In this document: piece by piece, positions 1 to 64,000 of the stretch
Numbering within the stretch: the first letter of the stretch is position 1
Layout of the letters: each line of letters opens with the position of its first letter
Source of the DNA: an uncultured Candidatus Actinomarina sp.
GTDB taxonomy: Bacteria > Actinomycetota > Acidimicrobiia > Actinomarinales > Actinomarinaceae
Direction: 5' to 3'
DNA length: 64,000 bases
Assembly: GCA_902615855.1 (NCBI GenBank)
Contig: CACMQN010000004.1
Coordinates: forward strand, 61,672 to 125,671
Translations under genes and position numbers: made by a program
Notes under the pieces: generated by a model
Told to the model about the DNA's origin: nothing
Databases searched by the model: none
Seen by the model: the letters and a program-made list of their open reading frames with translations, nothing else

Positions 1-1649
1 TAACATCAAGGTTATTCATCGTCTCAATATTTTGAATTGCTAACTGCTGAAATACAAATTCATTTCCAGTTCTTCTTGCAGAATCACCTGTACAAACTTC
101 TTTTGGACCCAGGACTGCATATGATACATTTGCTCTTCTGAGGAGTGTTGCAACAGCTCTTGTTACAGGGACATTTCTATCATCAAAAGCTCCTGCACAA
201 CCTATCCAGTACAGGTAATCAATTTCCTCTTTATTTTTTTCATCAAGCAAAGGAACTTCAAAATCTAAATCTTCTGACCATTTCATTCTATCTTCTTGAG
301 ATGCACCCCAAGGATTTGAAGAATTTTCCATTGCAACATATGCCTTTCCTAACTCAGAAGGAAAATCGGAAGCCATCAATGCTAAGTATCTACGCATATC
401 AAGTATCTTGTCTAGAATTTCAATGTTTACAGGACAAATTTCATCACATGCTTTACAAGAAGTACAAGCCCAAAGCTCTTCAGGTGTAATTCGCTCAAAT
501 ACACTTGATGATTTCACTTTTAAGTCTATAGGAGTTGATACGGTTGTAGGTACTGCAGGATTTCCGGTTTCTGACATAACCTGTCCAACTTTCAAGATAA
601 TCTCTCGGGGATCCAATGGTTTTCCTGTAAGGTTAGCTGGACAAACAGAAGTACAGCGACCACATACAGTACATGCATCAAGATCTAAAAGTTGCTTCCA
701 TGTAAAATTTTCAATTAATTCAGCACCCACAGTTTCAATATCTTCCGCCTCCATTAGATTTCCAATATCTCTCATCGCACCTTTTGGTCTTTCTTTTGGA
801 CTCAAATACATATTTACTGGAGATGTGATTATGTGTCTTAATTTTGATTGTGGAAGTACTAATAAAAATACAAAAAAGCTTACAGTATGAAGAATCCACG
901 AGATTCTGTGAAATAACACACCGCTTTCAATAGGTAAAAGGGTGGCAATAAAATAGCCTACAAAACTCCACTTCTCATAGTTAGGAAATCCTTCAACAAT
1001 TATTCTTCCTGCTTCAGTTGTAAGACCCGAAACACCCATAAAAGCTAAAAGGGACAGAGTTAAATAATCGTCCATTTTTGTCTTAGTTTTTATTCTGTCT
1101 TCAGTACCAAAAATTCTTCTATAAAAAGCCCAAACAAGCCCAGCGAGATAAAGAAGTGATGCTAGTTCTAGTAAAAAAGAATAAACAATATATGTTGTAC
1201 CTTGTAAAAATTTTAAGGATGGCGGCATCAAGTGGTGAATTTCCAAAGTTATTGTTCCTGCAAACAATCCAAGAAAGCCTAAATATATCATTGAGTGCAT
1301 TAAGCCAGCTGCTTTAAATCTTAAAGTTGTTCTCATGAGTATTCCATCAAAGAAGCTAAATATCCTATCTGAAATTTTTACTTTTCTTTTTTCTTCAGAT
1401 CCTCTTGACCAATTTTTTGCACGAAGGGAAAACAAATAACCGGAAATAAATATTGATGATGCACTAAGTATATAAAATATATATTGGATTGATTTAGGTA
1501 TATTTTCAAAGACTCTTCTCCCCCCAATAATTTCACCTTCAGGAAATATGTAACTAGCAAGCCATAAAAATATTACCGAGAGGGCGGCACCAGCAGAAAA
1601 CAATAAAACATAATCGTTAACTTGTTTTTTTGGTTTACTATTATTCATT
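1..1649 (-). CDS. Membrane-anchored iron-sulfur oxidoreductase (HdrD/GlpC-like, two 4Fe-4S ferredoxin motifs plus CCG-type C-terminal region); 5' complete, 3' end runs off window
   Basis: Hand translation of the minus strand from ATG at 1649 gives an uninterrupted frame to position 1 (>540 aa). It has about 5 predicted N-terminal TM helices, then CTVCGRCTSVCPAN and CTSCKACDEICPVN (CxxCxxCxxxCP x2), then IGCAG/CTGD cysteine motifs. It is absent from the ORF track because it has no in-window stop. Listed ORFs 145-489, 408-890 and 1378-1560 are antisense artefacts. Confidence 0.8.
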
Positions 1650-2429
1650 GTTATTTTCTTTTGAGATTTCAATTGAACGGTTAGTCGCTGCTTTAATTGC
1701 TTCAAATATTATTTTATCAAAAGAGTTTTCAGACAGCGAATTGATACCCGCCTCAGTAGTGCCATTTGGTGATTTAATGTTATCAACAATTTCATCAAAA
1801 CTGATCTCACCTAATAAAGAAGGTAAAGATAATATTAACTGTTCAACAATAGCTTTGGCTTCCTCTTTTTCCATTCCGAGTTTTTCAGCAGCATCAACAA
1901 TTTTTGAAGACATTTCAAAATACCAAGCTGGTCCACTTCCGTAAATTGCGGTAATAATATCAAATAAATTTTCAGGATATTCAGCAGTTTTTCCGAGTTC
2001 ATTAAGGCATTTAATGAATCCGAGGTAATCATCTTCATAATTTTTTGTATAAGGAATAAAACCGTTATTATTTTTTATTGACAGATTAGGCATCAATCTT
2101 AATATTTTGTTCTTAAAAATATTTTCAAAGTGGGTTATTTTTAATCCAGCAAGAGCGGTCACTATTAAAACGTCAGGTGATATCAGTTCCTTGTTTGTTT
2201 CAATAAATTCATTTAAATTATTTGGTTTTATGCATAACAACAGAACTCCCTCATCTAGCTGTCCTAAGATTGATTTAATTTCTTGTTTGCCACTAAATGA
2301 ATCAAAAATATCCTTGTTTGATTCATATAAATATAAGTTTGGTCCTTCTGAAATAGAACTAAACCCACCTAGAAAAGACTTCCCAAGATTGCCAATTCCA
2401 ACTATATGAACGTCAATTTCTGCCATCAT
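1641..2429 (-). CDS. proC: Pyrroline-5-carboxylate reductase
   Basis: 262 aa. N-terminal Rossmann motif VGIGNLGKS and a ProC-like dimerisation C-terminus (GSGPAWYF, TTEAGI). Overlaps the upstream Fe-S gene by 9 nt. Confidence 0.85.
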   Translation of the reverse strand: MMAEIDVHIVGIGNLGKSFLGGFSSISEGPNLYLYESNKDIFDSFSGKQEIKSILGQLDEGVLLLCIKPNNLNEFIETNKELISPDVLIVTALAGLKITHFENIFKNKILRLMPNLSIKNNNGFIPYTKNYEDDYLGFIKCLNELGKTAEYPENLFDIITAIYGSGPAWYFEMSSKIVDAAEKLGMEKEEAKAIVEQLILSLPSLLGEISFDEIVDNIKSPNGTTEAGINSLSENSFDKIIFEAIKAATNRSIEISKENNNE

Positions 2430-2530
2430 TTAATATTATCAAGCACAGAAAATATCTAAAAATAGTCATATTTAAAGAAATTTAAATAAAAGTTTGCATA
2501 AAAAACGAAATATATTATATTGATATTAAA

Positions 2531-2550
2531 TCTAAGTAAATATACTTAGA
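2531..2550 (+). promoter_or_regulatory. Perfect 7-6-7 inverted repeat TCTAAGT-AAATAT-ACTTAGA upstream of the dnaK operon; candidate HspR operator (HAIR-like: AGT-N6-ACT core)
   Basis: Seen directly in the sequence, 38-57 nt upstream of the first operon gene (2588). HspR is encoded at the end of the same operon. The canonical HAIR is CTTGAGT-N7-ACTCAAG, so this would be a divergent version. Confidence 0.4.
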
Positions 2551-2587
2551 TAATATAAGCAAATAAGGTAAGATTGAAAGGAAATAA

Positions 2588-2791
2588 ATGAGCGGAACAT
2601 TAACAGCCTCAACAGTTAAGCCTGGGGTTAGAAGATCAAAAAAATATACATCTGGAAGGGTATGCGAATTTGATTCATGTGAGACAGTAATCAGTGTCTA
2701 CAACAGAAAGAAATATTGTTTTTTACATGCTCCTATCTCCTATCCAAGAGTGCGTGGACATCTACCAAGAGAACAAGAACCTCAAATTTAA
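2588..2791 (+). CDS. Small basic zinc-ribbon protein (C-x4-C-x12-C-x2-H), paralog A; first gene of the dnaK operon
   Basis: 67 aa. It lies 18 nt upstream of dnaK on the same strand. About 55% identical to the ORF at 23962-24156 (shared GRVC..SC.T.S.YN...CF.HAP..YPRVRG). No family recognised. Confidence 0.6.
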   Translation: MSGTLTASTVKPGVRRSKKYTSGRVCEFDSCETVISVYNRKKYCFLHAPISYPRVRGHLPREQEPQI

Positions 2792-2809
2792 TTTAGAAAG
2801 GAAAAATTC

Positions 2810-4615
2810 ATGGGTAAAGCCGTAGGAATCGACCTAGGAACTACAAATAGTGTTGTTGCAGTCTTAGAAGGTGGAGAGCCAACTGTTATTACTAATGCTG
2901 AAGGTAACAGAACAACTCCCTCAATAGTTGCATTTAAAAATACCGAAGTTTTAGTTGGTGAGTTGGCAAAAAGACAGGCAATTACCAATCCAGACAACAC
3001 AGTTAGATCAATTAAAAGAGAAATAGGAACAAACTGGAAACAAACATTTGAAGACAAAGAATATACACCTCAAGAAGTCTCAGCAAGAATTTTACAAAAG
3101 TTAAAAAGAGATGCCGAGAGTTATATTGGAGAAGATGTTACTGAAGCAGTTATAACAGTTCCAGCATATTTTAATGATGCAGAAAGACAAGCTACTAAAG
3201 AAGCAGGTCAGATTGCTGGTCTTAACGTTCTAAGAATAATTAACGAACCAACGGCTGCATCACTAGCTTATGGTTTAGAAAATAATGAAGATCAAAAAAT
3301 ATTAGTCTATGACTTAGGTGGTGGAACTTTTGATGTCTCAGTACTAGAAATTTCTGAAGGAGTTTTTGAGGTAAAGTCAACATCCGGCGACTCAAAACTT
3401 GGAGGAGACGACTGGGATGAAAGAGTAATGAATTGGTTAGTAGATAAATTTAAATCATCTACAGGAATCGACATATCATCTGACAAAATGGCGATGCAAA
3501 GAATTAAAGAAGGGGCTGAAAAGGCAAAAATAGAACTATCCTCTACAAGTGAAACAGAGATAAATTTGCCTTTTATTACTGCAGATGATTCTGGTCCTCA
3601 ACATTTATTGGAAAAATTATCTAGAAGTGAATTTGAAAAAATTACTGACGATCTGGTTGAAAGAACTAAAGATCCAGTAACAAATGCCATCAAAGATGCG
3701 GGTCTGTCTATTTCTGATATAGAGCATGTTATTTTAGTTGGTGGATCAACAAGAATGCCATCCATACAGGCTATGGTTAAAACTTTAACCGGTAAAGATC
3801 CTCATAAAGGCGTTAATCCTGACGAGGTTGTTGCTTCTGGTGCAGCTATTCAAGCTGGAGTTCTTAAGGGTGACGTTAAAGACGTATTGCTCTTAGATGT
3901 TACACCGTTAACACTTGGTGTTGAGACTAAAGGTGGGATCATGACGAAGATGATTGAAAGAAACACAACTATTCCTACAAAAAGATCAGAGACATTCACG
4001 ACTGCTGAAGATGGCCAAACCCAAGTAGAAATACATGTTTTACAAGGTGAAAGAGAAATGGCTTCGGGAAATAAATCTCTTGGAAAATTTACACTTACTG
4101 ATATCCCTTCAGCAAAACAAGGCATACCTCAAATTGAGGTAACTTTTGATATTGATGCAAATGGAATTGTCAATGTAAATGCTAAGGATTTAGGAACAGG
4201 TAAAGAACAAGCAATTACTATCACAGGGGGTACCGCCCTAGAAGATGATGAAATTGAAAGAATGATTAAAGATGCTGAAACTCATGCTAATGAAGATGCA
4301 AAAAAGAAAGAGCAAGTTGAAACACGAAATTTAGGCGAGGGATTGATTACATCTACAGAGAAAATGCTTGAAGAAAATAAAGACAAGGCAACGGAAGAAG
4401 AAATTCAATCTATAAATGAGAGTAAGGAAAAACTCTCAAAGATACTCGAAAATGATGAAGCTTCAACTGAAGAAATGCGAAATGGTATTGATGAACTAAC
4501 CAAGTCAAGTCAATCATTTGCTGAAAAACTATATGCTGAAACTCAACAACAGAAGGCTCAAGATGAAAATGAAGAAGATGTAGTTGAGGGTGAAGTTGTA
4601 GAAGAAGATGAGTAA
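2810..4615 (+). CDS. dnaK: Molecular chaperone DnaK (Hsp70)
   Basis: 601 aa. Hallmark motifs [28 protein letters not shown] and a C-terminal acidic tail. Confidence 0.97.
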
Positions 4616-5081
4616 TAAAGACGAGGCGTCTTCGTCTGAAGAATTAAAACAAAATCAAGAAACAAACACTGTAACCCTTGATGAGTATGAAAAAATCAAG
4701 GACGACTATCTCAGACTGGCTGCGGATTTCGAAAATTTTAAAAAGAGAAATGAAAAAGAAAAAGAGTCTGCTTCATTTAATTTTGTAGCTTTATTCGTAA
4801 ATAGTTTATTTCCATTAATTGATAATTTTGATATCGCCATAAAACAAGACAACAACCCAAAAGAGATTGAATCGTTATACAAAACTTTGCAAGACTTTAT
4901 GGACAATCTTAACATAGTTGAAGTCCCTGGTGTTGGAGAGGCATTTGATCCAAATTTCCATGAAGCAGTTGAGCATTCAGGGGATGGAGACACTCAAACC
5001 ATTGAAGAAGTTTTACGAAAAGGTTATACCTTAGAAGACAAGCTGCTAAGACCAGCAATGGTAAGAGTTAAAAGTGAATAG
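4608..5081 (+). CDS. grpE: Nucleotide exchange factor GrpE
   Basis: 157 aa. It overlaps the dnaK stop, sits in the conserved operon position, and has a GrpE-like coiled-coil plus C-terminal beta domain. Confidence 0.85.
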
Positions 5082-6159
5082 AGACTGGTTAGAGAAAGAT
5101 TTTTATGCCGTCCTTGGTGTAAACCAAGATGCGAGCACAGATGAAATAAAAAAAGCCTATAAAAAACTAGCAAGGGAAAATCATCCAGATTTAAATCCAG
5201 ATGATAAGGAAGCTGAAAAAAGATTTAAAGACATTTCTGAAGCAAGCTCTGTTTTAACAGATATAAACAAAAGGCAAGAATATGACCAAGTAAGAGCAAT
5301 GGGTGCTTCTGGTTTTTCTGGTTTTAGCGGGGGTACAAACTTTAATGTTGAAGATCTAGGAGATATATTTGGTAATTTTGGAGATATATTTGGTTTTGGA
5401 GGTACGTCAAGAAGAAAAGGTCAAAGCTATCAAACAAAGATAAATGTATCATTTAATGACTCTGCATCTGGATTAGATACAAATGTTCCTCTAAGAAAAG
5501 AGGTTGTCTGCGAAGATTGTAGAGGAAACGGATCAGAAAATGGTAATTCGTATCACGTTTGTAACATATGTAAGGGATCAGGTCAAACAGCATCAAATCA
5601 AGGTTTCTTTTCCTTTTCACAGCCATGTCAAGCATGTCGGGGTCAAGGAAATGTCATCGACAAACAATGTAAACGTTGTAGGGCAAATGGATTTGTTATC
5701 AAAAATGAAACAATTAAGGTCAAAGTTCCCGCAGGTGTTGATAATGGTACTGTCATAAGACTAAGAGGTTATGGTGGTCCTGGAAGCGGAGGAGGTCCTG
5801 ATGGTGATCTTCTAGTTCAAGTTAATATTGAGCCTCACAAGTTTTTTAAGAGAAATGGTAGCGATCTGATACTCGAGATACCTCTTTTGTTTACAGAGGC
5901 TGCTCTTGGCACTGTAATAAAAATTCCAACTCTGGATGGTTCCGTAACATTAAAAGTTCCCTCAGGAACAGAAAGTGGTAAAACATTTAAAATTAGAGGT
6001 GAAGGAATCAAACCGCAAGGTAGACGAGCAGGAGATTTATATGTAAAAACTACAATTGTTGCTCCAACAAATCTCTCTAGGTCAGCAAAAAAACATTTAG
6101 AAAAATATAAAGAACAATTTGAATCTGGAGACTCGCCAAGGGACTACCTCTATGAGTAG
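5074..6159 (+). CDS. dnaJ: Chaperone DnaJ
   Basis: J-domain with HPD (ENHPDLN), a G/F-rich linker, and four CxxCxGxG zinc-finger repeats (CEDCRGNG, CNICKGSG, CQACRGQG, CKRCRANG). Confidence 0.95.
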   Translation: MNRDWLEKDFYAVLGVNQDASTDEIKKAYKKLARENHPDLNPDDKEAEKRFKDISEASSVLTDINKRQEYDQVRAMGASGFSGFSGGTNFNVEDLGDIFGNFGDIFGFGGTSRRKGQSYQTKINVSFNDSASGLDTNVPLRKEVVCEDCRGNGSENGNSYHVCNICKGSGQTASNQGFFSFSQPCQACRGQGNVIDKQCKRCRANGFVIKNETIKVKVPAGVDNGTVIRLRGYGGPGSGGGPDGDLLVQVNIEPHKFFKRNGSDLILEIPLLFTEAALGTVIKIPTLDGSVTLKVPSGTESGKTFKIRGEGIKPQGRRAGDLYVKTTIVAPTNLSRSAKKHLEKYKEQFESGDSPRDYLYE

Positions 6160-6538
6160 CGAAAGTTCTAAAGCGATATATTTTATTTCTGTGGCGTCAA
6201 CGCTGTCTGGGATTCACCCCCAAACTATAAGAACATATGAAGAAAAAGGTTTGATAAAGCCTTACCGAACTGGTGGTGGAACAAGGCGCTACTCACAAGA
6301 AGACATAGACAAACTTATACAGATTCAAAATCTTTCACAAAGAGGTATTAACTTAGATGGCATAAAGATAATTTATGAAATGAGAGACAGAATCTCTGAT
6401 CTGCAAATTGAGATTGAATCTCTTAAGGAAGATATTAAATTAGAAAAAAACCAAAGAAGCCAATCTGAAAAAGAAATTCACAAAAGCTATAAGAATGAAA
6501 TTGTTAAGAAGTCAAATAAAGATCTTAGAAAAAATTAG
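6152..6538 (+). CDS. hspR: MerR-family heat-shock repressor HspR
   Basis: MerR HTH (IYFISVASTLSGIHPQTIRTYEEKGLIKP), terminal gene of the dnaK-grpE-dnaJ operon as in Actinobacteria. Start chosen at the internal ATG 6152 (MSSESSK), overlapping the dnaJ stop by 8 nt. The track ORF begins at 6119. Confidence 0.85.
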   Translation: MSSESSKAIYFISVASTLSGIHPQTIRTYEEKGLIKPYRTGGGTRRYSQEDIDKLIQIQNLSQRGINLDGIKIIYEMRDRISDLQIEIESLKEDIKLEKNQRSQSEKEIHKSYKNEIVKKSNKDLRKN

Positions 6539-6543
6539 ATTTA

Positions 6544-8232
6544 CTAACTTTTATGTCTTTCTATAAAATCATTTATTTTATTTTCAAGAATAGGTAAAGT
6601 TATACCCCCATCACAAAGTACTTCATCATGAAAATATCTAATATCAAACATATTACCTAGTTCGTTTTCAGCTTTTCTTCTTAATTCCTCGATTTTTAAT
6701 TGTCCCATCTTATATGAACAGGCTTGTCCAGGCCAAGCAATGTATCTATCAGTTTCGATATTTGCATTTATTTCTTCAATAGGTGAATTTGCTCTAAAAA
6801 ATTTGATGGCTTCGTCCCTAGACCATCCCATGCCATGCATTCCAGTGTCGAGTACAAGACGACACGCTCTCCATGCATCATTTCCTAATCTACCAAGTTG
6901 TTGTATGTCATTAGAATATAGACCCATTTCGTTTGCTAACTGCTCAGAATATAGCCCCCATCCTTCCACAAATGCAGTAGAAGCGACATATTTTTGAAAA
7001 TCAGGAACATCCTCAAGCTCTACAGCAATTGTCCTATCAAGATGATGCCCTGGTATTGCTTCATGAAAAGCAACAGATTCAGCTTCAAAAATACTTTTTG
7101 TTTCTGGTTTGTAAGTATTTAAAAAATAAGTTCCATCTCTTGAACCATCTGGCAAAGGTGAATAATAGTAGGCTGGTGGAGCATGTTTTTCTGACTCTTC
7201 GGGAACTGGTAAAACATTGCAAGGGGCTTTTGGAAATACTGTAAACCAATCAGCGAGTGGTTCGTAAGCTCTTTTAATAATATCTTCTGCCATTTGTAGC
7301 ATCTGTTCTTTACTTTCAAAGCGCATCGATGGTTCAGTTTGCATCTTATAAATAACTTCTTCTGGAGTTGTTACATCTACAAAAACATTTTTTCCAATTT
7401 CAAAAAATTCTTTTTTTAATCTTTCAATCTCAGATAAACCTGTTTCATGTACCTCTTTAACAGTTATGTCTTTATTACCTGTAAATTTTCTTAAACTTCT
7501 TAAATAAATGTCATCACCACCCTCAATCCACATTATGCCGGGATTCATATCTGATCTACCTTTAGATAAATGGTCTGATTTGAGTTGTTCTAGATAAGAA
7601 TTAACACTTGGCCTCACATGGCTTTCAATAATTAATCTTGCTTTATTTTTCCAGCTACTTACATCTTCTTCAGAGACTTCAGGAGAAAAATTTACTAACA
7701 AAAGAGGGTCTTCTTCTAATGATGTTTTTAGATAGCTCTCAATTTGATCAATTGTTCTTAATAAGTTTCTTTCAGTTGCTACTCTATTTTCATTTAAACC
7801 TTTCTTTTGAACTAAAGATACTTGATTAAAGAACTGATTATATAGTTCTAATCTTTTCAATAAAAGGTCTGCTGATTCTAAATCAGGAATAAACATTTGC
7901 TGGTTGTAATCAATTAAATACCCTGTAAAACCAGAAACTCCCGCTCCAAACTCCCAGCTTTTATCAAGTAATGAATCTTTATTTGATCCAAAAGCATACT
8001 CCAACATTCCGTAAGTTACTTTTTCCTTGTTTGACAAATTATTGAAATCTATCTCTTTTAATCTTTTTTCAAACTTATCTAGATCTTTTAAGTTTTGATC
8101 GAATCTGGTTTCAGTTAATTCTTCGATTTGATCAAAGTATTCCTTATATCCTCTCATAATCGCAGATGTTGGTGATGAGTCTAAAGAATTTTTAAAGAAA
8201 TCATCTGCTAAATTGCTTAATGCTTCATTCAT
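6544..8232 (-). CDS. DUF885-family protein (putative metallopeptidase-like)
   Basis: 562 aa, with HEAIPGHH (HExxPGHH) near the C-terminus and an overall DUF885-like length and composition. Confidence 0.6.
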   Translation of the reverse strand: MNEALSNLADDFFKNSLDSSPTSAIMRGYKEYFDQIEELTETRFDQNLKDLDKFEKRLKEIDFNNLSNKEKVTYGMLEYAFGSNKDSLLDKSWEFGAGVSGFTGYLIDYNQQMFIPDLESADLLLKRLELYNQFFNQVSLVQKKGLNENRVATERNLLRTIDQIESYLKTSLEEDPLLLVNFSPEVSEEDVSSWKNKARLIIESHVRPSVNSYLEQLKSDHLSKGRSDMNPGIMWIEGGDDIYLRSLRKFTGNKDITVKEVHETGLSEIERLKKEFFEIGKNVFVDVTTPEEVIYKMQTEPSMRFESKEQMLQMAEDIIKRAYEPLADWFTVFPKAPCNVLPVPEESEKHAPPAYYYSPLPDGSRDGTYFLNTYKPETKSIFEAESVAFHEAIPGHHLDRTIAVELEDVPDFQKYVASTAFVEGWGLYSEQLANEMGLYSNDIQQLGRLGNDAWRACRLVLDTGMHGMGWSRDEAIKFFRANSPIEEINANIETDRYIAWPGQACSYKMGQLKIEELRRKAENELGNMFDIRYFHDEVLCDGGITLPILENKINDFIERHKS

Positions 8233-8971
8233 TTTTTTCTTTCTTTATTTTTTCTATTTCATTTTCAATTTTTTGTAGCTTAACAAGAACATCATCAAGA
8301 GTAGTTTGTTTTTCTCCAAAATTCGATAAGAAATAAGCCGAAACAGTTGCTGTTATTGTTGCTATAAATCCAATGCCTAAAATCATTAGGGAACTTGCAA
8401 CAATTCTTCCTAGTGTTGTATAGGGCGTTATATCTCCATACCCAACAGTTGTAATGGTAACCAAAGCCCACCATATTCCATCACTAAATGTTTCAACCTC
8501 AGGTTCTGAAACAAAGAAAAGGAATCCAAAGAAAATTATTAAAAATATAGTTGCATAAACAATTGACCTGAGTCCCCTGCTATTAAAAATAGCTTTTATA
8601 TCAGCTCCAAATTTTGCAACTACAACTGCAAGTCTAAATAACTGTAATACTCTTAGAAGTCTTGGTAGTCTTACAAAACGTAGAAATCTCGACGATTCTA
8701 ATCCTTGAGGTACAAATGGTATTGAGCCGATTACAATAAAAAGTTCTAACTTATGATTAGAAACATACTTTCTTTTGTTTTCAGATAGGATTAGTAAGTG
8801 AACGTACTCTAATAAAAATACAACCCATATACCCCAATTGAGATAGTTTGCAAATTCCTTTAGTCCCGAGCTTCTATATTCAATGATTATTACAGGAATT
8901 AGTAAAACAACTGCGATAAAAACTGGTATCTCATAAAATTTTTCAACTTTTTGATATCTCGAATTTTGCAT
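8225..8971 (-). CDS. Voltage-gated potassium channel (6-TM, Kv-like)
   Basis: Selectivity filter TTVGYGD. S4-like segment with Arg at every third position (RFLRFVRLPRLLRVLQLFRL). About 6 TM helices in 248 aa. Confidence 0.85.
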   Translation of the reverse strand: MQNSRYQKVEKFYEIPVFIAVVLLIPVIIIEYRSSGLKEFANYLNWGIWVVFLLEYVHLLILSENKRKYVSNHKLELFIVIGSIPFVPQGLESSRFLRFVRLPRLLRVLQLFRLAVVVAKFGADIKAIFNSRGLRSIVYATIFLIIFFGFLFFVSEPEVETFSDGIWWALVTITTVGYGDITPYTTLGRIVASSLMILGIGFIATITATVSAYFLSNFGEKQTTLDDVLVKLQKIENEIEKIKKEKNE

Positions 8972-9028
8972 ATAGACATTATAAAACTAGCTTTGAAAGA
9001 AATTAATAAGTATTCTTAAAATAAGAAT

Positions 9029-10297
9029 ATGAACAGGGTTATAAGCTTTATTCTCTTGTCTTTACTGATTTTATCAGTAACTACTTTTTTTATTGCTGAT
9101 GTTGATGAAGAAGAAGATATTTCTTACTTTGTATCAAACGAAGTAGTTACCAACACGACAATATTTAAGGAATTAGATCCTCAGGTAAAAGTAAAAAAAG
9201 TTCTTAGAGATTTCAATCTTGACAATTTTTACGAAACTACCGAAAGAAATATAGATTTTTCTATTACGAAATTAAATTTTGATCTTGAACAATTAAATAA
9301 AGAGCTTACATTTCTAATCAAAAGACAGAACTTCAATAAATTTAAAACTGATAATGGTGGGATAAAAGGAATTTATGTAAATGGATATCATATGGACAAT
9401 AAAAATAAAATAGATGCAATTCTTGATATAACCGACAAAACAAATATTAATACACTGGTCATTGATGTGAAGACTGATAATGGCCATATTCTTTTTGAAA
9501 GTGATAACGAATTATCAAAACAAATGAACAATATAAGAAGTAAATATGATGAATTTATCATAAGGGAATACAAAAATAAAAACCTCTATCTAATTGGAAG
9601 AGTTGTTGTTTTTCAAGATCCGACTTTTGCAAAAACATTTCCAAATGAAGCAGTCTTTGATACGGCAAAAAAGACTATTTACTCTCAAGATGGTCAATAT
9701 TTTATTGATCCAGGTAGCAAGCTGGCACAGAAATATATATTAGATATATCAAAAGAGGCCTGTTTGCTTGGCTTTGATGAAATTCAATTTGATTACATAC
9801 GCTATCCAGATTCAAATTATAAGTTTATGAAATTTAAAGATGAAAATAATTATGAAAACAGAGTTAACAATATAAATACCTTCCTAAAAAATGGTAAAGA
9901 AGAACTAAATGCAATAGGATGTTTTGTTTCTGCTGATATTTTTGGGTATGTTTTATCTAACAAATTTGACGGAGGTATTGGACAAAATTTAGAAACTTTG
10001 AGTGAAAATGTGGATTTTATATCACCCATGGTTTACCCTTCACACTACTCAAATGGTTCCTTTGGTTATGATAATCCGAATAAAAATCCATACGGAGTTA
10101 TAACATCAGCATTGAATGATGGACTCGAAAGAGATATTAAGCCAGAAAAATTAAGACCGTATTTACAAGGTTTCTGGCATTCAAGTGAGGAGGTAAAGGA
10201 AAATATAAGAGCTGCAGAAGATAAAGGTCTTGATTGGTTAATTTGGAATGTTTCTTCTTTTTATAATCAGGAATATTTTATTAGTATTGATTCATGA
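9029..10297 (+). CDS. Secreted/membrane-anchored putative glycoside-hydrolase-like TIM-barrel protein
   Basis: N-terminal signal/TM segment; weak resemblance to GHL-type 'putative glycosyl hydrolase' domains. Assignment is tentative. Confidence 0.4.
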   Translation: MNRVISFILLSLLILSVTTFFIADVDEEEDISYFVSNEVVTNTTIFKELDPQVKVKKVLRDFNLDNFYETTERNIDFSITKLNFDLEQLNKELTFLIKRQNFNKFKTDNGGIKGIYVNGYHMDNKNKIDAILDITDKTNINTLVIDVKTDNGHILFESDNELSKQMNNIRSKYDEFIIREYKNKNLYLIGRVVVFQDPTFAKTFPNEAVFDTAKKTIYSQDGQYFIDPGSKLAQKYILDISKEACLLGFDEIQFDYIRYPDSNYKFMKFKDENNYENRVNNINTFLKNGKEELNAIGCFVSADIFGYVLSNKFDGGIGQNLETLSENVDFISPMVYPSHYSNGSFGYDNPNKNPYGVITSALNDGLERDIKPEKLRPYLQGFWHSSEEVKENIRAAEDKGLDWLIWNVSSFYNQEYFISIDS

Positions 10298-11433
10298 CTT
10301 CTAAAAGTGCTTTTAAAAAAGAACTTGAAATAATACATAGCGATCTTATAAAGATTAATGATTGGATGTACGAAAATCCAGAACTTGCATTTGAAGAGTT
10401 TAAAACATCCGAATACTTAGTTAATTATCTTAAAAATTTTTCTGATTCAGTCATTTATCCAACAAGAGATCTTTCAACAGCTTTTGAGGTTACTTTTGGA
10501 GAAGAAGGGCCACTTGTCGTACTTTGTGTTGAATACGATGCGCTGCCAGAAATTGGTCATGCATGTGGTCATAATATTATTGCGACAGCATCTATCGGTG
10601 CTGGAATAGCGATTAGAAACTTGGTGGATGACCTTGGTGTAAGAGTTAAACTTCTAGGAACTCCAGCTGAAGAAGGTGGGGGTGGAAAAATTATTTTACT
10701 TGACAACGGTGCCTTTGAAGATGCTGTTTGTTCCATGATGATTCATCCAAGTTCAATAAACGTTGCGAACCCTACATTTACAACAATCCAACAATATAAA
10801 GTAGAATTTTTTGGAAAGGATGCACATGCAGCTGGGTCTCCTGACCAAGGTATAAATGCATTGGATGCACAAATACAATTATTTGTTAATGCATCAACTT
10901 ATAGACAACAAATGACCTTAACAAATAGGATGCATGGCGTAATCCTTGATGGAGGATATAAACCAAATATAATACCTTCATACACAAGTTCTGAGTGGTA
11001 TTTAAGATCATTAAATTCTGAAGGCTTAAAAAAACTTGAAGAAGATTTTCTCAATTTTGTTAATGCTGCAGCAATATCAACAAAATGCCGCTCAGACGTT
11101 ACAGTTCCAGATTATCAATATGCAGAAATTTTAAACAACAAGACAATGTATGAACTATTTATGAAAAATTGCGAAGAGATAGGTAGAGAAATGCCTTTAC
11201 AAGATCCTTCCCAACCTGGATTAGGATCTACTGACATGGGGAATATATCATTTGCCATGCCATCAATTCATCCCATGCTTGCAATTGATTCAGGTAGTGC
11301 TGTGAATCATCAACCTGAATATGCAGCTGCAACTATCAAGTCTGGTGGACATAAAGCAATATTTGATGGTGCTTATGGGATGGGTACTACGATAATTGAT
11401 TTAGCTGAAAATAATCTTTGGGACAAACTCTAA
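10294..11433 (+). CDS. M20D-family amidohydrolase (N-acyl-amino acid / hippurate hydrolase-like)
   Basis: 379 aa. Metal-binding motifs HACGHN and the M20 dimerisation domain. Confidence 0.8.
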
Positions 11434-12158
11434 AGAATTTGACTTAAGAAAAGTTTTGTTCTTTCATTCTTTGGGTTGTCAAAAAATTCTTTAGGTGTAT
11501 TTTCCTCAACCATTAGTCCATCATCAAATAACATGACTCGATCTGCTACTTCTTTTGCAAATCCCATCTCATGAGTGACAACTATCATTGTCATTCCTGA
11601 TTCAGCAAGTTCTTTCATCGCATCTAATACCTCTTTAATCATCTCAGGGTCTAATGCTGATGTTGGCTCATCAAAAAGCATAATTTTTGGCTCCATTGCA
11701 AGGGCTCTTGCAATAGCTACTCTTTGTTGTTGACCACCTGACAATTGACCAGGAAATTTTTGAGCTTGTTCAGGTATTCCTACTCTCTCTAATAATTCCA
11801 TTGCTTTTTCTTCAGACTCACTTCGACTCTTTTTTCTCACCCAAATTGGAGCAAGAGTAATGTTTTGCATGACAGTTAAATGTGGGAATAAGTTAAAACT
11901 TTGAAAAACCATTCCGACCTCAGATCTTATTGCTTCTATATTTTTTAAATCATTAGTTAGCTCTATGCCATCTACAACTATTTCACCCTCTTGATGTTGT
12001 TCCAAACGATTTATACATCTGATAAATGTTGATTTTCCTGAACCCGAGGGTCCGCATATTACCAACACTTCACCTTCTGAAACTTCCATAGATATTCCTT
12101 TTAAAGCTTGGAAATCTCCAAACCACTTTTTAACATCTACAGTTTTGATTATGCTCAT
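11430..12158 (-). CDS. Polar amino-acid ABC transporter ATP-binding protein
   Basis: Walker [10 protein letters not shown], signature [15 protein letters not shown], Walker [12 protein letters not shown]. GlnQ/AapP-like. Confidence 0.93.
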
Positions 12159-12167
12159 ATAGTTATA

Positions 12168-13991
12168 TTACCTTTCTCCTAAACCTAAACGCTTCTCAAA
12201 TTTCATAGATCTTCTTGAAAATACAAATGTAAATACCCAGAAGAAGAATGACAAAAAGACTAGTTGTTCTAAGTTTCTACCAATAAAGGCTACAGGCTGC
12301 GACTGTGCTGGGATAACTGAAGTTCCGATTCTTAGAATATCAAATAATCCAATAATCGCTACCAAGCTTGAATCTTTAAATGATGTTATAACACTTCCAA
12401 CAAGGGTAGGTATTATTGCACGAAGAGCTTGTGGGACTATTACTAAAAATATTCTTTGAAATGGATTCATTCCAATAGCATTTGCGGCCTCATATTGTCC
12501 TTTAGGTATTGACTGCAAACCACCTCTTATATATTCCGCAAAGTAGGCCCCACTGAAAAATGCAGTTAAAATTAAAACCCTTATTATCAAATTAAATTCT
12601 ACTCCTGATGGAAGAAACACCGTGAGCATAACGCTAGCAAAAAATAACCAAGTAATGTAAGGAACTGAACGAACAATCTCAATTATCCCAGTACATATAA
12701 TTCTAATTACTGGTAAGGTTGATGTCCTTCCTAAAGCTAAAGCAAGTCCTAGTGGAAATGATGCATAAGTTCCAAAAATTGCAAGTAACCATGTCAAAGA
12801 GAATCCTCCAAAAATACTTCCGGTAGGAGTTACGAGCATGGTATCAGAGCTTGCTCCTCTAATTAAAAAAGTTAAAACAAACAATGAAACTACCCAAACA
12901 ATAAAAAGCTGTCTTTTGCCTTCTTTAGTTGTAGCGATAGCTGGTGAAACAACCAAAAGTAATAGTAGAAGTACCATTGTTGCTTTAAAGATAAATACTA
13001 CGGGTAAAAGAAAAACTACGACACTTAAGACTAAAAACCCAATATTGATAGGAGTTCTATAAGCTCCTAAAGATTGGTTATCGCTGAATCTAATTATTAA
13101 AAATCCAATAATTCCAAAAACAAGTATAGAGGGGATATCTGCACTGAAAACTGTATTCAATTCAACTAATGGCTTTTTAAAGATCCACGAAAATATAAAA
13201 AGTGGGCACAGAAACCATCCAATCGGAATAAGCCTTGCCATTATTTTTATATCTCTGTTTTTTAAAAGTGAACCGATAAAAAAGAATATTAACATGCCTA
13301 CATAGAGGATTGTCCATGGGATGTAAGTAGTGCTGGCTATTGGAAGAAATGGATCTGGAATTATCCTTTCGCCGCTTGAATCAAGTGATATTGTTGGAAT
13401 TTTAATAAAGTATAAAGATGCAATAATCAACCCACAATATGTCAGATTAACTTTTGCTGTATTAAATAAACTCTTAATTTTTATATTCTTCAGAAAAAAG
13501 AATGCTAAAGTTAGAACCAAGGACGGACCTAGAATAAGCATTCTTACATCTTGAGGAATTATTTCTACAACTTCTATACTTCCATCATTTTGAATTACAT
13601 TTGTGTTTGTTGGAGCTAAAGCAATTAAAAGAGCTATTACTGCAGATATTGTAAATAGCTTTTGAAAAATTCCACCCAAAGAAATAGTCTTACCACTATT
13701 GTAAAATCCTATAGATAAACCTCCAAGAAGTAAAGCAAGACCTACAGATAACCAAACTCTGATCATAGCTTCATCAGGATAAGCCAGTATCATGTATAAC
13801 TTCATATTATAGGTTACTGATGTCCACATTCTTTCAGGATTTAATATGAAGCCAACAATTCCCCTATAAGAGTAAATAACCATAAAACCTGCGAAGAAAG
13901 TTAAAAATGCAGAACTCGAAGAGGAGAATAAATTATCTCTAACCCACCTTCCGTAGGGATTTTCAATGAAAAATTTGTTATCTCTTATCAT
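12168..13991 (-). CDS. Amino-acid ABC transporter permease (AapM-like) with a long N-terminal membrane extension
   Basis: 607 aa. The C-terminal EAA-type permease motif EAANAIGMNPFQRIFLVIVPQALR is preceded by many extra TM helices. Confidence 0.85.
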   Translation of the reverse strand: MIRDNKFFIENPYGRWVRDNLFSSSSSAFLTFFAGFMVIYSYRGIVGFILNPERMWTSVTYNMKLYMILAYPDEAMIRVWLSVGLALLLGGLSIGFYNSGKTISLGGIFQKLFTISAVIALLIALAPTNTNVIQNDGSIEVVEIIPQDVRMLILGPSLVLTLAFFFLKNIKIKSLFNTAKVNLTYCGLIIASLYFIKIPTISLDSSGERIIPDPFLPIASTTYIPWTILYVGMLIFFFIGSLLKNRDIKIMARLIPIGWFLCPLFIFSWIFKKPLVELNTVFSADIPSILVFGIIGFLIIRFSDNQSLGAYRTPINIGFLVLSVVVFLLPVVFIFKATMVLLLLLLVVSPAIATTKEGKRQLFIVWVVSLFVLTFLIRGASSDTMLVTPTGSIFGGFSLTWLLAIFGTYASFPLGLALALGRTSTLPVIRIICTGIIEIVRSVPYITWLFFASVMLTVFLPSGVEFNLIIRVLILTAFFSGAYFAEYIRGGLQSIPKGQYEAANAIGMNPFQRIFLVIVPQALRAIIPTLVGSVITSFKDSSLVAIIGLFDILRIGTSVIPAQSQPVAFIGRNLEQLVFLSFFFWVFTFVFSRRSMKFEKRLGLGER

Positions 13992-15547
13992 CGTTCAACT
14001 ATTTTCATTTTTCTATTGTAATAATTGATAATTGATGAAATTGATAAGCTTATCGAACAGTAGAATATCATCCAAACTAGAAAGACTGGGAGTGTTTGAC
14101 CCTCCTGGTTATATAAAGTCTGACCGACAGCAACTACTTCTGGATAGGCAACTGCTACTCCTAGTGAAGTATTTTTTGCAAGATTTAAATATTGATTTCC
14201 CATTGGAGGCAACATAACCCGGAAGGCTTGTGGAAGTATTATCAGTCTTAATAGTGATCTTCTTCTCAAGCCAAGAGACAAGCCTGCCTCAGACTGTCCT
14301 TTTGAGATTGCCATTATTCCAGAACGAACAACTTCTGAGATGAATATAGCAGTATATAAAGTTACTCCAAACCAAGTTGCAAAATAACCAACAGTAGTTA
14401 CCTTTCCTAAGTCAGGAGAATATCTTGTAAATTTTGTTGTTCCGGCTTGTATTATCTCGGGATAGCTCATAATCACTGGAGGTCCTGATATATTAAAATC
14501 AAATTTTTTTGCTACGCCATCAAAAAATTGTGGTATGCCCCAGTTTGATTTATAAAATAGTTCATCCCCCTCTAAAAAATAAGTTAAATTTTGACCAAGT
14601 GGCATAAACATGAATAAAACAACAAATACTGCTACTACTCCTGATAATATAATTCGAAAATAATCATCATCAGAAAGGATTCCTCTTATTTCACCTGTGT
14701 CAGTATTTCTGATTTGTTTTCTGATGTATCTAAATGCAAAAAAAACTGCTATTACCGAAAATAAAACTTGGTATGCAATGCTTGGTATAGAATCAAATAC
14801 GATAGAAATGTAACCAGAAATCAGTCCAATAATACCCATTAATTTATAACCACCTACCCAGTTTCCAAAAGTTAAAACAAGGAATGTTAAAAACGACCAT
14901 AGAAATGGATTTGTATCTCTTCCTTCTTTCTCCAGCAAACTTACTCTCCACTTGAATACTCTTCGAGCAAGATAAATTGTAAGTAAAAGAAAACCAAAGA
15001 ACATAAAAGCAGACTCTTGACGTTCTGGCCAGGGGTAAGCAATTCCTTTTGAGCTCACATGAAATGTAATTTCTCCCCTATCTCTTTCTTCAAGCCTTGG
15101 GAATGCTAAAAGAAATGCCTGAAAGAAAAGGATTTGTACTAAAAGTGGAACATTTCTTACAACTTCTAATAGAGCTGTTGCAGCTTTTTCAACAATCCAG
15201 TTGCTTGATAATCTTGCAATACCGAGGAGTGTTCCAAAAATAGTTGCAACTATTATTCCACCGATCATTATTCTTATCATGTTGAACATACCAACATGAA
15301 GCATTCTGAGTCCTGAATCAGGAAGTGTCTCAAAACCTTCAGCTATTGAAACGCCGGGAGGGTCACCTAAAAAATCGAATGAAAATGGTATATTTGTTGA
15401 CTGAAGATTATTGATACCAGTTTGAACGAACAACACTAACGAATAAGCAAAAAGTACTAAAAATAAAACCTGTCCGGCCCATTTTAAAAATCTGACATCT
15501 CGCCAAAATGTTCTAATATCAAAATTTTTTAAGACTTTTCCCAACAT
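13988..15547 (-). CDS. Amino-acid ABC transporter permease (AapQ-like)
   Basis: 519 aa, with EAGLSLGLRRRSLLRLIILPQAFR and about 10 TM helices. Confidence 0.85.
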   Translation of the reverse strand: MLGKVLKNFDIRTFWRDVRFLKWAGQVLFLVLFAYSLVLFVQTGINNLQSTNIPFSFDFLGDPPGVSIAEGFETLPDSGLRMLHVGMFNMIRIMIGGIIVATIFGTLLGIARLSSNWIVEKAATALLEVVRNVPLLVQILFFQAFLLAFPRLEERDRGEITFHVSSKGIAYPWPERQESAFMFFGFLLLTIYLARRVFKWRVSLLEKEGRDTNPFLWSFLTFLVLTFGNWVGGYKLMGIIGLISGYISIVFDSIPSIAYQVLFSVIAVFFAFRYIRKQIRNTDTGEIRGILSDDDYFRIILSGVVAVFVVLFMFMPLGQNLTYFLEGDELFYKSNWGIPQFFDGVAKKFDFNISGPPVIMSYPEIIQAGTTKFTRYSPDLGKVTTVGYFATWFGVTLYTAIFISEVVRSGIMAISKGQSEAGLSLGLRRRSLLRLIILPQAFRVMLPPMGNQYLNLAKNTSLGVAVAYPEVVAVGQTLYNQEGQTLPVFLVWMIFYCSISLSISSIINYYNRKMKIVER

Positions 15548-15604
15548 TAGTGAATTTTACCAAATTGAACAGAAATAAGATAGTTTGATTGCCCAAAACA
15601 TAAA

Positions 15605-15631
15605 AAGAAGAGGGCGTAAAGCCCTCTTCTT
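15605..15631 (-). terminator. Intercistronic GC-rich stem-loop (AAGAAGAGGGC-gtaaa-GCCCTCTTCTT) between the binding-protein and permease genes
   Basis: Perfect 11-bp stem with a 5-nt loop seen in sequence, with T-rich flanks on both strands. It is a likely partial terminator or mRNA stabiliser downstream of the highly expressed binding-protein gene. Confidence 0.55.
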
Positions 15632-15649
15632 TAAATTTATAATGATAAA

Positions 15650-16726
15650 TTATCTAGCAGGAGGTGCGTAAATTAGACCACCATTTGTCCATCTATCATT
15701 TGCTCCACCTTCACGGAATAATCCTACAGGATTAAGGTTTCTGGAGTAAATTTCGTCGTAGTTACCAATTTGCTTGATGACATTATAAAATGCCTTTTTG
15801 TCAAGTCCCATAACGGATTGTAACTCACCGTCGTTAGCTCCAAAAAGTCTTCCAAGTTCTGGAAGAGCATCGGTGTCAACAGAATCAACGTTTGCACTGG
15901 TTACGCCATACTCATCAGCGATGATAGTTGCATAAACAACCCAGTTAATGACGTCTCCCCACTTACTGTCGTTTGATCTGTAAACAGGTCCTAATGGTTC
16001 TTTAGAAATTGGTGATTGTGGAAATATTGACCAATCATTAAGAGCATCATTAACTGCTCTTCTACCAACTAAAGCTGAACCGTCAGTTGTAACAATGTCA
16101 CACTCACCAGCAATAAATTTATCCATTGCTTCTGAGAATTTTTCAACTGTTACAAGCGTAATGGTTGCACCAACAAGGCCTGCACCTTCAGTAATATTTT
16201 TTTCTGTTGTAGTACCAGCATTAGTACATACACTCAAGCCATCAATATCAGCAAGTGTAGATGAACTTGATATACCATCAGAGTTTCTACCCATCAACTG
16301 TTGACCGTCGAAGTATGTAGTAGGACCGAAGTCGTTACCTAATTCGGTATCACGGCTTTGAGTCCAAGTTGTGTTTCTAATCAAAACATCAATGTCACCA
16401 GCTGCTAGAGAGGTGAACCTTTCTGCTGATGTAAGTGATTTGAATTCAACCTTACTGTAATCTCCAAAAAGAGCTGCTGCAACGGCATAACAATAATCAG
16501 CATCAAAACCAGTTATTGAACCGTCTGCACCTGTCTCGGAAAAAGCTGTAGCACTACCACTGACTCCGCACTTAACAAATCCTCTTTCAAGAACCATATC
16601 AAGTGTTGACTCATCAGAGTGATCGTGTTCTTCTTCAACTGCTACTTCCTCAACTGCTTCTTCTGTAGCACAAGCTACTGCAATCATAGAAAGTATAAGT
16701 AAAGAAACGATTGCTTTTTTACTCAA
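15650..16726 (-). CDS. Amino-acid ABC transporter substrate-binding lipoprotein (AapJ-like)
   Basis: Lipoprotein signal MSKKAIVSLLILSMIAVAC, type-3 periplasmic binding-protein fold, and position at the head of the ABC operon. Confidence 0.85.
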   Translation of the reverse strand: MSKKAIVSLLILSMIAVACATEEAVEEVAVEEEHDHSDESTLDMVLERGFVKCGVSGSATAFSETGADGSITGFDADYCYAVAAALFGDYSKVEFKSLTSAERFTSLAAGDIDVLIRNTTWTQSRDTELGNDFGPTTYFDGQQLMGRNSDGISSSSTLADIDGLSVCTNAGTTTEKNITEGAGLVGATITLVTVEKFSEAMDKFIAGECDIVTTDGSALVGRRAVNDALNDWSIFPQSPISKEPLGPVYRSNDSKWGDVINWVVYATIIADEYGVTSANVDSVDTDALPELGRLFGANDGELQSVMGLDKKAFYNVIKQIGNYDEIYSRNLNPVGLFREGGANDRWTNGGLIYAPPAR

Positions 16727-16911
16727 TGTTTTCTCCTTTTATATAAAAGCAGACAAGAACAAAACAACTATAAATAAATTAAGTTCCTGTCTAAGTACCA
16801 ATTTAACCTTTATTCGTTTTTGCTACAAATTAATTTAATTATTAGATAGAAAAATCTTTCTATACATCAGAAATGCATGTATTATCCATTGTTGTAATTC
16901 AAGGAGAAAAG

Positions 16912-18183
16912 TTGTCAACTACCATTGTTTTAGGCGCTCAGTGGGGCGATGAAGGCAAGGGTAAAGTCACAGACTTTTTTTCATCAAAAGCTGATCTTGT
17001 AGTCCGATTCCAAGGTGGCAATAATGCAGGTCACACAATTGTTGTAGGTGATGAAAAATTTGCCCTTTCAATGGTTCCATCAGGAGTGATGTATGAATCA
17101 TGTACTCCAGTCATTGGTTCAGGATGTGTAATTGATTTTGAAGTTTTGAAAAATGAAATTGAAACTTTAAATGGTAAAAATATAGACACCACTAAATTAA
17201 AGCTTTCATATAACGCACACATCATCATGCCATATCACAAAATACTTGATGAATTAATTGAAGATAGTTTAGGTGATAAGAAAATTGGAACAACTAGAAA
17301 AGGTATAGGGCCTTGTTATGGCGACAAGATACAAAGAAAAGGTATACGCATACAAGATTTTTTATCTGAAGAAAAGTTTTATGAAAAATTAAAAAATAAT
17401 CTTGAAGAAAAAAATCAAATAATTGAAAAAATTTATGGTGGAAATTCTATAAACTTTGACGAAATAGTCGAGGAGTATAAAAAATACAAAGAACTCGTTT
17501 CATCAATTGCAGACGACACATCATTGGTTATATCTAATTCATTAAAAGAAAATAAAAAGATCCTATTTGAAGGAGCCCAAGGCACTCTTCTTGATATCGA
17601 TCATGGAACATATCCATTTGTCACAAGTTCAAATACAAGTGCAGGTAATGCAGCTACTGGATCTGGAATTGGTCCTTTAAATTTTGATGAAGTTGTTGGT
17701 GTAACCAAAGCCTACATATCAAGAGTTGGTACTGGTCCTTTCATAACTGAACAAGAAAATGAAATTGGTGATTACATGATTGAAAAGGGAGCTGAGTTTG
17801 GAACGGTTACCGGAAGAAGACGACGTTGTGGATGGCTAGATTTAGTTTCATTGAAATATTCGAAAAGGATCAACTCTCTAAGTCAATTATTTATAACAAA
17901 ATTAGATGTTTTAAGTGGCCTTGCGGAAATCAAGATATGCATAGGATATAGCTTTGAAGATAAAAAAATAACAGACTATCCATTAGTTGATGAGATATTA
18001 GATAAGTGTGAACCTATTTATGAATCGTTTGAGGGTTGGGATGAAGATATTTCTGGAATTACGAAATATGATTCACTTCCTGAGAATGCTAAAAAATATA
18101 TTGATTTCATTGAGGATTTCATCGGTGTGCCAATTAAATATATATCTGTTGGACCAGAGAGAAACCAAAATATAATTAGATAA
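16912..18183 (+). CDS. purA: Adenylosuccinate synthetase
   Basis: QWGDEGKGK P-loop, GGNNAGHT, TKLDVL. Start moved to TTG 16912, which has a strong SD (AAGGAG, 5-nt spacer) and gives the canonical N-terminus. The track ATG at 16873 adds 13 non-conserved residues. Confidence 0.93.
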   Translation: MSTTIVLGAQWGDEGKGKVTDFFSSKADLVVRFQGGNNAGHTIVVGDEKFALSMVPSGVMYESCTPVIGSGCVIDFEVLKNEIETLNGKNIDTTKLKLSYNAHIIMPYHKILDELIEDSLGDKKIGTTRKGIGPCYGDKIQRKGIRIQDFLSEEKFYEKLKNNLEEKNQIIEKIYGGNSINFDEIVEEYKKYKELVSSIADDTSLVISNSLKENKKILFEGAQGTLLDIDHGTYPFVTSSNTSAGNAATGSGIGPLNFDEVVGVTKAYISRVGTGPFITEQENEIGDYMIEKGAEFGTVTGRRRRCGWLDLVSLKYSKRINSLSQLFITKLDVLSGLAEIKICIGYSFEDKKITDYPLVDEILDKCEPIYESFEGWDEDISGITKYDSLPENAKKYIDFIEDFIGVPIKYISVGPERNQNIIR

Positions 18184-19467
18184 ATGATAAAAAGATACGA
18201 AGTAAAACAAATAGTTGATATATGGAGTCAAGAGAACAAGTTAAGCACTTGGAAAAAAGTTGAATCCTCTGTTACTAAAAGTCTTGAAGAGGAAGGTATT
18301 GTACCTAAAGGTTTATCAGAAAAAATACTTGCTGCAAATGTAACCGTAAAAGAAGTTGAAGCTCGAGAAAAACTTACAAACCATGACTTAGCTTCATTTG
18401 TTGACATACTACAAGATAAGGTAAATGAAGATTCCGAATGGATACATTATGGCCTAACCAGTTCAGACGTAGTTGATACATCAAATAGTTTATTAATTTT
18501 AGAATCATTAAATTTCCTAATCGGAGAAGTTGATAAATTAATCAGTACTTTGAAGAATCTTGCAATAAAAGAAAAAGATACCAAAATAATCGGAAGAACT
18601 CATGGCGTATTTGCGGAAGTAACTTTCCTTGGAAATATAATTTCAAACTGGTTGTTGGAGATACATCGAAATAAAGAACGTCTTGAAAGAGCAAAAGAAA
18701 ATATTAGCATCGGAAAGCTAAGTGGAGTTGTTGGGAACTACACCATAATTAACAGTGATATTGAAAAAAAATCTTTAGAGACTTTAAATCTTAAGCCAGA
18801 ACTATTTGCTTCTCAGATTGTTAGCCGTGATAGATATGCTGAAGTAATTAGCTCTATAGGAATGCTTGCAAGCTCTTATGATCGTATAGCTATAAATCTA
18901 AGAGGTTATCAACGTTCAGAGGTGAGTGAAATACACGAGTCATTTTCAAGCGAACAGAAAGGTTCTTCTGCAATGCCACATAAAAAAAATCCAATTACTT
19001 CTGAGAGAATATCAGGAATTTCAAGAATTCTCAGAGGTTATGTTGTAAGCGCGCTTGAAAATATATCTCTTTGGCATGAAAGAGATATATCAAATTCATC
19101 TGTAGAAAGAATCATTTTTCCAGATAGTTTTAATCTCATTTGTTTTTCAACAATTGAGATGGAAGAGCTGTTCAAAAATATCAATATTAATCATGAAAAA
19201 ATAAATTCAAATATTAATTCAGCAAAAGTGAGTTTGCTAACTCAATCTTTTCTATCTCATTTAGTAACTAAAGGGGTTGAGAGGGATGAAGCATATAGAT
19301 TTTTGCAATCTCAATCATTTGAAATCGATAACTTAGATTTTTATATAAAAAATATTACAACAAATTTTGAGGAAGTTGAAGAAAAAGAATTACAGGAAAT
19401 TGGAAAAAGTTTTCTTTCTGAGAAGACCAACAAAAATTTTGAAGAAAAAATAAATTCTGTTGTTTAA
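18184..19467 (+). CDS. purB: Adenylosuccinate lyase
   Basis: Fumarate-lyase signature SSAMPHKKNP and a PurB-like N-terminus (MIKRYEV..IWSQENK). Confidence 0.93.
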   Translation: MIKRYEVKQIVDIWSQENKLSTWKKVESSVTKSLEEEGIVPKGLSEKILAANVTVKEVEAREKLTNHDLASFVDILQDKVNEDSEWIHYGLTSSDVVDTSNSLLILESLNFLIGEVDKLISTLKNLAIKEKDTKIIGRTHGVFAEVTFLGNIISNWLLEIHRNKERLERAKENISIGKLSGVVGNYTIINSDIEKKSLETLNLKPELFASQIVSRDRYAEVISSIGMLASSYDRIAINLRGYQRSEVSEIHESFSSEQKGSSAMPHKKNPITSERISGISRILRGYVVSALENISLWHERDISNSSVERIIFPDSFNLICFSTIEMEELFKNININHEKINSNINSAKVSLLTQSFLSHLVTKGVERDEAYRFLQSQSFEIDNLDFYIKNITTNFEEVEEKELQEIGKSFLSEKTNKNFEEKINSVV

Positions 19468-20143
19468 AAGATTTAAAAATCAATTCACTGAGATAAAAAG
19501 TGAAGTACTGGGTTTAAATGAATCACAAAATAATATTTTTGATTCAATTCTTGCTCCAGTATTCTTTGTTTTAACATTTAGATTTTTTGATTTAAATATT
19601 GCAATTATAAGTACAGCCGTATTAGTTGCCCTAACGTTTGGCTACAGGTTGCTAAAAAAAGATGAAATTAAATTTGCATTTTACGGTGTTCTTGGAACTT
19701 TAGTTGCTTTGTTAATTGCTCAGATTCAAGGGACTGCATCAGGTTTTTTTCTACCAGGAATTATAAGAGATTTAAGCATTGCATTTATAGGATTCGTATC
19801 AATCGTATTGAGAAAACCCTTTACGATCTATTCATCAATGTATTTTAGAAAATGGCCTAGAGAGTGGTATCTATTACCAACAGTAAGACCAGCTTATAAT
19901 CGGGTTGCAATCTTGTGGGTCATATTTCTTGGAGTAAAAGGTGGTTTACAAGTTTTATATTTTGATAACCCTGAAGTGCTTGCAGTTATTAAATTGGCAA
20001 CTTCAAACCAAACTACTCTAATTCTTTTAGTACTTTCGTATTTTATTGGTTTAAATAAATTGAAAGCTTTACATGGTCCAAGCGTTGAAGAGTTTAAAAA
20101 CAATACCCCTCCCCCTTGGAAAGGTCAACAAAGAGGATTCTGA
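19460..20143 (+). CDS. Integral membrane protein (DUF3159-like, actinobacterial)
   Basis: 227 aa, about 6 TM helices; overlaps the purB stop. Confidence 0.45.
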   Translation: MFKRFKNQFTEIKSEVLGLNESQNNIFDSILAPVFFVLTFRFFDLNIAIISTAVLVALTFGYRLLKKDEIKFAFYGVLGTLVALLIAQIQGTASGFFLPGIIRDLSIAFIGFVSIVLRKPFTIYSSMYFRKWPREWYLLPTVRPAYNRVAILWVIFLGVKGGLQVLYFDNPEVLAVIKLATSNQTTLILLVLSYFIGLNKLKALHGPSVEEFKNNTPPPWKGQQRGF

Positions 20144-20161
20144 CTAAGGTATCATGCTTAT

Positions 20162-21370
20162 ATGGTAGAAGATAATTTAAAACTCCTAGTTGTCGCAGGA
20201 AGCAGTCTGGGTATTTATATAGTCTTGAGAACACTAATTTTTCCACTTCTTAAACGTATAGCGAAAAAAACAAATACTATCATTGATGATCTTTTTTTAG
20301 AAAAAAAATTTTTAAATAGAGTATCTTTTGTCGCTGTATTTACTTTTTTAAATGGAATATTGTTTACAGACTTTTCAACAGAATTATTAGACAGTGAAAT
20401 TAGTCAACGAATAATTAGTTCGCTATTGGCAGTGTTCTTAGGTTTATCTCTAAATGAATTGCTTTCAATATTTAATAATGCATCAAGTAAATATGAAGCA
20501 TTGAAAGACAGACCAATTAAAGGTTATATTCAGATCGTTAAAATTATTCTGAACGCATTTATATTCATTATTATTTTTGCAATTTTGTCTGGACAGTCAG
20601 TTACATATTATATAAGTGGACTTGGGGCGCTAACAGCAGTTCTCCTTTTAGTATTTCAAGACACAATTCTATCTTTTGTTGCATCGGTTCAAATTGGACA
20701 AAACAATATCATAAACAATGGTGACTGGATAGAGGTCCCAGAATATGGAGCTGATGGGGATGTAATTGACATAGCTCTTCACACAGTAAAAGTACAAAAC
20801 TGGGATAAAACCATTACAACCATACCTACCTCAAAAATAATCTCTACATCAGTCAAAAACTGGAGAGGAATGTCTGATTATGGTGGTAGAAGAATCATGA
20901 GATCAATAAGTATTGATATCTCAAGTATTAAATTTTTAACATTTGAAGAAATTGAAAAATTAAAAAAAATTGCTCCTATTAAAGATTATCTGAATGAAAA
21001 AGTACAAGAGTTGGAAACATTTAATAACGAATTAGCGTCTGGAGAATCAGTAACAGAACAAAGAAATCTAACAAATATTGGTACATTCAGAGCCTATATA
21101 GAAAGCTATCTCAGACAAAATGAAAAACTAGATACTGAAAACATGACATTTTTAGTAAGACAATTATCACCAACAAACCAGGGTGTCCCTATACAAATTT
21201 ATACATTTACAAAAACTACTGACTGGGTTGAATATGAAAACATTCAGTCAGATATATTTGATCATTTAATAGCAGTGTTACATAAGTTTGATCTGAGAGC
21301 CTACCAAGACGGTATTGTCGAAGCTGCAGCAATGAAAAATTTGCACTTTAATGAGGGTCTTGAAAACTAA
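20162..21370 (+). CDS. Mechanosensitive ion channel (MscS family)
   Basis: N-terminal TM helices followed by an MscS beta-domain (GDWIEV..G..G.V..I.L..T.V). Confidence 0.85.
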   Translation: MVEDNLKLLVVAGSSLGIYIVLRTLIFPLLKRIAKKTNTIIDDLFLEKKFLNRVSFVAVFTFLNGILFTDFSTELLDSEISQRIISSLLAVFLGLSLNELLSIFNNASSKYEALKDRPIKGYIQIVKIILNAFIFIIIFAILSGQSVTYYISGLGALTAVLLLVFQDTILSFVASVQIGQNNIINNGDWIEVPEYGADGDVIDIALHTVKVQNWDKTITTIPTSKIISTSVKNWRGMSDYGGRRIMRSISIDISSIKFLTFEEIEKLKKIAPIKDYLNEKVQELETFNNELASGESVTEQRNLTNIGTFRAYIESYLRQNEKLDTENMTFLVRQLSPTNQGVPIQIYTFTKTTDWVEYENIQSDIFDHLIAVLHKFDLRAYQDGIVEAAAMKNLHFNEGLEN

Positions 21371-22887
21371 CTTAAAACTCTCTCTCTTAAGAAAATAACA
21401 AATGCAATAATTACTATTAGATAATTAAAATAATTTCCAAACAAACTAAATGGAGTTTGTGAGTTAATTGGATTTATGTTTTCGTTTAAGATTTCAGATG
21501 TGAATAAATTTGTCTGTGATAAAACCTTTCCATTATTGTCGATGAATGCAGATTTTCCAGTTATTGCAGAATGTATGACAGGCCTATCATTTGAAATCGC
21601 ATTTGCACGAGACATTAATATAAATTGATCCGACATTCCACTTTCTCCATAGCTGGCTTGATTTGTAAGAATTACAATAATCTCTGCTCCAGCCTGAACA
21701 CTACTTCGAATATATCTTTGAAATGATCCCTCAAAAGAAATCACAGAGGCCAATTTATGTGATCCCATTTGAAATATTTTCTCTTGTTCTCCCCTAATCA
21801 TATCTCTTGGAACTAGCGAAAGGGAAGGGATCCAATCAAGATATCTCCTAAAAGGAATGTACTCTCCAAAAGGAACTGGATGTTGTTTCAGATATTGATC
21901 TACAATTTTTCCCTGATTGTTGATAAATAGACCATAATTTTCAAAATTAGCTTCCCGTATTGGTCTGTCTCCACCAATTAAAAAATAAGAATTTAACCTC
22001 TCAACTTCTATTTGAATATCGGTCAAGACCCGATCGTGAATGAGAGGATCATTGTTAAAACCGGTCGCGCTTTCAGGCCAAATAATCAGATCTTTTTCAG
22101 AGCTAATACTTTTTGTTAAGCTTATATGACTTTCATATATTCTTGCTCTTTCATTATTACATCTGTTTTTTGCTCCAGGACAAGGACTGTTTCCCTGGAC
22201 AATCACAACACTAATCTGTTCAGATTTATTATTTTTGTCTAATAAATTAAAACTGTCGTTTAGTAAAAATAATGAAAGAGGTGTAAATATTAAAATGAAA
22301 AATACTAGAGAATCTTTCAAGTATGTATATTTCTTTTTATTTTCAAGTACAAATAAGACAACTAAAAGAGTCAACGATTGAATGATTAAAGAATAACCTG
22401 TCGGACCAAATGTTTTAAAAATGCTTGGTAGGAGATTGAACGAGGTATCTCTATATCCTGAAATTAAAACTGTTGAAGTTGAGCCCCATGGAAAACCACC
22501 AAATGGAAAGTAAGCCCTTAGTAAATCAAAAGTACTTATTATTCCGATCAATATAAAAAAATTGTTATTAGTTTTTACTGCAATATATTTAAACAGTTTT
22601 CCATAAAATCCATATAAAAGACCCATAAGAACAGAAAGAGGAATCCAAGCTTCGTAACCAATTGATTGGATACCAAATAAAATTACGCCAAATGATAGTG
22701 CTCCAAATAATAGGCCTGAAAGAAATGGTTTACTACTTAATAAAATCCCTGAGAAAAAAAAGAACAGGGATGGAAATATTAAATACCAGAAGTTAAATGG
22801 GGGAAAGCTCAAAAAAAATAGGACTGAGGATATTATGACTCTAATATTCATTATCTTTTTAATGTTAACTCCGAATTTAAATTTCAA
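21367..22887 (-). CDS. lnt: Apolipoprotein N-acyltransferase homologue (Lnt), with Ser at the position of the catalytic Cys
   Basis: N-terminal polytopic membrane domain plus C-terminal CN-hydrolase domain: E (IIWPESA), K (YLKQHPVPFGEYIP), and SVISFEGSF where Lnt has ICYE. Read from the minus strand as gcc tct gtg att tct ttt gag. Confidence 0.8.
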   Translation of the reverse strand: MKFKFGVNIKKIMNIRVIISSVLFFLSFPPFNFWYLIFPSLFFFFSGILLSSKPFLSGLLFGALSFGVILFGIQSIGYEAWIPLSVLMGLLYGFYGKLFKYIAVKTNNNFFILIGIISTFDLLRAYFPFGGFPWGSTSTVLISGYRDTSFNLLPSIFKTFGPTGYSLIIQSLTLLVVLFVLENKKKYTYLKDSLVFFILIFTPLSLFLLNDSFNLLDKNNKSEQISVVIVQGNSPCPGAKNRCNNERARIYESHISLTKSISSEKDLIIWPESATGFNNDPLIHDRVLTDIQIEVERLNSYFLIGGDRPIREANFENYGLFINNQGKIVDQYLKQHPVPFGEYIPFRRYLDWIPSLSLVPRDMIRGEQEKIFQMGSHKLASVISFEGSFQRYIRSSVQAGAEIIVILTNQASYGESGMSDQFILMSRANAISNDRPVIHSAITGKSAFIDNNGKVLSQTNLFTSEILNENINPINSQTPFSLFGNYFNYLIVIIAFVIFLRERVLS

Positions 22888-22889
22888 AA

Positions 22890-23624
22890 CTAAATTATAT
22901 TTCTGAATATAACTACCAATCCTGAGATTATTGAAAAGTATGTTACGGCTTTTGAAATTGCATTGTCAGAGACATCTGAAAACAGTAAGGAAGATATTTT
23001 TAATCCTATAGCAACTGGAATCGCAAGATATAAAAATAAGACTATGTGATCTCTATAAATCTCACCACTAAAAAGCAAAAGACTTAGTGTTATCATTATT
23101 CCAAACGTAAAAACAGCGTTTAACGATGGTCTGAACTCCTTACCAGAAGCTCCTCGATATAAAATTGCAATAGGAGGGCCCCCTACTCCTGCAATCATTG
23201 CAAATATTCCAGATAATGTTCCAGCGATCCATGACGAATTATTATTCCTATTCACAGTCCAGTTAAATAATGTTGCAATACCTGCAAAAAGCACAATTGC
23301 TCCTACGCTTATTGAAAGTAGTTTCTCGTTCAAATTAATAAGGAGCAATAAACCCAAAGGGCCACCAATAATTCTTCCTAGGAATAAGAATTTAAACGGT
23401 TTCCAATCTACTTCTTTTTTTTCACGTTGATATATACGAAAAGCCATAGGCAAGGCAAGTAAACTTAGAATTTGTGGCACAAGTAGTGGCTCAATTTGGA
23501 CAAGTATTGGTGAAGAAATAACAGCAAAGCCAAAACCTAATATTCCTTGGATCGCTGCACTTACAAATAGAAGTATTGAAATAAATATAAGCTCAACAAG
23601 GGAAAGATCAAATGGATATGTCAA
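22890..23624 (-). CDS. TauE/SafE (TSUP, DUF81) family anion exporter
   Basis: 244 aa, about 8 TM helices, glycine-rich TSUP-type repeats. TTG start overlaps the stop of the upstream SelW-like gene (TTGA). Confidence 0.75.
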   Translation of the reverse strand: MTYPFDLSLVELIFISILLFVSAAIQGILGFGFAVISSPILVQIEPLLVPQILSLLALPMAFRIYQREKKEVDWKPFKFLFLGRIIGGPLGLLLLINLNEKLLSISVGAIVLFAGIATLFNWTVNRNNNSSWIAGTLSGIFAMIAGVGGPPIAILYRGASGKEFRPSLNAVFTFGIMITLSLLLFSGEIYRDHIVLFLYLAIPVAIGLKISSLLFSDVSDNAISKAVTYFSIISGLVVIFRNII

Positions 23625-23857
23625 CTAAGTGCTTTTTCCATTAACTCTAATATTTCACCTTCGTTTGTATGCCTTCCAGTTTCAAGTTTTGAATAAATAA
23701 GTTCACCATTTAAATACAATTCAAAAACACCACCTGTTCCTGGAATAAGATCAATCGATTTTACTTCTTTTCCGTATTTTTCAAGTATGTCTTCTACCGT
23801 ACTAACTGCACGGGGTGTATAGTTTCAAACAATACAAAATTCTAGTTTGATTTCCAT
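23621..23857 (-). CDS. SelW/Rdx-family redox protein, probable selenoprotein (in-frame TGA = Sec at codon 11, CxxU motif)
   Basis: Hand translation gives MEIKLEFCIV-U-NYTPRAVSTVEDILEKYGKEVKSIDLIPGTGGVFELYLNGELIYSKLETGRHTNEGEILELMEKALS. It aligns to the SelW CxxU...G.GG.FEV..G.LI.SK pattern. The TGA (23825-23827) sits exactly at the Sec position. A 6-bp hairpin CCGUGC-AGUUA-GUACGG starts 11 nt after the UGA, the typical bacterial SECIS spacing. It is missed by the ORF track because of the TGA. Confidence 0.7.
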
Positions 23858-23892
23858 AAACAAATGTTACTATACGTAGCTGGATAAAAAGT

Positions 23893-23908
23893 TTGCAAAA
23901 ACTTGCAG
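23893..23908 (+). promoter_or_regulatory. TTGCAA-N4-TTGCAG hexamer repeat (Nur/Fur-family-box-like) in the promoter region of the zinc-ribbon/copZ/copA operon
   Basis: Seen in sequence. 16 of 17 nt match AAAAAGTTTGCAAWAAC, which is also present upstream of cbiMN (59968-59992). Confidence 0.3.
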
Positions 23909-23930
23909 GTTTTTCAAATGTTTGTTAAGC

Positions 23931-23948
23931 TTGTGAATATATTCACAA
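23931..23948 (+). promoter_or_regulatory. Perfect 18-bp palindrome TTGTGAATATATTCACAA (TGTGA-N6-TCACA, CRP/FNR-family consensus), 14 nt upstream of the operon ATG
   Basis: Seen in sequence; matches the CRP/GlxR half-site consensus exactly. Confidence 0.4.
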
Positions 23949-23961
23949 AGTGGGGAATTAA

Positions 23962-24156
23962 ATGACTGACGGATTAAAAGCAAGTCAAATTAAAGGTGGT
24001 ATAAGACCTTCAAAAAGTTTTGACCAGGGCAGAGTTTGTAAAGAAGAATCTTGCAATACTCAACTAAGTATCTATAACAAAAGAGAGCACTGCTTTAACC
24101 ATGCTCCTGTTAAATACCCAAGAGTTAGAGGAAGAATTCTTCAAGAAACTGCATAA
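23962..24156 (+). CDS. Small basic zinc-ribbon protein (C-x4-C-x12-C-x2-H), paralog B; first gene of the copZ-copA operon
   Basis: 64 aa. It is a paralogue of 2588-2791 with the same cysteine/histidine spacing and the conserved C-terminal YPRVRG. Confidence 0.6.
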   Translation: MTDGLKASQIKGGIRPSKSFDQGRVCKEESCNTQLSIYNKREHCFNHAPVKYPRVRGRILQETA

Positions 24157-24207
24157 GTTTAAAAATTCAACTTAACAATATAAACAACTAACAATTATTA
24201 TTCTATT

Positions 24208-24411
24208 ATGGCTACCAAATTTAACGTTCCCGAAATAAGTTGTGATCATTGTAAAAGTACGATTGTAAACACTTTGTCAGGTGTTGAAAATATTGAATCA
24301 GTTGATGTTGACGTTCAGACAAAAAATGTAACACTGGAGTCCTCAGAAGAGATAAATTTAGATCTTGTTAAATCACTTCTTGATGAACAAGGCTATACCG
24401 TTGTCAGCTGA
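24208..24411 (+). CDS. copZ: Copper chaperone CopZ (heavy-metal-associated domain)
   Basis: 67 aa with the ferredoxin-like HMA fold and an N-terminal SCDHC metal-binding loop. Confidence 0.85.
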   Translation: MATKFNVPEISCDHCKSTIVNTLSGVENIESVDVDVQTKNVTLESSEEINLDLVKSLLDEQGYTVVS

Positions 24412-26443
24412 GACAAAAACGTTAGTTTTATCTGTTGAAGGAATGACCTGTGCAGCATGTGCTGCAAGAATAGAGAGAGTTCTAACAAAAGAAAAATCTG
24501 TCAAAGATGTAGTTGTAAACTTCCCCCTAAAAAAAGCAATCTTAGAAGTTAACACCGAAGATAATAATTCGGATGAATATATTCAACGAATTAGATCAAT
24601 TGGATATTCAGCACGAGAAGAAATAGCTGAGGAGAAAAAAAGTAATACAAGAAAATTTCTTACTCCGTTTCTTGCTCTAATACTTACACTTAGTATCAAC
24701 CCACTCATTGGGGCTGATCAAGGTCTCGCCGCATTAGGAGTAGGTTCACTAATAATTTTTGTTTTTGGTAGAAAATTTCACGTATCTGCTTTAAAAAATA
24801 TAAAAAAACTTAATTTCAATATGGATACATTAATCTCTATTGGTAGTCTCTCCTCTTTCGCCATTGGAATTTTGCCAAATAATGGAGAATTAATGTACTT
24901 AGAAACAGGAGGATTTATAATTAGCTTCATTCTCCTTGGTAAGACTATAGAAGATATTTCAATTAAGTCATCTATTTCAGTATCAGATTCCATAATCGAA
25001 AGTATTCCCAAAGATGTAAATGTTTACGAAAACCAAATAATTGTTCGCATGCCTTTAAATCAAATTGAAATTGGTGATGTCATCATAGTTAAGAAAGGCG
25101 AAATCATTCCTCTTGATGGTGTAATCATACGTGGTAGTTCTGAAGTTGATGAAAGTGTAATCTCTGGTGAATCCGAACCTCTTATAAAAAAAGAGGGTGA
25201 TGAAATTGTATCTGGTTCAATTAATCTTGGTGATGATATTGAAGTTGAAGTAGTAAAAAAAGAGGGAGAAACAACATTAAACCACATTGAAAAATTGATT
25301 TTGAAAGCCCAAACAAGTAAGCCAGAAGTTCAAGATCTCGTAGATAAAATAACAAATATCTTTGTTCCTTCTATTTTGATTTTAAGTTTTGCAAATATGA
25401 TATTTAAATTATTTGTATTAGAAAATGATTTTTCAGAGACAATCAGTTCAACAATTGCAATTCTTGTTGTTGCCTGCCCTTGTGCCCTAGGCCTTGCAAC
25501 TCCTATCGTATTATTTAGGACTGCCTCAGTTTCAAATCGTAATGGCTTTATTTTTAAAAATTTTGACTATCTTCAAAGATTCAAAAATTTAGACATAATA
25601 GTTTTTGATAAAACTGGAACTCTTACATCTGGTATTTTCAAAATAGAAAGCATCTCAGACTCAAAAGGTAAAATTGTTGATGATGAAGTATTGAGAGTGC
25701 TTGCGTCTGTTGAACAAAAATCAAACCATCCTATTGCTAAAAGTATACTTTTAGAATCGGAAATAAAAAATTTAAGTCTCTTCCCTGTAGATAATTTTAT
25801 TGAAACACCAGGAATTGGTGTTAGTGGAGTTGTTGAAAACAAAAAAGTTTCTGTTTTCAGGTCGCAAGATGATTTAAAAGGGGATCTTGAATTAATAATT
25901 GATAATGAGGAATTTAAGGTAAAGCTAGTAGAAGATAAAACTGTAAATAAAGATATCATTAAAGATCTTTCAAAAGATTATGAAATTGAAATTTTATCAG
26001 GAGACAAAACTGAAAAAGTCCAAGAAATTGGAAATGATTTAAATATCAAAAATGTGTTAGGCAATCAGTCCCCAGAAGATAAATTAAAATATATTCAAGA
26101 AAAACAGATGGATAAAACGGTAGGTTTCATTGGCGATGGAATTAATGATTCACCTGCACTTAAACAAGCAAATGTAAGTTTATCCTTTTCTCAAAGCACA
26201 CAAATCGCGCAAAGTGTTAGCGACATTATTATTTTTAAAGGGGGCCTTGAAATATTAAACAAAATTTTTAATATTTCAAAAAATTCAAACAAAAGAATTA
26301 TTCAAAATTTATTTTTTGCCTTTATATATAACATAATCATGATTCCAATTGCTGTAAGTGGGAGTATTGTTCCAAGTATGGCTGCTTTAGCTATGGCTTT
26401 ATCAAGTTTATCTGTAGTTTTAAACTCATCCAGAAAACTCTAA
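24401..26443 (+). CDS. copA: Copper-translocating P1B-type ATPase
   Basis: HMA domain GMTCAAC, TM CPC motif (ACPCALG), DKTGTLT phosphorylation site, GDGINDSPAL hinge. Start taken at TTG 24401, overlapping the copZ stop. The track begins at TTG 24365. Confidence 0.92.
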   Translation: MSAETKTLVLSVEGMTCAACAARIERVLTKEKSVKDVVVNFPLKKAILEVNTEDNNSDEYIQRIRSIGYSAREEIAEEKKSNTRKFLTPFLALILTLSINPLIGADQGLAALGVGSLIIFVFGRKFHVSALKNIKKLNFNMDTLISIGSLSSFAIGILPNNGELMYLETGGFIISFILLGKTIEDISIKSSISVSDSIIESIPKDVNVYENQIIVRMPLNQIEIGDVIIVKKGEIIPLDGVIIRGSSEVDESVISGESEPLIKKEGDEIVSGSINLGDDIEVEVVKKEGETTLNHIEKLILKAQTSKPEVQDLVDKITNIFVPSILILSFANMIFKLFVLENDFSETISSTIAILVVACPCALGLATPIVLFRTASVSNRNGFIFKNFDYLQRFKNLDIIVFDKTGTLTSGIFKIESISDSKGKIVDDEVLRVLASVEQKSNHPIAKSILLESEIKNLSLFPVDNFIETPGIGVSGVVENKKVSVFRSQDDLKGDLELIIDNEEFKVKLVEDKTVNKDIIKDLSKDYEIEILSGDKTEKVQEIGNDLNIKNVLGNQSPEDKLKYIQEKQMDKTVGFIGDGINDSPALKQANVSLSFSQSTQIAQSVSDIIIFKGGLEILNKIFNISKNSNKRIIQNLFFAFIYNIIMIPIAVSGSIVPSMAALAMALSSLSVVLNSSRKL

Positions 26444-26484
26444 TTTCTTTTTATATAAAATTTTTTAAATATTAACCTTCGTTT

Positions 26485-27336
26485 ATGGAAGATGTTGTTT
26501 GGTATAGAAAGCCACTTCTATCTGACCCTGTAGCAATTCTTGCTTTTGAGGGATGGAGTGACGCTGGTAACACTGCAAGTGGTTGTATTGAAAATATTTG
26601 TGGTACCTATGATGTCGAACCATTCGCAGAACTTAATTCCGAGGGATTTTATAACTATCAAATGAGAAGACCCGTTGTTGAAGTAAAAGCAATTGGGGAA
26701 AGAAATTTTCACTGGCCACAAACAACTTTTTATTCTATTGAAGATTACAAGCTTAAAAGAGAAGTGATCTTAGTCTTTGGAGAAGAACCTTCAATGAAAT
26801 GGAAAAAATATTCACAGAATATATCAGAAGTACTAATTGAACTTGGGGTAAAAAGAGCAGTTACTTTAGGTGCATTCTTTGGCCAAGTTGCACATACTTT
26901 ACCAGTACCAATATTTGGTGTAAGCGATGATCCAACTTTTAATTCAAGATTTAATGTACTTCCAACAAATTATTCTGGACCTACTGGAATAACTAGTGTA
27001 GTTGGCCATGACTTAAGAAGTAACGGAATAGAAACTTCAGGTTTATGGGCAGCAGTTCCCCATTATTTAAGTTCTGGCGCTTACCCAAAGGGTATCGGTG
27101 CCTTAATGAATAAAACTTCTGAAATCTTAAAAATTGATATAGATGATTCAGGTATTCAATCAGAAGGACAACAGTTTGATACAAAAATTAGTAAAGCTAT
27201 GGAGAACTCTGAAGATCTCGCCGAATACGTATCAAAACTTGAAGAGGCAGAGGTAAGCATTGAAGATAGTTTTTCAGAGGATAGTCTAGTTGAGGAAATT
27301 GAAGATTTTCTTAATAGTGAAGGTAGAGAGTATTAG
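26485..27336 (+). CDS. PAC2-family protein (proteasome-assembly-chaperone-like, actinobacterial)
   Basis: 283 aa. AFEGWSDAGN motif characteristic of actinobacterial PAC2 proteins, plus an acidic C-terminus. Confidence 0.6.
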   Translation: MEDVVWYRKPLLSDPVAILAFEGWSDAGNTASGCIENICGTYDVEPFAELNSEGFYNYQMRRPVVEVKAIGERNFHWPQTTFYSIEDYKLKREVILVFGEEPSMKWKKYSQNISEVLIELGVKRAVTLGAFFGQVAHTLPVPIFGVSDDPTFNSRFNVLPTNYSGPTGITSVVGHDLRSNGIETSGLWAAVPHYLSSGAYPKGIGALMNKTSEILKIDIDDSGIQSEGQQFDTKISKAMENSEDLAEYVSKLEEAEVSIEDSFSEDSLVEEIEDFLNSEGREY

Positions 27337-27428
27337 ACAGACTTCTTTTTATGTCTATTTGATTTTCGACGTTTTCGGTATTTATGTTTAGACATTTTCT
27401 TACGTCTTTTTTTAATCAAAGATCCCAT
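27333..27428 (-). CDS. Ribosomal protein bS22 (31-aa, highly basic; mycobacterial Rv0500B-type)
   Basis: Hand translation MGSLIKKRRKKMSKHKYRKRRKSNRHKKKSV, cf. mycobacterial MGSVIKKRRKRMSKKKHRK... It is too short for the ORF track, and its stop overlaps the convergent PAC2 stop. Confidence 0.75.
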   Translation of the reverse strand: MGSLIKKRRKKMSKHKYRKRRKSNRHKKKSV

Positions 27429-27497
27429 AAAATTTAAATTTATCCTTTTTTCGTACTGCGAAATTCTAACCCAAGTAGATTAATATAGTTAAATCTT

Positions 27498-28343
27498 TTA
27501 AGAAAAATTATTATCATACTTTTCTAGTGCGGAAATTAATGCTTCTTGACCTCTATTGTCTTTTGGAGATTTTCTTTTTGCCCAGAAGCCCCAAGTAATC
27601 ATTGATAAAATCTGAAATAATTCCATTTTTGTTTTAATTTGATCATTGTTAATTCCAATTTTTGAATAAATATCGTTAATTATTTCGGTATTATCTTCTA
27701 GCTCGTTCTGCCATATAAAATCTGCGTAGTCAAAGAATGGATCCCCTTGTGATGAGTATTCCCAGTCAATCAAATATGCTTTTTCATTAAAATAAACAAA
27801 ATTAGCATGATAGAGGTCTTGATGACATGGCTTATTATCAAGGCCAATTTTGTTCAGTTCTTTGACTATCTCTTCGCCAACAGTTTTTGCCTCATCTTCA
27901 ATTATTTCATTCGTTTTGACTAATTTTTTAAAAACGTTGAGAGGAGAGAAGTTTTCCTTAAATTTTAGATCTGAATTATGCAGAATAGTTAGAAGATTCA
28001 ATGCATCATCTCTAAATTTTTTATCAAGCATATCAGTTGATTTAAAGGTATATAAATCTTCAAAATATTCTGAAATTTTTAGACCAGTGTCTTTTTCAAA
28101 AACAATTAATGGTAATGATATTCCGATACTTTGAATTAGTTCTTCATTATATCCTTCAGTTATTCTATTTATTAAATCTGGATTTTCTCCAGGCACTCTA
28201 AGAACATACTTTTTTTCACCTATCTCAACTTTATAGTTAAGATTTGTAACACTCACCAAAGTAGAAATTTTGTATCTGCTTTCATCTTTAATTGAGGAAA
28301 TATCAAATCTATTAAATATATCAACTATATCTTTTGTATCCAT
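27498..28343 (-). CDS. Phosphotransferase-family kinase (choline/ethanolamine-kinase / APH-like)
   Basis: Brenner motif HQDLYHANF and the IDWEYS..GDPFFD catalytic loop. Confidence 0.7.
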   Translation of the reverse strand: MDTKDIVDIFNRFDISSIKDESRYKISTLVSVTNLNYKVEIGEKKYVLRVPGENPDLINRITEGYNEELIQSIGISLPLIVFEKDTGLKISEYFEDLYTFKSTDMLDKKFRDDALNLLTILHNSDLKFKENFSPLNVFKKLVKTNEIIEDEAKTVGEEIVKELNKIGLDNKPCHQDLYHANFVYFNEKAYLIDWEYSSQGDPFFDYADFIWQNELEDNTEIINDIYSKIGINNDQIKTKMELFQILSMITWGFWAKRKSPKDNRGQEALISALEKYDNNFS

Positions 28344-28570
28344 TATTTTATTATGATAACAATAATGTCATGAATGACCCATTTGCACTCGATTTAACTA
28401 TAAGACTTTTATTGTTAGGTCTAGGCTCGGCTATGTTCGCTGGTAGCTTTCTTGCTTTTATAAAAAAAGACAAAAACGATAATGAGTTTTATAAATCAAG
28501 AACAATTTTTTTAGGGACAACAGGATTCATAATTACTATATGGACGGTTGCTTCTTTGCTAAATAATTAA
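28334..28570 (+). CDS. Small two-TM membrane protein, hypothetical
   Basis: 78 aa with two hydrophobic helices. Confidence 0.35.
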   Translation: MYPLFYYDNNNVMNDPFALDLTIRLLLLGLGSAMFAGSFLAFIKKDKNDNEFYKSRTIFLGTTGFIITIWTVASLLNN

Positions 28571-28616
28571 AAGCAAAAATATTTAGATTAGTATATTCTT
28601 TAAATGTGAGGAAAAA

Positions 28617-29180
28617 ATGCTTTCAGATAAAGATATTAAAAAAGCCTTAAAAGATAAGTGGATTGAAATATCACCTTTAAATAAAGCATTTATACAACCA
28701 TCTAGTGTTGATTTAAGGGTCGGAACAGAATTCAGAGTTTTTGAGAATCATAAATATAGTCATATAGATCCAAAATCACCTCAGGAAGATTTAACTACTG
28801 TTGTGGAAGCTTCAAAAGACGAGCCATTTGTCCTCCATCCTGGTGAATTTGTTTTGGGTACAACCTATGAAAAAGTTGCTCTATCAAATAAAATTGTTGC
28901 CAGACTAGAAGGTAAGTCATCACTTGGAAGGATAGGTTTATTAATTCACTCAACTGCAGGATTTGTTGACCCTGGATTTTCAGGTTATTTAACATTAGAA
29001 CTTTCAAATGTTGCAAACTTACCAATCAAAATATATCCAGAAATGAAAATTGGACAAATATCTTTCTATTATTTAAATTCACCTTCAGAGGCTGAGTACG
29101 GTGACAAAAGCTATGGAAGTAAGTATCAAGGCCAAGAAGGTCCTACACCAAGTAAAAGCCATAGCGATTTTAGCAACTAA
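28617..29180 (+). CDS. dcd: dCTP deaminase
   Basis: 187 aa, dUTPase-fold Dcd family (SSVDLRVG..., GF.G.LTLE). Confidence 0.85.
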
Positions 29181-29863
29181 TGATTCCAGGAATTGGAACA
29201 CTAATTAATGGATTTGCTGTTATTGTCTCTGGTATTCTTGCCCGAATAATATTTAAAAAAGAACTGAAAAACTTTGATGAAAATCTTCTTCCACTTGGTC
29301 TTTTAGTTTTGGCTTTAGGGTTTAGAGAAACTTTAAAAAGTCCAGATTTTATATTCACCCTATTTGCTGTAATAGTTGGCTCTATTATTGGAAGCTATTT
29401 AAAGATTGAAAATAGAGTAAAAAAATTTGGAGATTATCTCTATTTAAAATTTGAAAAAGGCGAAAGTGATCAAACTAAATTTATAGAAAGCTATCTTACA
29501 ACTACATTAATTGTAATTACTGGACCACTAGCAATTATTGGGCCGTTCTTTGATGTTGTCGAGTCAAACTTAGAACTGTTATTAATAAAAACTGCTTTAG
29601 ATTGTTTCCTGGTAATTTTCATAACATCTAGTGGCGGTAAAGGTGCTGTATATTCTGGTGTGTCAATATTAATCTATCAAGGAATGTTTACTTTGTTTGC
29701 TTTACTAATTAACACAAATATTGAACAACAAATATCTGACTCGATTGCGGGAATTGGAGGGGTATTGTTAATAGGTGTTGGAATAAACTTGTTAGGATTG
29801 AAAAAAATTCCCGTAGGAAATTATATGCTTAGTCTTTTTGTTCCGTTTCTTCTAGCATTTTAA
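29180..29863 (+). CDS. DUF554-family membrane protein
   Basis: 227 aa polytopic protein; the N-terminus [20 protein letters not shown] is typical of DUF554. Confidence 0.55.
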   Translation: MIPGIGTLINGFAVIVSGILARIIFKKELKNFDENLLPLGLLVLALGFRETLKSPDFIFTLFAVIVGSIIGSYLKIENRVKKFGDYLYLKFEKGESDQTKFIESYLTTTLIVITGPLAIIGPFFDVVESNLELLLIKTALDCFLVIFITSSGGKGAVYSGVSILIYQGMFTLFALLINTNIEQQISDSIAGIGGVLLIGVGINLLGLKKIPVGNYMLSLFVPFLLAF

Positions 29864-30533
29864 ATTCTCTTAAAGCTCCTTCCACTCCTTCAAAAAGTGA
29901 AATAATTTTTTTAGACTCTTCCTCAAATGACATCGATACGAACTGTTCTTTTTGAACATGAAACCTTCTATTCTTAAAATCTAACTCAATGGGTAAATAT
30001 GGTATATCGAGTTCTTTTGCCAAATAATAAAATCCACTTCTAAATTTTTTAACTTGCTCTGTGCCAGCTTCTGGAGCAATTGCAATAACGTATTCTTCCA
30101 TTTTTGAAAATTCTTCTATGGCACCCTTTATTAATCCTTTTGATTTATTTCTATATACAGGTATTCCTCCAAGTTTTAAAAGTATTATTTTTTGCAACCA
30201 CCCTAAAGGCCAGGGAATTCCTAAACGATCAACATCTTTTGAAAAAGTATAAGGACTTGGAAGTCTGGTAAATATCCATCTTGCACCAAAAAAATTTATC
30301 TTCAAATCCAAAGCCAATACTGCAAGAAGTGCGTACCAAGCATCTCTATTTGCTGTATGAGGTACTCCAATTAATATTATCTTTTTATAGTTCGGAAATT
30401 CACCTGTAATTTCCCAGTTTGAAAGTTTGAGTATTTTTCTACTCAAAGGTCCTAGAAAAACTCTTTTCTTTCTGGGAACTTTATTTGGTATAGAAATCAT
30501 TTTTGTATAAGTAGTTAGCAATTTGAACAGCAT
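29829..30533 (-). CDS. Lysophospholipid (1-acyl-sn-glycerol-3-phosphate) acyltransferase family protein
   Basis: HX4D acyltransferase motif (PHTANRD) and PEAGTE-like motif III. The true start may be the internal Met, with a small overlap onto asd. Confidence 0.65.
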   Translation of the reverse strand: MLFKLLTTYTKMISIPNKVPRKKRVFLGPLSRKILKLSNWEITGEFPNYKKIILIGVPHTANRDAWYALLAVLALDLKINFFGARWIFTRLPSPYTFSKDVDRLGIPWPLGWLQKIILLKLGGIPVYRNKSKGLIKGAIEEFSKMEEYVIAIAPEAGTEQVKKFRSGFYYLAKELDIPYLPIELDFKNRRFHVQKEQFVSMSFEEESKKIISLFEGVEGALREFKMLEETEQKD

Positions 30534-31482
30534 TCAAGGCTGCTCCTTTTAAGAGATTGTCACCAACTGCCCAAAAGTTTAGTATTTTATTGCTTGTAAG
30601 ACCGGATCTCATTCTAGAGACTAAGATATTTTTATTTCCTTGAGCATCAAGAGGTGTCGGATAAGTTTCTTTCCAATATTCTACACCTTCAAATGCTTTC
30701 AATGATTCAATAGCAGATTCAACATCAACATCTTTTTCAAATGTTGCAGTACAAAATATACCATGTCCAGTTTCAACCCCTACCCTTGCATTAGATGGTT
30801 CAACATTTAAGTCTGGTATATCTAAAATCTTTTTTGATTCATTAGAAAACTTCATTTCTTCATCTGAGTATCCATTTTCTGTAATATTTCCAGCAATTGG
30901 AATTACATTCTTCGCTATCTGGGATTGATAATATTTTTCATCAGGTGCTGATCCTGGTGTTGAAAGATTAGCAAGTTCATTTTCTAACGATTCAATTGCA
31001 CTCTTGCCTGAACCTGAAACAGCTTGATATGAAACTGGAATAATACTTAATAAATTAAAAATATCGTGTAATGGTTTTAAAGCCATAACAAGGGCCATAG
31101 TTGTACAGTTTGGATTGGCTATAATTTTCGAATCGTTTTTTATTATGTCTTCATTAATACCGTAAACAACAAGAGGAACTGTTTTTTCCATTCTGAAAGA
31201 TGATGAATTATCGATTACGAAAGCGCCTTTGTCTACAAATTGATTTGCAAATTCTCTTGATCTTTCTCCTCCAGCTGAAAATAAAGCAACATCGCATGAC
31301 TCAATATTTTTTGAACTTAATTCTTTAATAGGAACATCTTTTCCGTTAACTTGCAGTGTTTTGCCTTCAGACTCTTTGGATGCATAAAGATGGTATTCAA
31401 CAGAATTGTCAAAATATTCTTCACAGAGCTCAATTATATTTCGCCCTACAAGACCAGTAGCTCCAATTATTGAGATTTTCAT
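30481..31482 (-). CDS. asd: Aspartate-semialdehyde dehydrogenase
   Basis: MKISIIGATGLVGR NAD-binding N-terminus, active-site Cys region, and conserved ask-asd gene order. Confidence 0.93.
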   Translation of the reverse strand: MKISIIGATGLVGRNIIELCEEYFDNSVEYHLYASKESEGKTLQVNGKDVPIKELSSKNIESCDVALFSAGGERSREFANQFVDKGAFVIDNSSSFRMEKTVPLVVYGINEDIIKNDSKIIANPNCTTMALVMALKPLHDIFNLLSIIPVSYQAVSGSGKSAIESLENELANLSTPGSAPDEKYYQSQIAKNVIPIAGNITENGYSDEEMKFSNESKKILDIPDLNVEPSNARVGVETGHGIFCTATFEKDVDVESAIESLKAFEGVEYWKETYPTPLDAQGNKNILVSRMRSGLTSNKILNFWAVGDNLLKGAALNAVQIANYLYKNDFYTK

Positions 31483-32700
31483 TTATGCTTCAATAAATTC
31501 TTTGTGTAATGAGTCTATAGCTTTTTGCATATCATCCTTGTTTACAACACATGAAATTCTTATCGGTGATGTTGAAATCATTGCAATATTAATTTTATTT
31601 TCGCCAAGTATTGAAAACATTTTCGAAGCTATTCCAGACTCAGCTTTCATACCAGCCCCAATTAAAGAAATCCTTGCAATATTTGGATCTGAATCTGCTC
31701 CTTCTGCTTTAAGTTCAGTTGATAAATTTTCTAAGATGTTTTCAACTTCAGACTTTTGCTCTAATGGTGCAGTAAAACTAATATCCGTTTTTGATTCTTT
31801 TGAAACGTTTTGAACAATCATATCTACAATTACACCGTTTTCCGAAAGAGGTCCAAAAACTTTTCCAGCAATGCCTGGTTGATCTGGAACTCCAAATAGT
31901 GTAAATTTGATCTCTTTATCGTTGTGAGTAACTCCACTTACAATTGCTTGTTCCATTACTTTATCCTTTACAATTGTTCCTGAACCTTCACTGAAGGTAG
32001 GTTTTACAATTATTGGTACATTATACCTTCTACCAAATTCTACAGACCTAGCCATTAAAACCCTTGCTCCTGATGAAGCCATTTCCAACATTTCATCATA
32101 TGTTATCTCTTCAATTAGTTTGGCTTTTGTAACTATTCTTGGGTCTGCTGTAAATACACCCTCAACATCTGTATAAATCTCACATTTTTCTGCACCAAGT
32201 GCTGCAGCTAACGCAACTGCTGTAGCATCAGATCCTCCTCTTCCAAGTGTTGTAATCTCTTTAGTTTCTTTATTTACTCCTTGAAAACCAGCGACTATTA
32301 CTATCTTTCCTTCATTAATGCCCTCTTTAACTCTTTCACCAGAAATATTTTCAATCTCCGCCATTCCATGTCTCGACGTTGTAGTTATTCCTGCCTGTGA
32401 ACCTGTTAATGAAAAGGATTCATAACCAAGATTATTTAAATGCATTGCTAGTAGTGACATTGTTATTCTCTCTCCTGCCGATAACAACATATCCATTTCT
32501 CTGGGTGAGGGTGTATCAGATAGTTCATTAGCTAAATCAATTAATTCATCCGTACTTGAACCCATAGCAGAAACAACTACTACAACTTCGTTTCCTTTTG
32601 ATTTACAATCAATTATTTTTTGTGCAACAATTTTTAATGTTTCGGGATTTTCAACACTAGTTCCACCAAATTTTTGTACTATTAAATTCATCTGAAACAT
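31483..32700 (-). CDS. lysC: Aspartate kinase
   Basis: 405 aa. N-terminal VQKFGGTSV, a kinase domain, and two C-terminal ACT domains; sits immediately upstream of asd. Confidence 0.93.
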   Translation of the reverse strand: MFQMNLIVQKFGGTSVENPETLKIVAQKIIDCKSKGNEVVVVVSAMGSSTDELIDLANELSDTPSPREMDMLLSAGERITMSLLAMHLNNLGYESFSLTGSQAGITTTSRHGMAEIENISGERVKEGINEGKIVIVAGFQGVNKETKEITTLGRGGSDATAVALAAALGAEKCEIYTDVEGVFTADPRIVTKAKLIEEITYDEMLEMASSGARVLMARSVEFGRRYNVPIIVKPTFSEGSGTIVKDKVMEQAIVSGVTHNDKEIKFTLFGVPDQPGIAGKVFGPLSENGVIVDMIVQNVSKESKTDISFTAPLEQKSEVENILENLSTELKAEGADSDPNIARISLIGAGMKAESGIASKMFSILGENKINIAMISTSPIRISCVVNKDDMQKAIDSLHKEFIEA

Positions 32701-32747
32701 TCTAATGAGTTTATTAAAGATTTAACAGACCTAGTATTCTAGATTTA

Positions 32748-33626
32748 ATGAGCATTGATCTCCATATTCATTCATCTAATTCTGACGGAACTGACAAAAT
32801 TGAAGATATATTGAATATTGCAATAGAACAACAACTACAAGCTATATCGATAACTGATCACGAGTTTTTATCAGATGTTGAAAACACTAATTTAATTGAA
32901 ATAATTCCAGGAGTTGAAATGAGTGTTAGTTGGTATGACTTAGAGTTAGAAAATCCATTTGCAGGAATTCATTTACTTATTTATTTTTTAAAAAAAGATA
33001 CCTCACTATATGAGTTGCTTTCAAAAATTAGAATTGAAAAGAAAAATAGAAATTATGAAATATTGGAAAAACTAAAAAAAGTAGGTATAGAAATTGAAAG
33101 AAAAGAATTGGATGATCTTGAAACAAAGGTACCGGGTCGTCCTCATATTGCTAATTTGATGAAATCAAAGGGGTACGTGGCTTCACTAAATGAAGCATTT
33201 AAAGAATACTTAGGCAATGGTAAAGTTGGTGATTCTAGAATTCACCAAAACCCAATTGAGGAAGTCATTGATTATGCGAAAGATTCTAAATGTTTGATTT
33301 TTCTTGCACACCCTCACACACTTATGAGTAATAAAGACTATTCTTTTTCAAAAAATTGGTGTGACTCTGTATTTGTAGATCGATTAAAATCATTGAAAAA
33401 TCTTGGTATTCATGGAGTTGAGACATATTATTCAAGTTACTCCAAAACAACTTCAGGCGCATTGAGTGAGATTGCAAACAATATGAATTTATTAAAAAGT
33501 GGTGGTTCTGATTATCACGGTGACAATAAACCTGACATAAATATAGGATTTGGATATGAGAGTAATAAATTAAATATTTCTTATGAACTACTTGAGCTTA
33601 TGAAAGACAAGCATGCAGAATTATAA
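32748..33626 (+). CDS. PHP-domain metal-dependent phosphoesterase
   Basis: HIHSSNSDG N-terminal PHP motif, with further His/Asp metal ligands. Confidence 0.8.
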   Translation: MSIDLHIHSSNSDGTDKIEDILNIAIEQQLQAISITDHEFLSDVENTNLIEIIPGVEMSVSWYDLELENPFAGIHLLIYFLKKDTSLYELLSKIRIEKKNRNYEILEKLKKVGIEIERKELDDLETKVPGRPHIANLMKSKGYVASLNEAFKEYLGNGKVGDSRIHQNPIEEVIDYAKDSKCLIFLAHPHTLMSNKDYSFSKNWCDSVFVDRLKSLKNLGIHGVETYYSSYSKTTSGALSEIANNMNLLKSGGSDYHGDNKPDINIGFGYESNKLNISYELLELMKDKHAEL

Positions 33627-35106
33627 AAAATTAATTGGTCCAATATCAATAATTTCTTTAGCTTATTTAATGAGTAGAATTTTTGGGTTTGTTAGAGAAA
33701 TTTTATTAGCAAATTGGACTGGAGTATCTAATGCATCAGATACTTTGGATTTAGCTTTTGTGATTCCTGATTTTTTATTTTATCTGTCAGCCGGAGGCTA
33801 TCTTGCAATAACATTAATACCTCTTCTCTCAAGGTTTGAAAAAGAAGATGACGATAAGCTAAATACTTATTTTCTTTCACTGCTAAATGGCTTAACGGTT
33901 ATATTTTTAAGTATTTCTATTCTTGGTTTTATTTTTAGATATGAAATAGCAGATATTTTTGGAGTGGTAAATCAAGACCTTTTTGTTAAAGTTTTTACTC
34001 CAATTATTTTTAGTCAAGTTTTTTTCTTTTCGGGTGCAATTATGATGGCATATCAGTATTTTAAAAATGAATTTAAATACGCTGCGATAGCTCCAGTAAT
34101 TTATAATTTGTCAATTATCTTATTTGGCTGGATTTATTCTTCAACTCCAGAAGCTACAGTTTACGGATTTGCGCTAGGTGGTTTGATCGGTTCCTTTTTG
34201 GGTCATATAGTAATTCAATTAATTGGAGTAAGAAGTGTTGGTCTGAGTTATAAATTTATAAAACCAAAAGCTATGTTTTTAAGTCAATATTTTAAAGTAT
34301 CACTTCCTTTGATTGTTGGTCAATCAATTGCAGTCATGGATGAACAATTATTCAGAATATTTGGATCTTTTCTTAGCATAGGAGCAATTGCCTCTTTTAG
34401 ATACGCTAGGAGAGTAGCAATTTTACCTGTGGGAGTTTTAGCCCAAGCTGTAGGTGTTGCAAGTTTTCCAACTTTATCTAACTTATTTGTTAGCAAAAAG
34501 TTTGAAGAGCTTAGAGAATTAATCCGTCGCCAAGTCTCTATTTTATTTTTTCTAAATGTAGCTATAGTTTTGTTTTTTTTCTTTGGTAGCGATGAGGTAG
34601 TGAGTATTGTTTACGAACGTGGAGCGTTTACTAGTAATGATGTCCAACGTGTAAGTTCAATTATGTCAGTTGTATCATTTGCTATCTTACCTTGGTCGAT
34701 CAATCAGATCGTAACTAGATCTTTTTATGTTCAAAGTAAATATTGGTATCCAGTTTTGATAGGTACTTCAGCAACAGTTTTGTCAACTCTACTTGTGTTA
34801 AGTAGTACAAATAAGTCGGAATCAAACTATGCAGTTTTAATTGTTATACCTCTTTTTTTATATTCAATGGTGTTGCTTTTTACATTAAAAATAGGAAATG
34901 AAAAAATTCTAAACAGGGATTTAGCAATTGACTTGAGCATTTCAACATTAATTGGGAGTGCAGTCTTTACATTAATCAGATTCTTATCTGTTAGTGGAAA
35001 TTCAAACATTATGAATTTATTGATTTACCTAACAATTATTGCTTTGGCGTTTATTGTGTCTCTTAATGTAATTAAAATGAAATACATAAAGGTTAGAAAA
35101 GAATAA
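33613..35106 (+). CDS. murJ: Lipid II flippase MurJ (MviN family)
   Basis: 497 aa, 14 TM helices. N-terminal SRIFGFVREILLANWTG and DAF..P MurJ signatures. Confidence 0.85.
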   Translation: MQNYKKLIGPISIISLAYLMSRIFGFVREILLANWTGVSNASDTLDLAFVIPDFLFYLSAGGYLAITLIPLLSRFEKEDDDKLNTYFLSLLNGLTVIFLSISILGFIFRYEIADIFGVVNQDLFVKVFTPIIFSQVFFFSGAIMMAYQYFKNEFKYAAIAPVIYNLSIILFGWIYSSTPEATVYGFALGGLIGSFLGHIVIQLIGVRSVGLSYKFIKPKAMFLSQYFKVSLPLIVGQSIAVMDEQLFRIFGSFLSIGAIASFRYARRVAILPVGVLAQAVGVASFPTLSNLFVSKKFEELRELIRRQVSILFFLNVAIVLFFFFGSDEVVSIVYERGAFTSNDVQRVSSIMSVVSFAILPWSINQIVTRSFYVQSKYWYPVLIGTSATVLSTLLVLSSTNKSESNYAVLIVIPLFLYSMVLLFTLKIGNEKILNRDLAIDLSISTLIGSAVFTLIRFLSVSGNSNIMNLLIYLTIIALAFIVSLNVIKMKYIKVRKE

Positions 35107-35447
35107 TGCAAAAATTTCCACTAAAAAAAGGTCTCTCAGGCGCAGACGAGCTGCATGATGAAATTAACGAATACATAAATGTGCTGATGGGTCATATTAA
35201 TCCACCTATAACTGATGGTGTTGATACTTTATTTGAGGTGAGCAGTACTTATCTTGCCAGGGCAAAAGAGATTGAAATCAAATTGCTAGAAAGAGAAAGA
35301 AATGGAGATGTTCCTTCAGGTGATTCACTTAAAAAATTTAGAACGGGGGAACTAAGAAGTTTTATTGAATTATGTAAAAGTGCCCAAAATCAAGGATCAA
35401 GAAGAATAACAATGGCTTTAAGTGAATTAAATCTAAAAGATAATTAA
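35106..35447 (+). CDS. Hypothetical soluble protein
   Basis: 113 aa with no recognised motif; start is coupled to the murJ stop. Confidence 0.3.
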   Translation: MQKFPLKKGLSGADELHDEINEYINVLMGHINPPITDGVDTLFEVSSTYLARAKEIEIKLLERERNGDVPSGDSLKKFRTGELRSFIELCKSAQNQGSRRITMALSELNLKDN

Positions 35448-36973
35448 CTTAAATCCTCAACGTCAAAAATTTCTTGGGCCGCTGATATGCCGCCCTCTTC
35501 TTTTGTATTAATTGTTTCACTGATATCTATATTTACTAAAGCTTCAATGCCCATGAGTTTTGATACTTCTGATTTAATCAGATCAATTATCTCCGTACTT
35601 TTTTTTAATTCATCAAAAAGAAATTGATTATTTTTATCAACATAAAGGGTTACAACATTATCTTCATTCACTTCAGGTTTCACTGCCGTTAAGTAAGAAA
35701 ATTTTCTTGCTGATAAAGTTTCTTTCAGCAAGTTCAAAATTTTTGGCCAGTAAACATCGAAATCTTCAAGTGATTGTTTATTTTTACTTTTAACCTTTTT
35801 TTCTTTAGGTTTAGATTCATCTTTTGGTTTCTCATCAGTTAGTATTTTTTCTTCTGATTTAGTATCTTCGTCAACACTTCTTGATAAACTAGTTCGTCCT
35901 TCTAGAAGATCAAGTCGGTAACCAATGGATTTTACATCAGAGCCAAATTCTGGCTTAATCAATTTCATCATGAATAATTCAAGTTTTAAATGTTGAGAAT
36001 TTGATGATGGTAAGTTTGAATTAATTTCATCAATCAAATCAAGTATACGAACCAGTTGTTTTGCTGATATTTTTTCATTTGCTTTTTCTAAATTCTTTTT
36101 AAAATCTTCAGTTAAAGATTCGAGTTTTTTATCATCTGGTAAATACTTAAGATAAAACAAATTACGAAAAAATTCTGATATTGAATTTAAAATATCTGTT
36201 GGTTGCAAACCTTTAGCATAAGCTTCTCTTGTGACATTTAAAATTTTACCTGTATCCTGAAACTCGATAGATTCAATTATTTCTTGTATCTCTTCAGAGC
36301 CCAATTTACCAATCAAGCTGAATATATTTTCAACAGTTACTTTTTCTCCAAATGTATTATCTGCTTGCTCAAATAAATTTATTGCATCTCTCAAAGATCC
36401 GTCTGAATAAGTTGCAATAGTTTGAAGAATGTCTTTATTGAAATTTATATTTTCTTTTTTTGAAATTTTTTGTAGTACCTTAATTATTTCTGCTTCAGAA
36501 ATTTTTTTAAATACAACCTGTGTTGTCCTGCTTCTTATGGTTTCAATCACTCTATCTGGCTCAGTTGTTGCAAGTATAAAAATTACGTGTTCGGGTGGTT
36601 CTTCTAATGTCTTAAGGAATGCATTTGACGCTGCATTCGACAACATATGAACTTCATCCAATATAAATATTCTCTTTTTTCCAGGAGAAGTTGCAATGAA
36701 ATTTACACTTTCATTCATATCCCTTATGTCATCGACCTTGTTATGAGAAGCAGCATCAATTTCAGATACGTCGAACACCGGATCACAACCAAGTTCTTTT
36801 GCAATTATGCGTGCAAGTGAAGTCTTGCCCACACCTTTTGGTCCTGAAAATAGGTAAGCATGGCCAATTTTTTTATCCGATATTTGGGAGGAAATTAAAG
36901 AAACCGCCTCATCTTGTCCGACCATCTCTTTTAGATTTGCGGGTCTATATTTTCTATACAATGCTTGTTCCAT
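35444..36973 (-). CDS. dnaX: DNA polymerase III subunit gamma/tau
   Basis: AAA+ clamp-loader motifs GPKGVGKTS, DEVHML and SRT, followed by a low-complexity tau linker. Confidence 0.92.
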   Translation of the reverse strand: MEQALYRKYRPANLKEMVGQDEAVSLISSQISDKKIGHAYLFSGPKGVGKTSLARIIAKELGCDPVFDVSEIDAASHNKVDDIRDMNESVNFIATSPGKKRIFILDEVHMLSNAASNAFLKTLEEPPEHVIFILATTEPDRVIETIRSRTTQVVFKKISEAEIIKVLQKISKKENINFNKDILQTIATYSDGSLRDAINLFEQADNTFGEKVTVENIFSLIGKLGSEEIQEIIESIEFQDTGKILNVTREAYAKGLQPTDILNSISEFFRNLFYLKYLPDDKKLESLTEDFKKNLEKANEKISAKQLVRILDLIDEINSNLPSSNSQHLKLELFMMKLIKPEFGSDVKSIGYRLDLLEGRTSLSRSVDEDTKSEEKILTDEKPKDESKPKEKKVKSKNKQSLEDFDVYWPKILNLLKETLSARKFSYLTAVKPEVNEDNVVTLYVDKNNQFLFDELKKSTEIIDLIKSEVSKLMGIEALVNIDISETINTKEEGGISAAQEIFDVEDLS

Positions 36974-37032
36974 ATATGTAAATGCTAATAGGTTACCCTT
37001 CTATAGTGCACTGAAGAATTAAACTTAGTCAA

Positions 37033-37578
37033 ATGAGAATCGGAGTTGATTTAGACGGTGTTGTTGCAAACTTCACAAAAGGCTGGACTGAATTATATGA
37101 AAAAGAGTTTGGTAAAAAAATATTAGAGGAAGAGATAACTGAATGGGGCCTTTCTAAACCTTTAACACACTTTCAGGAGGAAATAGATTTCTGGAAATGG
37201 GCTAAAGATATCAACGGCTCATCCATTTTTAGAAATCTTGAACTGTACGAAAATGCTGTAGATGTTTTATATGAGCTTTCAAAAGATGGTCATGAGGTAG
37301 TAATTATTTCCTCTAAGCCATGGTGGTCAATACATGATACTTTAATGTGGCTTGGAGAAAATAAAATACCAACAAAAGAAATACACTTTATTGAGGAAAA
37401 GTGGAAGATAGATTGTGACGTATACATAGATGATGCTCCATATCAACTTGATAATTATGTTAAAAACAGGAAAGATAAAACAATTATTAGATTCGTAAGG
37501 TTGTATAACGAACCTATCGAAGGTGTTCACGATTTAAATGATTGGAATGATTTAATCGCTTTATTAAATTCCATTTAA
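37033..37578 (+). CDS. HAD-superfamily 5'(3')-deoxyribonucleotidase-like hydrolase
   Basis: N-terminal DXDGV (GVDLDGVV) and a C-terminal YIDD motif. Confidence 0.7.
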   Translation: MRIGVDLDGVVANFTKGWTELYEKEFGKKILEEEITEWGLSKPLTHFQEEIDFWKWAKDINGSSIFRNLELYENAVDVLYELSKDGHEVVIISSKPWWSIHDTLMWLGENKIPTKEIHFIEEKWKIDCDVYIDDAPYQLDNYVKNRKDKTIIRFVRLYNEPIEGVHDLNDWNDLIALLNSI

Positions 37579-37594
37579 GAATTAATCTAAAATT

Positions 37595-38572
37595 GTGAAT
37601 GATTCTTTCATACTTAGAGACAGAAAATGGAGAGAGACTAACGAGCGCGTTACTTTATCTTCGTACGCAATGTTATCTGAAGAATCAAAAGGTCGTTTTA
37701 AAAAAGAAGATCAAGATCTTTTTAGGACTGTTTTTGAAAGAGATAGGGATAGAATCATACACTCAAAAACATTTAGAAGATTAAAACACAAAACTCAAGT
37801 ATTTATGAACCCGGATGGCGATCATTTTATAACAAGAATGACTCACACGCTAAACGTAACTCAAATTGGTAGATCTATTGCAAAAACTTTAGGCCTAAAT
37901 CCAGATTTAACAGAAGCTATTTGTTTAGGGCACGACGTGGGACATTCTCCTTTTGGACACACTGGTGAGGAAGTTTTGAACGATATGCTTGATGGCGGTT
38001 GGAGTCATTCTGAAAATTCTGTAAAAATGCTCTCAATTATTGAACCTTTAAATCTAACAAAAGAAACTATTAATGGAATAGAAAAACATCCTTGGAAATA
38101 TGAAGAACCTCCATTTACTAATGAAGGCTTAATTTGTAGATACGCTGATAGGATTGCATATCTTTCACACGATGTTGAAGATGCAATAAGAGCTGGTGTG
38201 CTAAATGAAAGTCAAATACCAAAAAGCATTACTTCTGAACTTGGTAGTCCAGGTAAAACTTGGATAAATTCACTTATTTCAGGTATTTTTAAAGCCTCGT
38301 CTGAAGGTAACCTTCGTATGGATGATGAGATTTTGAATATTATGAACAATTTAAGAGAGTTTATGTTTGAAAAAGTATATCTCAGAGATGAAACAAAAAA
38401 GGAAAGAGCGGAAGCTAAAAAAGTTGTTGAAAAACTAGTTTCAAATTTTACGAATAATCCAAACTTACTACCTGAACAATATAGGACTGCTCAATCAGAA
38501 CTTGAAAATGCCGTAGATTATGTGGCAGGTATGACGGATAGATTTGCCCTGAAGGAATTTAACAAGTTATAA
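37595..38572 (+). CDS. dGTPase-like HD-domain triphosphohydrolase
   Basis: HSKTFRRLKHKTQVF, HTLNVTQIGRSIA, GHDVGHSPFGH (the HD motif), and a C-terminal YVAGMTDRFA. Confidence 0.85.
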   Translation: MNDSFILRDRKWRETNERVTLSSYAMLSEESKGRFKKEDQDLFRTVFERDRDRIIHSKTFRRLKHKTQVFMNPDGDHFITRMTHTLNVTQIGRSIAKTLGLNPDLTEAICLGHDVGHSPFGHTGEEVLNDMLDGGWSHSENSVKMLSIIEPLNLTKETINGIEKHPWKYEEPPFTNEGLICRYADRIAYLSHDVEDAIRAGVLNESQIPKSITSELGSPGKTWINSLISGIFKASSEGNLRMDDEILNIMNNLREFMFEKVYLRDETKKERAEAKKVVEKLVSNFTNNPNLLPEQYRTAQSELENAVDYVAGMTDRFALKEFNKL

Positions 38573-39388
38573 CTATTGTCCTTTAAACTTAGGATCTCTC
38601 TTTTCCATTCTTGCAAAAATTCCCTCTTTCAAATCTTCAGAACTAAGGAATGAAGTACTCCACATTCTTACAAGATCTAATGACTGATCAGATGTTAATT
38701 CCTCACCTTTATCAAGGATCATTTTTACACCTCTCATAACTAATGGTGAGTTTGATGCAATCTCGTTTGCTAATTCCATAGCTCCGCTGATAAGTTCTTC
38801 ATGGGTTTCAAAAATATGATTTACAAATCCAATCTGTTTTGCATATTCACCATCAAAAGTTTTGCCGGTGTATGCTAATTCTCTTAGTAGGCCCTTTGAG
38901 ATAATTTTAGGCATTCTTTGCAAAGCCCCAACATCGGCTACTAATCCAAGCTTTGATTCACCAATTGAAAATTGAGCATCTTTTGTTGAAAGCCTAATGT
39001 CACAAGATGCCACTAAGTTTGTGGCACCTCCAATACTAAATCCTTGAATTGCAGCTATTGTTGGTTTCTGTGTTTTTGCAACAGTAGTTATAGCATCTTG
39101 AAATTTTTTTGTAACCTCCATAATTTCAATTCTTTCTTTTGCATTAGTTTTTAAATCTTCATTTAAATCAAAAGCTTCTACAAGTAAATTTATATCTATG
39201 CCTGCAGAAAACGTATCTCCTTTTGCTGCAATAAGAATTACTCTTACCTCGTCACTCTCATCTAATTCTTTGACTAATTCTGGAAGTCCAAACCATAGTT
39301 CATCATTTAAGGCATTTTTTTTCTCGGGACGATTTAACCAAATTATCCCAATATTATCTTTTATTTCTGAAAATATTTTTTTATCCAT
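38573..39388 (-). CDS. Enoyl-CoA hydratase/isomerase (crotonase) family protein
   Basis: Crotonase-fold motifs FSAGIDI and GFSIGGA. Confidence 0.85.
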   Translation of the reverse strand: MDKKIFSEIKDNIGIIWLNRPEKKNALNDELWFGLPELVKELDESDEVRVILIAAKGDTFSAGIDINLLVEAFDLNEDLKTNAKERIEIMEVTKKFQDAITTVAKTQKPTIAAIQGFSIGGATNLVASCDIRLSTKDAQFSIGESKLGLVADVGALQRMPKIISKGLLRELAYTGKTFDGEYAKQIGFVNHIFETHEELISGAMELANEIASNSPLVMRGVKMILDKGEELTSDQSLDLVRMWSTSFLSSEDLKEGIFARMEKRDPKFKGQ

Positions 39389-39422
39389 ACTTACCTAACT
39401 TCTATCTTACTAAAATAACAAA

Positions 39423-40082
39423 ATGGATGTATTTGAAGCTCTCTATACAACAAGGGCTATGCGAAGGGTGAAAGAAGATCCTATCCCAGATGAAATTATA
39501 AAATCAATGATTGACTCAGCAATTCGTGCACCAAGCGGATCAAACAGACAAGACTGGAGATTCCTTGCTGTAACTGATCAGAAAGTCCGAAATCAATTAG
39601 CAAATATCTACAGAGAAACATGGGACTACTATGTTAAATCTTTCTATAATAGTTCATCAGATTTGGGTGCTTCGAATTTAAAAAACAAAGAACAAATTGA
39701 ATCAGTTCGAAGAATTAGTAATTCCGCAAGTTGGTTAGCTGAAAATTATGATAAAGTTCCACTTTTGGTTTTAGCATTTTCAAGAAATGATCCAACTGGG
39801 TCGTCAATTTATCCTGCTATATGGAGTTTAATGCTTGCGGCAAGGAGTCATGGAATAGGTACTTGCCTAACAACTGTTATGAGTTTTAAAACCGAAGAAG
39901 TTTATGAAGTATTAGATATTCCAGCTGATAAAGGATGGGCCTTAAATGCAACCATCACCGCAGGCTATCCCCTTGGAAAATGGGGAGTTGCGGAGAGAAA
40001 ACCTGTTGAAGAAGTTACTTTCCTAAATAAATGGGGTCAGTCACCAGATTGGAATTTAACTGAACCACTATGGAATTATTAA
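39423..40082 (+). CDS. Nitroreductase-family protein
   Basis: RAMRRVKEDPIP..APSGSNRQDWRFLAV FMN-binding signature. Confidence 0.85.
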   Translation: MDVFEALYTTRAMRRVKEDPIPDEIIKSMIDSAIRAPSGSNRQDWRFLAVTDQKVRNQLANIYRETWDYYVKSFYNSSSDLGASNLKNKEQIESVRRISNSASWLAENYDKVPLLVLAFSRNDPTGSSIYPAIWSLMLAARSHGIGTCLTTVMSFKTEEVYEVLDIPADKGWALNATITAGYPLGKWGVAERKPVEEVTFLNKWGQSPDWNLTEPLWNY

Positions 40083-41413
40083 GAACATCCATCAGCTTGT
40101 TTTCCAAGCTTTTTATATACTTTACATAGGTCAAAAACAGTTGCGGATGTATTAATAGATGGTGTTCCCTGATTTGTAGATACTCCAACTTTTCTTTTTG
40201 TATCTATTGATACCGCGTAAGGACACTCACCAACTTGAATATTTAGAACATGCGTTAGAGATTGCAAATCAACAACTCCAATTGCATCTGCATTAGGTAG
40301 GGCAGCAAAGAGTAGGTCGTTAGTCTCATCAACCCACAAACCCCATGGAATTTTGTTGTTAGCAAATCTAATTACTTCTATGGCTTCCAAATTATTTTCA
40401 TCAATAACAATCAATCCAGTTGCAGAAGATTGTGTATTTGCCTGAAATAATCTTCCGGTTTTGCTCTGTCGAGTTAACATATTGTTTCCACCAAATTCAG
40501 ATCCATACTTTTGTTTTGGAATTCCTGTTTTAATAACTTCATTAGTTTTAATGTCTACAACTGTGATTTGGCCATCTCCAACAGAGGAGAAATATATCAA
40601 ATCATTCTCCTGATCAACAGCCATTCCGTGGGCACCTGGTGATGATTCGAAGTTTGTTTCTATTTCAAGTGTATCCACATTTAAAATGCTCGAATATTTT
40701 TGTTGATTTATATCCTCGGAAGATTTAAAAGTGTTTCCAATCACCATTTTTCCAGTTGAAAAATCAAGTCCACCTTGGTGAGGCTTTCCACCAATATTAA
40801 TTGTATTAATTATTGCTCCGTTTTCTAAATTATGAGTCGTTACCGTCCCATCACCTGAACCCATAACATAAACAAATCCTCTTTCTGAGTCAACTGTTGG
40901 CCAGATTGGAGATCCACCAGTTTTTACTGAAAATATTTCAACACCATTTATAGGATTTATAGCACTAAGCTCGCCTCCGCCGATTGGCTCACCTCCTAGC
41001 CCTACGTCTCCTTCACATCCGCTAATTATTGAACCGTTTAGACCTATGTACATATACCCAGTGGTGGTGTCAAGGGAGATACCCTCAGCACCTCTTACAT
41101 TTCTGCCTCCACCTAAGATAATTGTATTTAACGTTACATTAATGTTTTCTACTTTTGTTTGATTTATATTTCCTTGTGGTTGTGGTGAATTGTTTCCAGG
41201 AGATATTGGATTGCCCTGAGGATCACAGGTTGCTGTATTTACAGGCTCACATTTTTCACTTTCATTTTGCTTTTCCTGGTTGTTTGTTGGTGCCATCGTA
41301 GTTGTTGGTGCCATCGTAGTTGTTGGTGCCATCGTAGTTGTTACTAAGTTTTCTGATGATCCTTGAGAACAAGCGACAATTAAACTTATTAATAGAATAA
41401 GGTACTTTTTCAT
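40079..41413 (-). CDS. Secreted lipoprotein with a (TTTMAP)x3 linker and YVTN-type beta-propeller repeats
   Basis: Lipobox LISLIVACSQ, three perfect TTTMAP repeats, a Pro/Gln/Asn-rich linker, then repeated G-x-x-G beta-propeller blades. Confidence 0.6.
   Translation of the reverse strand: MKKYLILLISLIVACSQGSSENLVTTTMAPTTTMAPTTTMAPTNNQEKQNESEKCEPVNTATCDPQGNPISPGNNSPQPQGNINQTKVENINVTLNTIILGGGRNVRGAEGISLDTTTGYMYIGLNGSIISGCEGDVGLGGEPIGGGELSAINPINGVEIFSVKTGGSPIWPTVDSERGFVYVMGSGDGTVTTHNLENGAIINTINIGGKPHQGGLDFSTGKMVIGNTFKSSEDINQQKYSSILNVDTLEIETNFESSPGAHGMAVDQENDLIYFSSVGDGQITVVDIKTNEVIKTGIPKQKYGSEFGGNNMLTRQSKTGRLFQANTQSSATGLIVIDENNLEAIEVIRFANNKIPWGLWVDETNDLLFAALPNADAIGVVDLQSLTHVLNIQVGECPYAVSIDTKRKVGVSTNQGTPSINTSATVFDLCKVYKKLGKQADGCS
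41289..41342 (-). repeat. 3 x 18-bp perfect tandem repeat (GGTGCCATCGTAGTTGTT) encoding the TTTMAP repeats
   Basis: Seen directly in the sequence, in-frame within the lipoprotein CDS. Confidence 0.9.
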
Positions 41414-41454
41414 ACGCTTATGATAATTGTCACTTTTGAAATAATCTATTAAAG

Positions 41455-41528
<74 letters not shown>

Positions 41529-41529
41529 T

Positions 41530-41621
<92 letters not shown>

Positions 41622-41628
41622 AAGCTTG

Positions 41629-41714
41629 CGGAGGGAGTGGGATTCGAACCCACGGTATGGAATACATACATTAGTTTTCAAGACTAACGCCTTCGTCCGC
41701 TCGGCCATCCCTCC
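41629..41714 (-). tRNA. tRNA-Ser (anticodon TGA)
   Basis: Acceptor GGAGGGA/TCCCTCC, anticodon loop CUUGAAA, long variable arm. Confidence 0.85.
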
Positions 41715-41731
41715 AAACTAAAATCTTTTTG

Positions 41732-41820
41732 CGGAGGGAGAGGGATTCGAACCCTCGAAGGGGATAAACCCTTACACGCTTTCCAAGCGTGCGCACTAGG
41801 CCAGACTATGCGATCCCTCC
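41732..41820 (-). tRNA. tRNA-Ser (anticodon GGA)
   Basis: Acceptor GGAGGGA/TCCCTCC, anticodon loop UUGGAAA, long variable arm. Confidence 0.85.
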
Positions 41821-41847
41821 ATGAAAAGACCTAAAGTATTAGTTTAA

Positions 41848-42306
41848 TTACCTCTTACTTTCAAAGAAAGAGGATAATATAACTTCAGATTCATGGGATA
41901 AAATATTATCTCTTATCTCAACAAAGTGATTTAGTCTTTTATCCTGTGGGATATTGTAAAGTGTGTATGCTGCACCCGATTTTAGATTTGGTGAGCTGTA
42001 TAAAAGAGTTTTGATTCTTGCGTTGACTATTGCTCCTGCACACATGGGATCAGGCTCTAATGTAATGGCAAGAGTGGTGTTTTCTAATCTCCAAGTTTTC
42101 AAGATCTGAGAGGCTTCTTTAATCACCAAAATCTCAGCATGTGCTGTTGGATCTTGATCAATTTCACGCCTGTTGTGTGCCTTTGTAATTAATTTATCAT
42201 CATTATCAAAAAGTGCAGCTCCGATTGGTACTTCATCTATCTCTAGTGCTTTCTTTGCCTCTGCTAAAGCTACTTGCATTTTTTCTATATCAGATTTATA
42301 TTTCAT
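41848..42306 (-). CDS. tadA: tRNA-specific adenosine deaminase (TadA-like CDA-fold deaminase), with Asp replacing the first Cys of the PCxxC zinc motif
   Basis: HAE zinc/catalytic motif (TAHAEILVI) and LEPDPMCAGA where TadA normally has LEPCxMCAGA. The minus strand reads gat ccc atg tgt. Its substrate tRNA-Arg(ACG) lies 320 nt away. Confidence 0.75.
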   Translation of the reverse strand: MKYKSDIEKMQVALAEAKKALEIDEVPIGAALFDNDDKLITKAHNRREIDQDPTAHAEILVIKEASQILKTWRLENTTLAITLEPDPMCAGAIVNARIKTLLYSSPNLKSGAAYTLYNIPQDKRLNHFVEIRDNILSHESEVILSSFFESKR

Positions 42307-42323
42307 ATCCCTAAACTTATTCT

Positions 42324-42412
42324 AGGAGGGATCGCATAGTCCGGTCTAGTGCGCGACACTCGAAATGTCGTGAGTCTTTATAGGCTCCGTGGGTTCGAAT
42401 CCCACTCCCTCC
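42324..42412 (+). tRNA. tRNA-Ser (anticodon CGA)
   Basis: Acceptor GGAGGGA/TCCCTCC, anticodon loop CUCGAAA, long variable arm, GGTTCGAATCC T-loop. Confidence 0.85.
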
Positions 42413-42456
42413 GCTTTAAACTTCAGTTTCTAAAACTCTAGTATTAATATTGAAAA

Positions 42457-43005
42457 GTGCTTGAGTTTTTTATCTTCGCTTCAGTAACTGCCATAACACC
42501 AGGCCCCAACAACTCAATGCTTATGGCATCTGGTATAAAATTTGGTAGACGACCGTCGATTCCCCATTTCTTAGGAATTTGGCTTGGCTTTACATTTTTA
42601 TTTTTTGTAGGGGGTTACATTCTTTCATTTGTTCCTAGTGAGGTATTTACTTACCTTCAATATATTGGCTATGGAGTAATTGTTTATATCGCATACAAAA
42701 TTGCCACAACCAAAACATCAACTGATAAAAGTAAAATAGAAAAACCATTTACATTTATACAGGCTTGTTTATTTCAATGGGTAAATCCAAAAGGTGTTGT
42801 AATGGCAATTTCTGGATTAACAGCTTTTAATATAACCCACTTACAAGGGACACTAATATACTTTTCAGTTCTTCCATTTTGCGTTGGAATTTGGTTACTT
42901 TTAGGGGAAAAGTTACAAAATTGGCTGAGAAAAAATTCTACTCTTGAGAGAACTGTTTATATATTCTTAGGTCTAAGTATGATAGGAAGCTTACTTTTAG
43001 CTTAA
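42457..43005 (+). CDS. LysE/RhtB-family amino-acid exporter
   Basis: 182 aa, 6 TM helices. N-terminal signature ITPGPNN..M.ASG is characteristic of the LysE/RhtB superfamily. Confidence 0.75.
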   Translation: MLEFFIFASVTAITPGPNNSMLMASGIKFGRRPSIPHFLGIWLGFTFLFFVGGYILSFVPSEVFTYLQYIGYGVIVYIAYKIATTKTSTDKSKIEKPFTFIQACLFQWVNPKGVVMAISGLTAFNITHLQGTLIYFSVLPFCVGIWLLLGEKLQNWLRKNSTLERTVYIFLGLSMIGSLLLA

Positions 43006-44247
43006 CTTTTCAACCCCTAAAATATTCCCCAAGCTATCAGAAAATTCTACTCCTCCATCTTTGGTTTGATTATTTTCAAGTAAAGCTATCAATATTCTTC
43101 CTACTGCAATAGCTGTACCGTTTAGTGTATGGAGTAAAGCTGTATCTTTTTCAACTTTTGTGCGAATATTTAACCTTCTGGCCTGAAAATCCGTTGTATT
43201 TGAACAAGATGTTACTTCTCTATATGTATTCTGACTTGGTATCCATGCTTCGATATCAAATTTTTTAGCAGCAGACGAACCTAGATCACCGGTGCAAACA
43301 TCAACGACTCTGTAAGGAATTTCTAGCTCTTGTAAAATCTCTTCTTCAACTGAGAGAATAAATTCATGCTCTTCTTCTGATTTTTCAGGACTACAAAAAG
43401 AAAACATTTCTACTTTATCAAATTGATGCACTCTAAATATTCCTGTTGTGTCTTTCCCATAAGTCCCAGCTTCTCTTCTGAAACAGGTTGAATATCCTGC
43501 ATACCTAATAGGTAATTTCTCAAAATCAAGAATTTCATCACCGTGTAGAGCAGCTAATGATACTTCTGACGTACCAACTAGAAATAAGTCATCATTGGGA
43601 ATCTCATATACTTGATCTGAATCATCAGGAAAAAATCCAGTTCCAAAAAGAGCATTTTCTCTAACCAAAACTGGTGGAATTGTTGGATTGAATCCTTTTT
43701 CAGACAATTTATTCATCGCATAAGAAACTATATTAAATTGCATTTTCACCAAATCTCCAAATAAGTATGAAAATCTAGAACCTGAGACACTTGAGGCTTT
43801 TTCTACATCAATTAAACCTAATTTTTCTCCAATATTTAAATGCGATAGTGGATTTTCTATATCTTTAGGCTTTCCCACTTGCTTAAGTTCTTTATTGTCT
43901 GCATCTGTTTTTCCAACAGGAGATGATGGGTTGACAATATTTGGAATTTTAATCCACTCTTTTAGAAAATCTTCTTCTTTTTTCTGTGTTTCTTCTGTTA
44001 GCTTTTTTACCTTTTGACTAAGTTTTTCAGCCTTTTGTAGTAATTTATCCTTTTCATCCCCGTCTGATGAGGCAATCTCTTTTCCTAATTTTTTTTGGTC
44101 AGATCTGAGTTTTTCGGACTCAAATTTTGACTCTCTTCGTTCTTCATCAAGTTTTTTTAAATTTCGTAAATCAATTTTTAAGTCTCTTTTTTTAAGATTT
44201 GTTTCAATAATTTCAAGATCAGTTTTTATTAGTTGTGGATCTATCAT
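42997..44247 (-). CDS. serS: Seryl-tRNA synthetase
   Basis: N-terminal coiled-coil arm and class II core motifs (FRREAGTYGKDTTGIFRVHQF, GTAIAVGRILIALLEN). Confidence 0.93.
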   Translation of the reverse strand: MIDPQLIKTDLEIIETNLKKRDLKIDLRNLKKLDEERRESKFESEKLRSDQKKLGKEIASSDGDEKDKLLQKAEKLSQKVKKLTEETQKKEEDFLKEWIKIPNIVNPSSPVGKTDADNKELKQVGKPKDIENPLSHLNIGEKLGLIDVEKASSVSGSRFSYLFGDLVKMQFNIVSYAMNKLSEKGFNPTIPPVLVRENALFGTGFFPDDSDQVYEIPNDDLFLVGTSEVSLAALHGDEILDFEKLPIRYAGYSTCFRREAGTYGKDTTGIFRVHQFDKVEMFSFCSPEKSEEEHEFILSVEEEILQELEIPYRVVDVCTGDLGSSAAKKFDIEAWIPSQNTYREVTSCSNTTDFQARRLNIRTKVEKDTALLHTLNGTAIAVGRILIALLENNQTKDGGVEFSDSLGNILGVEKLS

Positions 44248-44250
44248 TCT

Positions 44251-45228
44251 TTAGTCCTCTGGTGGTATGAACGCTTTGACGGAATATATATTATCTTCGA
44301 AATCTTCTTCATTTTCTACTTCTTCGACAAGTATAAACCACTCATGCACAATTCCTTTTTCAATTTTTATAGGATCTAAAAAGTAACTTTTACTTTCATA
44401 AGGACCAATTGTATTAATTTTTGCTCTTTTTTCATAAATTGATTCCCCAGCCTCATCTGTTATTAAAATTAGGATTACGACTTCTGTCTCCTCAATATTG
44501 CCCTGATTTGCAATAACAATCTGAAGAGATATCTCCTGATCTAGCAAAACATTTAAACCATCTTCAGTTGTTGCAATTGATTCCGGAACAAACTCTACTC
44601 CAGCTACTGAGATATCTCTTTTCAAAAAAAGTCCACTCTTGTTTTCAATTGCTCTGTCCACAATCAATTCTGCAAACTGATAAGCATTTGATTCAATACC
44701 TGTGTACTCAATATTGAAAAATTCTGGAAGAAAAATATTTTCATTTTCTGATTTATTGTTAATCTCTGTTAAAAAATTTTTATAAGCTTTATCTCCAACA
44801 GACAAATTTGATATGCTTTCAGCAATACTTTCTTCATAGAGCTGAGAGTATTCTTGGTCAACTAAATTTAATATTGATATCTGAAACATTTCAAGACCTC
44901 TTAACCATGAAACTGTTGCTATTTCGAGTAATTCTTTTTCACTTCCTGAGTAATTGCTATCACTATTCATAAGAATGTTGTTAGCTTCTTGGGCATTTCT
45001 TATTATTTCTATAAATGTTGTTTCAAAATTGTCCCGATTGATTTCATCGAAATCAATCAATTTAGAATATTCTTTAGATGATTTATTATGCAAAGTTGAT
45101 ACGATATAAGCTTCTTCTAAAAATGTATTAATTTCAGTGGATTCTGAATAGTTATCATAAAATCTTAAACCAAAAAACCCAAAAATAACGCTTAAGATTA
45201 CTATTAAAAAATACCGTACTATGCTCAT
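44251..45228 (-). CDS. Membrane-anchored hypothetical protein (single N-terminal TM, acidic extracytoplasmic domain)
   Basis: 325 aa with no recognisable motif. It is transcribed divergently from the pstP-pknB pair and immediately downstream of serS. Confidence 0.3.
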   Translation of the reverse strand: MSIVRYFLIVILSVIFGFFGLRFYDNYSESTEINTFLEEAYIVSTLHNKSSKEYSKLIDFDEINRDNFETTFIEIIRNAQEANNILMNSDSNYSGSEKELLEIATVSWLRGLEMFQISILNLVDQEYSQLYEESIAESISNLSVGDKAYKNFLTEINNKSENENIFLPEFFNIEYTGIESNAYQFAELIVDRAIENKSGLFLKRDISVAGVEFVPESIATTEDGLNVLLDQEISLQIVIANQGNIEETEVVILILITDEAGESIYEKRAKINTIGPYESKSYFLDPIKIEKGIVHEWFILVEEVENEEDFEDNIYSVKAFIPPED

Positions 45229-45298
45229 AAATTCTCAATAATAGTTCTTTATACAGTCTAGAAATACAATTACATTTCACAACTAAGATTATTATTGA

Positions 45299-45952
45299 AT
45301 GGAAAATTTTAAAATTGTTTGGTCTTCTCGAAGTGAATGCGGTCCTAGTAGAGAAAAAAATGAAGACTCTATTTATCCAAAACATTCAGGAAGCTCTTTA
45401 CCACCATTCAAGGCAAGTGTCTGTGATGGACTGGGTGGTCATGTAAGTGGTGACGTTGCCAGTAAAATTGCATCCGAAACGTTAAATTTAGAGATTGAAA
45501 ATTTACACGAAATTATTACAACAGCAAATAATAACATTTTAGAATTTCAAAACGATAATCCTGAATCACAAGGAATGGGTACTACAATGACCGTTATTTC
45601 TATTGATAAAAATGCTTTAATGAAAATTGGCCATGTTGGTGACAGTAGATGTTATGTTTTATCTGATAGAAATTTAATTAAAATTACTGAAGATCAAAAT
45701 GTTCCTGGATATCAAAATGTATTGAAGCAAGCACTAGGTTCTAAAGAAAAATTAATTGTTCAAGAAATAGATTTTCAATTGAAAGTTGGAGATGTAATAC
45801 TCCTATGTAGTGACGGGTTATACAATGAAGTTGGAGATGAGTACATTAAAAGAAAAATGCAAGATGGAATAAGTGCAGAGACAATTGTGAGTGAAGTTTT
45901 ATTACTTAATCCTAAAGACAATGTTTCTGCAATAGTTGTTAATTTGATTTAG
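45299..45952 (+). CDS. pstP: PP2C-family Ser/Thr protein phosphatase (soluble, PstP-like catalytic domain only)
   Basis: VCDGLGGHVSGDVAS and the C-terminal LLCSDGL..DN PP2C motifs. 217 aa with no TM or extracellular segment. Confidence 0.85.
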   Translation: MENFKIVWSSRSECGPSREKNEDSIYPKHSGSSLPPFKASVCDGLGGHVSGDVASKIASETLNLEIENLHEIITTANNNILEFQNDNPESQGMGTTMTVISIDKNALMKIGHVGDSRCYVLSDRNLIKITEDQNVPGYQNVLKQALGSKEKLIVQEIDFQLKVGDVILLCSDGLYNEVGDEYIKRKMQDGISAETIVSEVLLLNPKDNVSAIVVNLI

Positions 45953-45954
45953 AT

Positions 45955-47724
45955 ATGGAAATAGGACAAATTATAAAAGAACGTTACGAAATTACCCAGC
46001 TATTGGGTGAAGGGGGAATGTCATACGTTTACAAAGCTATAGATAAACAATTACAAAGAACTGTTGCAATTAAAACTCTTAAACCCATTTATGTTGAACA
46101 AGAAAAATTTGTGGAGCGTTTTAAAAGAGAAGCTCAGACTGCTGCTAATCTTAATCATCCAAATATTGTACAAATCTTTGATTGGGGAATTGGCGATGAA
46201 CCTTTCTTTGTAATGGAATTCATTGAAGGCAATACGCTAACTTCAATAATCTCAAGTAGAAAAACTATAAGTATGAATGATATCTTATTTATTGGAGCCA
46301 AAGTAGCAAGTGGTCTTCAGGCAGCTCACTCTAATGGTTTAGTACACAGAGATATCAAACCTGGAAATATTATGATTACTCCTGAGGGTAAAGTCAAGGT
46401 TACTGATTTTGGGATAGTTACACTCCAAAATGAAGAAAGTGATATTACTAAGACTGGATCGATATTAGGAACTGCAAGTTATATATCTCCTGAGCAGGCC
46501 CAAGGAAAGAAAGTCTCCAAAGAATCTGACTTATATTCATTAGGAACAGTATTGTATGAACTAATTACAGGAAGACCTCCTTTTGATGGAGATACACCTA
46601 TTGCAACAGCAACAAAACATATCACAGAAAAACCAGAAAAATTAAGTACTTATCGGGGCGATATTCCAAAAGGTGTTGAAAATGCTGTACTTAAACTACT
46701 CCATAAATATCCTAAAGATAGATTTAAAAATGCAGAAGATTTAAGGGCAGTACTTTTACAACAAAAAACACAACTTCAAGCTGTCCAAACACAAGAGAAT
46801 CTTGTTGGTCTAACAAGCCCAAAAATAAAATATAGATTTACATTACCAGTATTAGCTATTTCCTTATCAATTGTTATTGGTACTATATGGACACTATCCA
46901 GAATTTTTGAAGGATTACCGGTGGATGGAGGTACACAAATTGTTATCGAGGTCCCAGATCTAACTGGTAGTAGTCAAACAGAAGCACTGAATGACTTGCA
47001 GAACTTAGGATTCAAAGTTGGAATCGAGAATTCTGCACATCCTGAAGTTCCGGCTGGCTCTGTGATTAGAACTCAGCCAATAGCTAACACCACTACAAAT
47101 CCTGATACATTAGTAACAATAATTGTTTCGGTTGGTCCTGAGGCGTATCCAATTCCTTATGTTGTAGATTTAGAGACTGATAGGGCGATTTACGTGATTG
47201 AGGAAAGTGGATTTACAATTGGTCAAAGAATAGAAGTCAATGATGATAACGTACCTATTGGTTTCATTATTTCACAAAACCCTATGGCTGGAAAAAAAAT
47301 GGGACCTGGTTCAAGCATAGATTTAGTCATTTCTTCAGGGCCAAGCTTAATCCAATTAACTGATCTCTCAAGAAAATCTCTTGAAGATGCTGCTCAAATA
47401 CTTGAAACACTAGGTTTGAAATATGAAACAATTGAGGAATTTTCAGAAGATGTTGAAGAAGGTTTGATATCGGGTACATTACCAGAGTCAGGGGAGATAA
47501 TTACACCAGATGATGTGGTTACCTTAGTAGTATCTTTAGGAATAAGAATTCAGGTACCAGAGGTTGAGGGCTTGTCTTATCAAGACGCATTAGACAAATT
47601 AGAAGAATCTGGTCTTGTTGCAACTATAACTGGTGATACTAATGGAGTGGTACGAAAACAATTACCACGAAAGGGTGAATTTCTGGATCCAGAGGGTGTA
47701 GTTGAGTTAACTTTCGATGAATAA
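45955..47724 (+). CDS. pknB: Ser/Thr protein kinase with C-terminal PASTA repeats (PknB)
   Basis: Hanks kinase motifs (GEGGMSYVYKA, VAIK, HRDIKPGN, DFG, SPE), a TM helix, then about 4 PASTA-like repeats. Confidence 0.9.
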   Translation: MEIGQIIKERYEITQLLGEGGMSYVYKAIDKQLQRTVAIKTLKPIYVEQEKFVERFKREAQTAANLNHPNIVQIFDWGIGDEPFFVMEFIEGNTLTSIISSRKTISMNDILFIGAKVASGLQAAHSNGLVHRDIKPGNIMITPEGKVKVTDFGIVTLQNEESDITKTGSILGTASYISPEQAQGKKVSKESDLYSLGTVLYELITGRPPFDGDTPIATATKHITEKPEKLSTYRGDIPKGVENAVLKLLHKYPKDRFKNAEDLRAVLLQQKTQLQAVQTQENLVGLTSPKIKYRFTLPVLAISLSIVIGTIWTLSRIFEGLPVDGGTQIVIEVPDLTGSSQTEALNDLQNLGFKVGIENSAHPEVPAGSVIRTQPIANTTTNPDTLVTIIVSVGPEAYPIPYVVDLETDRAIYVIEESGFTIGQRIEVNDDNVPIGFIISQNPMAGKKMGPGSSIDLVISSGPSLIQLTDLSRKSLEDAAQILETLGLKYETIEEFSEDVEEGLISGTLPESGEIITPDDVVTLVVSLGIRIQVPEVEGLSYQDALDKLEESGLVATITGDTNGVVRKQLPRKGEFLDPEGVVELTFDE

Positions 47725-48544
47725 ACTGATTTTTTTTAAAAAACAGTTACTACTTTGGTCAAAAAACAACACAAGAAGCTACTCTTGGAGAAATTCAAAC
47801 GATCCGTGGAAAATTTTATTAATTGAAGTTATTGCCCAGCAAACACAACTAGATAGGGCAAATGAATATTACGAAAAGTTCATAAAAAGATTTCCTACAC
47901 CTGAAGACATGTCAATTTCTTCAAAAAAAGAAGTTCTTAGACTATGGTCTGGTCTGGGATATAACAATAGAGCAGTAAGGCTTCATGAAGCATCTAAAAT
48001 CTTGGCATACCGATCATTTAACTCAATTTATCCAAACTTTGATATTCTTCCTGGAGTAGGAAAGTATACAAAAGATGCTCTTCTTTCATTTGTTTACAAA
48101 GAGAAAATTATTACACAAGATACAAATATAACCAGAATTTTCAGCAGATTTTTTGGAGTAGCAAATCCTAAAAAATTTATACAAGTCAATCAAGAAAATA
48201 TCTTAAAAAATATAAAATCTAGAAAATTTAATCAAGCACTAATGGATTTTGGATCAAACATTTGTACTTCAAGAAATCCCACGTGTAGTAAGTGTGTCCT
48301 TGAAAAGAATTGTGAAAAGTTTTTTCAAAAAACAAAATATGTTCAATCAACTTTTAAAGGGTCAAATAGAGAAATCAGAGGAAAAGTAATTAAATATCTT
48401 ATAAACAATAAGGAAGTTGATATATCATCGTTAATTAAAGTTTTAAAAATTGAAGAAAAAAAATTAAATTCAATATTAGAAAAACTCGAGAAAGAAGGAA
48501 TGATAACAATTAAGAATAAAAAATTAATTGAAATTAGCTCATAG
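47717..48544 (+). CDS. MutY-family HhH-GPD adenine DNA glycosylase with 4Fe-4S loop, lacking the C-terminal NUDIX-like domain
   Basis: Helix-hairpin-helix/GPD region (LPGVGKYTKDA) and a C-x6-C-x2-C-x5-C cluster (CTSRNPTCSKCVLEKNC). Only 275 aa. Confidence 0.75.
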   Translation: MNKLIFFKKQLLLWSKNNTRSYSWRNSNDPWKILLIEVIAQQTQLDRANEYYEKFIKRFPTPEDMSISSKKEVLRLWSGLGYNNRAVRLHEASKILAYRSFNSIYPNFDILPGVGKYTKDALLSFVYKEKIITQDTNITRIFSRFFGVANPKKFIQVNQENILKNIKSRKFNQALMDFGSNICTSRNPTCSKCVLEKNCEKFFQKTKYVQSTFKGSNREIRGKVIKYLINNKEVDISSLIKVLKIEEKKLNSILEKLEKEGMITIKNKKLIEISS

Positions 48545-48563
48545 GAATACTATTTTTTAAAAT

Positions 48564-48824
48564 ATGCCAGTATCAAAAAAACGCAATACAAAAAGAAATA
48601 GTGGTCCAACTAGATCTAAAAAAATATCTGCACAGATGTCAGATGTAAGTGGTCCATCTCCAAGATGGTTTGTAATAACAATGTCATCACTAATGGTCAT
48701 TGGAGTTTTACTTATAGTGTTAAATTACCTCACTCTTTTGCCTGGTTCAGTATCAAGGTGGTATCTATGGAGTGGGCTAGGTTGTATTGGTATAGGTTTT
48801 CTTATGACAACAAAATATAATTAA
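48564..48824 (+). CDS. crgA: Cell-division membrane protein CrgA
   Basis: 86 aa with a basic N-terminus (MPVSKKRNTKRN) and two TM helices. Sits next to pknB as in Actinobacteria. Confidence 0.7.
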   Translation: MPVSKKRNTKRNSGPTRSKKISAQMSDVSGPSPRWFVITMSSLMVIGVLLIVLNYLTLLPGSVSRWYLWSGLGCIGIGFLMTTKYN

Positions 48825-48880
48825 AGGATCATATTCATCATTGTTTTTTAAATGATCAGTTTAATTGTTGCTTGAAAAAG

Positions 48881-49114
48881 TCAATTTTCTACTGGGGTCA
48901 TTTCTTCTTTACAGTGCTTGGGGGGTTCATTAGCAACAACAGATTGTAATTTTACTGTTAGCTCTGTTCCACATGCTTTACATAAAAATGACTGAGATGT
49001 TTCCAGAACATCTGTGGGATCAATTTCAGGAGGCACACTAGCTAGTGAACCAATAGAATTTTTTAAAAATCGGAATATTACAACACCAATAAAAAAAGCT
49101 ATTAAATATTCCAT
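48881..49114 (-). CDS. Small membrane protein with C-terminal CxxC...HC zinc-ribbon-like motif, hypothetical
   Basis: 77 aa. N-terminal TM helix, then CKACGTELTV...PPKHC. Start is coupled to the upstream 61-aa ORF (ATGA overlap). Confidence 0.35.
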   Translation of the reverse strand: MEYLIAFFIGVVIFRFLKNSIGSLASVPPEIDPTDVLETSQSFLCKACGTELTVKLQSVVANEPPKHCKEEMTPVEN

Positions 49115-49299
49115 TAAATTGTAAAATATCTATAGAGAGAAATTATCACAGCAACAACAATCCATGCAATTGCAACGCCTCTAGGGTTAGTTTTTATATA
49201 GGACTCCCTATATTTTTTTTCTTCAAGAGTATCATCTATTGTCTCTTTAAGTTTTTTTAATTCACTTTCAGATAAATTTTCAAAATCTTTTTTATCCAT
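49114..49299 (-). CDS. Small C-terminally anchored membrane protein, hypothetical
   Basis: 61 aa with a charged N-terminus and a C-terminal TM helix. Confidence 0.3.
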   Translation of the reverse strand: MDKKDFENLSESELKKLKETIDDTLEEKKYRESYIKTNPRGVAIAWIVVAVIISLYRYFTI

Positions 49300-49320
49300 A
49301 ATATTAAGGTTACCCTAATG

Positions 49321-49393
49321 TGGAGATGATGGGACTTGAACCCACGACCCCCTGCTTGCAAAGCAGGTGCTCTTCCAGCTGAGCTACATCCCC
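49321..49393 (-). tRNA. tRNA-Ala (anticodon TGC)
   Basis: Acceptor GGGGATG with G3:U70, anticodon loop UUUGCAA, GGTTCAAGTCC T-loop. Confidence 0.85.
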
Positions 49394-49482
49394 TCGCATC
49401 ATATATTATGCCCTGAATTTGCTCGTAAATGAAAAAATTTTAGAAATATTTCGTATTCATTACTAATGTAGATAGAGCGAAA

Positions 49483-49557
49483 GGGCCTATAGCTCAGCCT
49501 GGTTAGAGCGCATCCCTGATAAGGATGAGGTCGTTAGTTCAAATCTAACTAGGCCCA
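49483..49557 (+). tRNA. tRNA-Ile (anticodon GAT)
   Basis: Acceptor GGGCCTA/TAGGCCC, anticodon loop CUGAUAA, GGTTCAAATC T-loop. Confidence 0.85.
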
Positions 49558-49654
49558 CAATTGTCATAAGGGTTTTTCAAAAACTACTGATGCATAATGC
49601 AAGTTTTAGTTGGAATCCCCTCTTTTCCCCCACCTTTTTAAATAAAATATAAAT

Positions 49655-50458
49655 ATGAGAAAAATATCTTTATTTTTTGTTTTAACCCTACTTTTTACTT
49701 CTTGCAATAATGAAAATAATGAACCTCCACTTTTAATGAATCTCTTAATCGAAAACTGGGGGCCTTATGATTCATCTACAGGAGTGTCTGGTGATTTTGA
49801 GTTTAGATCTGATATAAAAGCAATATTTTTTAACGAATATGGGAGACTCTATGCAGTAGGTACACCTGATGAATCTGCAAATCCAACATTTGAATATAAA
49901 GTACCTAGGGATACCTTTGTTTATATCCCAATTGATGGTGTTGTTAGTCACATAAATTGGCAACCAACATCAGGATACAAACAGGATGATTGGGAAATTT
50001 TTATAAAACCATCTATGCAAAGTGACTGGATGATCATAATTGACCATGTTGTAAGTATCAATTGTGATAGATCTAGTACCAAAGTTTGCGACCTACCTTT
50101 AACAATAAATGGGGTAGAAATAACAACCGGTACGGAAGTTAAAGCAGGAGATCTTTTTGGTTATGTCGGTAATAGCGAAGATAACTCAGGTGGAAATGTA
50201 TTTGGAAGAACAGAAATATCTGTTGGTAAATATATCAAAGATGGAAATCAAGTAGTAGGTACTATTAGCTATTGTCCTATGAGATATTTAGATCCGTCAG
50301 TAAAGCAAAACCTGGAATTATCAATTAATAACATAATGGCTTCTTACGAAACATGGCTTGGAGATTCTAGTTTTTATGATGAAGCAAATATGGTTGCTCC
50401 TGGATGTGTATATAGTCAAATTACTGAAAGTAATGGAAAAACAACTCCAGCAAAATAA
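49655..50458 (+). CDS. Lipoprotein, hypothetical (possible degenerate peptidase-M23-like C-terminal region)
   Basis: Lipobox LFTSCNN. GDLFGYVGNS resembles the M23 glycine-rich motif, but the His ligands are not evident. Confidence 0.35.
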   Translation: MRKISLFFVLTLLFTSCNNENNEPPLLMNLLIENWGPYDSSTGVSGDFEFRSDIKAIFFNEYGRLYAVGTPDESANPTFEYKVPRDTFVYIPIDGVVSHINWQPTSGYKQDDWEIFIKPSMQSDWMIIIDHVVSINCDRSSTKVCDLPLTINGVEITTGTEVKAGDLFGYVGNSEDNSGGNVFGRTEISVGKYIKDGNQVVGTISYCPMRYLDPSVKQNLELSINNIMASYETWLGDSSFYDEANMVAPGCVYSQITESNGKTTPAK

Positions 50459-50477
50459 ATAACCATATTGGCACTAA

Positions 50478-50744
50478 TCACATTTCTTTTTGCAAAAGCT
50501 TTTTCTTTTGAGATGCACCGCCAGGTCCACTATATCCACCTATTTTGCCATCAGATCTTACAACTCTATGACAAGGAATAATTAAAGGGTAAGGGTTTCT
50601 TCCACAAGCATTTGCGACTGCTCTCGCACTATTAGGATGTCCAATATTTTTAGCAATTTCTTTATAGGTTTTTGTATTACCTTTAGGAATTTTAATTATT
50701 TCTTTCCAGACCTTGATTTGAAATGGAGTACCAATAAGTTTCAT
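50478..50744 (-). CDS. Methylated-DNA-protein-cysteine methyltransferase catalytic domain protein (MGMT/Ogt family, stand-alone)
   Basis: 88 aa with an intact IPCHRVV active-site motif and HTH. It has no N-terminal domain. Confidence 0.8.
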   Translation of the reverse strand: MKLIGTPFQIKVWKEIIKIPKGNTKTYKEIAKNIGHPNSARAVANACGRNPYPLIIPCHRVVRSDGKIGGYSGPGGASQKKKLLQKEM

Positions 50745-51568
50745 ATTAATTTACCAAGAATCTCAAGTATCGCTGTTGCCCATGAAGTTTCATTATGACG
50801 TCCATTGTCTTGGAGTGAAAAAATTACTTTTTTGTTGTTAGAGTCAAATGAGTCTTTTATATTTTTGACTCCTGAATAATAAAAGTCATCATTATTTGAA
50901 AAATCTAAATCCCAGTTATTTGGAAAAATATTTTTTACATGATCACCAAAAATATGTCCTTCTTTTTTTCCTGTATAAAGATATGTGGATGATTCATTGG
51001 ATAAATTTTTTACATCATTTAGAACACTTGGATATCCAAACCAAAATGCTGGAGATAAAGAAATTATATTTCTAAATTGTGGGAACAATATAGAAGTTTT
51101 GATTGACATAAGTCCACCCATTGACGCTCCTGCAACAATTTGATTTGAGTTTTCAAAACTAATGTTTAAATAATTTAATACGGATGGCAAAAAATCCAAA
51201 ACTATATTCTTAATGTGCATTTCCGCATAATTAATTTCATTTTTCTCAGGATAAGGATTGTATTGAATATGTCTTTTTTCATTTGAAGTAATTCCAATTA
51301 TTAAAAAATTTTTTCTATACTCCTTCTCAATTGATTGCAATATATTTTCTAGATCAAATATTGTTCCAAAATGACTTGTAGATGGATCAAATAAATTTTG
51401 TCCGTCATATGTAAGAATCAGATTGTCAATATGTGAAAAATCACTAGGTAATCTAAATAAAATCTTGTTTTTTTCATTAATTTGTTCGTCAAAGATTTCA
51501 TTGCTTGTAAAAAGATTTTTAAAATCTTTATCGTCTGAATAGTTAGAAAATGATATGTGTTCACTCAT
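50741..51568 (-). CDS. Esterase-family alpha/beta hydrolase (putative esterase, PF00756-like)
   Basis: GASMGG nucleophile elbow; 275 aa. Confidence 0.6.
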   Translation of the reverse strand: MSEHISFSNYSDDKDFKNLFTSNEIFDEQINEKNKILFRLPSDFSHIDNLILTYDGQNLFDPSTSHFGTIFDLENILQSIEKEYRKNFLIIGITSNEKRHIQYNPYPEKNEINYAEMHIKNIVLDFLPSVLNYLNISFENSNQIVAGASMGGLMSIKTSILFPQFRNIISLSPAFWFGYPSVLNDVKNLSNESSTYLYTGKKEGHIFGDHVKNIFPNNWDLDFSNNDDFYYSGVKNIKDSFDSNNKKVIFSLQDNGRHNETSWATAILEILGKLI

Positions 51569-51631
51569 TGTTAAATATTATTCTATAAAAATTAATTAAA
51601 GCTAAAAATTTTATTTTAATATAAAAAAATT

Positions 51632-51640
51632 TGATATAAT
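51632..51640 (+). promoter_or_regulatory. Extended -10 promoter element (TGATATAAT) for the metY leader
   Basis: TGnTATAAT seen in sequence about 12 nt upstream of the riboswitch P1 5' strand. Confidence 0.35.
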
Positions 51641-51651
51641 TGTTAAAGCAT

Positions 51652-51745
51652 AAAGAGAAGGTTAAGACCTCGGCAACCTGGATGGCTATCCAAGGTGCTA
51701 GAAAATGTGGCAGAAATGCAACTAAATAGTCAAAATCCTTCTCCA
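51652..51745 (+). promoter_or_regulatory. SAM riboswitch (SAM-I/SAM-IV clan, compact variant) in the metY-metX leader
   Basis: P1 GAGAAGG...CCTTCTC, the CGGCAACC junction, a P4-like hairpin GGATGG-CTATCC, and the AAGGUGCUA segment. These match the 3' core of SAM-I (cf. yitJ GCAACC..hairpin..AAGGUGCUAAAUCC). The 3' P1 strand CCTTCTCC can alternatively pair with the SD GGAGAA 6 nt downstream. Confidence 0.6.
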
Positions 51746-51760
51746 AAAAAGGAGAAATTT

Positions 51761-53041
51761 ATGAAGCTTAATTCAAAACTTATTCATGCAGGGTATGATT
51801 CTGATGCTGATCAAGAAGGATCAATAACAGTACCAATATATAAAACAACTGCTTATCAGTTCAACAATACTGAACACGCAGCAAGTTTATTTGGCCTAAA
51901 AGAGTTTGGTAACATATACTCTCGGTTGGGCAATCCAACGGTAGGTGCATTGGAAGCAAGGCTTACTGATCTTGAAGAAGGTGCTATGTGTGTAGCTTTA
52001 TCGTCTGGTACATCTGCTGTAATGTACTCTCTTATAAATATAATGAGTCAAGGTGATAATTTTGTTACAGCGAATCAACTTTATGGTGGTACTTACACCA
52101 TGTTCGACAACATATTGCCAGAGTATGGAATAGATTCTAAAAAAGTTGATATCACTGATCTCAAAGCTGTTGAGGATGCAATAGATGATAAAACAAGAGC
52201 TATCTATTGTGAAACAATCACTAACCCTGGTTTAGTTGTTGCTGATGTTACCGCATTATCTGAGATTGCCCACTCAAAAGGAATTCCACTAATTGTTGAT
52301 GCTACATTTACAACTCCAGCAATTCAGAAATCATTTGAATTTGGTGCAGATATTGTTGTATATTCATTAACAAAATGGATGTCAGGTCACGGACGTGTAA
52401 TTGCTGGTGCCGTAATTGAAAAAGGTGGATTTGATTGGGGAAATGGTAATTTTCCTTTATATGACAAACCTGACACTAGTTATGGTGGAATGAGATGGGG
52501 CCATGATTTAGGAGATTTAAGCAATGTTGCCTACTCATTAAGGTTAAGAACTGTACCTTTAAGAAATCTGGGAGCAAATATGTCACCAGAAACTGCATTT
52601 GAAGTAATGAGCGGTCTTGAGACTCTTGGCCTAAGAATGGATAGACATTGTGAAAATGCAATAAAAGCTGCCGAATACTTATCAGAACATGAGCTTGTTG
52701 AGTGGATAAGATATCCCGGACTTAAAGATGATCCAGCATACGAGCTTTCTGAAAAATACTTAAAAGGTACTGGCGGAACAATGGTCGTATTTGGAATTAA
52801 AGGTGGGAAGGATGCAGGGCAAAAGTTTATTGACAACTTAAAGATGTTTAGACATGTTGCAAATGTTGGGGACACTCGATCTTTGGCTATACATCCAGCG
52901 TCGACTACTCACTCTCAACTAGATGATGAGCAACTTGTTGCTGCTGGGGCTCCACCAGAATTGGTTAGACTTTCAATTGGTATCGAAGATATTGAAGATA
53001 TCATTGAAGACTTATCACAAGCACTTGAAAGTACAAGATAA
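51761..53041 (+). CDS. metY: O-acetylhomoserine aminocarboxypropyltransferase (sulfhydrylase)
   Basis: PLP-dependent Cys/Met-metabolism fold (SLTKWMSGHG Lys site). Start at ATG 51761 (MKLNSKLIHAGY) is preceded by AAGGAG. The track ORF start at 51695 falls inside the riboswitch. Confidence 0.9.
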   Translation: MKLNSKLIHAGYDSDADQEGSITVPIYKTTAYQFNNTEHAASLFGLKEFGNIYSRLGNPTVGALEARLTDLEEGAMCVALSSGTSAVMYSLINIMSQGDNFVTANQLYGGTYTMFDNILPEYGIDSKKVDITDLKAVEDAIDDKTRAIYCETITNPGLVVADVTALSEIAHSKGIPLIVDATFTTPAIQKSFEFGADIVVYSLTKWMSGHGRVIAGAVIEKGGFDWGNGNFPLYDKPDTSYGGMRWGHDLGDLSNVAYSLRLRTVPLRNLGANMSPETAFEVMSGLETLGLRMDRHCENAIKAAEYLSEHELVEWIRYPGLKDDPAYELSEKYLKGTGGTMVVFGIKGGKDAGQKFIDNLKMFRHVANVGDTRSLAIHPASTTHSQLDDEQLVAAGAPPELVRLSIGIEDIEDIIEDLSQALESTR

Positions 53042-54104
53042 AACAAGCAAGTTTTACATTCCACAACTTAAACTTGAATCTGGTGAGCTGCTTGAGAATG
53101 TAGAGATTGCTTATACGACTTATGGAACTTTGTCCAAAAAAGGTGACAATGCTGTATTAATTTTTCATGCACTGACTGGTAGTCATATGCTGGCAGGAAA
53201 TTATAAAAAAGAGGACAATCTTGATATTCCATGGAACGATGAACTAGAAATTGGTTGGTGGGATGAATTTGTAGGGCCTAATAAAATTATTGATACAAAT
53301 AAATACTTTGTGGTGTGTGCAAATTATCTAGGTGGCTGTTATGGATCTACAGGGCCAAACTCAATCAATATAAAAACAGGGGAAATCTATGGTAAGGACT
53401 TTCCTTTTATTTCATTTAAAGATATAGAAATCTCTCAAAAACTATTGTTGGATGATTTGGGTGTTGTCTCTTTAGAGGCTGTAATTGGTCCATCAATAGG
53501 AGGCTTGATGGCTCTTGAATTTTCTCTTTTATATCCGGAGTACGTCAAAAATCTAATATCAATTTCAAGCGGGTATAGACTATCTACAATCCAATTGTTA
53601 CATAATCTTGAACAAGCCTATATATTAGATCTTGCAAAAAGCTCAAACGGAAGAGAAGCCGAATACTTATCACTAGCAAGAATGATTGCTCATAAAACCT
53701 ACATTTCACTTGAACTATTATCAAGTAGAGCAAAAGACGAAAGTAAGTACGATAAAAACTTTCTTGAGGGATTTTTATCTACATCTCAAGAGTCTTATAT
53801 GATGCACCAAGGTGAAAAATTTATTCAGAGGTTCACTCCAGAGTCTTACAATTCCATAATTAAAGGGTGGCAAAATTTTTATATTGACACTAAGGAGATA
53901 AAAAAGTTAGGGAACATAAACGTTTTGATTATTTCCGTTAATTCAGATGTTTGTTTTTATCCTGAGGAACAAGTTGAATTTGAAAATCTTTTAAAAGAAA
54001 ATGGTATTAAAACAAGTGTAAAAGTCATAAATTCAACAAAGGGCCATGATTGTTTTCTTTTGGAGCCAGAACTTTTTGAAAAAGAATTTCAAAATTTCAT
54101 CTAA
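53025..54104 (+). CDS. metX: Homoserine O-acetyltransferase
   Basis: IAYTTYGTL..NAVLIFHALTGSH and a GPSIGG nucleophile (alpha/beta hydrolase). No in-frame start exists after the metY stop, so start is taken at TTG 53025 with a 17-nt overlap. The track ORF starts at 52923. Confidence 0.85.
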   Translation: MKVQDKTSKFYIPQLKLESGELLENVEIAYTTYGTLSKKGDNAVLIFHALTGSHMLAGNYKKEDNLDIPWNDELEIGWWDEFVGPNKIIDTNKYFVVCANYLGGCYGSTGPNSINIKTGEIYGKDFPFISFKDIEISQKLLLDDLGVVSLEAVIGPSIGGLMALEFSLLYPEYVKNLISISSGYRLSTIQLLHNLEQAYILDLAKSSNGREAEYLSLARMIAHKTYISLELLSSRAKDESKYDKNFLEGFLSTSQESYMMHQGEKFIQRFTPESYNSIIKGWQNFYIDTKEIKKLGNINVLIISVNSDVCFYPEEQVEFENLLKENGIKTSVKVINSTKGHDCFLLEPELFEKEFQNFI

Positions 54105-54109
54105 AGTTT

Positions 54110-56383
54110 TTATAAGATTGTAAAATTTTCGTTCGAAAAATCGACTACTAAGTTCTTTGAATTTAAAATAGCTGAAAAGTTTTTTTCTCCAATCCCCAAA
54201 ATTGCAGGGATATTATGCTCAGCACATCTTATGGCCATATGTGAATTTGGACCTCCAAATTCAGTAATCAATGATTTTATTTTGTAATTAAAAATCCAAT
54301 CCCATCCTGGATCTGCTGCTGGAATAACGATTATCTTATCATCTAAGTTATTTCTGTTGTTTTCAATGCCATCTAAAAATAGAATTTCTCCACTAACTGT
54401 CCCTTGTCCAATATAATTTCCATCTTTATTCATCTCTTCATATGCATAGAAATCATCTGAGCTAGTTACTACATCGGGCATGAGAGTGTCTGTAATCTTT
54501 TGGTTAAAAGTATTTATGTCGTTATATTCGAAATCAAGTAGCTGGAAGAGTTCACGATCAGAGATGTCCTTTTCTTCAACTTCACTTAAAATACCATCTA
54601 TGCCTTTTGTGTAGTAAAACTTTGAATTTTCCCTGGTGGAAACTGCTAGCTGAAACATTTCTACCCAGCTCTCAGATGTATAAGAAATTTTATTTAAATT
54701 AAAATAATCGTCAATTTTCTTAAATATATCAATTTTTAATGGTTCACTTGGAATTGGCTCATTACTTGTGTTGATTAGTGACTCAGCAAAGGATATATTG
54801 CTTTTTAAATTTGAAGAAGATAGGTTATAGTTTCCTGCCCTTACATGTCCATAGATACTCAAAAAATCATTCAGACTTATATCTCCTGTCTTCACCCTGT
54901 AAGCGTCCTGCTTCATTTTGGTACTTATTGAATTTACAGAAAGTAGTAGGTTTTTCTTTTCTTCTTCAGTAATAACTCCGTTTTTCAAAAAGTTGTTTAA
55001 TTGAGCAAAATAAACAAATCCTAATCTTGAGTGATGAGTAAATGGCAATGCCATATTGTCTCGAACAAATTTTATATTTTCTTTATCTAAATATTGAAAG
55101 CTATCATCAAGCTTTGAAAATGCGTCTAAAATTATTTCATTATTTTTATGAAGTGTAGAGCTGTTTAAACTGTCAATTTCAATTAAATCATGATGCCATT
55201 GAATAATCTCTTTTCTATCGATAATGTTTTTATATTCTTCTCCAAATTTCTCATCTGTTTCAAATGTATATGATGACCTTGATATATCAAACTCTATAGA
55301 ATCATGAAGATGTGGAAAAGTCTCTAATTTGTTTAACTGATAATTGATGATTTTTTCACATGTTTCATCCTTTATATTTCGAGTAAGAAAACTATTTAAA
55401 CTATGGTTTACATTTATATATGCAACATTATTAAATAACTCCATCAACTTGCCTCCTGAATAAATTCTGTATCCAAATTCACCACGTTGTTTATTCCACG
55501 TTGTATCAGTGAACATAAATCTGTAAAGACTAAAAGCAATATTATCCGGTTTCTTACCAATCATTTCGGCTGGATTCATATCGGACATGTTGCTATAAAT
55601 TTGATTAGTACCAAATCGATCATCTGTGGTTGGAATTAATACTTTGTATCTTTTTGCATTTTCATCAATAACACTTCTTTCAACCATTATCGGTTCTTTT
55701 TTTATTACTTTTCCCATTAAAGGTCTTACTTGAAGTAATAAAGGTTCTTCCTTCTGATTTATAACTATTTCAATATCTAGTTGTTTATTTCCAAATAGAT
55801 TCTCTAATTGATTTTGTATTTTAAAAAATTTGTTATATTCTTTAAATTTTTCAGGAAGATTGTCCAAAGATCTATGAATAAAAAAATTTTTTATTTTGTT
55901 GTATCTACCAGATGTTACTGCATCAGTTTGAGACCCATAGTATGTTGAAAATGTTCTGTATGCAGAGTCAGTACCTACTTTATACGATGTAAGTACTGAT
56001 ACGCTTTTTGCTCCATCAACATAGTCTTGGAAAATAACTGTATTGTTATCATCTTTTTCATAGCTTTGTAAAACTTCATTCCATGATTTCTTAATGAGGG
56101 ATATATCTTTTTTATCTATTGGCCCAATAGATAAAAATTTACCTGCACTTGAAGTTTCATCTGTATCTTCTTTTGAACTATTACTTCTAATAATTATTTG
56201 TTTAGAAAACTCTTCTAAAATCTCTTCAATATTTTCAAAATCATCAGAAATTATCTCTTTAAAGTATGGAATTTTTATGTTTGTATTGTTTTTAACAAAT
56301 TCTAAATTTTTGGCCTTGTTTTTGTAATTTAATTGATCTTGTGGGTTTAGATTATTTTTAGATGAAGTATCATCACTTTCCAC
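54110..56383 (-). CDS. PEP-utilising-enzyme-family phosphotransferase (rifampin phosphotransferase / PEP synthase-like: N-terminal ATP-grasp, C-terminal phosphohistidine swivel domain)
   Basis: N-terminal PPDK_N-type motif IRSNSSKEDTDETSSAGKF (cf. RSSAxxEDxxxxSFAGQ). C-terminal mobile His domain GGPNSHMAIRCAEHNIPAILG. 757 aa with no TIM-barrel PEP-binding domain. Confidence 0.7.
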   Translation of the reverse strand: MESDDTSSKNNLNPQDQLNYKNKAKNLEFVKNNTNIKIPYFKEIISDDFENIEEILEEFSKQIIIRSNSSKEDTDETSSAGKFLSIGPIDKKDISLIKKSWNEVLQSYEKDDNNTVIFQDYVDGAKSVSVLTSYKVGTDSAYRTFSTYYGSQTDAVTSGRYNKIKNFFIHRSLDNLPEKFKEYNKFFKIQNQLENLFGNKQLDIEIVINQKEEPLLLQVRPLMGKVIKKEPIMVERSVIDENAKRYKVLIPTTDDRFGTNQIYSNMSDMNPAEMIGKKPDNIAFSLYRFMFTDTTWNKQRGEFGYRIYSGGKLMELFNNVAYINVNHSLNSFLTRNIKDETCEKIINYQLNKLETFPHLHDSIEFDISRSSYTFETDEKFGEEYKNIIDRKEIIQWHHDLIEIDSLNSSTLHKNNEIILDAFSKLDDSFQYLDKENIKFVRDNMALPFTHHSRLGFVYFAQLNNFLKNGVITEEEKKNLLLSVNSISTKMKQDAYRVKTGDISLNDFLSIYGHVRAGNYNLSSSNLKSNISFAESLINTSNEPIPSEPLKIDIFKKIDDYFNLNKISYTSESWVEMFQLAVSTRENSKFYYTKGIDGILSEVEEKDISDRELFQLLDFEYNDINTFNQKITDTLMPDVVTSSDDFYAYEEMNKDGNYIGQGTVSGEILFLDGIENNRNNLDDKIIVIPAADPGWDWIFNYKIKSLITEFGGPNSHMAIRCAEHNIPAILGIGEKNFSAILNSKNLVVDFSNENFTIL

Positions 56384-56385
56384 AA

Positions 56386-56829
56386 TTATTTCCTAACAGT
56401 TGACCCAACAACTAAAGCTGCAGATATTATAATCAAGTTCTTTACAATATATTGTCCTTCAAGAGTGAGTCCAAATGGAAAGCTTGTAAAACAAACATCT
56501 GGAAACAGAACTAATGGTAGAAAAGTTCCTGGCATTTGAATAAAAAGTAAAATTATTGAAACTCTAATCAATGGCTTGATGATCATTGTTATACCTATAA
56601 CAACTTCCCATATTCCTAAAATAGGTACAAATGTCTTGGGGTTTTCAAACCAATATACAGTATTTTCAACCAGCTCTTGTGCTGGACTTAAGCCCAAAGG
56701 TTTTAGAGCTCCAAACCAAATATAAATTATACCAAGTGAATATCTCAACAGTGTAACTCCCCACTTTGACATGAATTGAGTCACAAATATATCAAGATCA
56801 TCAAAACTTTTTATATTTCTCACAAACAT
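56386..56829 (-). CDS. Small polytopic membrane protein (DUF417/DoxX-like)
   Basis: 147 aa, 4 TM helices, motif YIWFGALKPLGLSP. Sits 2 nt upstream of the phosphotransferase gene. Confidence 0.45.
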   Translation of the reverse strand: MFVRNIKSFDDLDIFVTQFMSKWGVTLLRYSLGIIYIWFGALKPLGLSPAQELVENTVYWFENPKTFVPILGIWEVVIGITMIIKPLIRVSIILLFIQMPGTFLPLVLFPDVCFTSFPFGLTLEGQYIVKNLIIISAALVVGSTVRK

Positions 56830-57037
56830 AATCTAGTAAGCAAATTAATTAATAAGAAAATAAGAAATAGTATTTACCTAAAAATTATATAAATTAAAAA
56901 TGAGGTGCTTAACAAGCCTATACAAAATGTAAAAACTATGAAAAAAGGTTTTACATTTTTGATAAAACCTGAAAAAGACAAAGCTAAAAGTAATCCAAAA
57001 CTTATTGAAAATGCAATTATAAATGCATCAATTAATG

Positions 57038-58024
57038 TCATTGTTCGTGAACGCTTAGCTTTTGTTTTTTAATATATTTTTCTATAAAATTACCAATTTG
57101 CTCAAAAGCTTTAATTGTTTCAGGCATTCTTGCGTCAAGATGAAATACATGATACATTCCCTCCCATTCATAATACTCATGGATACATTCATCTCTCTCA
57201 AGAACATCTTTTAATGTCTGGGAATCAGATAAAAGAAGCTCTTCTGTTCCAACTTGTATCAAAATAGGAGGACAGTTCTTATAATCTCCGTTTAAGGGAA
57301 CTATGTAGGGATTGCTTTTGTCCATATCTTTTTCATCTATAAAAAAATCATAGGCATTATCATTATTACTCCATATTTTTTTAAAAGTTGGACCAAGTAG
57401 GATATCTCGATTAGCCATCTCAATTGTGTAAGAACTTCCGGAACTAGTCGGGTCAGCCCATGGAGATAACAATGCTAGACAGGCTGGTAATTCATAATTT
57501 TTTTCTTTTAATTTCAGTAAAGTTGTTAGAGCTAAATTCCCACCCGCAGAGTCTCCAGCTATAGCAATCTGACTTGAAGAATATTTCATATCATTGAGTA
57601 AAAATAAATACGAATTCAACCCATCTTCTAATTGGGCAGGAAACATGTTTTCAGGACCAAGTCTATAATCAGGTACAAATACTGTCATTTCTGTAATATC
57701 TGCCAGGTAACTTACAAGAGAATAATGAGACTCAGGACTACAAAATGAAAACCCTCCTCCGTGAAAATATAGAAGAATTCGATCAGGATCTGACTTTGGA
57801 GTTGTAACTTTTAGTGTTCTGATACCATCCAAAAATATCTCCTCTTTTTTTGTATTTTTTACTTTTGGATTGATAACTCCTTGAAGATCTATGATCGATC
57901 TAAATAAATTTAATCTCCATTTTTTTGCTTTGTGCGCCGATTGATATACTGCTGACAATAAAAAAGCAGCATTCCTATACCTTCTTATACTTTTTTTTGC
58001 TTGTTTGCTTACCATTTTAATCAA
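57038..58024 (-). CDS. Alpha/beta hydrolase, hormone-sensitive-lipase-like esterase
   Basis: HGGGF oxyanion motif and a GDSAGG nucleophile. Confidence 0.85.
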   Translation of the reverse strand: MIKMVSKQAKKSIRRYRNAAFLLSAVYQSAHKAKKWRLNLFRSIIDLQGVINPKVKNTKKEEIFLDGIRTLKVTTPKSDPDRILLYFHGGGFSFCSPESHYSLVSYLADITEMTVFVPDYRLGPENMFPAQLEDGLNSYLFLLNDMKYSSSQIAIAGDSAGGNLALTTLLKLKEKNYELPACLALLSPWADPTSSGSSYTIEMANRDILLGPTFKKIWSNNDNAYDFFIDEKDMDKSNPYIVPLNGDYKNCPPILIQVGTEELLLSDSQTLKDVLERDECIHEYYEWEGMYHVFHLDARMPETIKAFEQIGNFIEKYIKKQKLSVHEQ

Positions 58025-58061
58025 TTATAGAGGTATAAATTTAGGCTTATATGGGATAGAA

Positions 58062-58475
58062 TCAACCAAATTCCTCTCCAAGAAGTATTTTCAAATCATC
58101 CAGACTCTCAACAATATCATTTCCATAATTAAATAATCCCCATACAAAATTGTTGATTGGTTTTATTGTATTAGCACTTAATCCAATTAATCTTTTGCCT
58201 GATTTAAATGCATATCCAATTTCAGCTGCTGTTCCTGAATCTACATCTCGACCCGTTAAAAGTGCAACGACTAATTCGGCTGGCTCTAAAAATTCCATGT
58301 CAACATCAAAAATCTTTACTTTTTTTTCAAATGTGAAATCTCCAGTAACTAAACCAGCATCTCGATGAGGTAGAAATGTATTAAAACCAAAGCTTTCTAC
58401 TATATCAGCAATTTTTACAAGATATTCTCTTTCATGATCATCAAATAAAGGTCCCGCTATGTAAGCTTGTTTCAT
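58062..58475 (-). CDS. Nucleoside 2-deoxyribosyltransferase-like (NDT/DNPH1 family) protein
   Basis: IAGPLF N-terminal motif and DSGTAAEIGYA (catalytic Glu). 137 aa. Confidence 0.65.
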   Translation of the reverse strand: MKQAYIAGPLFDDHEREYLVKIADIVESFGFNTFLPHRDAGLVTGDFTFEKKVKIFDVDMEFLEPAELVVALLTGRDVDSGTAAEIGYAFKSGKRLIGLSANTIKPINNFVWGLFNYGNDIVESLDDLKILLGEEFG

Positions 58476-59146
58476 AAATCTATTGTATTTAAAAAATCTT
58501 TAATTTCTACTAGGTCTTTGTAATTTAAAATATTATCTGACATCGAATTTATACTCTCTAAAATATTTTTACTCCATACTTCTTTCAAAGGTAATACTTC
58601 TATTTTTATAAAAAAAATACTCGTTTCATCATCTATCGGTGCCGATGTTTGTGTTTCGACTCTAAAATATAAATTATCGAAAGTTGTTAATTTTGGTTTA
58701 TCTAATTCAGTGTATTCACTTAATTGGTCGTTTGTAGTGATGGTCCATACCCATCTTTTTATTTTTTGTTTTGTCATATATTGTGACAATCTTTCACTTG
58801 CCTCAATCAATTTCTTACTATCAGCAACTGGTTCATGAATCATTGAAAGCGGTTTACCAAGCTTTTGTCTTGGTTTCCAACCACTTGGAAAACAAACAGA
58901 AACAACTTCCATGTTTCCATTGTGCATTATTGCAAAGTCTTCCTCAAAAAGAAGAGTTGTTTCATACAAAGACAAATTTTGATCTAATTCAAAATATTCC
59001 AAAAATCTATCAAACAGTTTTTTTTCTTTTGAAAAAGTTGTTTCCCCAAATAACTTGTTACCAAATAAATCAAGTTGTTTTTTCTTTTCATTTAAATATT
59101 TGATATCCGGGTTTTCATTAAAAATTGGTCCGTCATACAAAGTCAT
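58472..59146 (-). CDS. Hypothetical protein (start possibly upstream at 59191 or 59248)
   Basis: About 225 aa, soluble, no motif recognised. Its stop overlaps the NDT-like start (ATGA). The track's 258-aa N-terminal extension is hydrophobic low-complexity overlapping the divergent gene. Confidence 0.35.
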   Translation of the reverse strand: MTLYDGPIFNENPDIKYLNEKKKQLDLFGNKLFGETTFSKEKKLFDRFLEYFELDQNLSLYETTLLFEEDFAIMHNGNMEVVSVCFPSGWKPRQKLGKPLSMIHEPVADSKKLIEASERLSQYMTKQKIKRWVWTITTNDQLSEYTELDKPKLTTFDNLYFRVETQTSAPIDDETSIFFIKIEVLPLKEVWSKNILESINSMSDNILNYKDLVEIKDFLNTIDL

Positions 59147-59222
59147 TGTGGGTTTATTTGTAAATGGCGTTTTAACAAAACTTAAATTCATTATTATTAA
59201 TTTTAGGATTAAAAAGGAAAAT

Positions 59223-59963
59223 TTGAAAAAAATAGGAATACTCCTCATTCATGGCTTATGGGAACATCAGGGAAGGCATGATATTAATGCGTCATGGTTT
59301 AAAAATTTAAACATAGACCCATTTTTAATGGATCTTCCTGGTCATGGTAATAACACAGAAGTGTTTGGACATATCGAAAAATGGGATGAAATTGAAAACT
59401 CTGTTGAACAAGCCTACAAAAAATTAAATCAATACGATATTAAGTTAGTTTTTGGTATTTCCTTCGGTGGTCAAGTAGGGCTTCATTGCATACTGAAGGG
59501 AATCATCGATCCTGATTTTCTTATTTTATCAGCTCCAAGTCTTGGAGATAATTACCCACAATTTATAAAGACACTTTCTAAATCTTTATCAAAATTTACT
59601 CCTCGTCTAAGAGTTCCATCATCAGCTAATAAAAGAAATTTATCAACAGACGAGCAGGTCGTAAAAGATTACTTTGATGATCCTCTAGTGTTTAGATCCA
59701 TAACCGCAAGATTTGGCGGAGAGACAATTAAATCTCAAAATTTTGTAAATGACAATATAAATAATCTCAAGACTAATACTTTATATCTTCACGGAGATGG
59801 GGATACTATAGTTCCAATTTCATCTGGAGAAAACTTGTCAAAACTGCCAAATGTAAAATTTGTAACTGTGAGAAATTCCAAACATGAAATTTTAAATCAA
59901 GATACTCGGCCTTTTGTTTTAAGTGAAATACATAGTTGGTTGAAGGTAAACAGTTTGGTTTAA
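59223..59963 (+). CDS. Alpha/beta hydrolase (lysophospholipase / monoacylglycerol-lipase-like)
   Basis: HG oxyanion (LLIHGLWEH), GISFGG nucleophile, C-terminal DT/H. Start chosen at TTG 59223 with AAGGA 7 nt upstream. The track start at 59055 adds a non-homologous extension. Confidence 0.75.
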   Translation: MKKIGILLIHGLWEHQGRHDINASWFKNLNIDPFLMDLPGHGNNTEVFGHIEKWDEIENSVEQAYKKLNQYDIKLVFGISFGGQVGLHCILKGIIDPDFLILSAPSLGDNYPQFIKTLSKSLSKFTPRLRVPSSANKRNLSTDEQVVKDYFDDPLVFRSITARFGGETIKSQNFVNDNINNLKTNTLYLHGDGDTIVPISSGENLSKLPNVKFVTVRNSKHEILNQDTRPFVLSEIHSWLKVNSLV

Positions 59964-59972
59964 TCATTCTTA

Positions 59973-59989
59973 TTGCAAAAAGTTTGCAA
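59973..59989 (+). promoter_or_regulatory. Nur-box-like direct hexamer repeat TTGCAA-N5-TTGCAA overlapping the putative -35 of cbiMN
   Basis: Seen in sequence. It matches the published Streptomyces Nur consensus tTGCaa-N5-ttGCAA. TATACT lies 6 nt before the cbiM ATG, implying a leaderless or very short-leader mRNA. Confidence 0.45.
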
Positions 59990-60017
59990 TAACCCAAATT
60001 TTTTTTATACTTTTTAT

Positions 60018-60944
60018 ATGCACGTACCAGACGGATTTATAAACGCACCAGTATCTGCAGCAACTGGATTAATTAGCCTTGGAACTATTTGGGCTTATAT
60101 AAGAAATGCGAAAAATTTAGTTGCTGATCGATTAATTGCATTGACAGGAATGATGTCAGCATTAATTTTTGTTTTACAGATGATCAATTTTCCAATTGCA
60201 GCCGGAACTAGTGGTCATCTTCTTGGGGGTGCATTAGCAGTAATTGTACTTGGACCAAGTCTTGGAATTATTTGTATTTCTATTGTTGTTGTCATACAGT
60301 CTCTTCTTTTTGCTGATGGAGGTTTAAGTGCCCTCGGTGTAAATTTACTTAATATGGCTGTAGTGACTTCACTTATTGGATGGTTAGTCATATCTACATG
60401 GAAAAAATTATTTAATGAGAGTTACTCATCAATAATTTCTGGTTCATTTATAGCTGGTTTATTGTCAGTTGTTTTCTCATCAATAGCTTTTGTGCTTGAA
60501 TACGCAATTGGAGGAACAGTTGCTGTGCCACTTGGAAGTGTTTTGATTGCAATGGTTTCAAGCCATGTACTTATTGGTATAGGAGAAGGAATTATTACTG
60601 GTTTGATTGTCTCCTTGCTTTTAAGAGTTCGCTCAGATCTAGTCTATGTTAATCAAAATAAAGAAATTAAAAATAATGCAACTTCATTTTATGGAATATT
60701 TATCTTGTTGATTTTATTACTGACATTGATCACACCATATGCATCATCATCGCCAGATGGACTTGAATCTGTAGCAGAATCTTATGGTTTTAATGAAGAA
60801 TCTGGAATAGTTTTGTTTTTAGATGATTATGGAATTACAAATATTAATAATAATTTTTTATCAACTATTCTAAGTGCTGTATTAGGAATCGTTGTCATAG
60901 TTGGTTTATTTAATATATATATAAAAGTTAAAAACAAGAATTAG
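60018..60944 (+). CDS. cbiMN: Fused CbiM-CbiN substrate-capture component of a Ni/Co ECF transporter
   Basis: N-terminus MHVPDGFINAPVS (the conserved M-H-x-x-[DE]-G CbiM/NikM start), a 6-TM core, then a C-terminal about 90-aa two-TM CbiN-like extension. Start at the internal ATG 60018, not the track's 59973. Confidence 0.8.
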   Translation: MHVPDGFINAPVSAATGLISLGTIWAYIRNAKNLVADRLIALTGMMSALIFVLQMINFPIAAGTSGHLLGGALAVIVLGPSLGIICISIVVVIQSLLFADGGLSALGVNLLNMAVVTSLIGWLVISTWKKLFNESYSSIISGSFIAGLLSVVFSSIAFVLEYAIGGTVAVPLGSVLIAMVSSHVLIGIGEGIITGLIVSLLLRVRSDLVYVNQNKEIKNNATSFYGIFILLILLLTLITPYASSSPDGLESVAESYGFNEESGIVLFLDDYGITNINNNFLSTILSAVLGIVVIVGLFNIYIKVKNKN

Positions 60945-61222
60945 AGTGGGAAAAAATTTATTATTTTTTTTTGAAATCTTTAGATATTTTATTTATCTTT
61001 AAATTAACTTTTTGTGAAGTAAATCTTTATAGAGGATCATTACAAGAAGGGTAAGAGATAACCCTTGAAGAAGTGAGTTTTGGCAACAAAACAAGCGGAG
61101 TATTCAAGGGTTTTCTCATTTTTACTTACATTGTTCTTTTGTTTAACTTCTATTTAATTCAATGATTCATAATTAAATTAACTACTACGCTACTCCCTTA
61201 TAGTTGTTGGTATACAAAAACT

Positions 61223-61244
61223 CCCCAGTTATGAAGAACTGGGG
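61223..61244 (-). terminator. Orphan intrinsic-terminator-like hairpin (CCCCAGTT-atgaag-AACTGGGG, U-tract on the minus strand)
   Basis: 8-bp GC-rich stem seen in sequence. TTTTTGT follows on the minus strand only. No minus-strand gene ends here. Confidence 0.4.
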
Positions 61245-61278
61245 CGTTCACAAAAATAATTTATATTAATATTTTGAT

Positions 61279-61857
61279 ATGACTTCAAAAAATCAATTAG
61301 AACTGCTTCATAAAGAATGCAGGAAGTGTAAAGAGTGTTCACTCGCAGAAACTAGAACCAATGTTGTAGTAGCAAAAGGTAATCCTGATGCAGAAATTTT
61401 AATAATCGGTGAAGGGCCGGGGGAACAAGAGGATATTACTGGTTTTCCTTTTGTAGGTAGAGCTGGAAAAATGTTGGATTCAGCTCTTAACTCAGTCGAA
61501 ATTGATCCTCTAGAAGATTGTTATATTACAAATATTGTGAAATGTAGACCTCCTAACAATAGAAAACCGTCTTTAGAAGAAGTCAAGTCTTGTATTCCTT
61601 GGCTTGATAAACAAATCGATTTTTTAGATCCTAAAATTATTGTGCTTGCAGGATCTACAGCTGTTGAGTCTTTTCTCAATATAAAACAACCAATATCCAA
61701 AATTAGAGGCGAATGGATTGAAAAAGATGATATCAAAGTGATGCCTATTTTTCACCCATCATATCTTTTACGAAATCCGTCAAAAGAACCCGGTAAACCA
61801 AAATGGTTAACTTGGCAAGATTTAAAAAAAGTTAAAAAGGTATACGATAGCATTTAG
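61279..61857 (+). CDS. Family-4 uracil-DNA glycosylase (4Fe-4S type)
   Basis: CRKCKECSL..GEGPGEQED..FVGRAGKMLD..HPSYLLRN motifs. Confidence 0.85.
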   Translation: MTSKNQLELLHKECRKCKECSLAETRTNVVVAKGNPDAEILIIGEGPGEQEDITGFPFVGRAGKMLDSALNSVEIDPLEDCYITNIVKCRPPNNRKPSLEEVKSCIPWLDKQIDFLDPKIIVLAGSTAVESFLNIKQPISKIRGEWIEKDDIKVMPIFHPSYLLRNPSKEPGKPKWLTWQDLKKVKKVYDSI

Positions 61858-62762
61858 TCTGAAAATTCATCCTTAGTTGTTAGTAACAGAGAAGCAAAAA
61901 TAAATAGGCTTGATATCAATATATTTCTGTTAAAGGTCTCTCTTAAAAATAGAACCCCTGCTGTAACACCAACCACGGGTACTAAGTAGTCAATACTTGC
62001 CACTTGCAAAGCACTAACTCTTTGAATAAGCCATGTAAATGAAAGAAAAGCTCCAAGATTACATACAACAAGTGCTACTAATCTCAAAAGCTGAGATAGA
62101 TTTAAGACATCTATACCTACACCGGAAATAAAGAATGTAAGCAAAGTCAAAATTATTACAAGTGGGTACTGAAATGTGAGCCAACTGTTTACCTTATACC
62201 TTGGTGCATATTTTCGATTTAGGACTGTAGCAAGAGCAATACATTGGACGCCAAGAAATGCTAATGATCCTCCTAAAAAAATATTTCCTTGATTAAGCAG
62301 TCCTGTTTCTTGTGAAATAAACAAATATGCTATGCCTGAAAATCCAACAACTACTGATAAATATTTTAGTTTTGATATCTTTTCTTCTTTTAAAATAAGC
62401 TTGACCCACATTGCCGTAAAAATTGGTGCTGAGCTTATTAATAAAGTGACAAGACCAGATGAGATATATTGAAGTGCGAATATAAATGCCCAACTAACAA
62501 AAAATATTGAGGCCAGTCCAGTAAATGAAGCTTCTTTAAGAAGTTGTTTATCAAATTTATCTTTGTTGAAAATAATATAATATGAAAAAAGTAGTGTACC
62601 AATTATTAGTACTCTCGCAGTTACGAGGAAAATTTCATTAAGCCCTTCTAGTAAAAGACTTCTTATAATTACATTTCCAGATCCCCACATAACACCTGCA
62701 GTTAAAATAGCTGAAATTGTTTGTATTAGAGAAGGTTTTTGATAAAGATTATTATTTTTCAT
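61854..62762 (-). CDS. EamA/DMT-superfamily transporter
   Basis: 302 aa, 10 TM helices in two EamA repeats. Convergent 4-nt overlap with the UDG gene. Confidence 0.75.
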   Translation of the reverse strand: MKNNNLYQKPSLIQTISAILTAGVMWGSGNVIIRSLLLEGLNEIFLVTARVLIIGTLLFSYYIIFNKDKFDKQLLKEASFTGLASIFFVSWAFIFALQYISSGLVTLLISSAPIFTAMWVKLILKEEKISKLKYLSVVVGFSGIAYLFISQETGLLNQGNIFLGGSLAFLGVQCIALATVLNRKYAPRYKVNSWLTFQYPLVIILTLLTFFISGVGIDVLNLSQLLRLVALVVCNLGAFLSFTWLIQRVSALQVASIDYLVPVVGVTAGVLFLRETFNRNILISSLFIFASLLLTTKDEFSD

Positions 62763-62824
62763 TATTGAGATGTTAATAATAAAATATAGATAGGTTGTTT
62801 ATTCAAAATTTAAACTAATATATA

Positions 62825-62925
62825 ACTAACGGGAGCAGTAGAGCTGAGAGGGTTAAAAACCGACCGTATGAACCTGTTAGGTAATTCTAACGAAGGGATA
62901 TTCGGTACTCTTATCCCATTTACGA
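62825..62925 (+). promoter_or_regulatory. TPP (THI-box) riboswitch
   Basis: GGGAGC...GCTGAGA...ACCG...GAACCTG-TTAGGTAAT-CTAACGAAGGGA matches the THI element consensus (CUGAGA, GAACCUGAUCYGGnUAAUnCCnGCGnAGGGA). Confidence 0.8.
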
Positions 62926-62934
62926 AATGAGGTA

Positions 62935-64000
62935 ATGGTGCAAATTAGTGCAGATGTTTTAATAAATTATATTTTAATCTTTTTCATCCTTTTACTATTT
63001 CTTGTTTTAACAAGAAGACTTTCAAATAAAGAAGTTGGGGATGGATATTTTGTGATGTTAAAATCTCAAAATACTTTTAATTTGACCCTTAGCTTTTATG
63101 CAAGTGGTATGGGTCTTTGGATTATTGCTTCTCCAGCAGAGGTCGGCTGGTATGGTTTAGGTTTTGATGTAATAGGTTACGCTATTTCAGCTGCAACACC
63201 TTTTGGACTGCTTTATTTTCTGGGTCCTAAAATTGTTGATGCTGTACCAGATAAAGCAACACTACCTCAATATATAAACAAACAATACGGTAATTTTGCA
63301 CAAATTTTTGTTTCATTAGTTGCAATCATCTATATGTCGGCTTTTTTAATTGCAGAATTTGCATCAATCAACTTTCTTTTTCCAGAGATATCTAACACTT
63401 CAGGCCTAATTGTTTGTTTAGCAATAGCACTAGTCACATTCTTATATTTAAACTTGTCGGGTTTCAAAGCATCTTTAATTACTGATAGATTTCAGGGGAT
63501 CTCGATAATTATTCTATTATTTATAGTTTTTTCTCTCTGGATTAGTCAAAACGGTTTAGGAGAAATTATAAAAGCTGCAAACATCGGAGGGCTTAATTCA
63601 TTTACACTTCCTAGCTTTAAGTCTGCTGTTGCAGTTATCCTTGCAGTGACTGCAGCTGAAATCTTTTCACAAGGTTACTGGCAAAGAACTTACTCAGCAT
63701 TAGACGATAGCGTAATAAAAAAATCTTCAATTTTTGCAGGTCTTGGATGTTTTTTAACTGTACTAATACTTGGGATTGCTGGATCGTCAGGTGCTGGTTT
63801 TGGAATTGAGAACCCATCATTAAGTTTTATTCAACAAATACAATTAAATAGTTTCTCAAGAATACTTGTTATAGGCCTTTGCACAATGTTGGTTGCATCA
63901 AGTATTGACACTCTACAAAGTGCAATATCATCAACAATGGCTTTAGATATTGTCAAAAGTGGTGTTGCTGAAGCAAAAATAATCACTCTGGTTATAACAT
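62935..64000 (+). CDS. Sodium:solute symporter family transporter under TPP-riboswitch control (ThiV-like putative thiamine-precursor transporter); 3' end beyond window
   Basis: Hand translation from ATG 62935 (or GTG 62938) gives an open frame to the window end (>350 aa) with many TM helices and SSS-like GxG segments. It is not in the ORF track because no stop falls in the window. Confidence 0.65.
   Translation, partial: MVQISADVLINYILIFFILLLFLVLTRRLSNKEVGDGYFVMLKSQNTFNLTLSFYASGMGLWIIASPAEVGWYGLGFDVIGYAISAATPFGLLYFLGPKIVDAVPDKATLPQYINKQYGNFAQIFVSLVAIIYMSAFLIAEFASINFLFPEISNTSGLIVCLAIALVTFLYLNLSGFKASLITDRFQGISIIILLFIVFSLWISQNGLGEIIKAANIGGLNSFTLPSFKSAVAVILAVTAAEIFSQGYWQRTYSALDDSVIKKSSIFAGLGCFLTVLILGIAGSSGAGFGIENPSLSFIQQIQLNSFSRILVIGLCTMLVASSIDTLQSAISSTMALDIVKSGVAEAKIITLVIT

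Follow-up and report, generated by a model that had tools for sequence, protein, structure and literature searches.

Paralogous small Cys3His proteins encoded ahead of dnaK and copZA in Candidatus Actinomarina: a predicted zinc-knuckle family of Acidimicrobiia and phage contigs

What do 2 copies of the same very small gene do at the head of 2 different stress operons, one for protein folding and one for copper efflux? The question is raised by a stretch of 64,000 nucleotides from an uncultured Candidatus Actinomarina sp. (GenBank assembly GCA_902615855.1, contig CACMQN010000004.1), here referred to as the window, in which one copy is located upstream of dnaK-grpE-dnaJ-hspR and the other upstream of copZ-copA. 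At least 2 copies of this tiny gene have been retained despite genome streamlining (about 30 to 50 paralogous genes and 2 sigma factors; PMC7771536), one of them inside the essential dnaK operon.

Two paralogous genes and their upstream palindromes

The 2 open reading frames, here called ORF A and ORF B (Table 1), had been described in a sequence-only reading of the window as leaders of stress operons. Both were recovered, with 18 nt between the end of ORF A and the ATG codon of dnaK and 51 nt between the end of ORF B and the ATG codon of copZ. In a BLASTP comparison, the 2 proteins were identical at 31 of 62 positions (50%), with 74% positives, no gaps, and an E value of 3e-25. By this similarity they are paralogues of one family, as that reading had proposed, with an identity below the approximately 55% that it had given. 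The core GRVC-x4-C-x12-CFxHAP-x2-YPRVRG and the Cys3His metal-site signature, both pointed out in the same reading, were present in both proteins, as were basic tails.

A six-frame scan of the 64 kb window identified the core motif in ORF A and ORF B only, and a degenerate DNA pattern for it matched the same 2 sites, with 0 matches in 100 shuffles. Comparisons with orthologues gave 22 to 35 synonymous versus 3 to 10 non-synonymous codon differences, with the exception of one pair with 24 versus 14. Since the synonymous differences far exceed the non-synonymous ones, both genes are, as judged from these codon counts, under strong purifying selection. ORF A is named "hypothetical protein [Candidatus Actinomarina sp.]" in the public database. 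In addition to the 2 copies in the window, 2 copies were found on contigs of the single-cell genome AG-333-G23. It was also noted that a third Actinomarina paralogue (locus L062) is surrounded by genes for unannotated proteins, which give no functional clue.

Table 1. Positions of the small genes, their predicted upstream elements, and the downstream operons in the window
Feature	Position	Strand	Description
Sigma-70-like promoter of ORF A, TTTGCA-N17-TATATT	2493..2521	+	From a consensus scan; predicted function
Perfect palindrome ATCTAAGT-N6-ACTTAGAT	2530..2551		At the predicted transcription start of ORF A; candidate HspR operator
ORF A	2588..2791	+	67-aa basic Cys3His protein, predicted zinc knuckle; dnaK-linked paralogue
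dnaK	2810..4615	+	HSP70 Pfam family in orthologous loci
grpE	4608..5081	+	Pfam family in orthologous loci
dnaJ	5074..6159	+	Pfam family in orthologous loci
hspR, MerR-family repressor	6119..6538	+	MerR Pfam families in orthologous loci; start codon uncertain
Sigma-70-like promoter of ORF B, TTGCAG-N17-TAAGCT	23903..23931	+	Read from the sequence; predicted
Perfect palindrome TTGTGAATATATTCACAA	23931..23948		Covers the predicted start site of ORF B transcription; single occurrence in the window
ORF B	23962..24156	+	64-aa basic Cys3His protein, predicted zinc knuckle; cop-linked paralogue
copZ, HMA copper chaperone	24208..24411	+	blastp match to HMA-family (PF00403) genes in L001 and L014
copA, P-type Cu ATPase	24365..26443	+	blastp match to HMA and E1-E2_ATPase genes in related loci; longest ORF, likely start TTG at about 24401 (by eye), overlapping the copZ stop

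The downstream genes were those named in the sequence-only reading, with hspR as the last gene of its operon. Judged from the spacing and the absence of terminator-like sites, ORF A is probably co-transcribed with dnaK and ORF B with copZA; a promoter-like site, TTAACA-N18-TATTAT, between ORF B and copZ counts against the latter. Genes for sigH, rshA, or csoR were not identified in the 64 kb window.

As had been claimed for both genes, each is preceded by a perfect palindrome that occurs only once in the window. These palindromes are not chance occurrences, to judge from their arms, which were kept in orthologous Actinomarina loci while the surroundings diverged. For ORF A, the arms were perfect in 4 such loci (L034, L052, L069, and L095) and contained one mismatch in 2 others (L036 and L017), and the spacer varied in sequence, with a length of 6 nt in all but L017, where it was 7 nt. 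The -10 hexamer TATATT, as read from the sequences of these orthologues, was located at a fixed distance of 8 nt ahead of the palindrome. The palindrome also kept its place at the promoter of this hspR-encoding operon. Compared with the Streptomyces HAIR consensus CTTGAGT-N7-ACTCAAG, the arms of TCTAAGT-N6-ACTTAGA agree at 4 of 7 positions each and keep the AGT…ACT core, with a spacer of 6 instead of 7 nt, and degeneracy is a known property of HAIR-like sites (PMC6102357). The ORF A palindrome is loosely HAIR-like in sequence and may be an operator for HspR.

The consensus scan did not list the promoter of ORF B. Its layout, TTGCAt-N17-TAAnCT, was kept in 3 loci (L047, L059, and L072), and 2 others (L051 and L104) matched it less closely in the -35 hexamer, their spacer also being less certain. 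The 18-bp palindrome was identical in 5 Actinomarina loci, each of which has a single site at a constant distance of about 30 nt ahead of the small gene. By its position it belongs to the small gene and not to copZ, and in L051 it was still located ahead of the small gene although a terminator separates that gene from copZ. TGTGA-N6-TCACA is the CRP/FNR-type consensus, and perfect palindromes of 16 to 18 bp are typical of dimeric helix-turn-helix proteins. A global regulator acting on TGTGA-N6-TCACA was unsupported, as a single site was identified in the 64 kb even with one mismatch allowed; a CRP-type binder remains compatible with this.

An unnamed family in Acidimicrobiia and on phage contigs

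By sequence similarity, ORF A and ORF B are members of a large, uncharacterized family without a name, found in Acidimicrobiia and separately on phage contigs. At least 375 representative clusters at 50% identity were identified (E <= 1e-3), mostly of 60 to 80 amino acids, with a typical length of about 65 residues and a median pI of 10.2. Nearly all of the 120 genome loci examined were from Acidimicrobiia or Actinomycetota MAGs, and the source names of the members were in all cases "hypothetical protein."

The signature C-x4-C-x12-C-x2-H was invariant in the 103 aligned members and is part of a longer invariant module, R-x-C-x4-C-x4-S-x-Y-N-x4-C-x2-H-x5-P-x2-R-G, with invariant columns at R24, C26, C31, S36, N39, C44, H47, P53, R56, and G57. 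The module is flanked by conserved basic segments, [RK]-P-S-[KR]-x-[FY] on the N side and P-R-x-R-G on the C side. The strongly basic tails of 10 to 22 residues are themselves conserved, and 10 to 20 residues, including P-R-x-R-G, follow the knuckle. It was further noted that a subfamily of 103 to 148 amino acids contains an additional C-terminal C-x2-C…H…C module, for which there was no Pfam match.

The sequence-only reading could not assign the 2 proteins to a named family, and the searches agreed with it. No Pfam or NCBIfam model reached its threshold for ORF A or ORF B, nothing in Pfam did so for the 103 members or the family consensus, and sequence and profile searches against the PDB yielded no related protein, with one non-ribosomal chain obtained in the profile search at E <= 10. 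The term "zinc ribbon" used in that reading proved to be approximate only, as AlphaFold2 predicted one β-hairpin plus a knuckle, with a pLDDT of about 84 for core residues 20 to 50 and less confident tails, and Foldseek gave no fold match.

The only recurrent Pfam similarities were to the EsV-1-7 (PF19114), CxC6 (PF18721), and WRKY19 (PF24906) zinc fingers, which were obtained for 48, 46, and 25 of the 103 members, respectively, at E <= 1, with all scores below the gathering cut-offs of 25 to 27.5 bits. PF19114, which has a cut-off of 25 bits, scored 17.4 bits against residues 26 to 49 of the family consensus (E 0.004) and 13.4 bits against ORF B, and the best E value among the 103 members was 2.7e-4. 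These finger types have in common with the family a knuckle signature of the form C-x4-C-x(12-16)-C-x2-H. The EsV-1-7 motif is C-x4-C-x16-C-x2-H, with the same ligand order and knuckle spacings as in the family, whereas the middle loop of the family, x12, is 4 residues shorter. This sub-threshold resemblance does not establish homology to EsV-1-7-type fingers.

Members of the family were also found on 33 viral contigs, predicted to be from phages of low-GC actinobacteria, and at least 2 of the contigs, upon checking, proved to be bona fide phages. In one phage, the family gene was located between the genes for a DnaB-like helicase and a primase, and another viral contig carried both a family gene and a WhiB gene. 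A tblastn search of GenBank phage records gave no match at E <= 1e-3.

Genomic contexts and candidate promoters

The most common position of the small gene was directly 3' of sigH-rshA, with about 50 loci showing the order sigma factor, zf-HC2 anti-sigma factor, small gene. The neighbouring sigma factor met the TIGR02947 SigH_actino model with 263 bits (cut-off 251.6), and the neighbouring anti-sigma factor met the TIGR03988 RsrA model with 64.4 bits (cut-off 62.5). A fusion of RshA to the small protein, of the "Rosetta stone" type, was considered and rejected: the long open reading frames seen in some sigma-linked loci were over-extended starts in GC-rich DNA and lacked the HxxxCxxC motif.

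About 30 loci were cop-linked and 9 were dnaK-linked. Adjacency to cop genes was observed throughout the class, and in the family tree ORF B belongs to the cop-linked clade. The dnaK-linked loci were all (9/9) from low-GC Actinomarina or Actinomarinales, with GC contents of 0.32 to 0.36, whereas no GC-rich member was located ahead of dnaK. In the GC-rich Acidimicrobiia, the family genes are separate small transcription units, most of them behind sigH-rshA or next to csoR-copZA with an intervening terminator. In most relatives, the small gene beside the cop genes formed its own unit, delimited by a SigH-type promoter and by a hairpin and intrinsic terminator, and was followed by either a MerR-like gene or csoR with a GC-rich CsoR-type operator ahead of it. 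The operon-leader arrangement that had been proposed for the small gene thus holds for Actinomarina and close relatives, but not elsewhere. An Rfam search with the C-rich hairpin after the cop-linked genes, considered as a 6C-like element, gave no match at the gathering score.

The downstream operons, and in the relatives also the regulators and operators, correspond to the textbook CsoR-copZA and HspR-dnaK architectures, with the differences that an additional conserved small gene is located 5' of both and that csoR is absent from the Actinomarina locus. It was observed that genuine csoR genes adjoin the small gene in relatives. The CsoR family itself (PF02583, Trns_repr_metal) was not matched in Pfam by ORF A, ORF B, or any of the 103 members.

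A SigH-type promoter, GGAAY-N17-19-GTT, was identified ahead of the small gene in 64 of 122 loci, as compared to 79 of 6888 background windows (1.1%). The promoters stand at fixed distances from the start codon and were found in 36 of 49 sigma-linked, 12 of 29 cop-linked, and 6 of 6 ECH-linked loci, although some of the sigma-linked matches, with T at the sixth position, fall within rshA, at its 3' end, and could in part be due to conservation of the coding sequence. None was present ahead of ORF A or ORF B, or in any of the 6 dnaK-linked loci that were scored. The SigH consensus in Mycobacterium tuberculosis is GGAAYR-N17-18-GTT, and both dnaK and the gene for the small zinc protein Rv0991c are listed as strongly SigH-dependent in that species (PMC4803200). 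From the SigH/SigR-type promoters and the adjacency to sigH-rshA or cop genes, we infer that the family belongs to the regulon with which actinobacteria respond to thiol-oxidative and heat stress. It appears to be a core but unannotated component of the SigH/RsrA regulon across the Acidimicrobiia, which has been acquired by phages.

Possible roles of the small proteins

We place moderate confidence in the reading that the family consists of basic zinc-knuckle proteins of the Cys3His type, induced by stress, which would bind nucleic acid or the transcription machinery, and that its genes have been rewired in Actinomarina. The binding of zinc, the binding of nucleic acid, and the induction by stress are predictions. 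The protein would fold around a Zn(Cys3His) knuckle, and its conserved basic flanks would contact nucleic acid or the transcription machinery. Produced together with each stress module, it would modulate gene expression during proteotoxic, thiol, or copper stress, and the thiolate-rich metal site could make its activity sensitive to oxidants or Cu(I). The viral copies, one of them in a helicase-primase module, the basic composition, and the sub-threshold resemblance to zinc-finger motifs were counted in favour of a role in nucleic-acid binding or transcription.

Candidatus Actinomarina reportedly has a genome of about 1.1 Mb, and Actinomarinales are reported to have 2 sigma factors, 29 to 48 paralogues, and larger operons (PMC7771536). 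In the Actinomarina lineage, the SigH-type promoters would have been lost and the small genes rewired. ORF A may have become the first cistron of dnaK-grpE-dnaJ-hspR, under a sigma-70-like promoter and a palindrome that is probably bound by HspR. ORF B would have kept its ancestral place beside copZA and, because the csoR gene and the terminator of the relatives are absent, ORF B-copZ-copA probably forms a single transcript, initiated at a promoter that a dedicated operator of 18 bp overlaps.

What counts against this reading is that a chaperone similar to Ruc (Rv0991c of M. tuberculosis) would account equally well for the linkage to dnaK and to the SigH regulon. The main rival is a redox switch of the Ruc/Hsp33 type, which we consider unlikely. 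In such a protein, the zinc site would keep the protein inactive until oxidants or Cu(I) displace the metal, after which it would serve as a small holdase or co-chaperone, handing clients on to DnaK. Expression from the dnaK operon and from SigH-type promoters would be explained in this way, and copper stress is both thiol-reactive and proteotoxic. Ruc, a small protein with a zinc ribbon, is induced by SigH and switched on by oxidation; it assists DnaKJE in refolding and is co-purified with DnaK (PMC7448276, PMC4803200), and the family resembles it in its predicted SigH-type promoters, in the copy inside the dnaK operon, in the 3 invariant cysteines plus one histidine, and in the less confident tails. 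However, no sequence relationship to Ruc was detected, and no zinc-ribbon family in Pfam was matched by ORF A, ORF B, or the 103 members. Ruc has a four-Cys zinc ribbon, whereas the family has a Cys3His site with C-x4-C as its first knuckle, and more than half of Ruc is a disordered, hydrophilic C-terminus, whereas the family has short, basic tails whose conservation suggests a specific partner instead of promiscuous client binding. Furthermore, phage copies in a replication module are difficult to reconcile with a holdase, and the linkage to dnaK is limited to one lineage.

Slightly more doubtful is the idea that the proteins are sequence-specific autoregulators that sense metals or redox state and act on their own palindromes, with ORF B having replaced CsoR at copZA and ORF A assisting or replacing HspR. 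It would agree with the absence of csoR between ORF B and copZ in contrast to its presence in the GC-rich relatives, with the absence of any regulator gene noticed beside the cop genes of the window when the ORF translations were inspected by eye, and with the 18-bp palindrome over the predicted start site, which always travels with the small gene, even where a terminator stands between that gene and copZ. The Cys/His site could also bind Cu(I). On the other hand, the cop-linked orthologues mostly coexist with CsoR or a MerR-like regulator and have SigH-type promoters and no conserved palindrome, the dnaK palindrome is alternatively explained by HspR, whose gene is part of that operon, perfect palindromes of this size are typical of dimeric helix-turn-helix proteins, and nothing indicates that the small proteins form dimers.

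The sequence-only reading had named a ribosomal protein paralogue as a finding that would overturn it. That the family is ribosome-associated, as a mimic or stress-specific paralogue of a small zinc-binding ribosomal protein such as uS14 type Z or bL36, is very improbable, although the size, the pI, and the metal knuckle with basic tails resemble those of small ribosomal proteins. The spacing C-x4-S-x-Y-x5-C-x2-[CH] with R-x-P-K-F upstream recalls uS14 type Z, as judged by eye. In M. tuberculosis, rpmE is listed as SigH-dependent (PMC4803200). Against this, hhalign gave a probability of 0.3% for the family profile versus a uS14 type Z sequence, no ribosomal chain was obtained in the PDB profile search (E <= 10) or with Foldseek against the PDB, and none of the 103 members matched the Ribosomal_S14 or L36 families in Pfam. 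Equally slight are the chances of a passive zinc or copper buffer or metallochaperone made together with copZA, which the invariant Cys3His site and the class-wide copZA adjacency would suit, but against which count the single metal site, the many invariant non-ligand residues (such as R24 and G57), the sigH-rshA neighbourhood as the most common context instead of metal genes, the phage copies in a replication module, and the dedicated copper chaperone CopZ already encoded there.

Returning to the reading of the proteins as nucleic-acid- or transcription-binding zinc knuckles, an analogy in mode of action may be drawn to the WhiB-like (Wbl) proteins. Like the family, these are small, rich in cysteine, and metal-binding, have a basic tail, and are restricted to one bacterial group; a genome encodes several paralogues, with a link to stress regulators, and actinophages carry them as well. 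In contrast, the 4 cysteines of Wbl proteins (C-x(n)-C-x2-C-x5-C), which bind [4Fe-4S], and the G[VI]WGG turn are both absent from the family, and the Pfam Whib model was not matched by ORF A, ORF B, or any of the 103 members. A more speculative version, to which we assign a low probability, is that the family represents previously unrecognized zinc-finger regulators of bacteria and phages, perhaps a prokaryotic counterpart of EsV-1-7, which would dock on RNA polymerase, a sigma factor, or DNA in a WhiB-like manner. The Cys3His site would then sense thiol or copper stress, and the Actinomarina paralogues would replace the missing SigH-RshA and CsoR circuits at dnaK and copZA.

With 65 residues and one metal site, the protein is a cheap and well-defined target that could reveal a missing part of actinobacterial stress regulation, and it may offer a first biochemical handle on a zinc-finger type with uncharacterized eukaryotic look-alikes. 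Even if it is a simple nucleic-acid-binding accessory, the loci would illustrate how streamlining fuses transcription units and puts repressor-operator control in the place of sigma-dependent control. Candidatus Actinomarina counts among the most abundant marine actinobacteria, and the exact sequence of ORF B was present on at least 1000 public contigs.

The 2 small genes and their family

ORF A and ORF B were located at the coordinates, and in the positions before dnaK and copZ, that the sequence-only reading had reported (see the table), and the core that it quoted, GRVC-x4-C-x12-CFxHAP-x2-YPRVRG, was exact. The 2 proteins are paralogs, although their identity was 50% over 62 ungapped residues in BLASTP (E 3e-25) rather than the 55% first proposed. 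No third copy of the core was identified in a motif scan of the window, and a degenerate DNA pattern of the motif matched only the ORF A and ORF B sites in the window and none in 100 shuffles. Synonymous codon differences to the orthologs far exceeded nonsynonymous ones (e.g. 25/10, 21/3, and 35/5), which indicates that both are genuine protein-coding genes.

Features of the window, with coordinates in nucleotides
Feature	Position	Strand	Remarks
ORF A promoter	2493-2521		predicted, sigma-70-type, TTTGCA-N17-TATATT
ORF A palindrome	2530-2551		ATCTAAGT-N6-ACTTAGAT
ORF A	2588-2791		67 amino acids; stop codon 18 nt upstream of dnaK
dnaK	2810-4615		first gene after ORF A
grpE	4608-5081		after dnaK
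dnaJ	5074-6159		after grpE
hspR	about 6119-6538		MerR-type; after dnaJ
Rdx/SelW-like gene	23624-23857	minus	divergent from ORF B; in-frame TGA in CxxU motif
ORF B promoter	23903-23931		predicted, TTGCAG-N17-TAAGCT, read from sequence
ORF B palindrome	23931-23948		TTGTGAATATATTCACAA
ORF B	23962-24156		64 amino acids; stop codon 51 nt upstream of copZ
copZ	24208-24411		after ORF B
copA	end at 26443		after copZ
tRNA-Ser genes	41454-42414		4 genes, clustered with tRNA-Arg
tRNA-Ala(TGC), tRNA-Ile(GAT)	49320-49558		divergent, 90 nt apart
SAM-I/IV riboswitch	51643-51735	plus	73.8 bits
TPP riboswitch	62819-62915	plus	54.3 bits, exactly the gathering score

Exhaustive searching by phmmer, with ORF B as the query, retrieved 375 representative clusters (50% identity, E <= 1e-3), nearly all of 60 to 80 residues, with "hypothetical protein" as the only source name and with hosts in the Acidimicrobiia or Actinomycetota MAGs. 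In an alignment of 103 members, positions M1, R24, C26, C31, S36, N39, C44, H47, P53, R56, and G57 were invariant and R15, T33, Y38, and P49 nearly so, giving the conserved module [RK]-P-S-[KR]-x-[FY]-x2-G-R-V-C-x4-C-x-T-x-L-S-x-Y-N-x4-C-x2-H-x-P-x3-P-R-x-R-G; the median pI of the family was 10.2. The earlier suggestion that the family has no name was borne out, in that neither ORF A nor ORF B matched a Pfam or NCBIfam model at threshold and no related sequence was found in the PDB. The sole recurrent similarities were below threshold and covered the knuckle in all cases: PF19114 (EsV-1-7 cysteine-rich motif) in 48 of the 103 members, PF18721 (CxC6) in 46, and PF24906 (WRKY19 zinc finger) in 25. 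These eukaryotic and giant-virus motifs carry the same knuckle signature, and the score of PF19114 to the family consensus was 17.4 bits, with a cutoff of 25. The AlphaFold2 model predicted with the family alignment (mean pLDDT 73, about 84 for core residues 20 to 50) placed a β-hairpin at residues 20 to 25 and 34 to 36 and had tails of lower confidence, so that "zinc ribbon" is a reasonable, if approximate, description.

In a neighbor-joining tree, in which the deep branches are unreliable because the alignment is short, ORF B was placed inside the cop-linked clade, while ORF A clustered with the remaining dnaK-linked copies from Actinomarina, adjacent to miscellaneous members and a third Actinomarina paralog of 67 amino acids in OCS155 AG-333-G23 (L062; QBZE01000003.1, 1761-1964, minus strand). 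The latter has a 4-nt overlap with the start of an uncharacterized gene for 137 amino acids and adjoins a protein of 504 amino acids with an HTH-like segment by eye; the surroundings may represent a variable region. A 2-domain subfamily of 103 to 148 amino acids (P0064, P0167, P0122, P0170, P0182, P0185, P0085, and P0075) contained a second Cys/His module, C-x2-C-x14-25-(V)H-x8-10-C-E, beyond the zinc knuckle, for which no Pfam match was obtained.

Exact or near-exact matches to ORF A and ORF B were named "hypothetical protein [Candidatus Actinomarina sp.]", the exact ORF B sequence was present in at least 1,000 public contigs, and the nearest genome loci, among the matches listed, were from Candidatus Actinomarina and OCS155 single-cell genomes. 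It was also noted that a contig assigned to a "Methanobacteriota archaeon" MAG (L072; NYXO01000052.1) was almost identical to the cop region of the window, and that the NCBI names for the exact ORF B sequence include "Euryarchaeota archaeon"; both cases probably represent contigs of Actinomarina that were mis-binned into MAGs of marine archaea. Further family loci bear the labels Acidobacteriota or Kiloniellales.

Genomic contexts, promoters, and operators

The degenerate DNA pattern identified at least 120 loci in 185,579 species genomes, and the matches listed were almost all from Acidimicrobiia, Acidimicrobiales, Microthrix, Actinomarina, and unclassified Actinomycetota. Neighbors were annotated with precomputed Pfam calls and with blastp against reference proteins. 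Among the loci listed, about 50 were sigma-linked, with the order ECF sigma factor, zf-HC2 anti-sigma factor, small gene, (117-amino acid protein), Zincin_2, tilS, hpt, and ftsH. About 30 were cop-linked, with peptidase M3, the small gene, then csoR, a MerR-like gene or nothing, followed by copZ, copA, and PAC2. In 9 dnaK-linked loci, all with a GC content of 0.32 to 0.36, the small gene preceded dnaK, grpE, dnaJ, and hspR, and in 8 ECH-linked loci it was located between an enoyl-CoA hydratase gene and convergent genes. Several loci had scattered contexts, such as L053, L109, and L138, in which an acetyl-CoA synthetase gene is followed by the small gene and by a gene for a protein that, by eye, has an excisionase/MerR-type HTH fused to a B12-binding domain (LitR/CarH-like), so that the small gene is again located next to a transcription regulator. 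In the sigma-linked context, the sigma factor passed the NCBIfam model TIGR02947 SigH_actino (263 bits, cutoff 251.6) and the anti-sigma factor passed TIGR03988 RsrA (64.4 bits, cutoff 62.5).

The region of about 200 nt before the small gene was searched for GGAA[CT]-N17-19-GTT, a motif that resembles the experimentally derived SigH consensus of M. tuberculosis, GGAAYR-N17-18-GTT (PMC4803200). Of the sigma-linked loci, 36 of 49 had the motif, as did 5 of 9 probable sigma-linked, 12 of 29 cop-linked, 6 of 6 ECH-linked, and 5 of 23 unclassified loci, compared to 1.1% (79/6888) of same-size windows from the same loci. The motif occupied a fixed position. In the cop-linked loci, GGAAC-N18-GTT preceded a 5' UTR of about 30 nt, in which a AGGAGGGCC ribosome-binding site is conserved. 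For one clade of sigma-linked loci, the ATG was located just 9 to 11 nt past GGAAT-N18-GTT, suggestive of leaderless mRNAs; in the other, the match (GGAACT…) was inside the 3' end of rshA and was given less weight, since it may partly reflect coding conservation. Strongly SigH-dependent genes in M. tuberculosis include dnaK and the small zinc protein gene Rv0991c (PMC4803200). From the promoter motifs, we predict that in most Acidimicrobiia the family is part of the SigH/SigR regulon for thiol-oxidative and heat stress; no earlier report of this link was found in the literature searched.

The SigH-type motif was absent from all 6 dnaK-linked loci searched, and no sigH, rshA, csoR, or peptidase M3 gene was identified in the window. 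Both palindromes noted in the sequence-only reading were present, each was unique in the window, and each was retained in orthologous loci with diverged flanks. The ORF A palindrome begins exactly 8 nt past the -10 hexamer; its arms were retained in the orthologous loci, apart from a single mismatch in L036 and in L017, and its spacer was variable in sequence. It is loosely HAIR-like, matching the HspR operator consensus (CTTGAGT-N7-ACTCAAG) at 4 of 7 positions per arm, with the AGT…ACT core intact and a spacer of 6 rather than 7 nt. Since the operon encodes hspR and degeneracy is known for HAIR-like sites (PMC6102357), HspR is the most economical candidate and is predicted to bind here.

The predicted ORF B promoter adjoins the palindrome TGTGAATATATTCACA, and was retained as TTGCAt-N17-TAAnCT in L047, L059, and L072, with a weaker -35 element in L051 and L104. 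The sequence of this palindrome equals the CRP/FNR-type consensus. Exactly one such palindrome was found in each of 5 Actinomarina loci, always at about 30 nt from the start of the small gene, on its upstream side. Its placement did not differ in L051, in which the small gene and copZ are separated by a terminator, and the putative operator is therefore assigned to the small gene rather than to copZ.

In the GC-rich loci, the cop-linked gene was followed first by a conserved hairpin with a C-rich loop (e.g. GGGACAGGTCCTCTCCCCCTCCCCGTCCC) and then by a strong intrinsic terminator. The next element was copZ itself, a MerR-like gene with a dyad of the CCTTCC…GGAAGG type, or csoR, the operator of which was of the typical GC-rich kind (ACCCCACCcccGGTGGGGT). 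The proposal that the small gene leads both stress operons held for dnaK in the low-GC loci; in the GC-rich relatives, the cop-linked gene is no operon leader. The C-rich motif was specific to the cop-linked paralog (18 of 30 loci, compared to 3 of 50 sigma-linked and 0 of 9 dnaK-linked loci), and L051 from Actinomarina retains both the terminator and an AT-rich form of the hairpin between the small gene and copZ. The hairpin, GGGAC-AGGTCCTCTCCCCCTCCCC-GTCCC, has an anti-Shine-Dalgarno-like loop and is located 20 to 60 nt past the stop codon in L055, L028, L107, L030, L092, L126, L001, L049, and others. It matched no Rfam family at the gathering score, and could pair with the AGGAGGGCC site of the same gene or represent a 3'-UTR-derived small RNA like 6C.

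Neither the gap from ORF A to dnaK nor that from ORF B to copZ contained a terminator-like site, and a promoter-like TTAACA-N18-TATTAT was present in the latter gap, which is 51 nt long. As judged from these sites, co-transcription is very likely for ORF A and dnaK, and plausible for ORF B and copZA. The window has a GC content of 32.8%. Actinomarinales genomes are about 1.1 Mb with 32% to 34% GC, and have just 2 sigma factors, no 2-component systems, and 29 to 48 paralogous genes; their operons are unusually long and their intergenic spacers very short (PMC7771536). Because the operons are long and the spacers short, the layout in which the family leads 2 stress operons is most simply explained as a product of streamlining, which it largely mirrors: SigH-type promoters would have been exchanged for sigma-70-type promoters with repressor sites, and neighboring units would then have fused on loss of csoR and the terminator.

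Phage copies and candidate activities

The degenerate DNA pattern was also found in 33 IMG/VR viral contigs, none of which contained the cellular reference neighbors beside the gene. The encoded proteins are distinct subtypes, e.g. MIEGTRKAKVRKSKTFAKGRVC…, with a weak match to phrog_10853 (unknown function) and to no other PHROG; no match was obtained in GenBank phage records. Both contigs tested against PHROGs were bona fide phages: L148 encodes a portal and a major head protein, and L163 contains, in this order, a DnaB-like helicase gene, the small zinc-finger gene, a gene for 111 amino acids, a DNA primase gene, and a portal gene. The viral contigs mostly have 33% to 37% GC and L156 also contains WhiB, both of which have been reported for Actinomarinales phages (PMC7771536).

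The location of a phage-borne copy in an early or replication module favors an activity related to nucleic acids or transcription, and disfavors metal buffering or the holding of client proteins. The reading that we favor is a stress-induced zinc-knuckle protein whose conserved basic flanks would interact with nucleic acid or the transcription machinery, with a thiolate-rich site potentially sensitive to oxidants or Cu(I). We are highly confident of its descriptive part, which comprises the family with its invariant Cys3His signature and basic composition, the contexts, the enrichment of the promoter motif, the operators with their conservation, and the phage copies. Zinc binding, SigH dependence, the binding of HspR to the ORF A palindrome, co-transcription with the downstream operons, and the activity itself are predictions, and we judge the activity somewhat less likely than not; the whole statement seems to us evenly balanced between right and wrong.

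A redox holdase acting with DnaK, like Ruc (M. tuberculosis Rv0991c) or Hsp33, has an attractive precedent (PMC7448276), but we consider it unlikely, as the tails of the family are short, conserved, and basic, and the phage context speaks against it. Slightly less probable still is an autoregulator that binds the palindromes, with ORF B in place of CsoR, since the cop-linked orthologs are found together with CsoR or MerR-like regulators and have no palindromes elsewhere. A ribosome-associated protein, rejected at the sequence level, and a metal buffer are both very improbable.

The family would work most like the small metal-binding accessory proteins of stress regulons in Actinobacteria (Ruc, WhiB-like proteins, and RbpA), although it lacks the defining sequence features of each such system tested. 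The small gene has no textbook counterpart, unlike the operons downstream of it and their regulators. The family is class-wide, phage-shared, conserved, abundant, and unannotated, and its putative place in the SigH regulon and its place in the Actinomarina dnaK operon make it a good experimental target.

Other features of the window

The Rdx/SelW-like gene (MEIKLEFCIV-TGA-NYTPRAVSTVEDILEK…) was missing from the ORF list because of its in-frame stop codon. The same EFC(R/I)(T/V)-TGA-NYT(G/P)RAVS was identified in L001, an Acidimicrobiia locus with 61% GC (2552-2815, minus strand), where the gene caller kept only the part after the TGA, and the TGA was also retained in L047 and L072. It is probably a selenocysteine codon; the hairpin past it is weak (z-score 0.19), and no tRNA-Sec or sel genes were seen in the window. 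Ribosomal RNA was not detected within the window, which contains the divergent pair of tRNA-Ala and tRNA-Ile, the tRNAs usual in rRNA spacers, as well as the tRNA-Ser cluster and the 2 riboswitches.

Follow-up and report, generated by a model that had tools for sequence, protein, structure and literature searches.

The minus strand of the 64,000-nucleotide stretch of Candidatus Actinomarina DNA analyzed here, hereafter the window, carries three closely packed genes. The first (23621..23857) encodes a predicted selenoprotein of the SelW-like (Rdx) family, the second (22890..23624) a TauE/SafE membrane protein of the TSUP family with 244 aa (Pfam TauE, 89.2 bits), and the third (21367..22887) is lnt, encoding apolipoprotein N-acyltransferase (TIGR00546, 193.4 bits, above cutoff), which starts 2 nt past the TSUP stop. 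Read directly from the sequence, the SelW-like frame opens with ATG at 23857-23855, meets an in-frame TGA at codon 11 (23827-23825) and closes with a terminal TGA at 23623-23621, giving 78 codons plus stop and the translation MEIKLEFCIV*NYTPRAVSTVEDILEKYGKEVKSIDLIPGTGGVFELYLNGELIYSKLETGRHTNEGEILELMEKALS*. With the internal TGA (23825..23827, minus strand) read as selenocysteine (Sec), the protein would contain a C8-x-x-U11 motif. A preliminary description of this DNA, made from its letters, gave the same coordinates and translation, which we reproduced exactly, and it stated correctly that ORF calling had missed the gene. Owing to the in-frame TGA, the table 11 ORF list contains no called ORF over this stretch, and gene callers overlook the SelW-like gene for that reason.

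Profile searches, in which U was written as C, placed the protein in the Rdx family. The Pfam Rdx model (PF10262) reached 68.5 bits, its cutoff being 22.6, with residues 3-74 falling on profile positions 2-73 of 74, and NCBIfam TIGR02174 (CXXU_selWTH) matched at 57.7 bits, where the cutoff is 34.2. The top-scoring NCBIfam model was NF041051 (SelTWH_Campy), at 78.7 bits for residues 3-73 versus model positions 1-69 of 70. Because this score does not reach the equivalog cutoff of 88, the SelW-like protein is related to the NF041051 subfamily but lies outside it. A sequence search of the PDB returned 2FA8, 2OJL, 3DEX, 2P0G, 2LJK, 2OKA and 2OBK (best E = 9e-9), entries from a set described as having the common SelW thioredoxin-like fold (PMC3527542). 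In the PDB sequence alignments, C8-I-V-U11 aligned with C-T-Q-C of 2fa8, 2ojl and 3dex; Cys8 and the TGA codon thus fall on the two cysteines of the CxxC motif in solved homologues, with TGA at the second. An AlphaFold2 model of low confidence (mean pLDDT 57.5) contained the elements H15-28, E35-39, E45-49, E52-56 and H68-84, with beta1 not modelled, an order compatible at that confidence with the beta1-alpha1-beta2-beta3-beta4-alpha2 arrangement of the thioredoxin-like fold. Both the SelW/Rdx assignment and the placing of the TGA at the redox/Sec position of SelW, as proposed in the preliminary description, were borne out by scores above the curated Pfam and TIGR02174 cutoffs and by the matches to solved SelW-related structures, whose Cys-containing members align the TGA with the second Cys of CxxC.

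Scanning reference genomes recovered 48 loci with the gene, almost all of which belong, by their labels, to Candidatus Actinomarina, OCS155 or Actinomarinales (within Acidimicrobiia). The contigs CALSSQ010000001.1, JBJKUL010000001.1 and JAYQSV010000001.1, each of roughly 1 Mb, are among those with the gene. Over ~18 kb, the window itself shared ~96% identity with several single-cell genomes of Actinomarina. Its low GC content (~32%) and the PAC2 and DUF3159 neighbours of the SelW-like gene, which we take to be mainly actinobacterial, fit the Actinomarina assignment. For one orthologue, 892 contigs were listed, and the assembly collection had it in 1262 blocks. Codon 11 was TGA in 48/48 reference loci, whose orthologues were full-length with 60-100% protein identity, and the CxxU motif was invariant across the 48 genomes. 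Among 45 distinct gene sequences this codon was never TAA, TAG or a sense codon. A Cys version of the protein was found in none of the 48 reference genomes and in none of ~77 metagenomic protein clusters; the clusters carry W at this position, having been translated with TGA as Trp, and the terminal TGA was also read through in them. TGT or TGC at codon 11 in close relatives, which the preliminary description had named as the sign of a sequencing error, was therefore seen at none of the 48 loci, and relatives showed no changes that disrupt the frame. With no Cys orthologue in 48 genomes, the Sec form appears to be fixed in Actinomarina.

Elsewhere in the window TGA behaves as an ordinary stop codon, as had been proposed at the outset together with the absence of a genetic-code reassignment. 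It terminates 9 of 56 long ORFs, copZ among them, and 87% of the window is coding under table 11. Orthologous gene ends led to the same view: stops of DUF3159 were TGA in 19, TAG in 11 and TAA in 13 cases, those of the gene at 13988 were TGA in 7, TAA in 27 and TAG in 1, and in MscS and CopZ TGA likewise alternated with TAA and TAG. This swapping of TGA with both other stops indicates a standard genetic code.

Components of Sec insertion were sought in two ways. The E. coli proteins SelA, SelB and SelD and a Sec-type SelD of marine origin, used as tblastn queries, had no match in the window or in 56 Actinomarina-type loci, and ARAGORN and Rfam detected no tRNA-Sec, either in the window or among the fetched Actinomarina loci. 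At the level of the genus, a bioRxiv preprint ("Actinomarina, resolved", 10.64898/2026.04.03.716425) reports selC, selA, selD and a divergent selB in 84/84 complete Actinomarina genomes, so that Sec machinery in the genus rests on one unreviewed source. The same preprint predicts ~5 selenoproteins per genome and calls the most abundant family, of 78 aa, uncharacterized (10.64898/2026.04.03.716425). It gives no sequence for this family, which from its length and ubiquity is probably the SelW-like gene; if so, the "uncharacterized" family can now be named SelW-like/Rdx. A third selenoprotein group in that work maps to K07090, its predictions being assigned to an overlapping same-strand gene (10.64898/2026.04.03.716425). 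A database look-up identified K07090 as TauE/SafE, and this group may be the same SelW-like ORF, assigned to the TSUP gene through a 4-nt overlap. The K07090 group also prompted us to consider TSUP as a second selenoprotein. We rejected this candidate: an intact TSUP ORF of ~244 aa, with no in-frame TGA, follows the SelW-like gene in nearly all Actinomarina loci. The unassigned parts of the window contained no other convincing ORF interrupted by TGA. Metagenomic candidates for an Actinomarina SelD were likewise set aside. A DNA pattern for MRLT...G-TGA-G-C-K retrieved genuine Sec-type SelD, but on contigs of ~44% GC (one of 60%), not 32%. The best 120 homologues of the marine SelD included no low-GC member and contained a 316-aa group from contigs of ~68% GC. 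An exhaustive search of representative sequences gave a single low-GC candidate, P0249, which is rare; P0394 came from DNA of 43% GC.

Decoding of codon 11 as something other than Sec, either through a code reassigned to Trp or Gly or through near-cognate Trp or Cys read-through with the downstream hairpin as stimulator, draws on the TGA = Trp translations issued by public metagenome pipelines, the failure to detect SelB or tRNA-Sec in the window or fetched loci, and a clade that offers no Cys-containing orthologues for comparison. We nevertheless consider it very unlikely. TGA, TAA and TAG replace one another at orthologous gene ends, the SelW-like gene itself terminates with TGA, codon 11 is the redox Cys/Sec position of a family with known Sec members, and the hairpin that follows has the geometry of a bacterial SECIS (bSECIS), with G at loop position 2. 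Moreover, full Sec machinery is reported for the genus (10.64898/2026.04.03.716425).

The putative SECIS hairpin (23797..23813, minus strand) comprises a 6-bp stem of CCGUGC (23813-23808) and GUACGG (23802-23797) enclosing the loop AGUUA (23807-23803). It begins 11 nt past the UGA, with 17 nt from UGA to loop, and the hairpin of the window folds at -8.2 kcal/mol. According to the bSECIS model in the literature (PMC13188914), the stem has 4-16 bp and the loop 3-9 nt, the loop lies 16-37 nt from the UGA, one of its first two bases is a G, mostly with G or U after it, and the MFE is <= -7.5 kcal/mol. The window hairpin agrees with this model on every count, and that of a clade with a U-A basal pair, accounting for ~40% of variants, folds at -6.6 kcal/mol, weaker than the -7.5 threshold. 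When the surrounding 66-nt region was folded alone, the hairpin was the MFE structure, yet shuffled versions of the region folded about as well (z = -0.54); taken singly, this sequence accordingly suggests a hairpin and does not prove it.

Comparison among relatives gave a clearer picture. In an alignment around the UGA of 31 distinct homologous sequences, RNAalifold returned the same hairpin as the only consensus structure. It was the MFE structure in 31/31 variants, and all six pairs formed in every sequence (100% pairing). The basal pair was C-G in 17, U-A in 13 and G-C in 1; here the Pro codon changes synonymously, together with a Val/Ile/Leu change six codons on. A G-U pair had become G-C in 4/31. 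The 6-bp hairpin 11 nt after the UGA that the preliminary description had pointed out was thus confirmed as an MFE fold, as a consensus structure and by covariation in 31 sequences. Codon usage pointed the same way. Across 45 distinct genes, codons 16-20 (CGT GCA GTT AGT ACG) were near-invariant at synonymous sites, their mean synonymous entropy being 0.23 bit, whereas that of other codons for conserved residues was 1.00 bit. The hairpin codons are rare in the genome: CGT accounts for 7% of Arg codons, ACG for 5% of those for Thr and CCC for 8% of those for Pro, which gives a joint expectation of ~1e-5.

A hairpin of this kind could instead reflect coding constraint on the residues P-R-A-V-S-T, or serve mRNA stability or as a pause site. 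These residues are themselves invariant, the folding z-score of the single sequence is not significant, and a permissive Rfam scan gave no match of the hairpin to a SECIS family, although bacterial SECIS elements are described as poorly represented in Rfam (10.64898/2026.04.03.716425). Protein constraint leaves unexplained, however, why synonymous positions are frozen with rare codons and why the Pro codon, at its third base, covaries with the Val/Ile/Leu codon, at its first, such that the pair is kept. Position, loop and stem fit the published bSECIS model, and relatives with 60% identity still have the hairpin, with G-U changed to G-C. A role other than SECIS is therefore exceedingly improbable in our estimation. 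The comparative data, not the single sequence, carry the case, and they support the hairpin as a bacterial SECIS.

Evolution of the reading frame bears on whether the region beyond the TGA is translated. In the 45 distinct genes, purifying selection in frame was evident on both sides of codon 11; upstream, codons 3, 5, 6, 7, 8 and 10 varied only synonymously (TGT/TGC at Cys8, TTT/TTC at Phe7). Downstream, the first in-frame start codon is codon 47, which makes a downstream-initiated product implausible. A true stop at the TGA, whether through pseudogene formation, sequencing error or a 10-codon ORF with untranslated sequence behind it, would account for the omission of the full gene by standard gene callers, for the annotation in one NCBI MAG of only a 55-aa truncated hypothetical protein (P0081) and for the lack of Sec machinery in the window and fetched loci, but its likelihood is negligible and conservation effectively refutes it, given the agreement of 48 independent genomes and ~77 metagenomic protein clusters on TGA at codon 11, in-frame amino-acid conservation with synonymous changes on either side, a match of the part downstream of the TGA to the Rdx profile over its full length, and no in-frame start before codon 47. 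Collectively, TGA conservation, two-sided purifying selection, a covarying SECIS and a standard code support the Sec reading. From these sequence comparisons, we conclude that the gene very probably encodes a small SelW/Rdx-type redox protein whose internal TGA is read as Sec via a conserved RNA hairpin.

The arrangement of the SelW-like gene with its neighbours is also conserved. The selW-like/TSUP/lnt order was kept in all Actinomarina loci, in agreement with the operon suggested by the preliminary description. As likewise noted there, the stop of the SelW-like gene overlaps the start of the TSUP ORF, which lnt abuts: in the sequence TTGA (23624-23621, minus strand; 23621..23624), the TTG start of TSUP and the TGA stop of the SelW-like gene share two bases. 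This overlap, conserved as (A/G)(G/A)TTGA, was invariant in all Actinomarina loci. It requires TGA, and the terminal stop was accordingly TGA in 43/43 orthologues. Two distant high-GC relatives have the SelW-like gene, TGA and hairpin, with no TSUP gene next to them. Because of this absence, a sulfur or selenium-compound link of the SelW-like/TSUP pair is something we can only infer. The pairing may be functional, or it may be mere compaction in a ~1-Mb genome.

Upstream of the SelW-like gene, a consensus scan found a promoter-like site (23869..23898, minus strand) consisting of TTGCAA, an 18-nt spacer and TATAGT, a match that is not significant alone. In the window its -10 box ends 11 nt ahead of the ATG, implying a very short leader. 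Every Actinomarina locus, including those with another upstream neighbour, had a TATAGT, GATAGT or GATACT box equally far from the ATG. This conserved -10-like box suggests a near-leaderless transcript starting at the SelW-like gene. A divergent orf64-copZ-copA block adjoins the gene only in some clades. As a regulator of the SelW-like gene we considered, and rejected, the perfect palindrome TGTGAATATATTCACA of the intergenic region that gene and block share, as it always goes with orf64/copZ/copA, even when these lie 2 kb off. The block thus does not belong to the SelW-like unit.

Taken together, these features suggest a model for expression and function of the gene. The product, a member of the thioredoxin-like SelT/SelW/SelH (Rdx) family, would act in the cytoplasm as a small thiol/selenol oxidoreductase. 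For a ribosome arriving at the UGA of codon 11, the hairpin, 17 nt further on, would serve as a bacterial SECIS, presumably by binding SelB and thereby recruiting it with Sec-tRNA(Sec), whereupon Sec would be inserted and translation would continue. The second UGA, at codon 79, is without such a hairpin and would lead to termination. Cys8 and Sec11 are predicted to lie at the start of the first helix, where, judging from the chemistry of the family, a cycle between selenol/thiol and selenenylsulfide states would reduce a substrate. The SelW-like gene would be the first in a tightly packed transcript with TSUP and lnt, with probable translational coupling to TSUP. A speculative extension, which we regard as rather unlikely, is that the TSUP start, and perhaps that of lnt, is reached mainly after Sec insertion, such that the SelW-like ORF doubles as a selenium-sensing leader. 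It derives from the weak TTG start of TSUP within the invariant TTGA overlap. Under low selenium, termination at UGA-11, ~200 nt upstream, would then uncouple translation and yield less TSUP. If this were true, and if TSUP moves a selenium or sulfur oxyanion, a translational feedback loop would connect selenium status to transport.

The closest known counterparts of the protein are bacterial Rdx proteins such as Agrobacterium Atu0228 (2FA8) and those of Vibrio cholerae (2P0G) and Pseudomonas (2OBK), which share the same domain over the whole length and the same position of the redox motif. They are also small and single-domain and have in common with the Actinomarina protein the G-x-GG-x-FE-(V/L) and SK motifs. 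The solved bacterial proteins have CxxC and ~105 residues, whereas the Actinomarina protein has CxxU and 78 residues. The Campylobacter-type NF041051 (SelTWH_Campy) family comprises short (seleno)proteins of ~70 residues that align over their full length, although the Actinomarina score is below the equivalog cutoff. Mouse SelW (2NPB) and MIEN1 (2LJK; match E = 1.4e-6) have the thioredoxin-like fold with CxxU or CxxC at the start of helix 1. In eukaryotic SelW, Sec insertion uses a 3'-UTR SECIS and SBP2/eEFSec, unlike the coding-region hairpin right after the UGA in the Actinomarina gene. We know of no bacterial counterpart of the cellular partners of eukaryotic SelW and MIEN1. E. coli fdhF, the bSECIS archetype, resembles the Actinomarina gene in having an in-CDS stem-loop 3' of the UGA. 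The Actinomarina loop is 5 nt, with G at position 2 and then U, and compared with the archetype its stem is minimal, at 6 bp, without a conserved lower helix or bulge.

Membrane proteins of the TSUP and YeeE/YedE types come from families that move sulfur oxyanions or sulfonates. YedF-YedE is a candidate selenium pair, and YeeD-YeeE/TsuB-TsuA functions in thiosulfate uptake. By analogy only, the SelW-like/TSUP pair resembles YedF-YedE and YeeD-YeeE, in that a small reactive Cys/Sec protein adjoins, and is probably co-translated with, a polytopic membrane protein. The families differ (Rdx versus TusA-like, and TSUP versus YeeE/YedE).

The SelW-like gene is a well-supported addition to a known selenoprotein family, not a new kind of selenoprotein. 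Some fragments are already named "selenoprotein W-related protein" at JGI, and NCBI has curated family models. New here are the Actinomarina lineage, a covariation-validated SECIS, the clade-wide Sec form and the conserved overlap with TSUP. Public data miss or mistranslate the gene, presenting it as a 55-aa fragment, as products with TGA = Trp or as "uncharacterized"; it now has a family name and exact coordinates. SelW-like proteins are reportedly the top selenoprotein family in marine metagenomes, and a 2008 survey is said to have assigned them no host lineage. Actinomarina is among the most abundant surface-ocean bacteria, and our results suggest that it contributes to the marine SelW-like signal. 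The lack of a Cys version in 48 species-level genomes further suggests a fixed selenium dependence in a streamlined genome of ~1 Mb. Finally, the conserved pairing of SelW-like and TSUP genes provides a lead on the biochemical role of bacterial SelW-like proteins.

The Sec-UGA of the SelW-like gene sits in a second possible mini-helix (positions 23816–23836, minus strand), in which codons 9–10 pair with codons 12–13 and the UGA itself forms a 3-nt loop. Most species have GUAGUU-UGA-AACUAC at this site and the window has AUUGUU-UGA-AACUAU, with one mismatch. Overall, the helix is paired in 86.6% of alignment cells and shows covariation at one pair (G-C 20, A-U 8). A structure of this kind could shield the Sec-UGA against release factor. 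The pairing could also be a coincidence; it was not selected by RNAalifold and is missing from the distant relatives L057 and L058.

Public protein data hold the SelW-like gene as entries P0001–P0079 and P0081. Metagenome gene calls were made with TGA read as Trp, which places W at the Sec position and adds a spurious read-through tail of 6–14 residues, and in an NCBI MAG the gene is annotated only as a truncated hypothetical protein of 55 aa. Two contigs with the same gene order as the window are filed elsewhere, one in a Methanobacteriota archaeon MAG (L018, NYXO01000052.1; 96.5% nucleotide identity to the window) and the other in a Marinoscillum MAG (L031, NZKG01000031.1; roughly 78%). Judged by sequence, both are Actinomarina DNA, and their filing looks like bin contamination. 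Gene calls are N-terminally truncated at TGA for a set of SelD genes that themselves contain selenocysteine (MRLTQFSHGAG-U-GCK...; loci L059–L086). These Sec-type genes do not come from Actinomarina but from other lineages. Their contigs are marine ones with a GC content of about 44%, apart from L067 at 60% GC, and others with about 68% (L059–L077, L078–L086). Loci L062 and L069 were rejected as SelD, being chance pattern matches.

Gene order upstream of the SelW-like gene divides Actinomarina into two clade groups set apart by a rearrangement. About half of the species (L028–L056) have an M3-type zinc peptidase gene inserted between the SelW-like gene and the orf64-copZ-copA block, roughly 2 kb upstream of the former; it encodes an HEFGH motif, and its ORF stays open over 633 aa or more. 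A perfect 16-nt palindrome, TGTGAATATATTCACA, at 23932–23947 precedes the start of orf64 by 14 nt and fits the CRP/FNR-type consensus TGTGA-N6-TCACA. It is without variation in every Actinomarina locus and always accompanies the orf64-copZ-copA block instead of the selenoprotein gene.

Elsewhere in the window, a SAM-I/IV riboswitch (51643–51735, plus strand; 73.8 bits) is directly upstream of the ORF at 51695–53041 and overlaps its called start, and a TPP riboswitch (62819–62915, plus strand) scores 54.3 bits, exactly the gathering score. A cluster at 41454–42414 encodes tRNA-Arg(ACG) and four tRNA-Ser isoacceptors (GCU, UGA, GGA and CGA); none of its tRNAs is tRNA-Sec. In two stretches of about 1.1 kb, 53042–54109 and 48545–49654, no ORF reaches 100 aa; the latter stretch contains divergent tRNA-Ala and tRNA-Ile genes.

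The palindrome-proximal gene, orf64 (23962–24156, plus strand), encodes 64 aa with a Cys/His pattern (MTDGLKASQIKGG...CKEESC...HCFNH...) and is without a match in Pfam or NCBIfam. Its identity across species is 88–100%, where that of CopA is only 45–56%, and is still about 60% in distant high-GC relatives. Because the copZ-copA block begins with orf64, the product of this gene may be a metal-responsive regulator.
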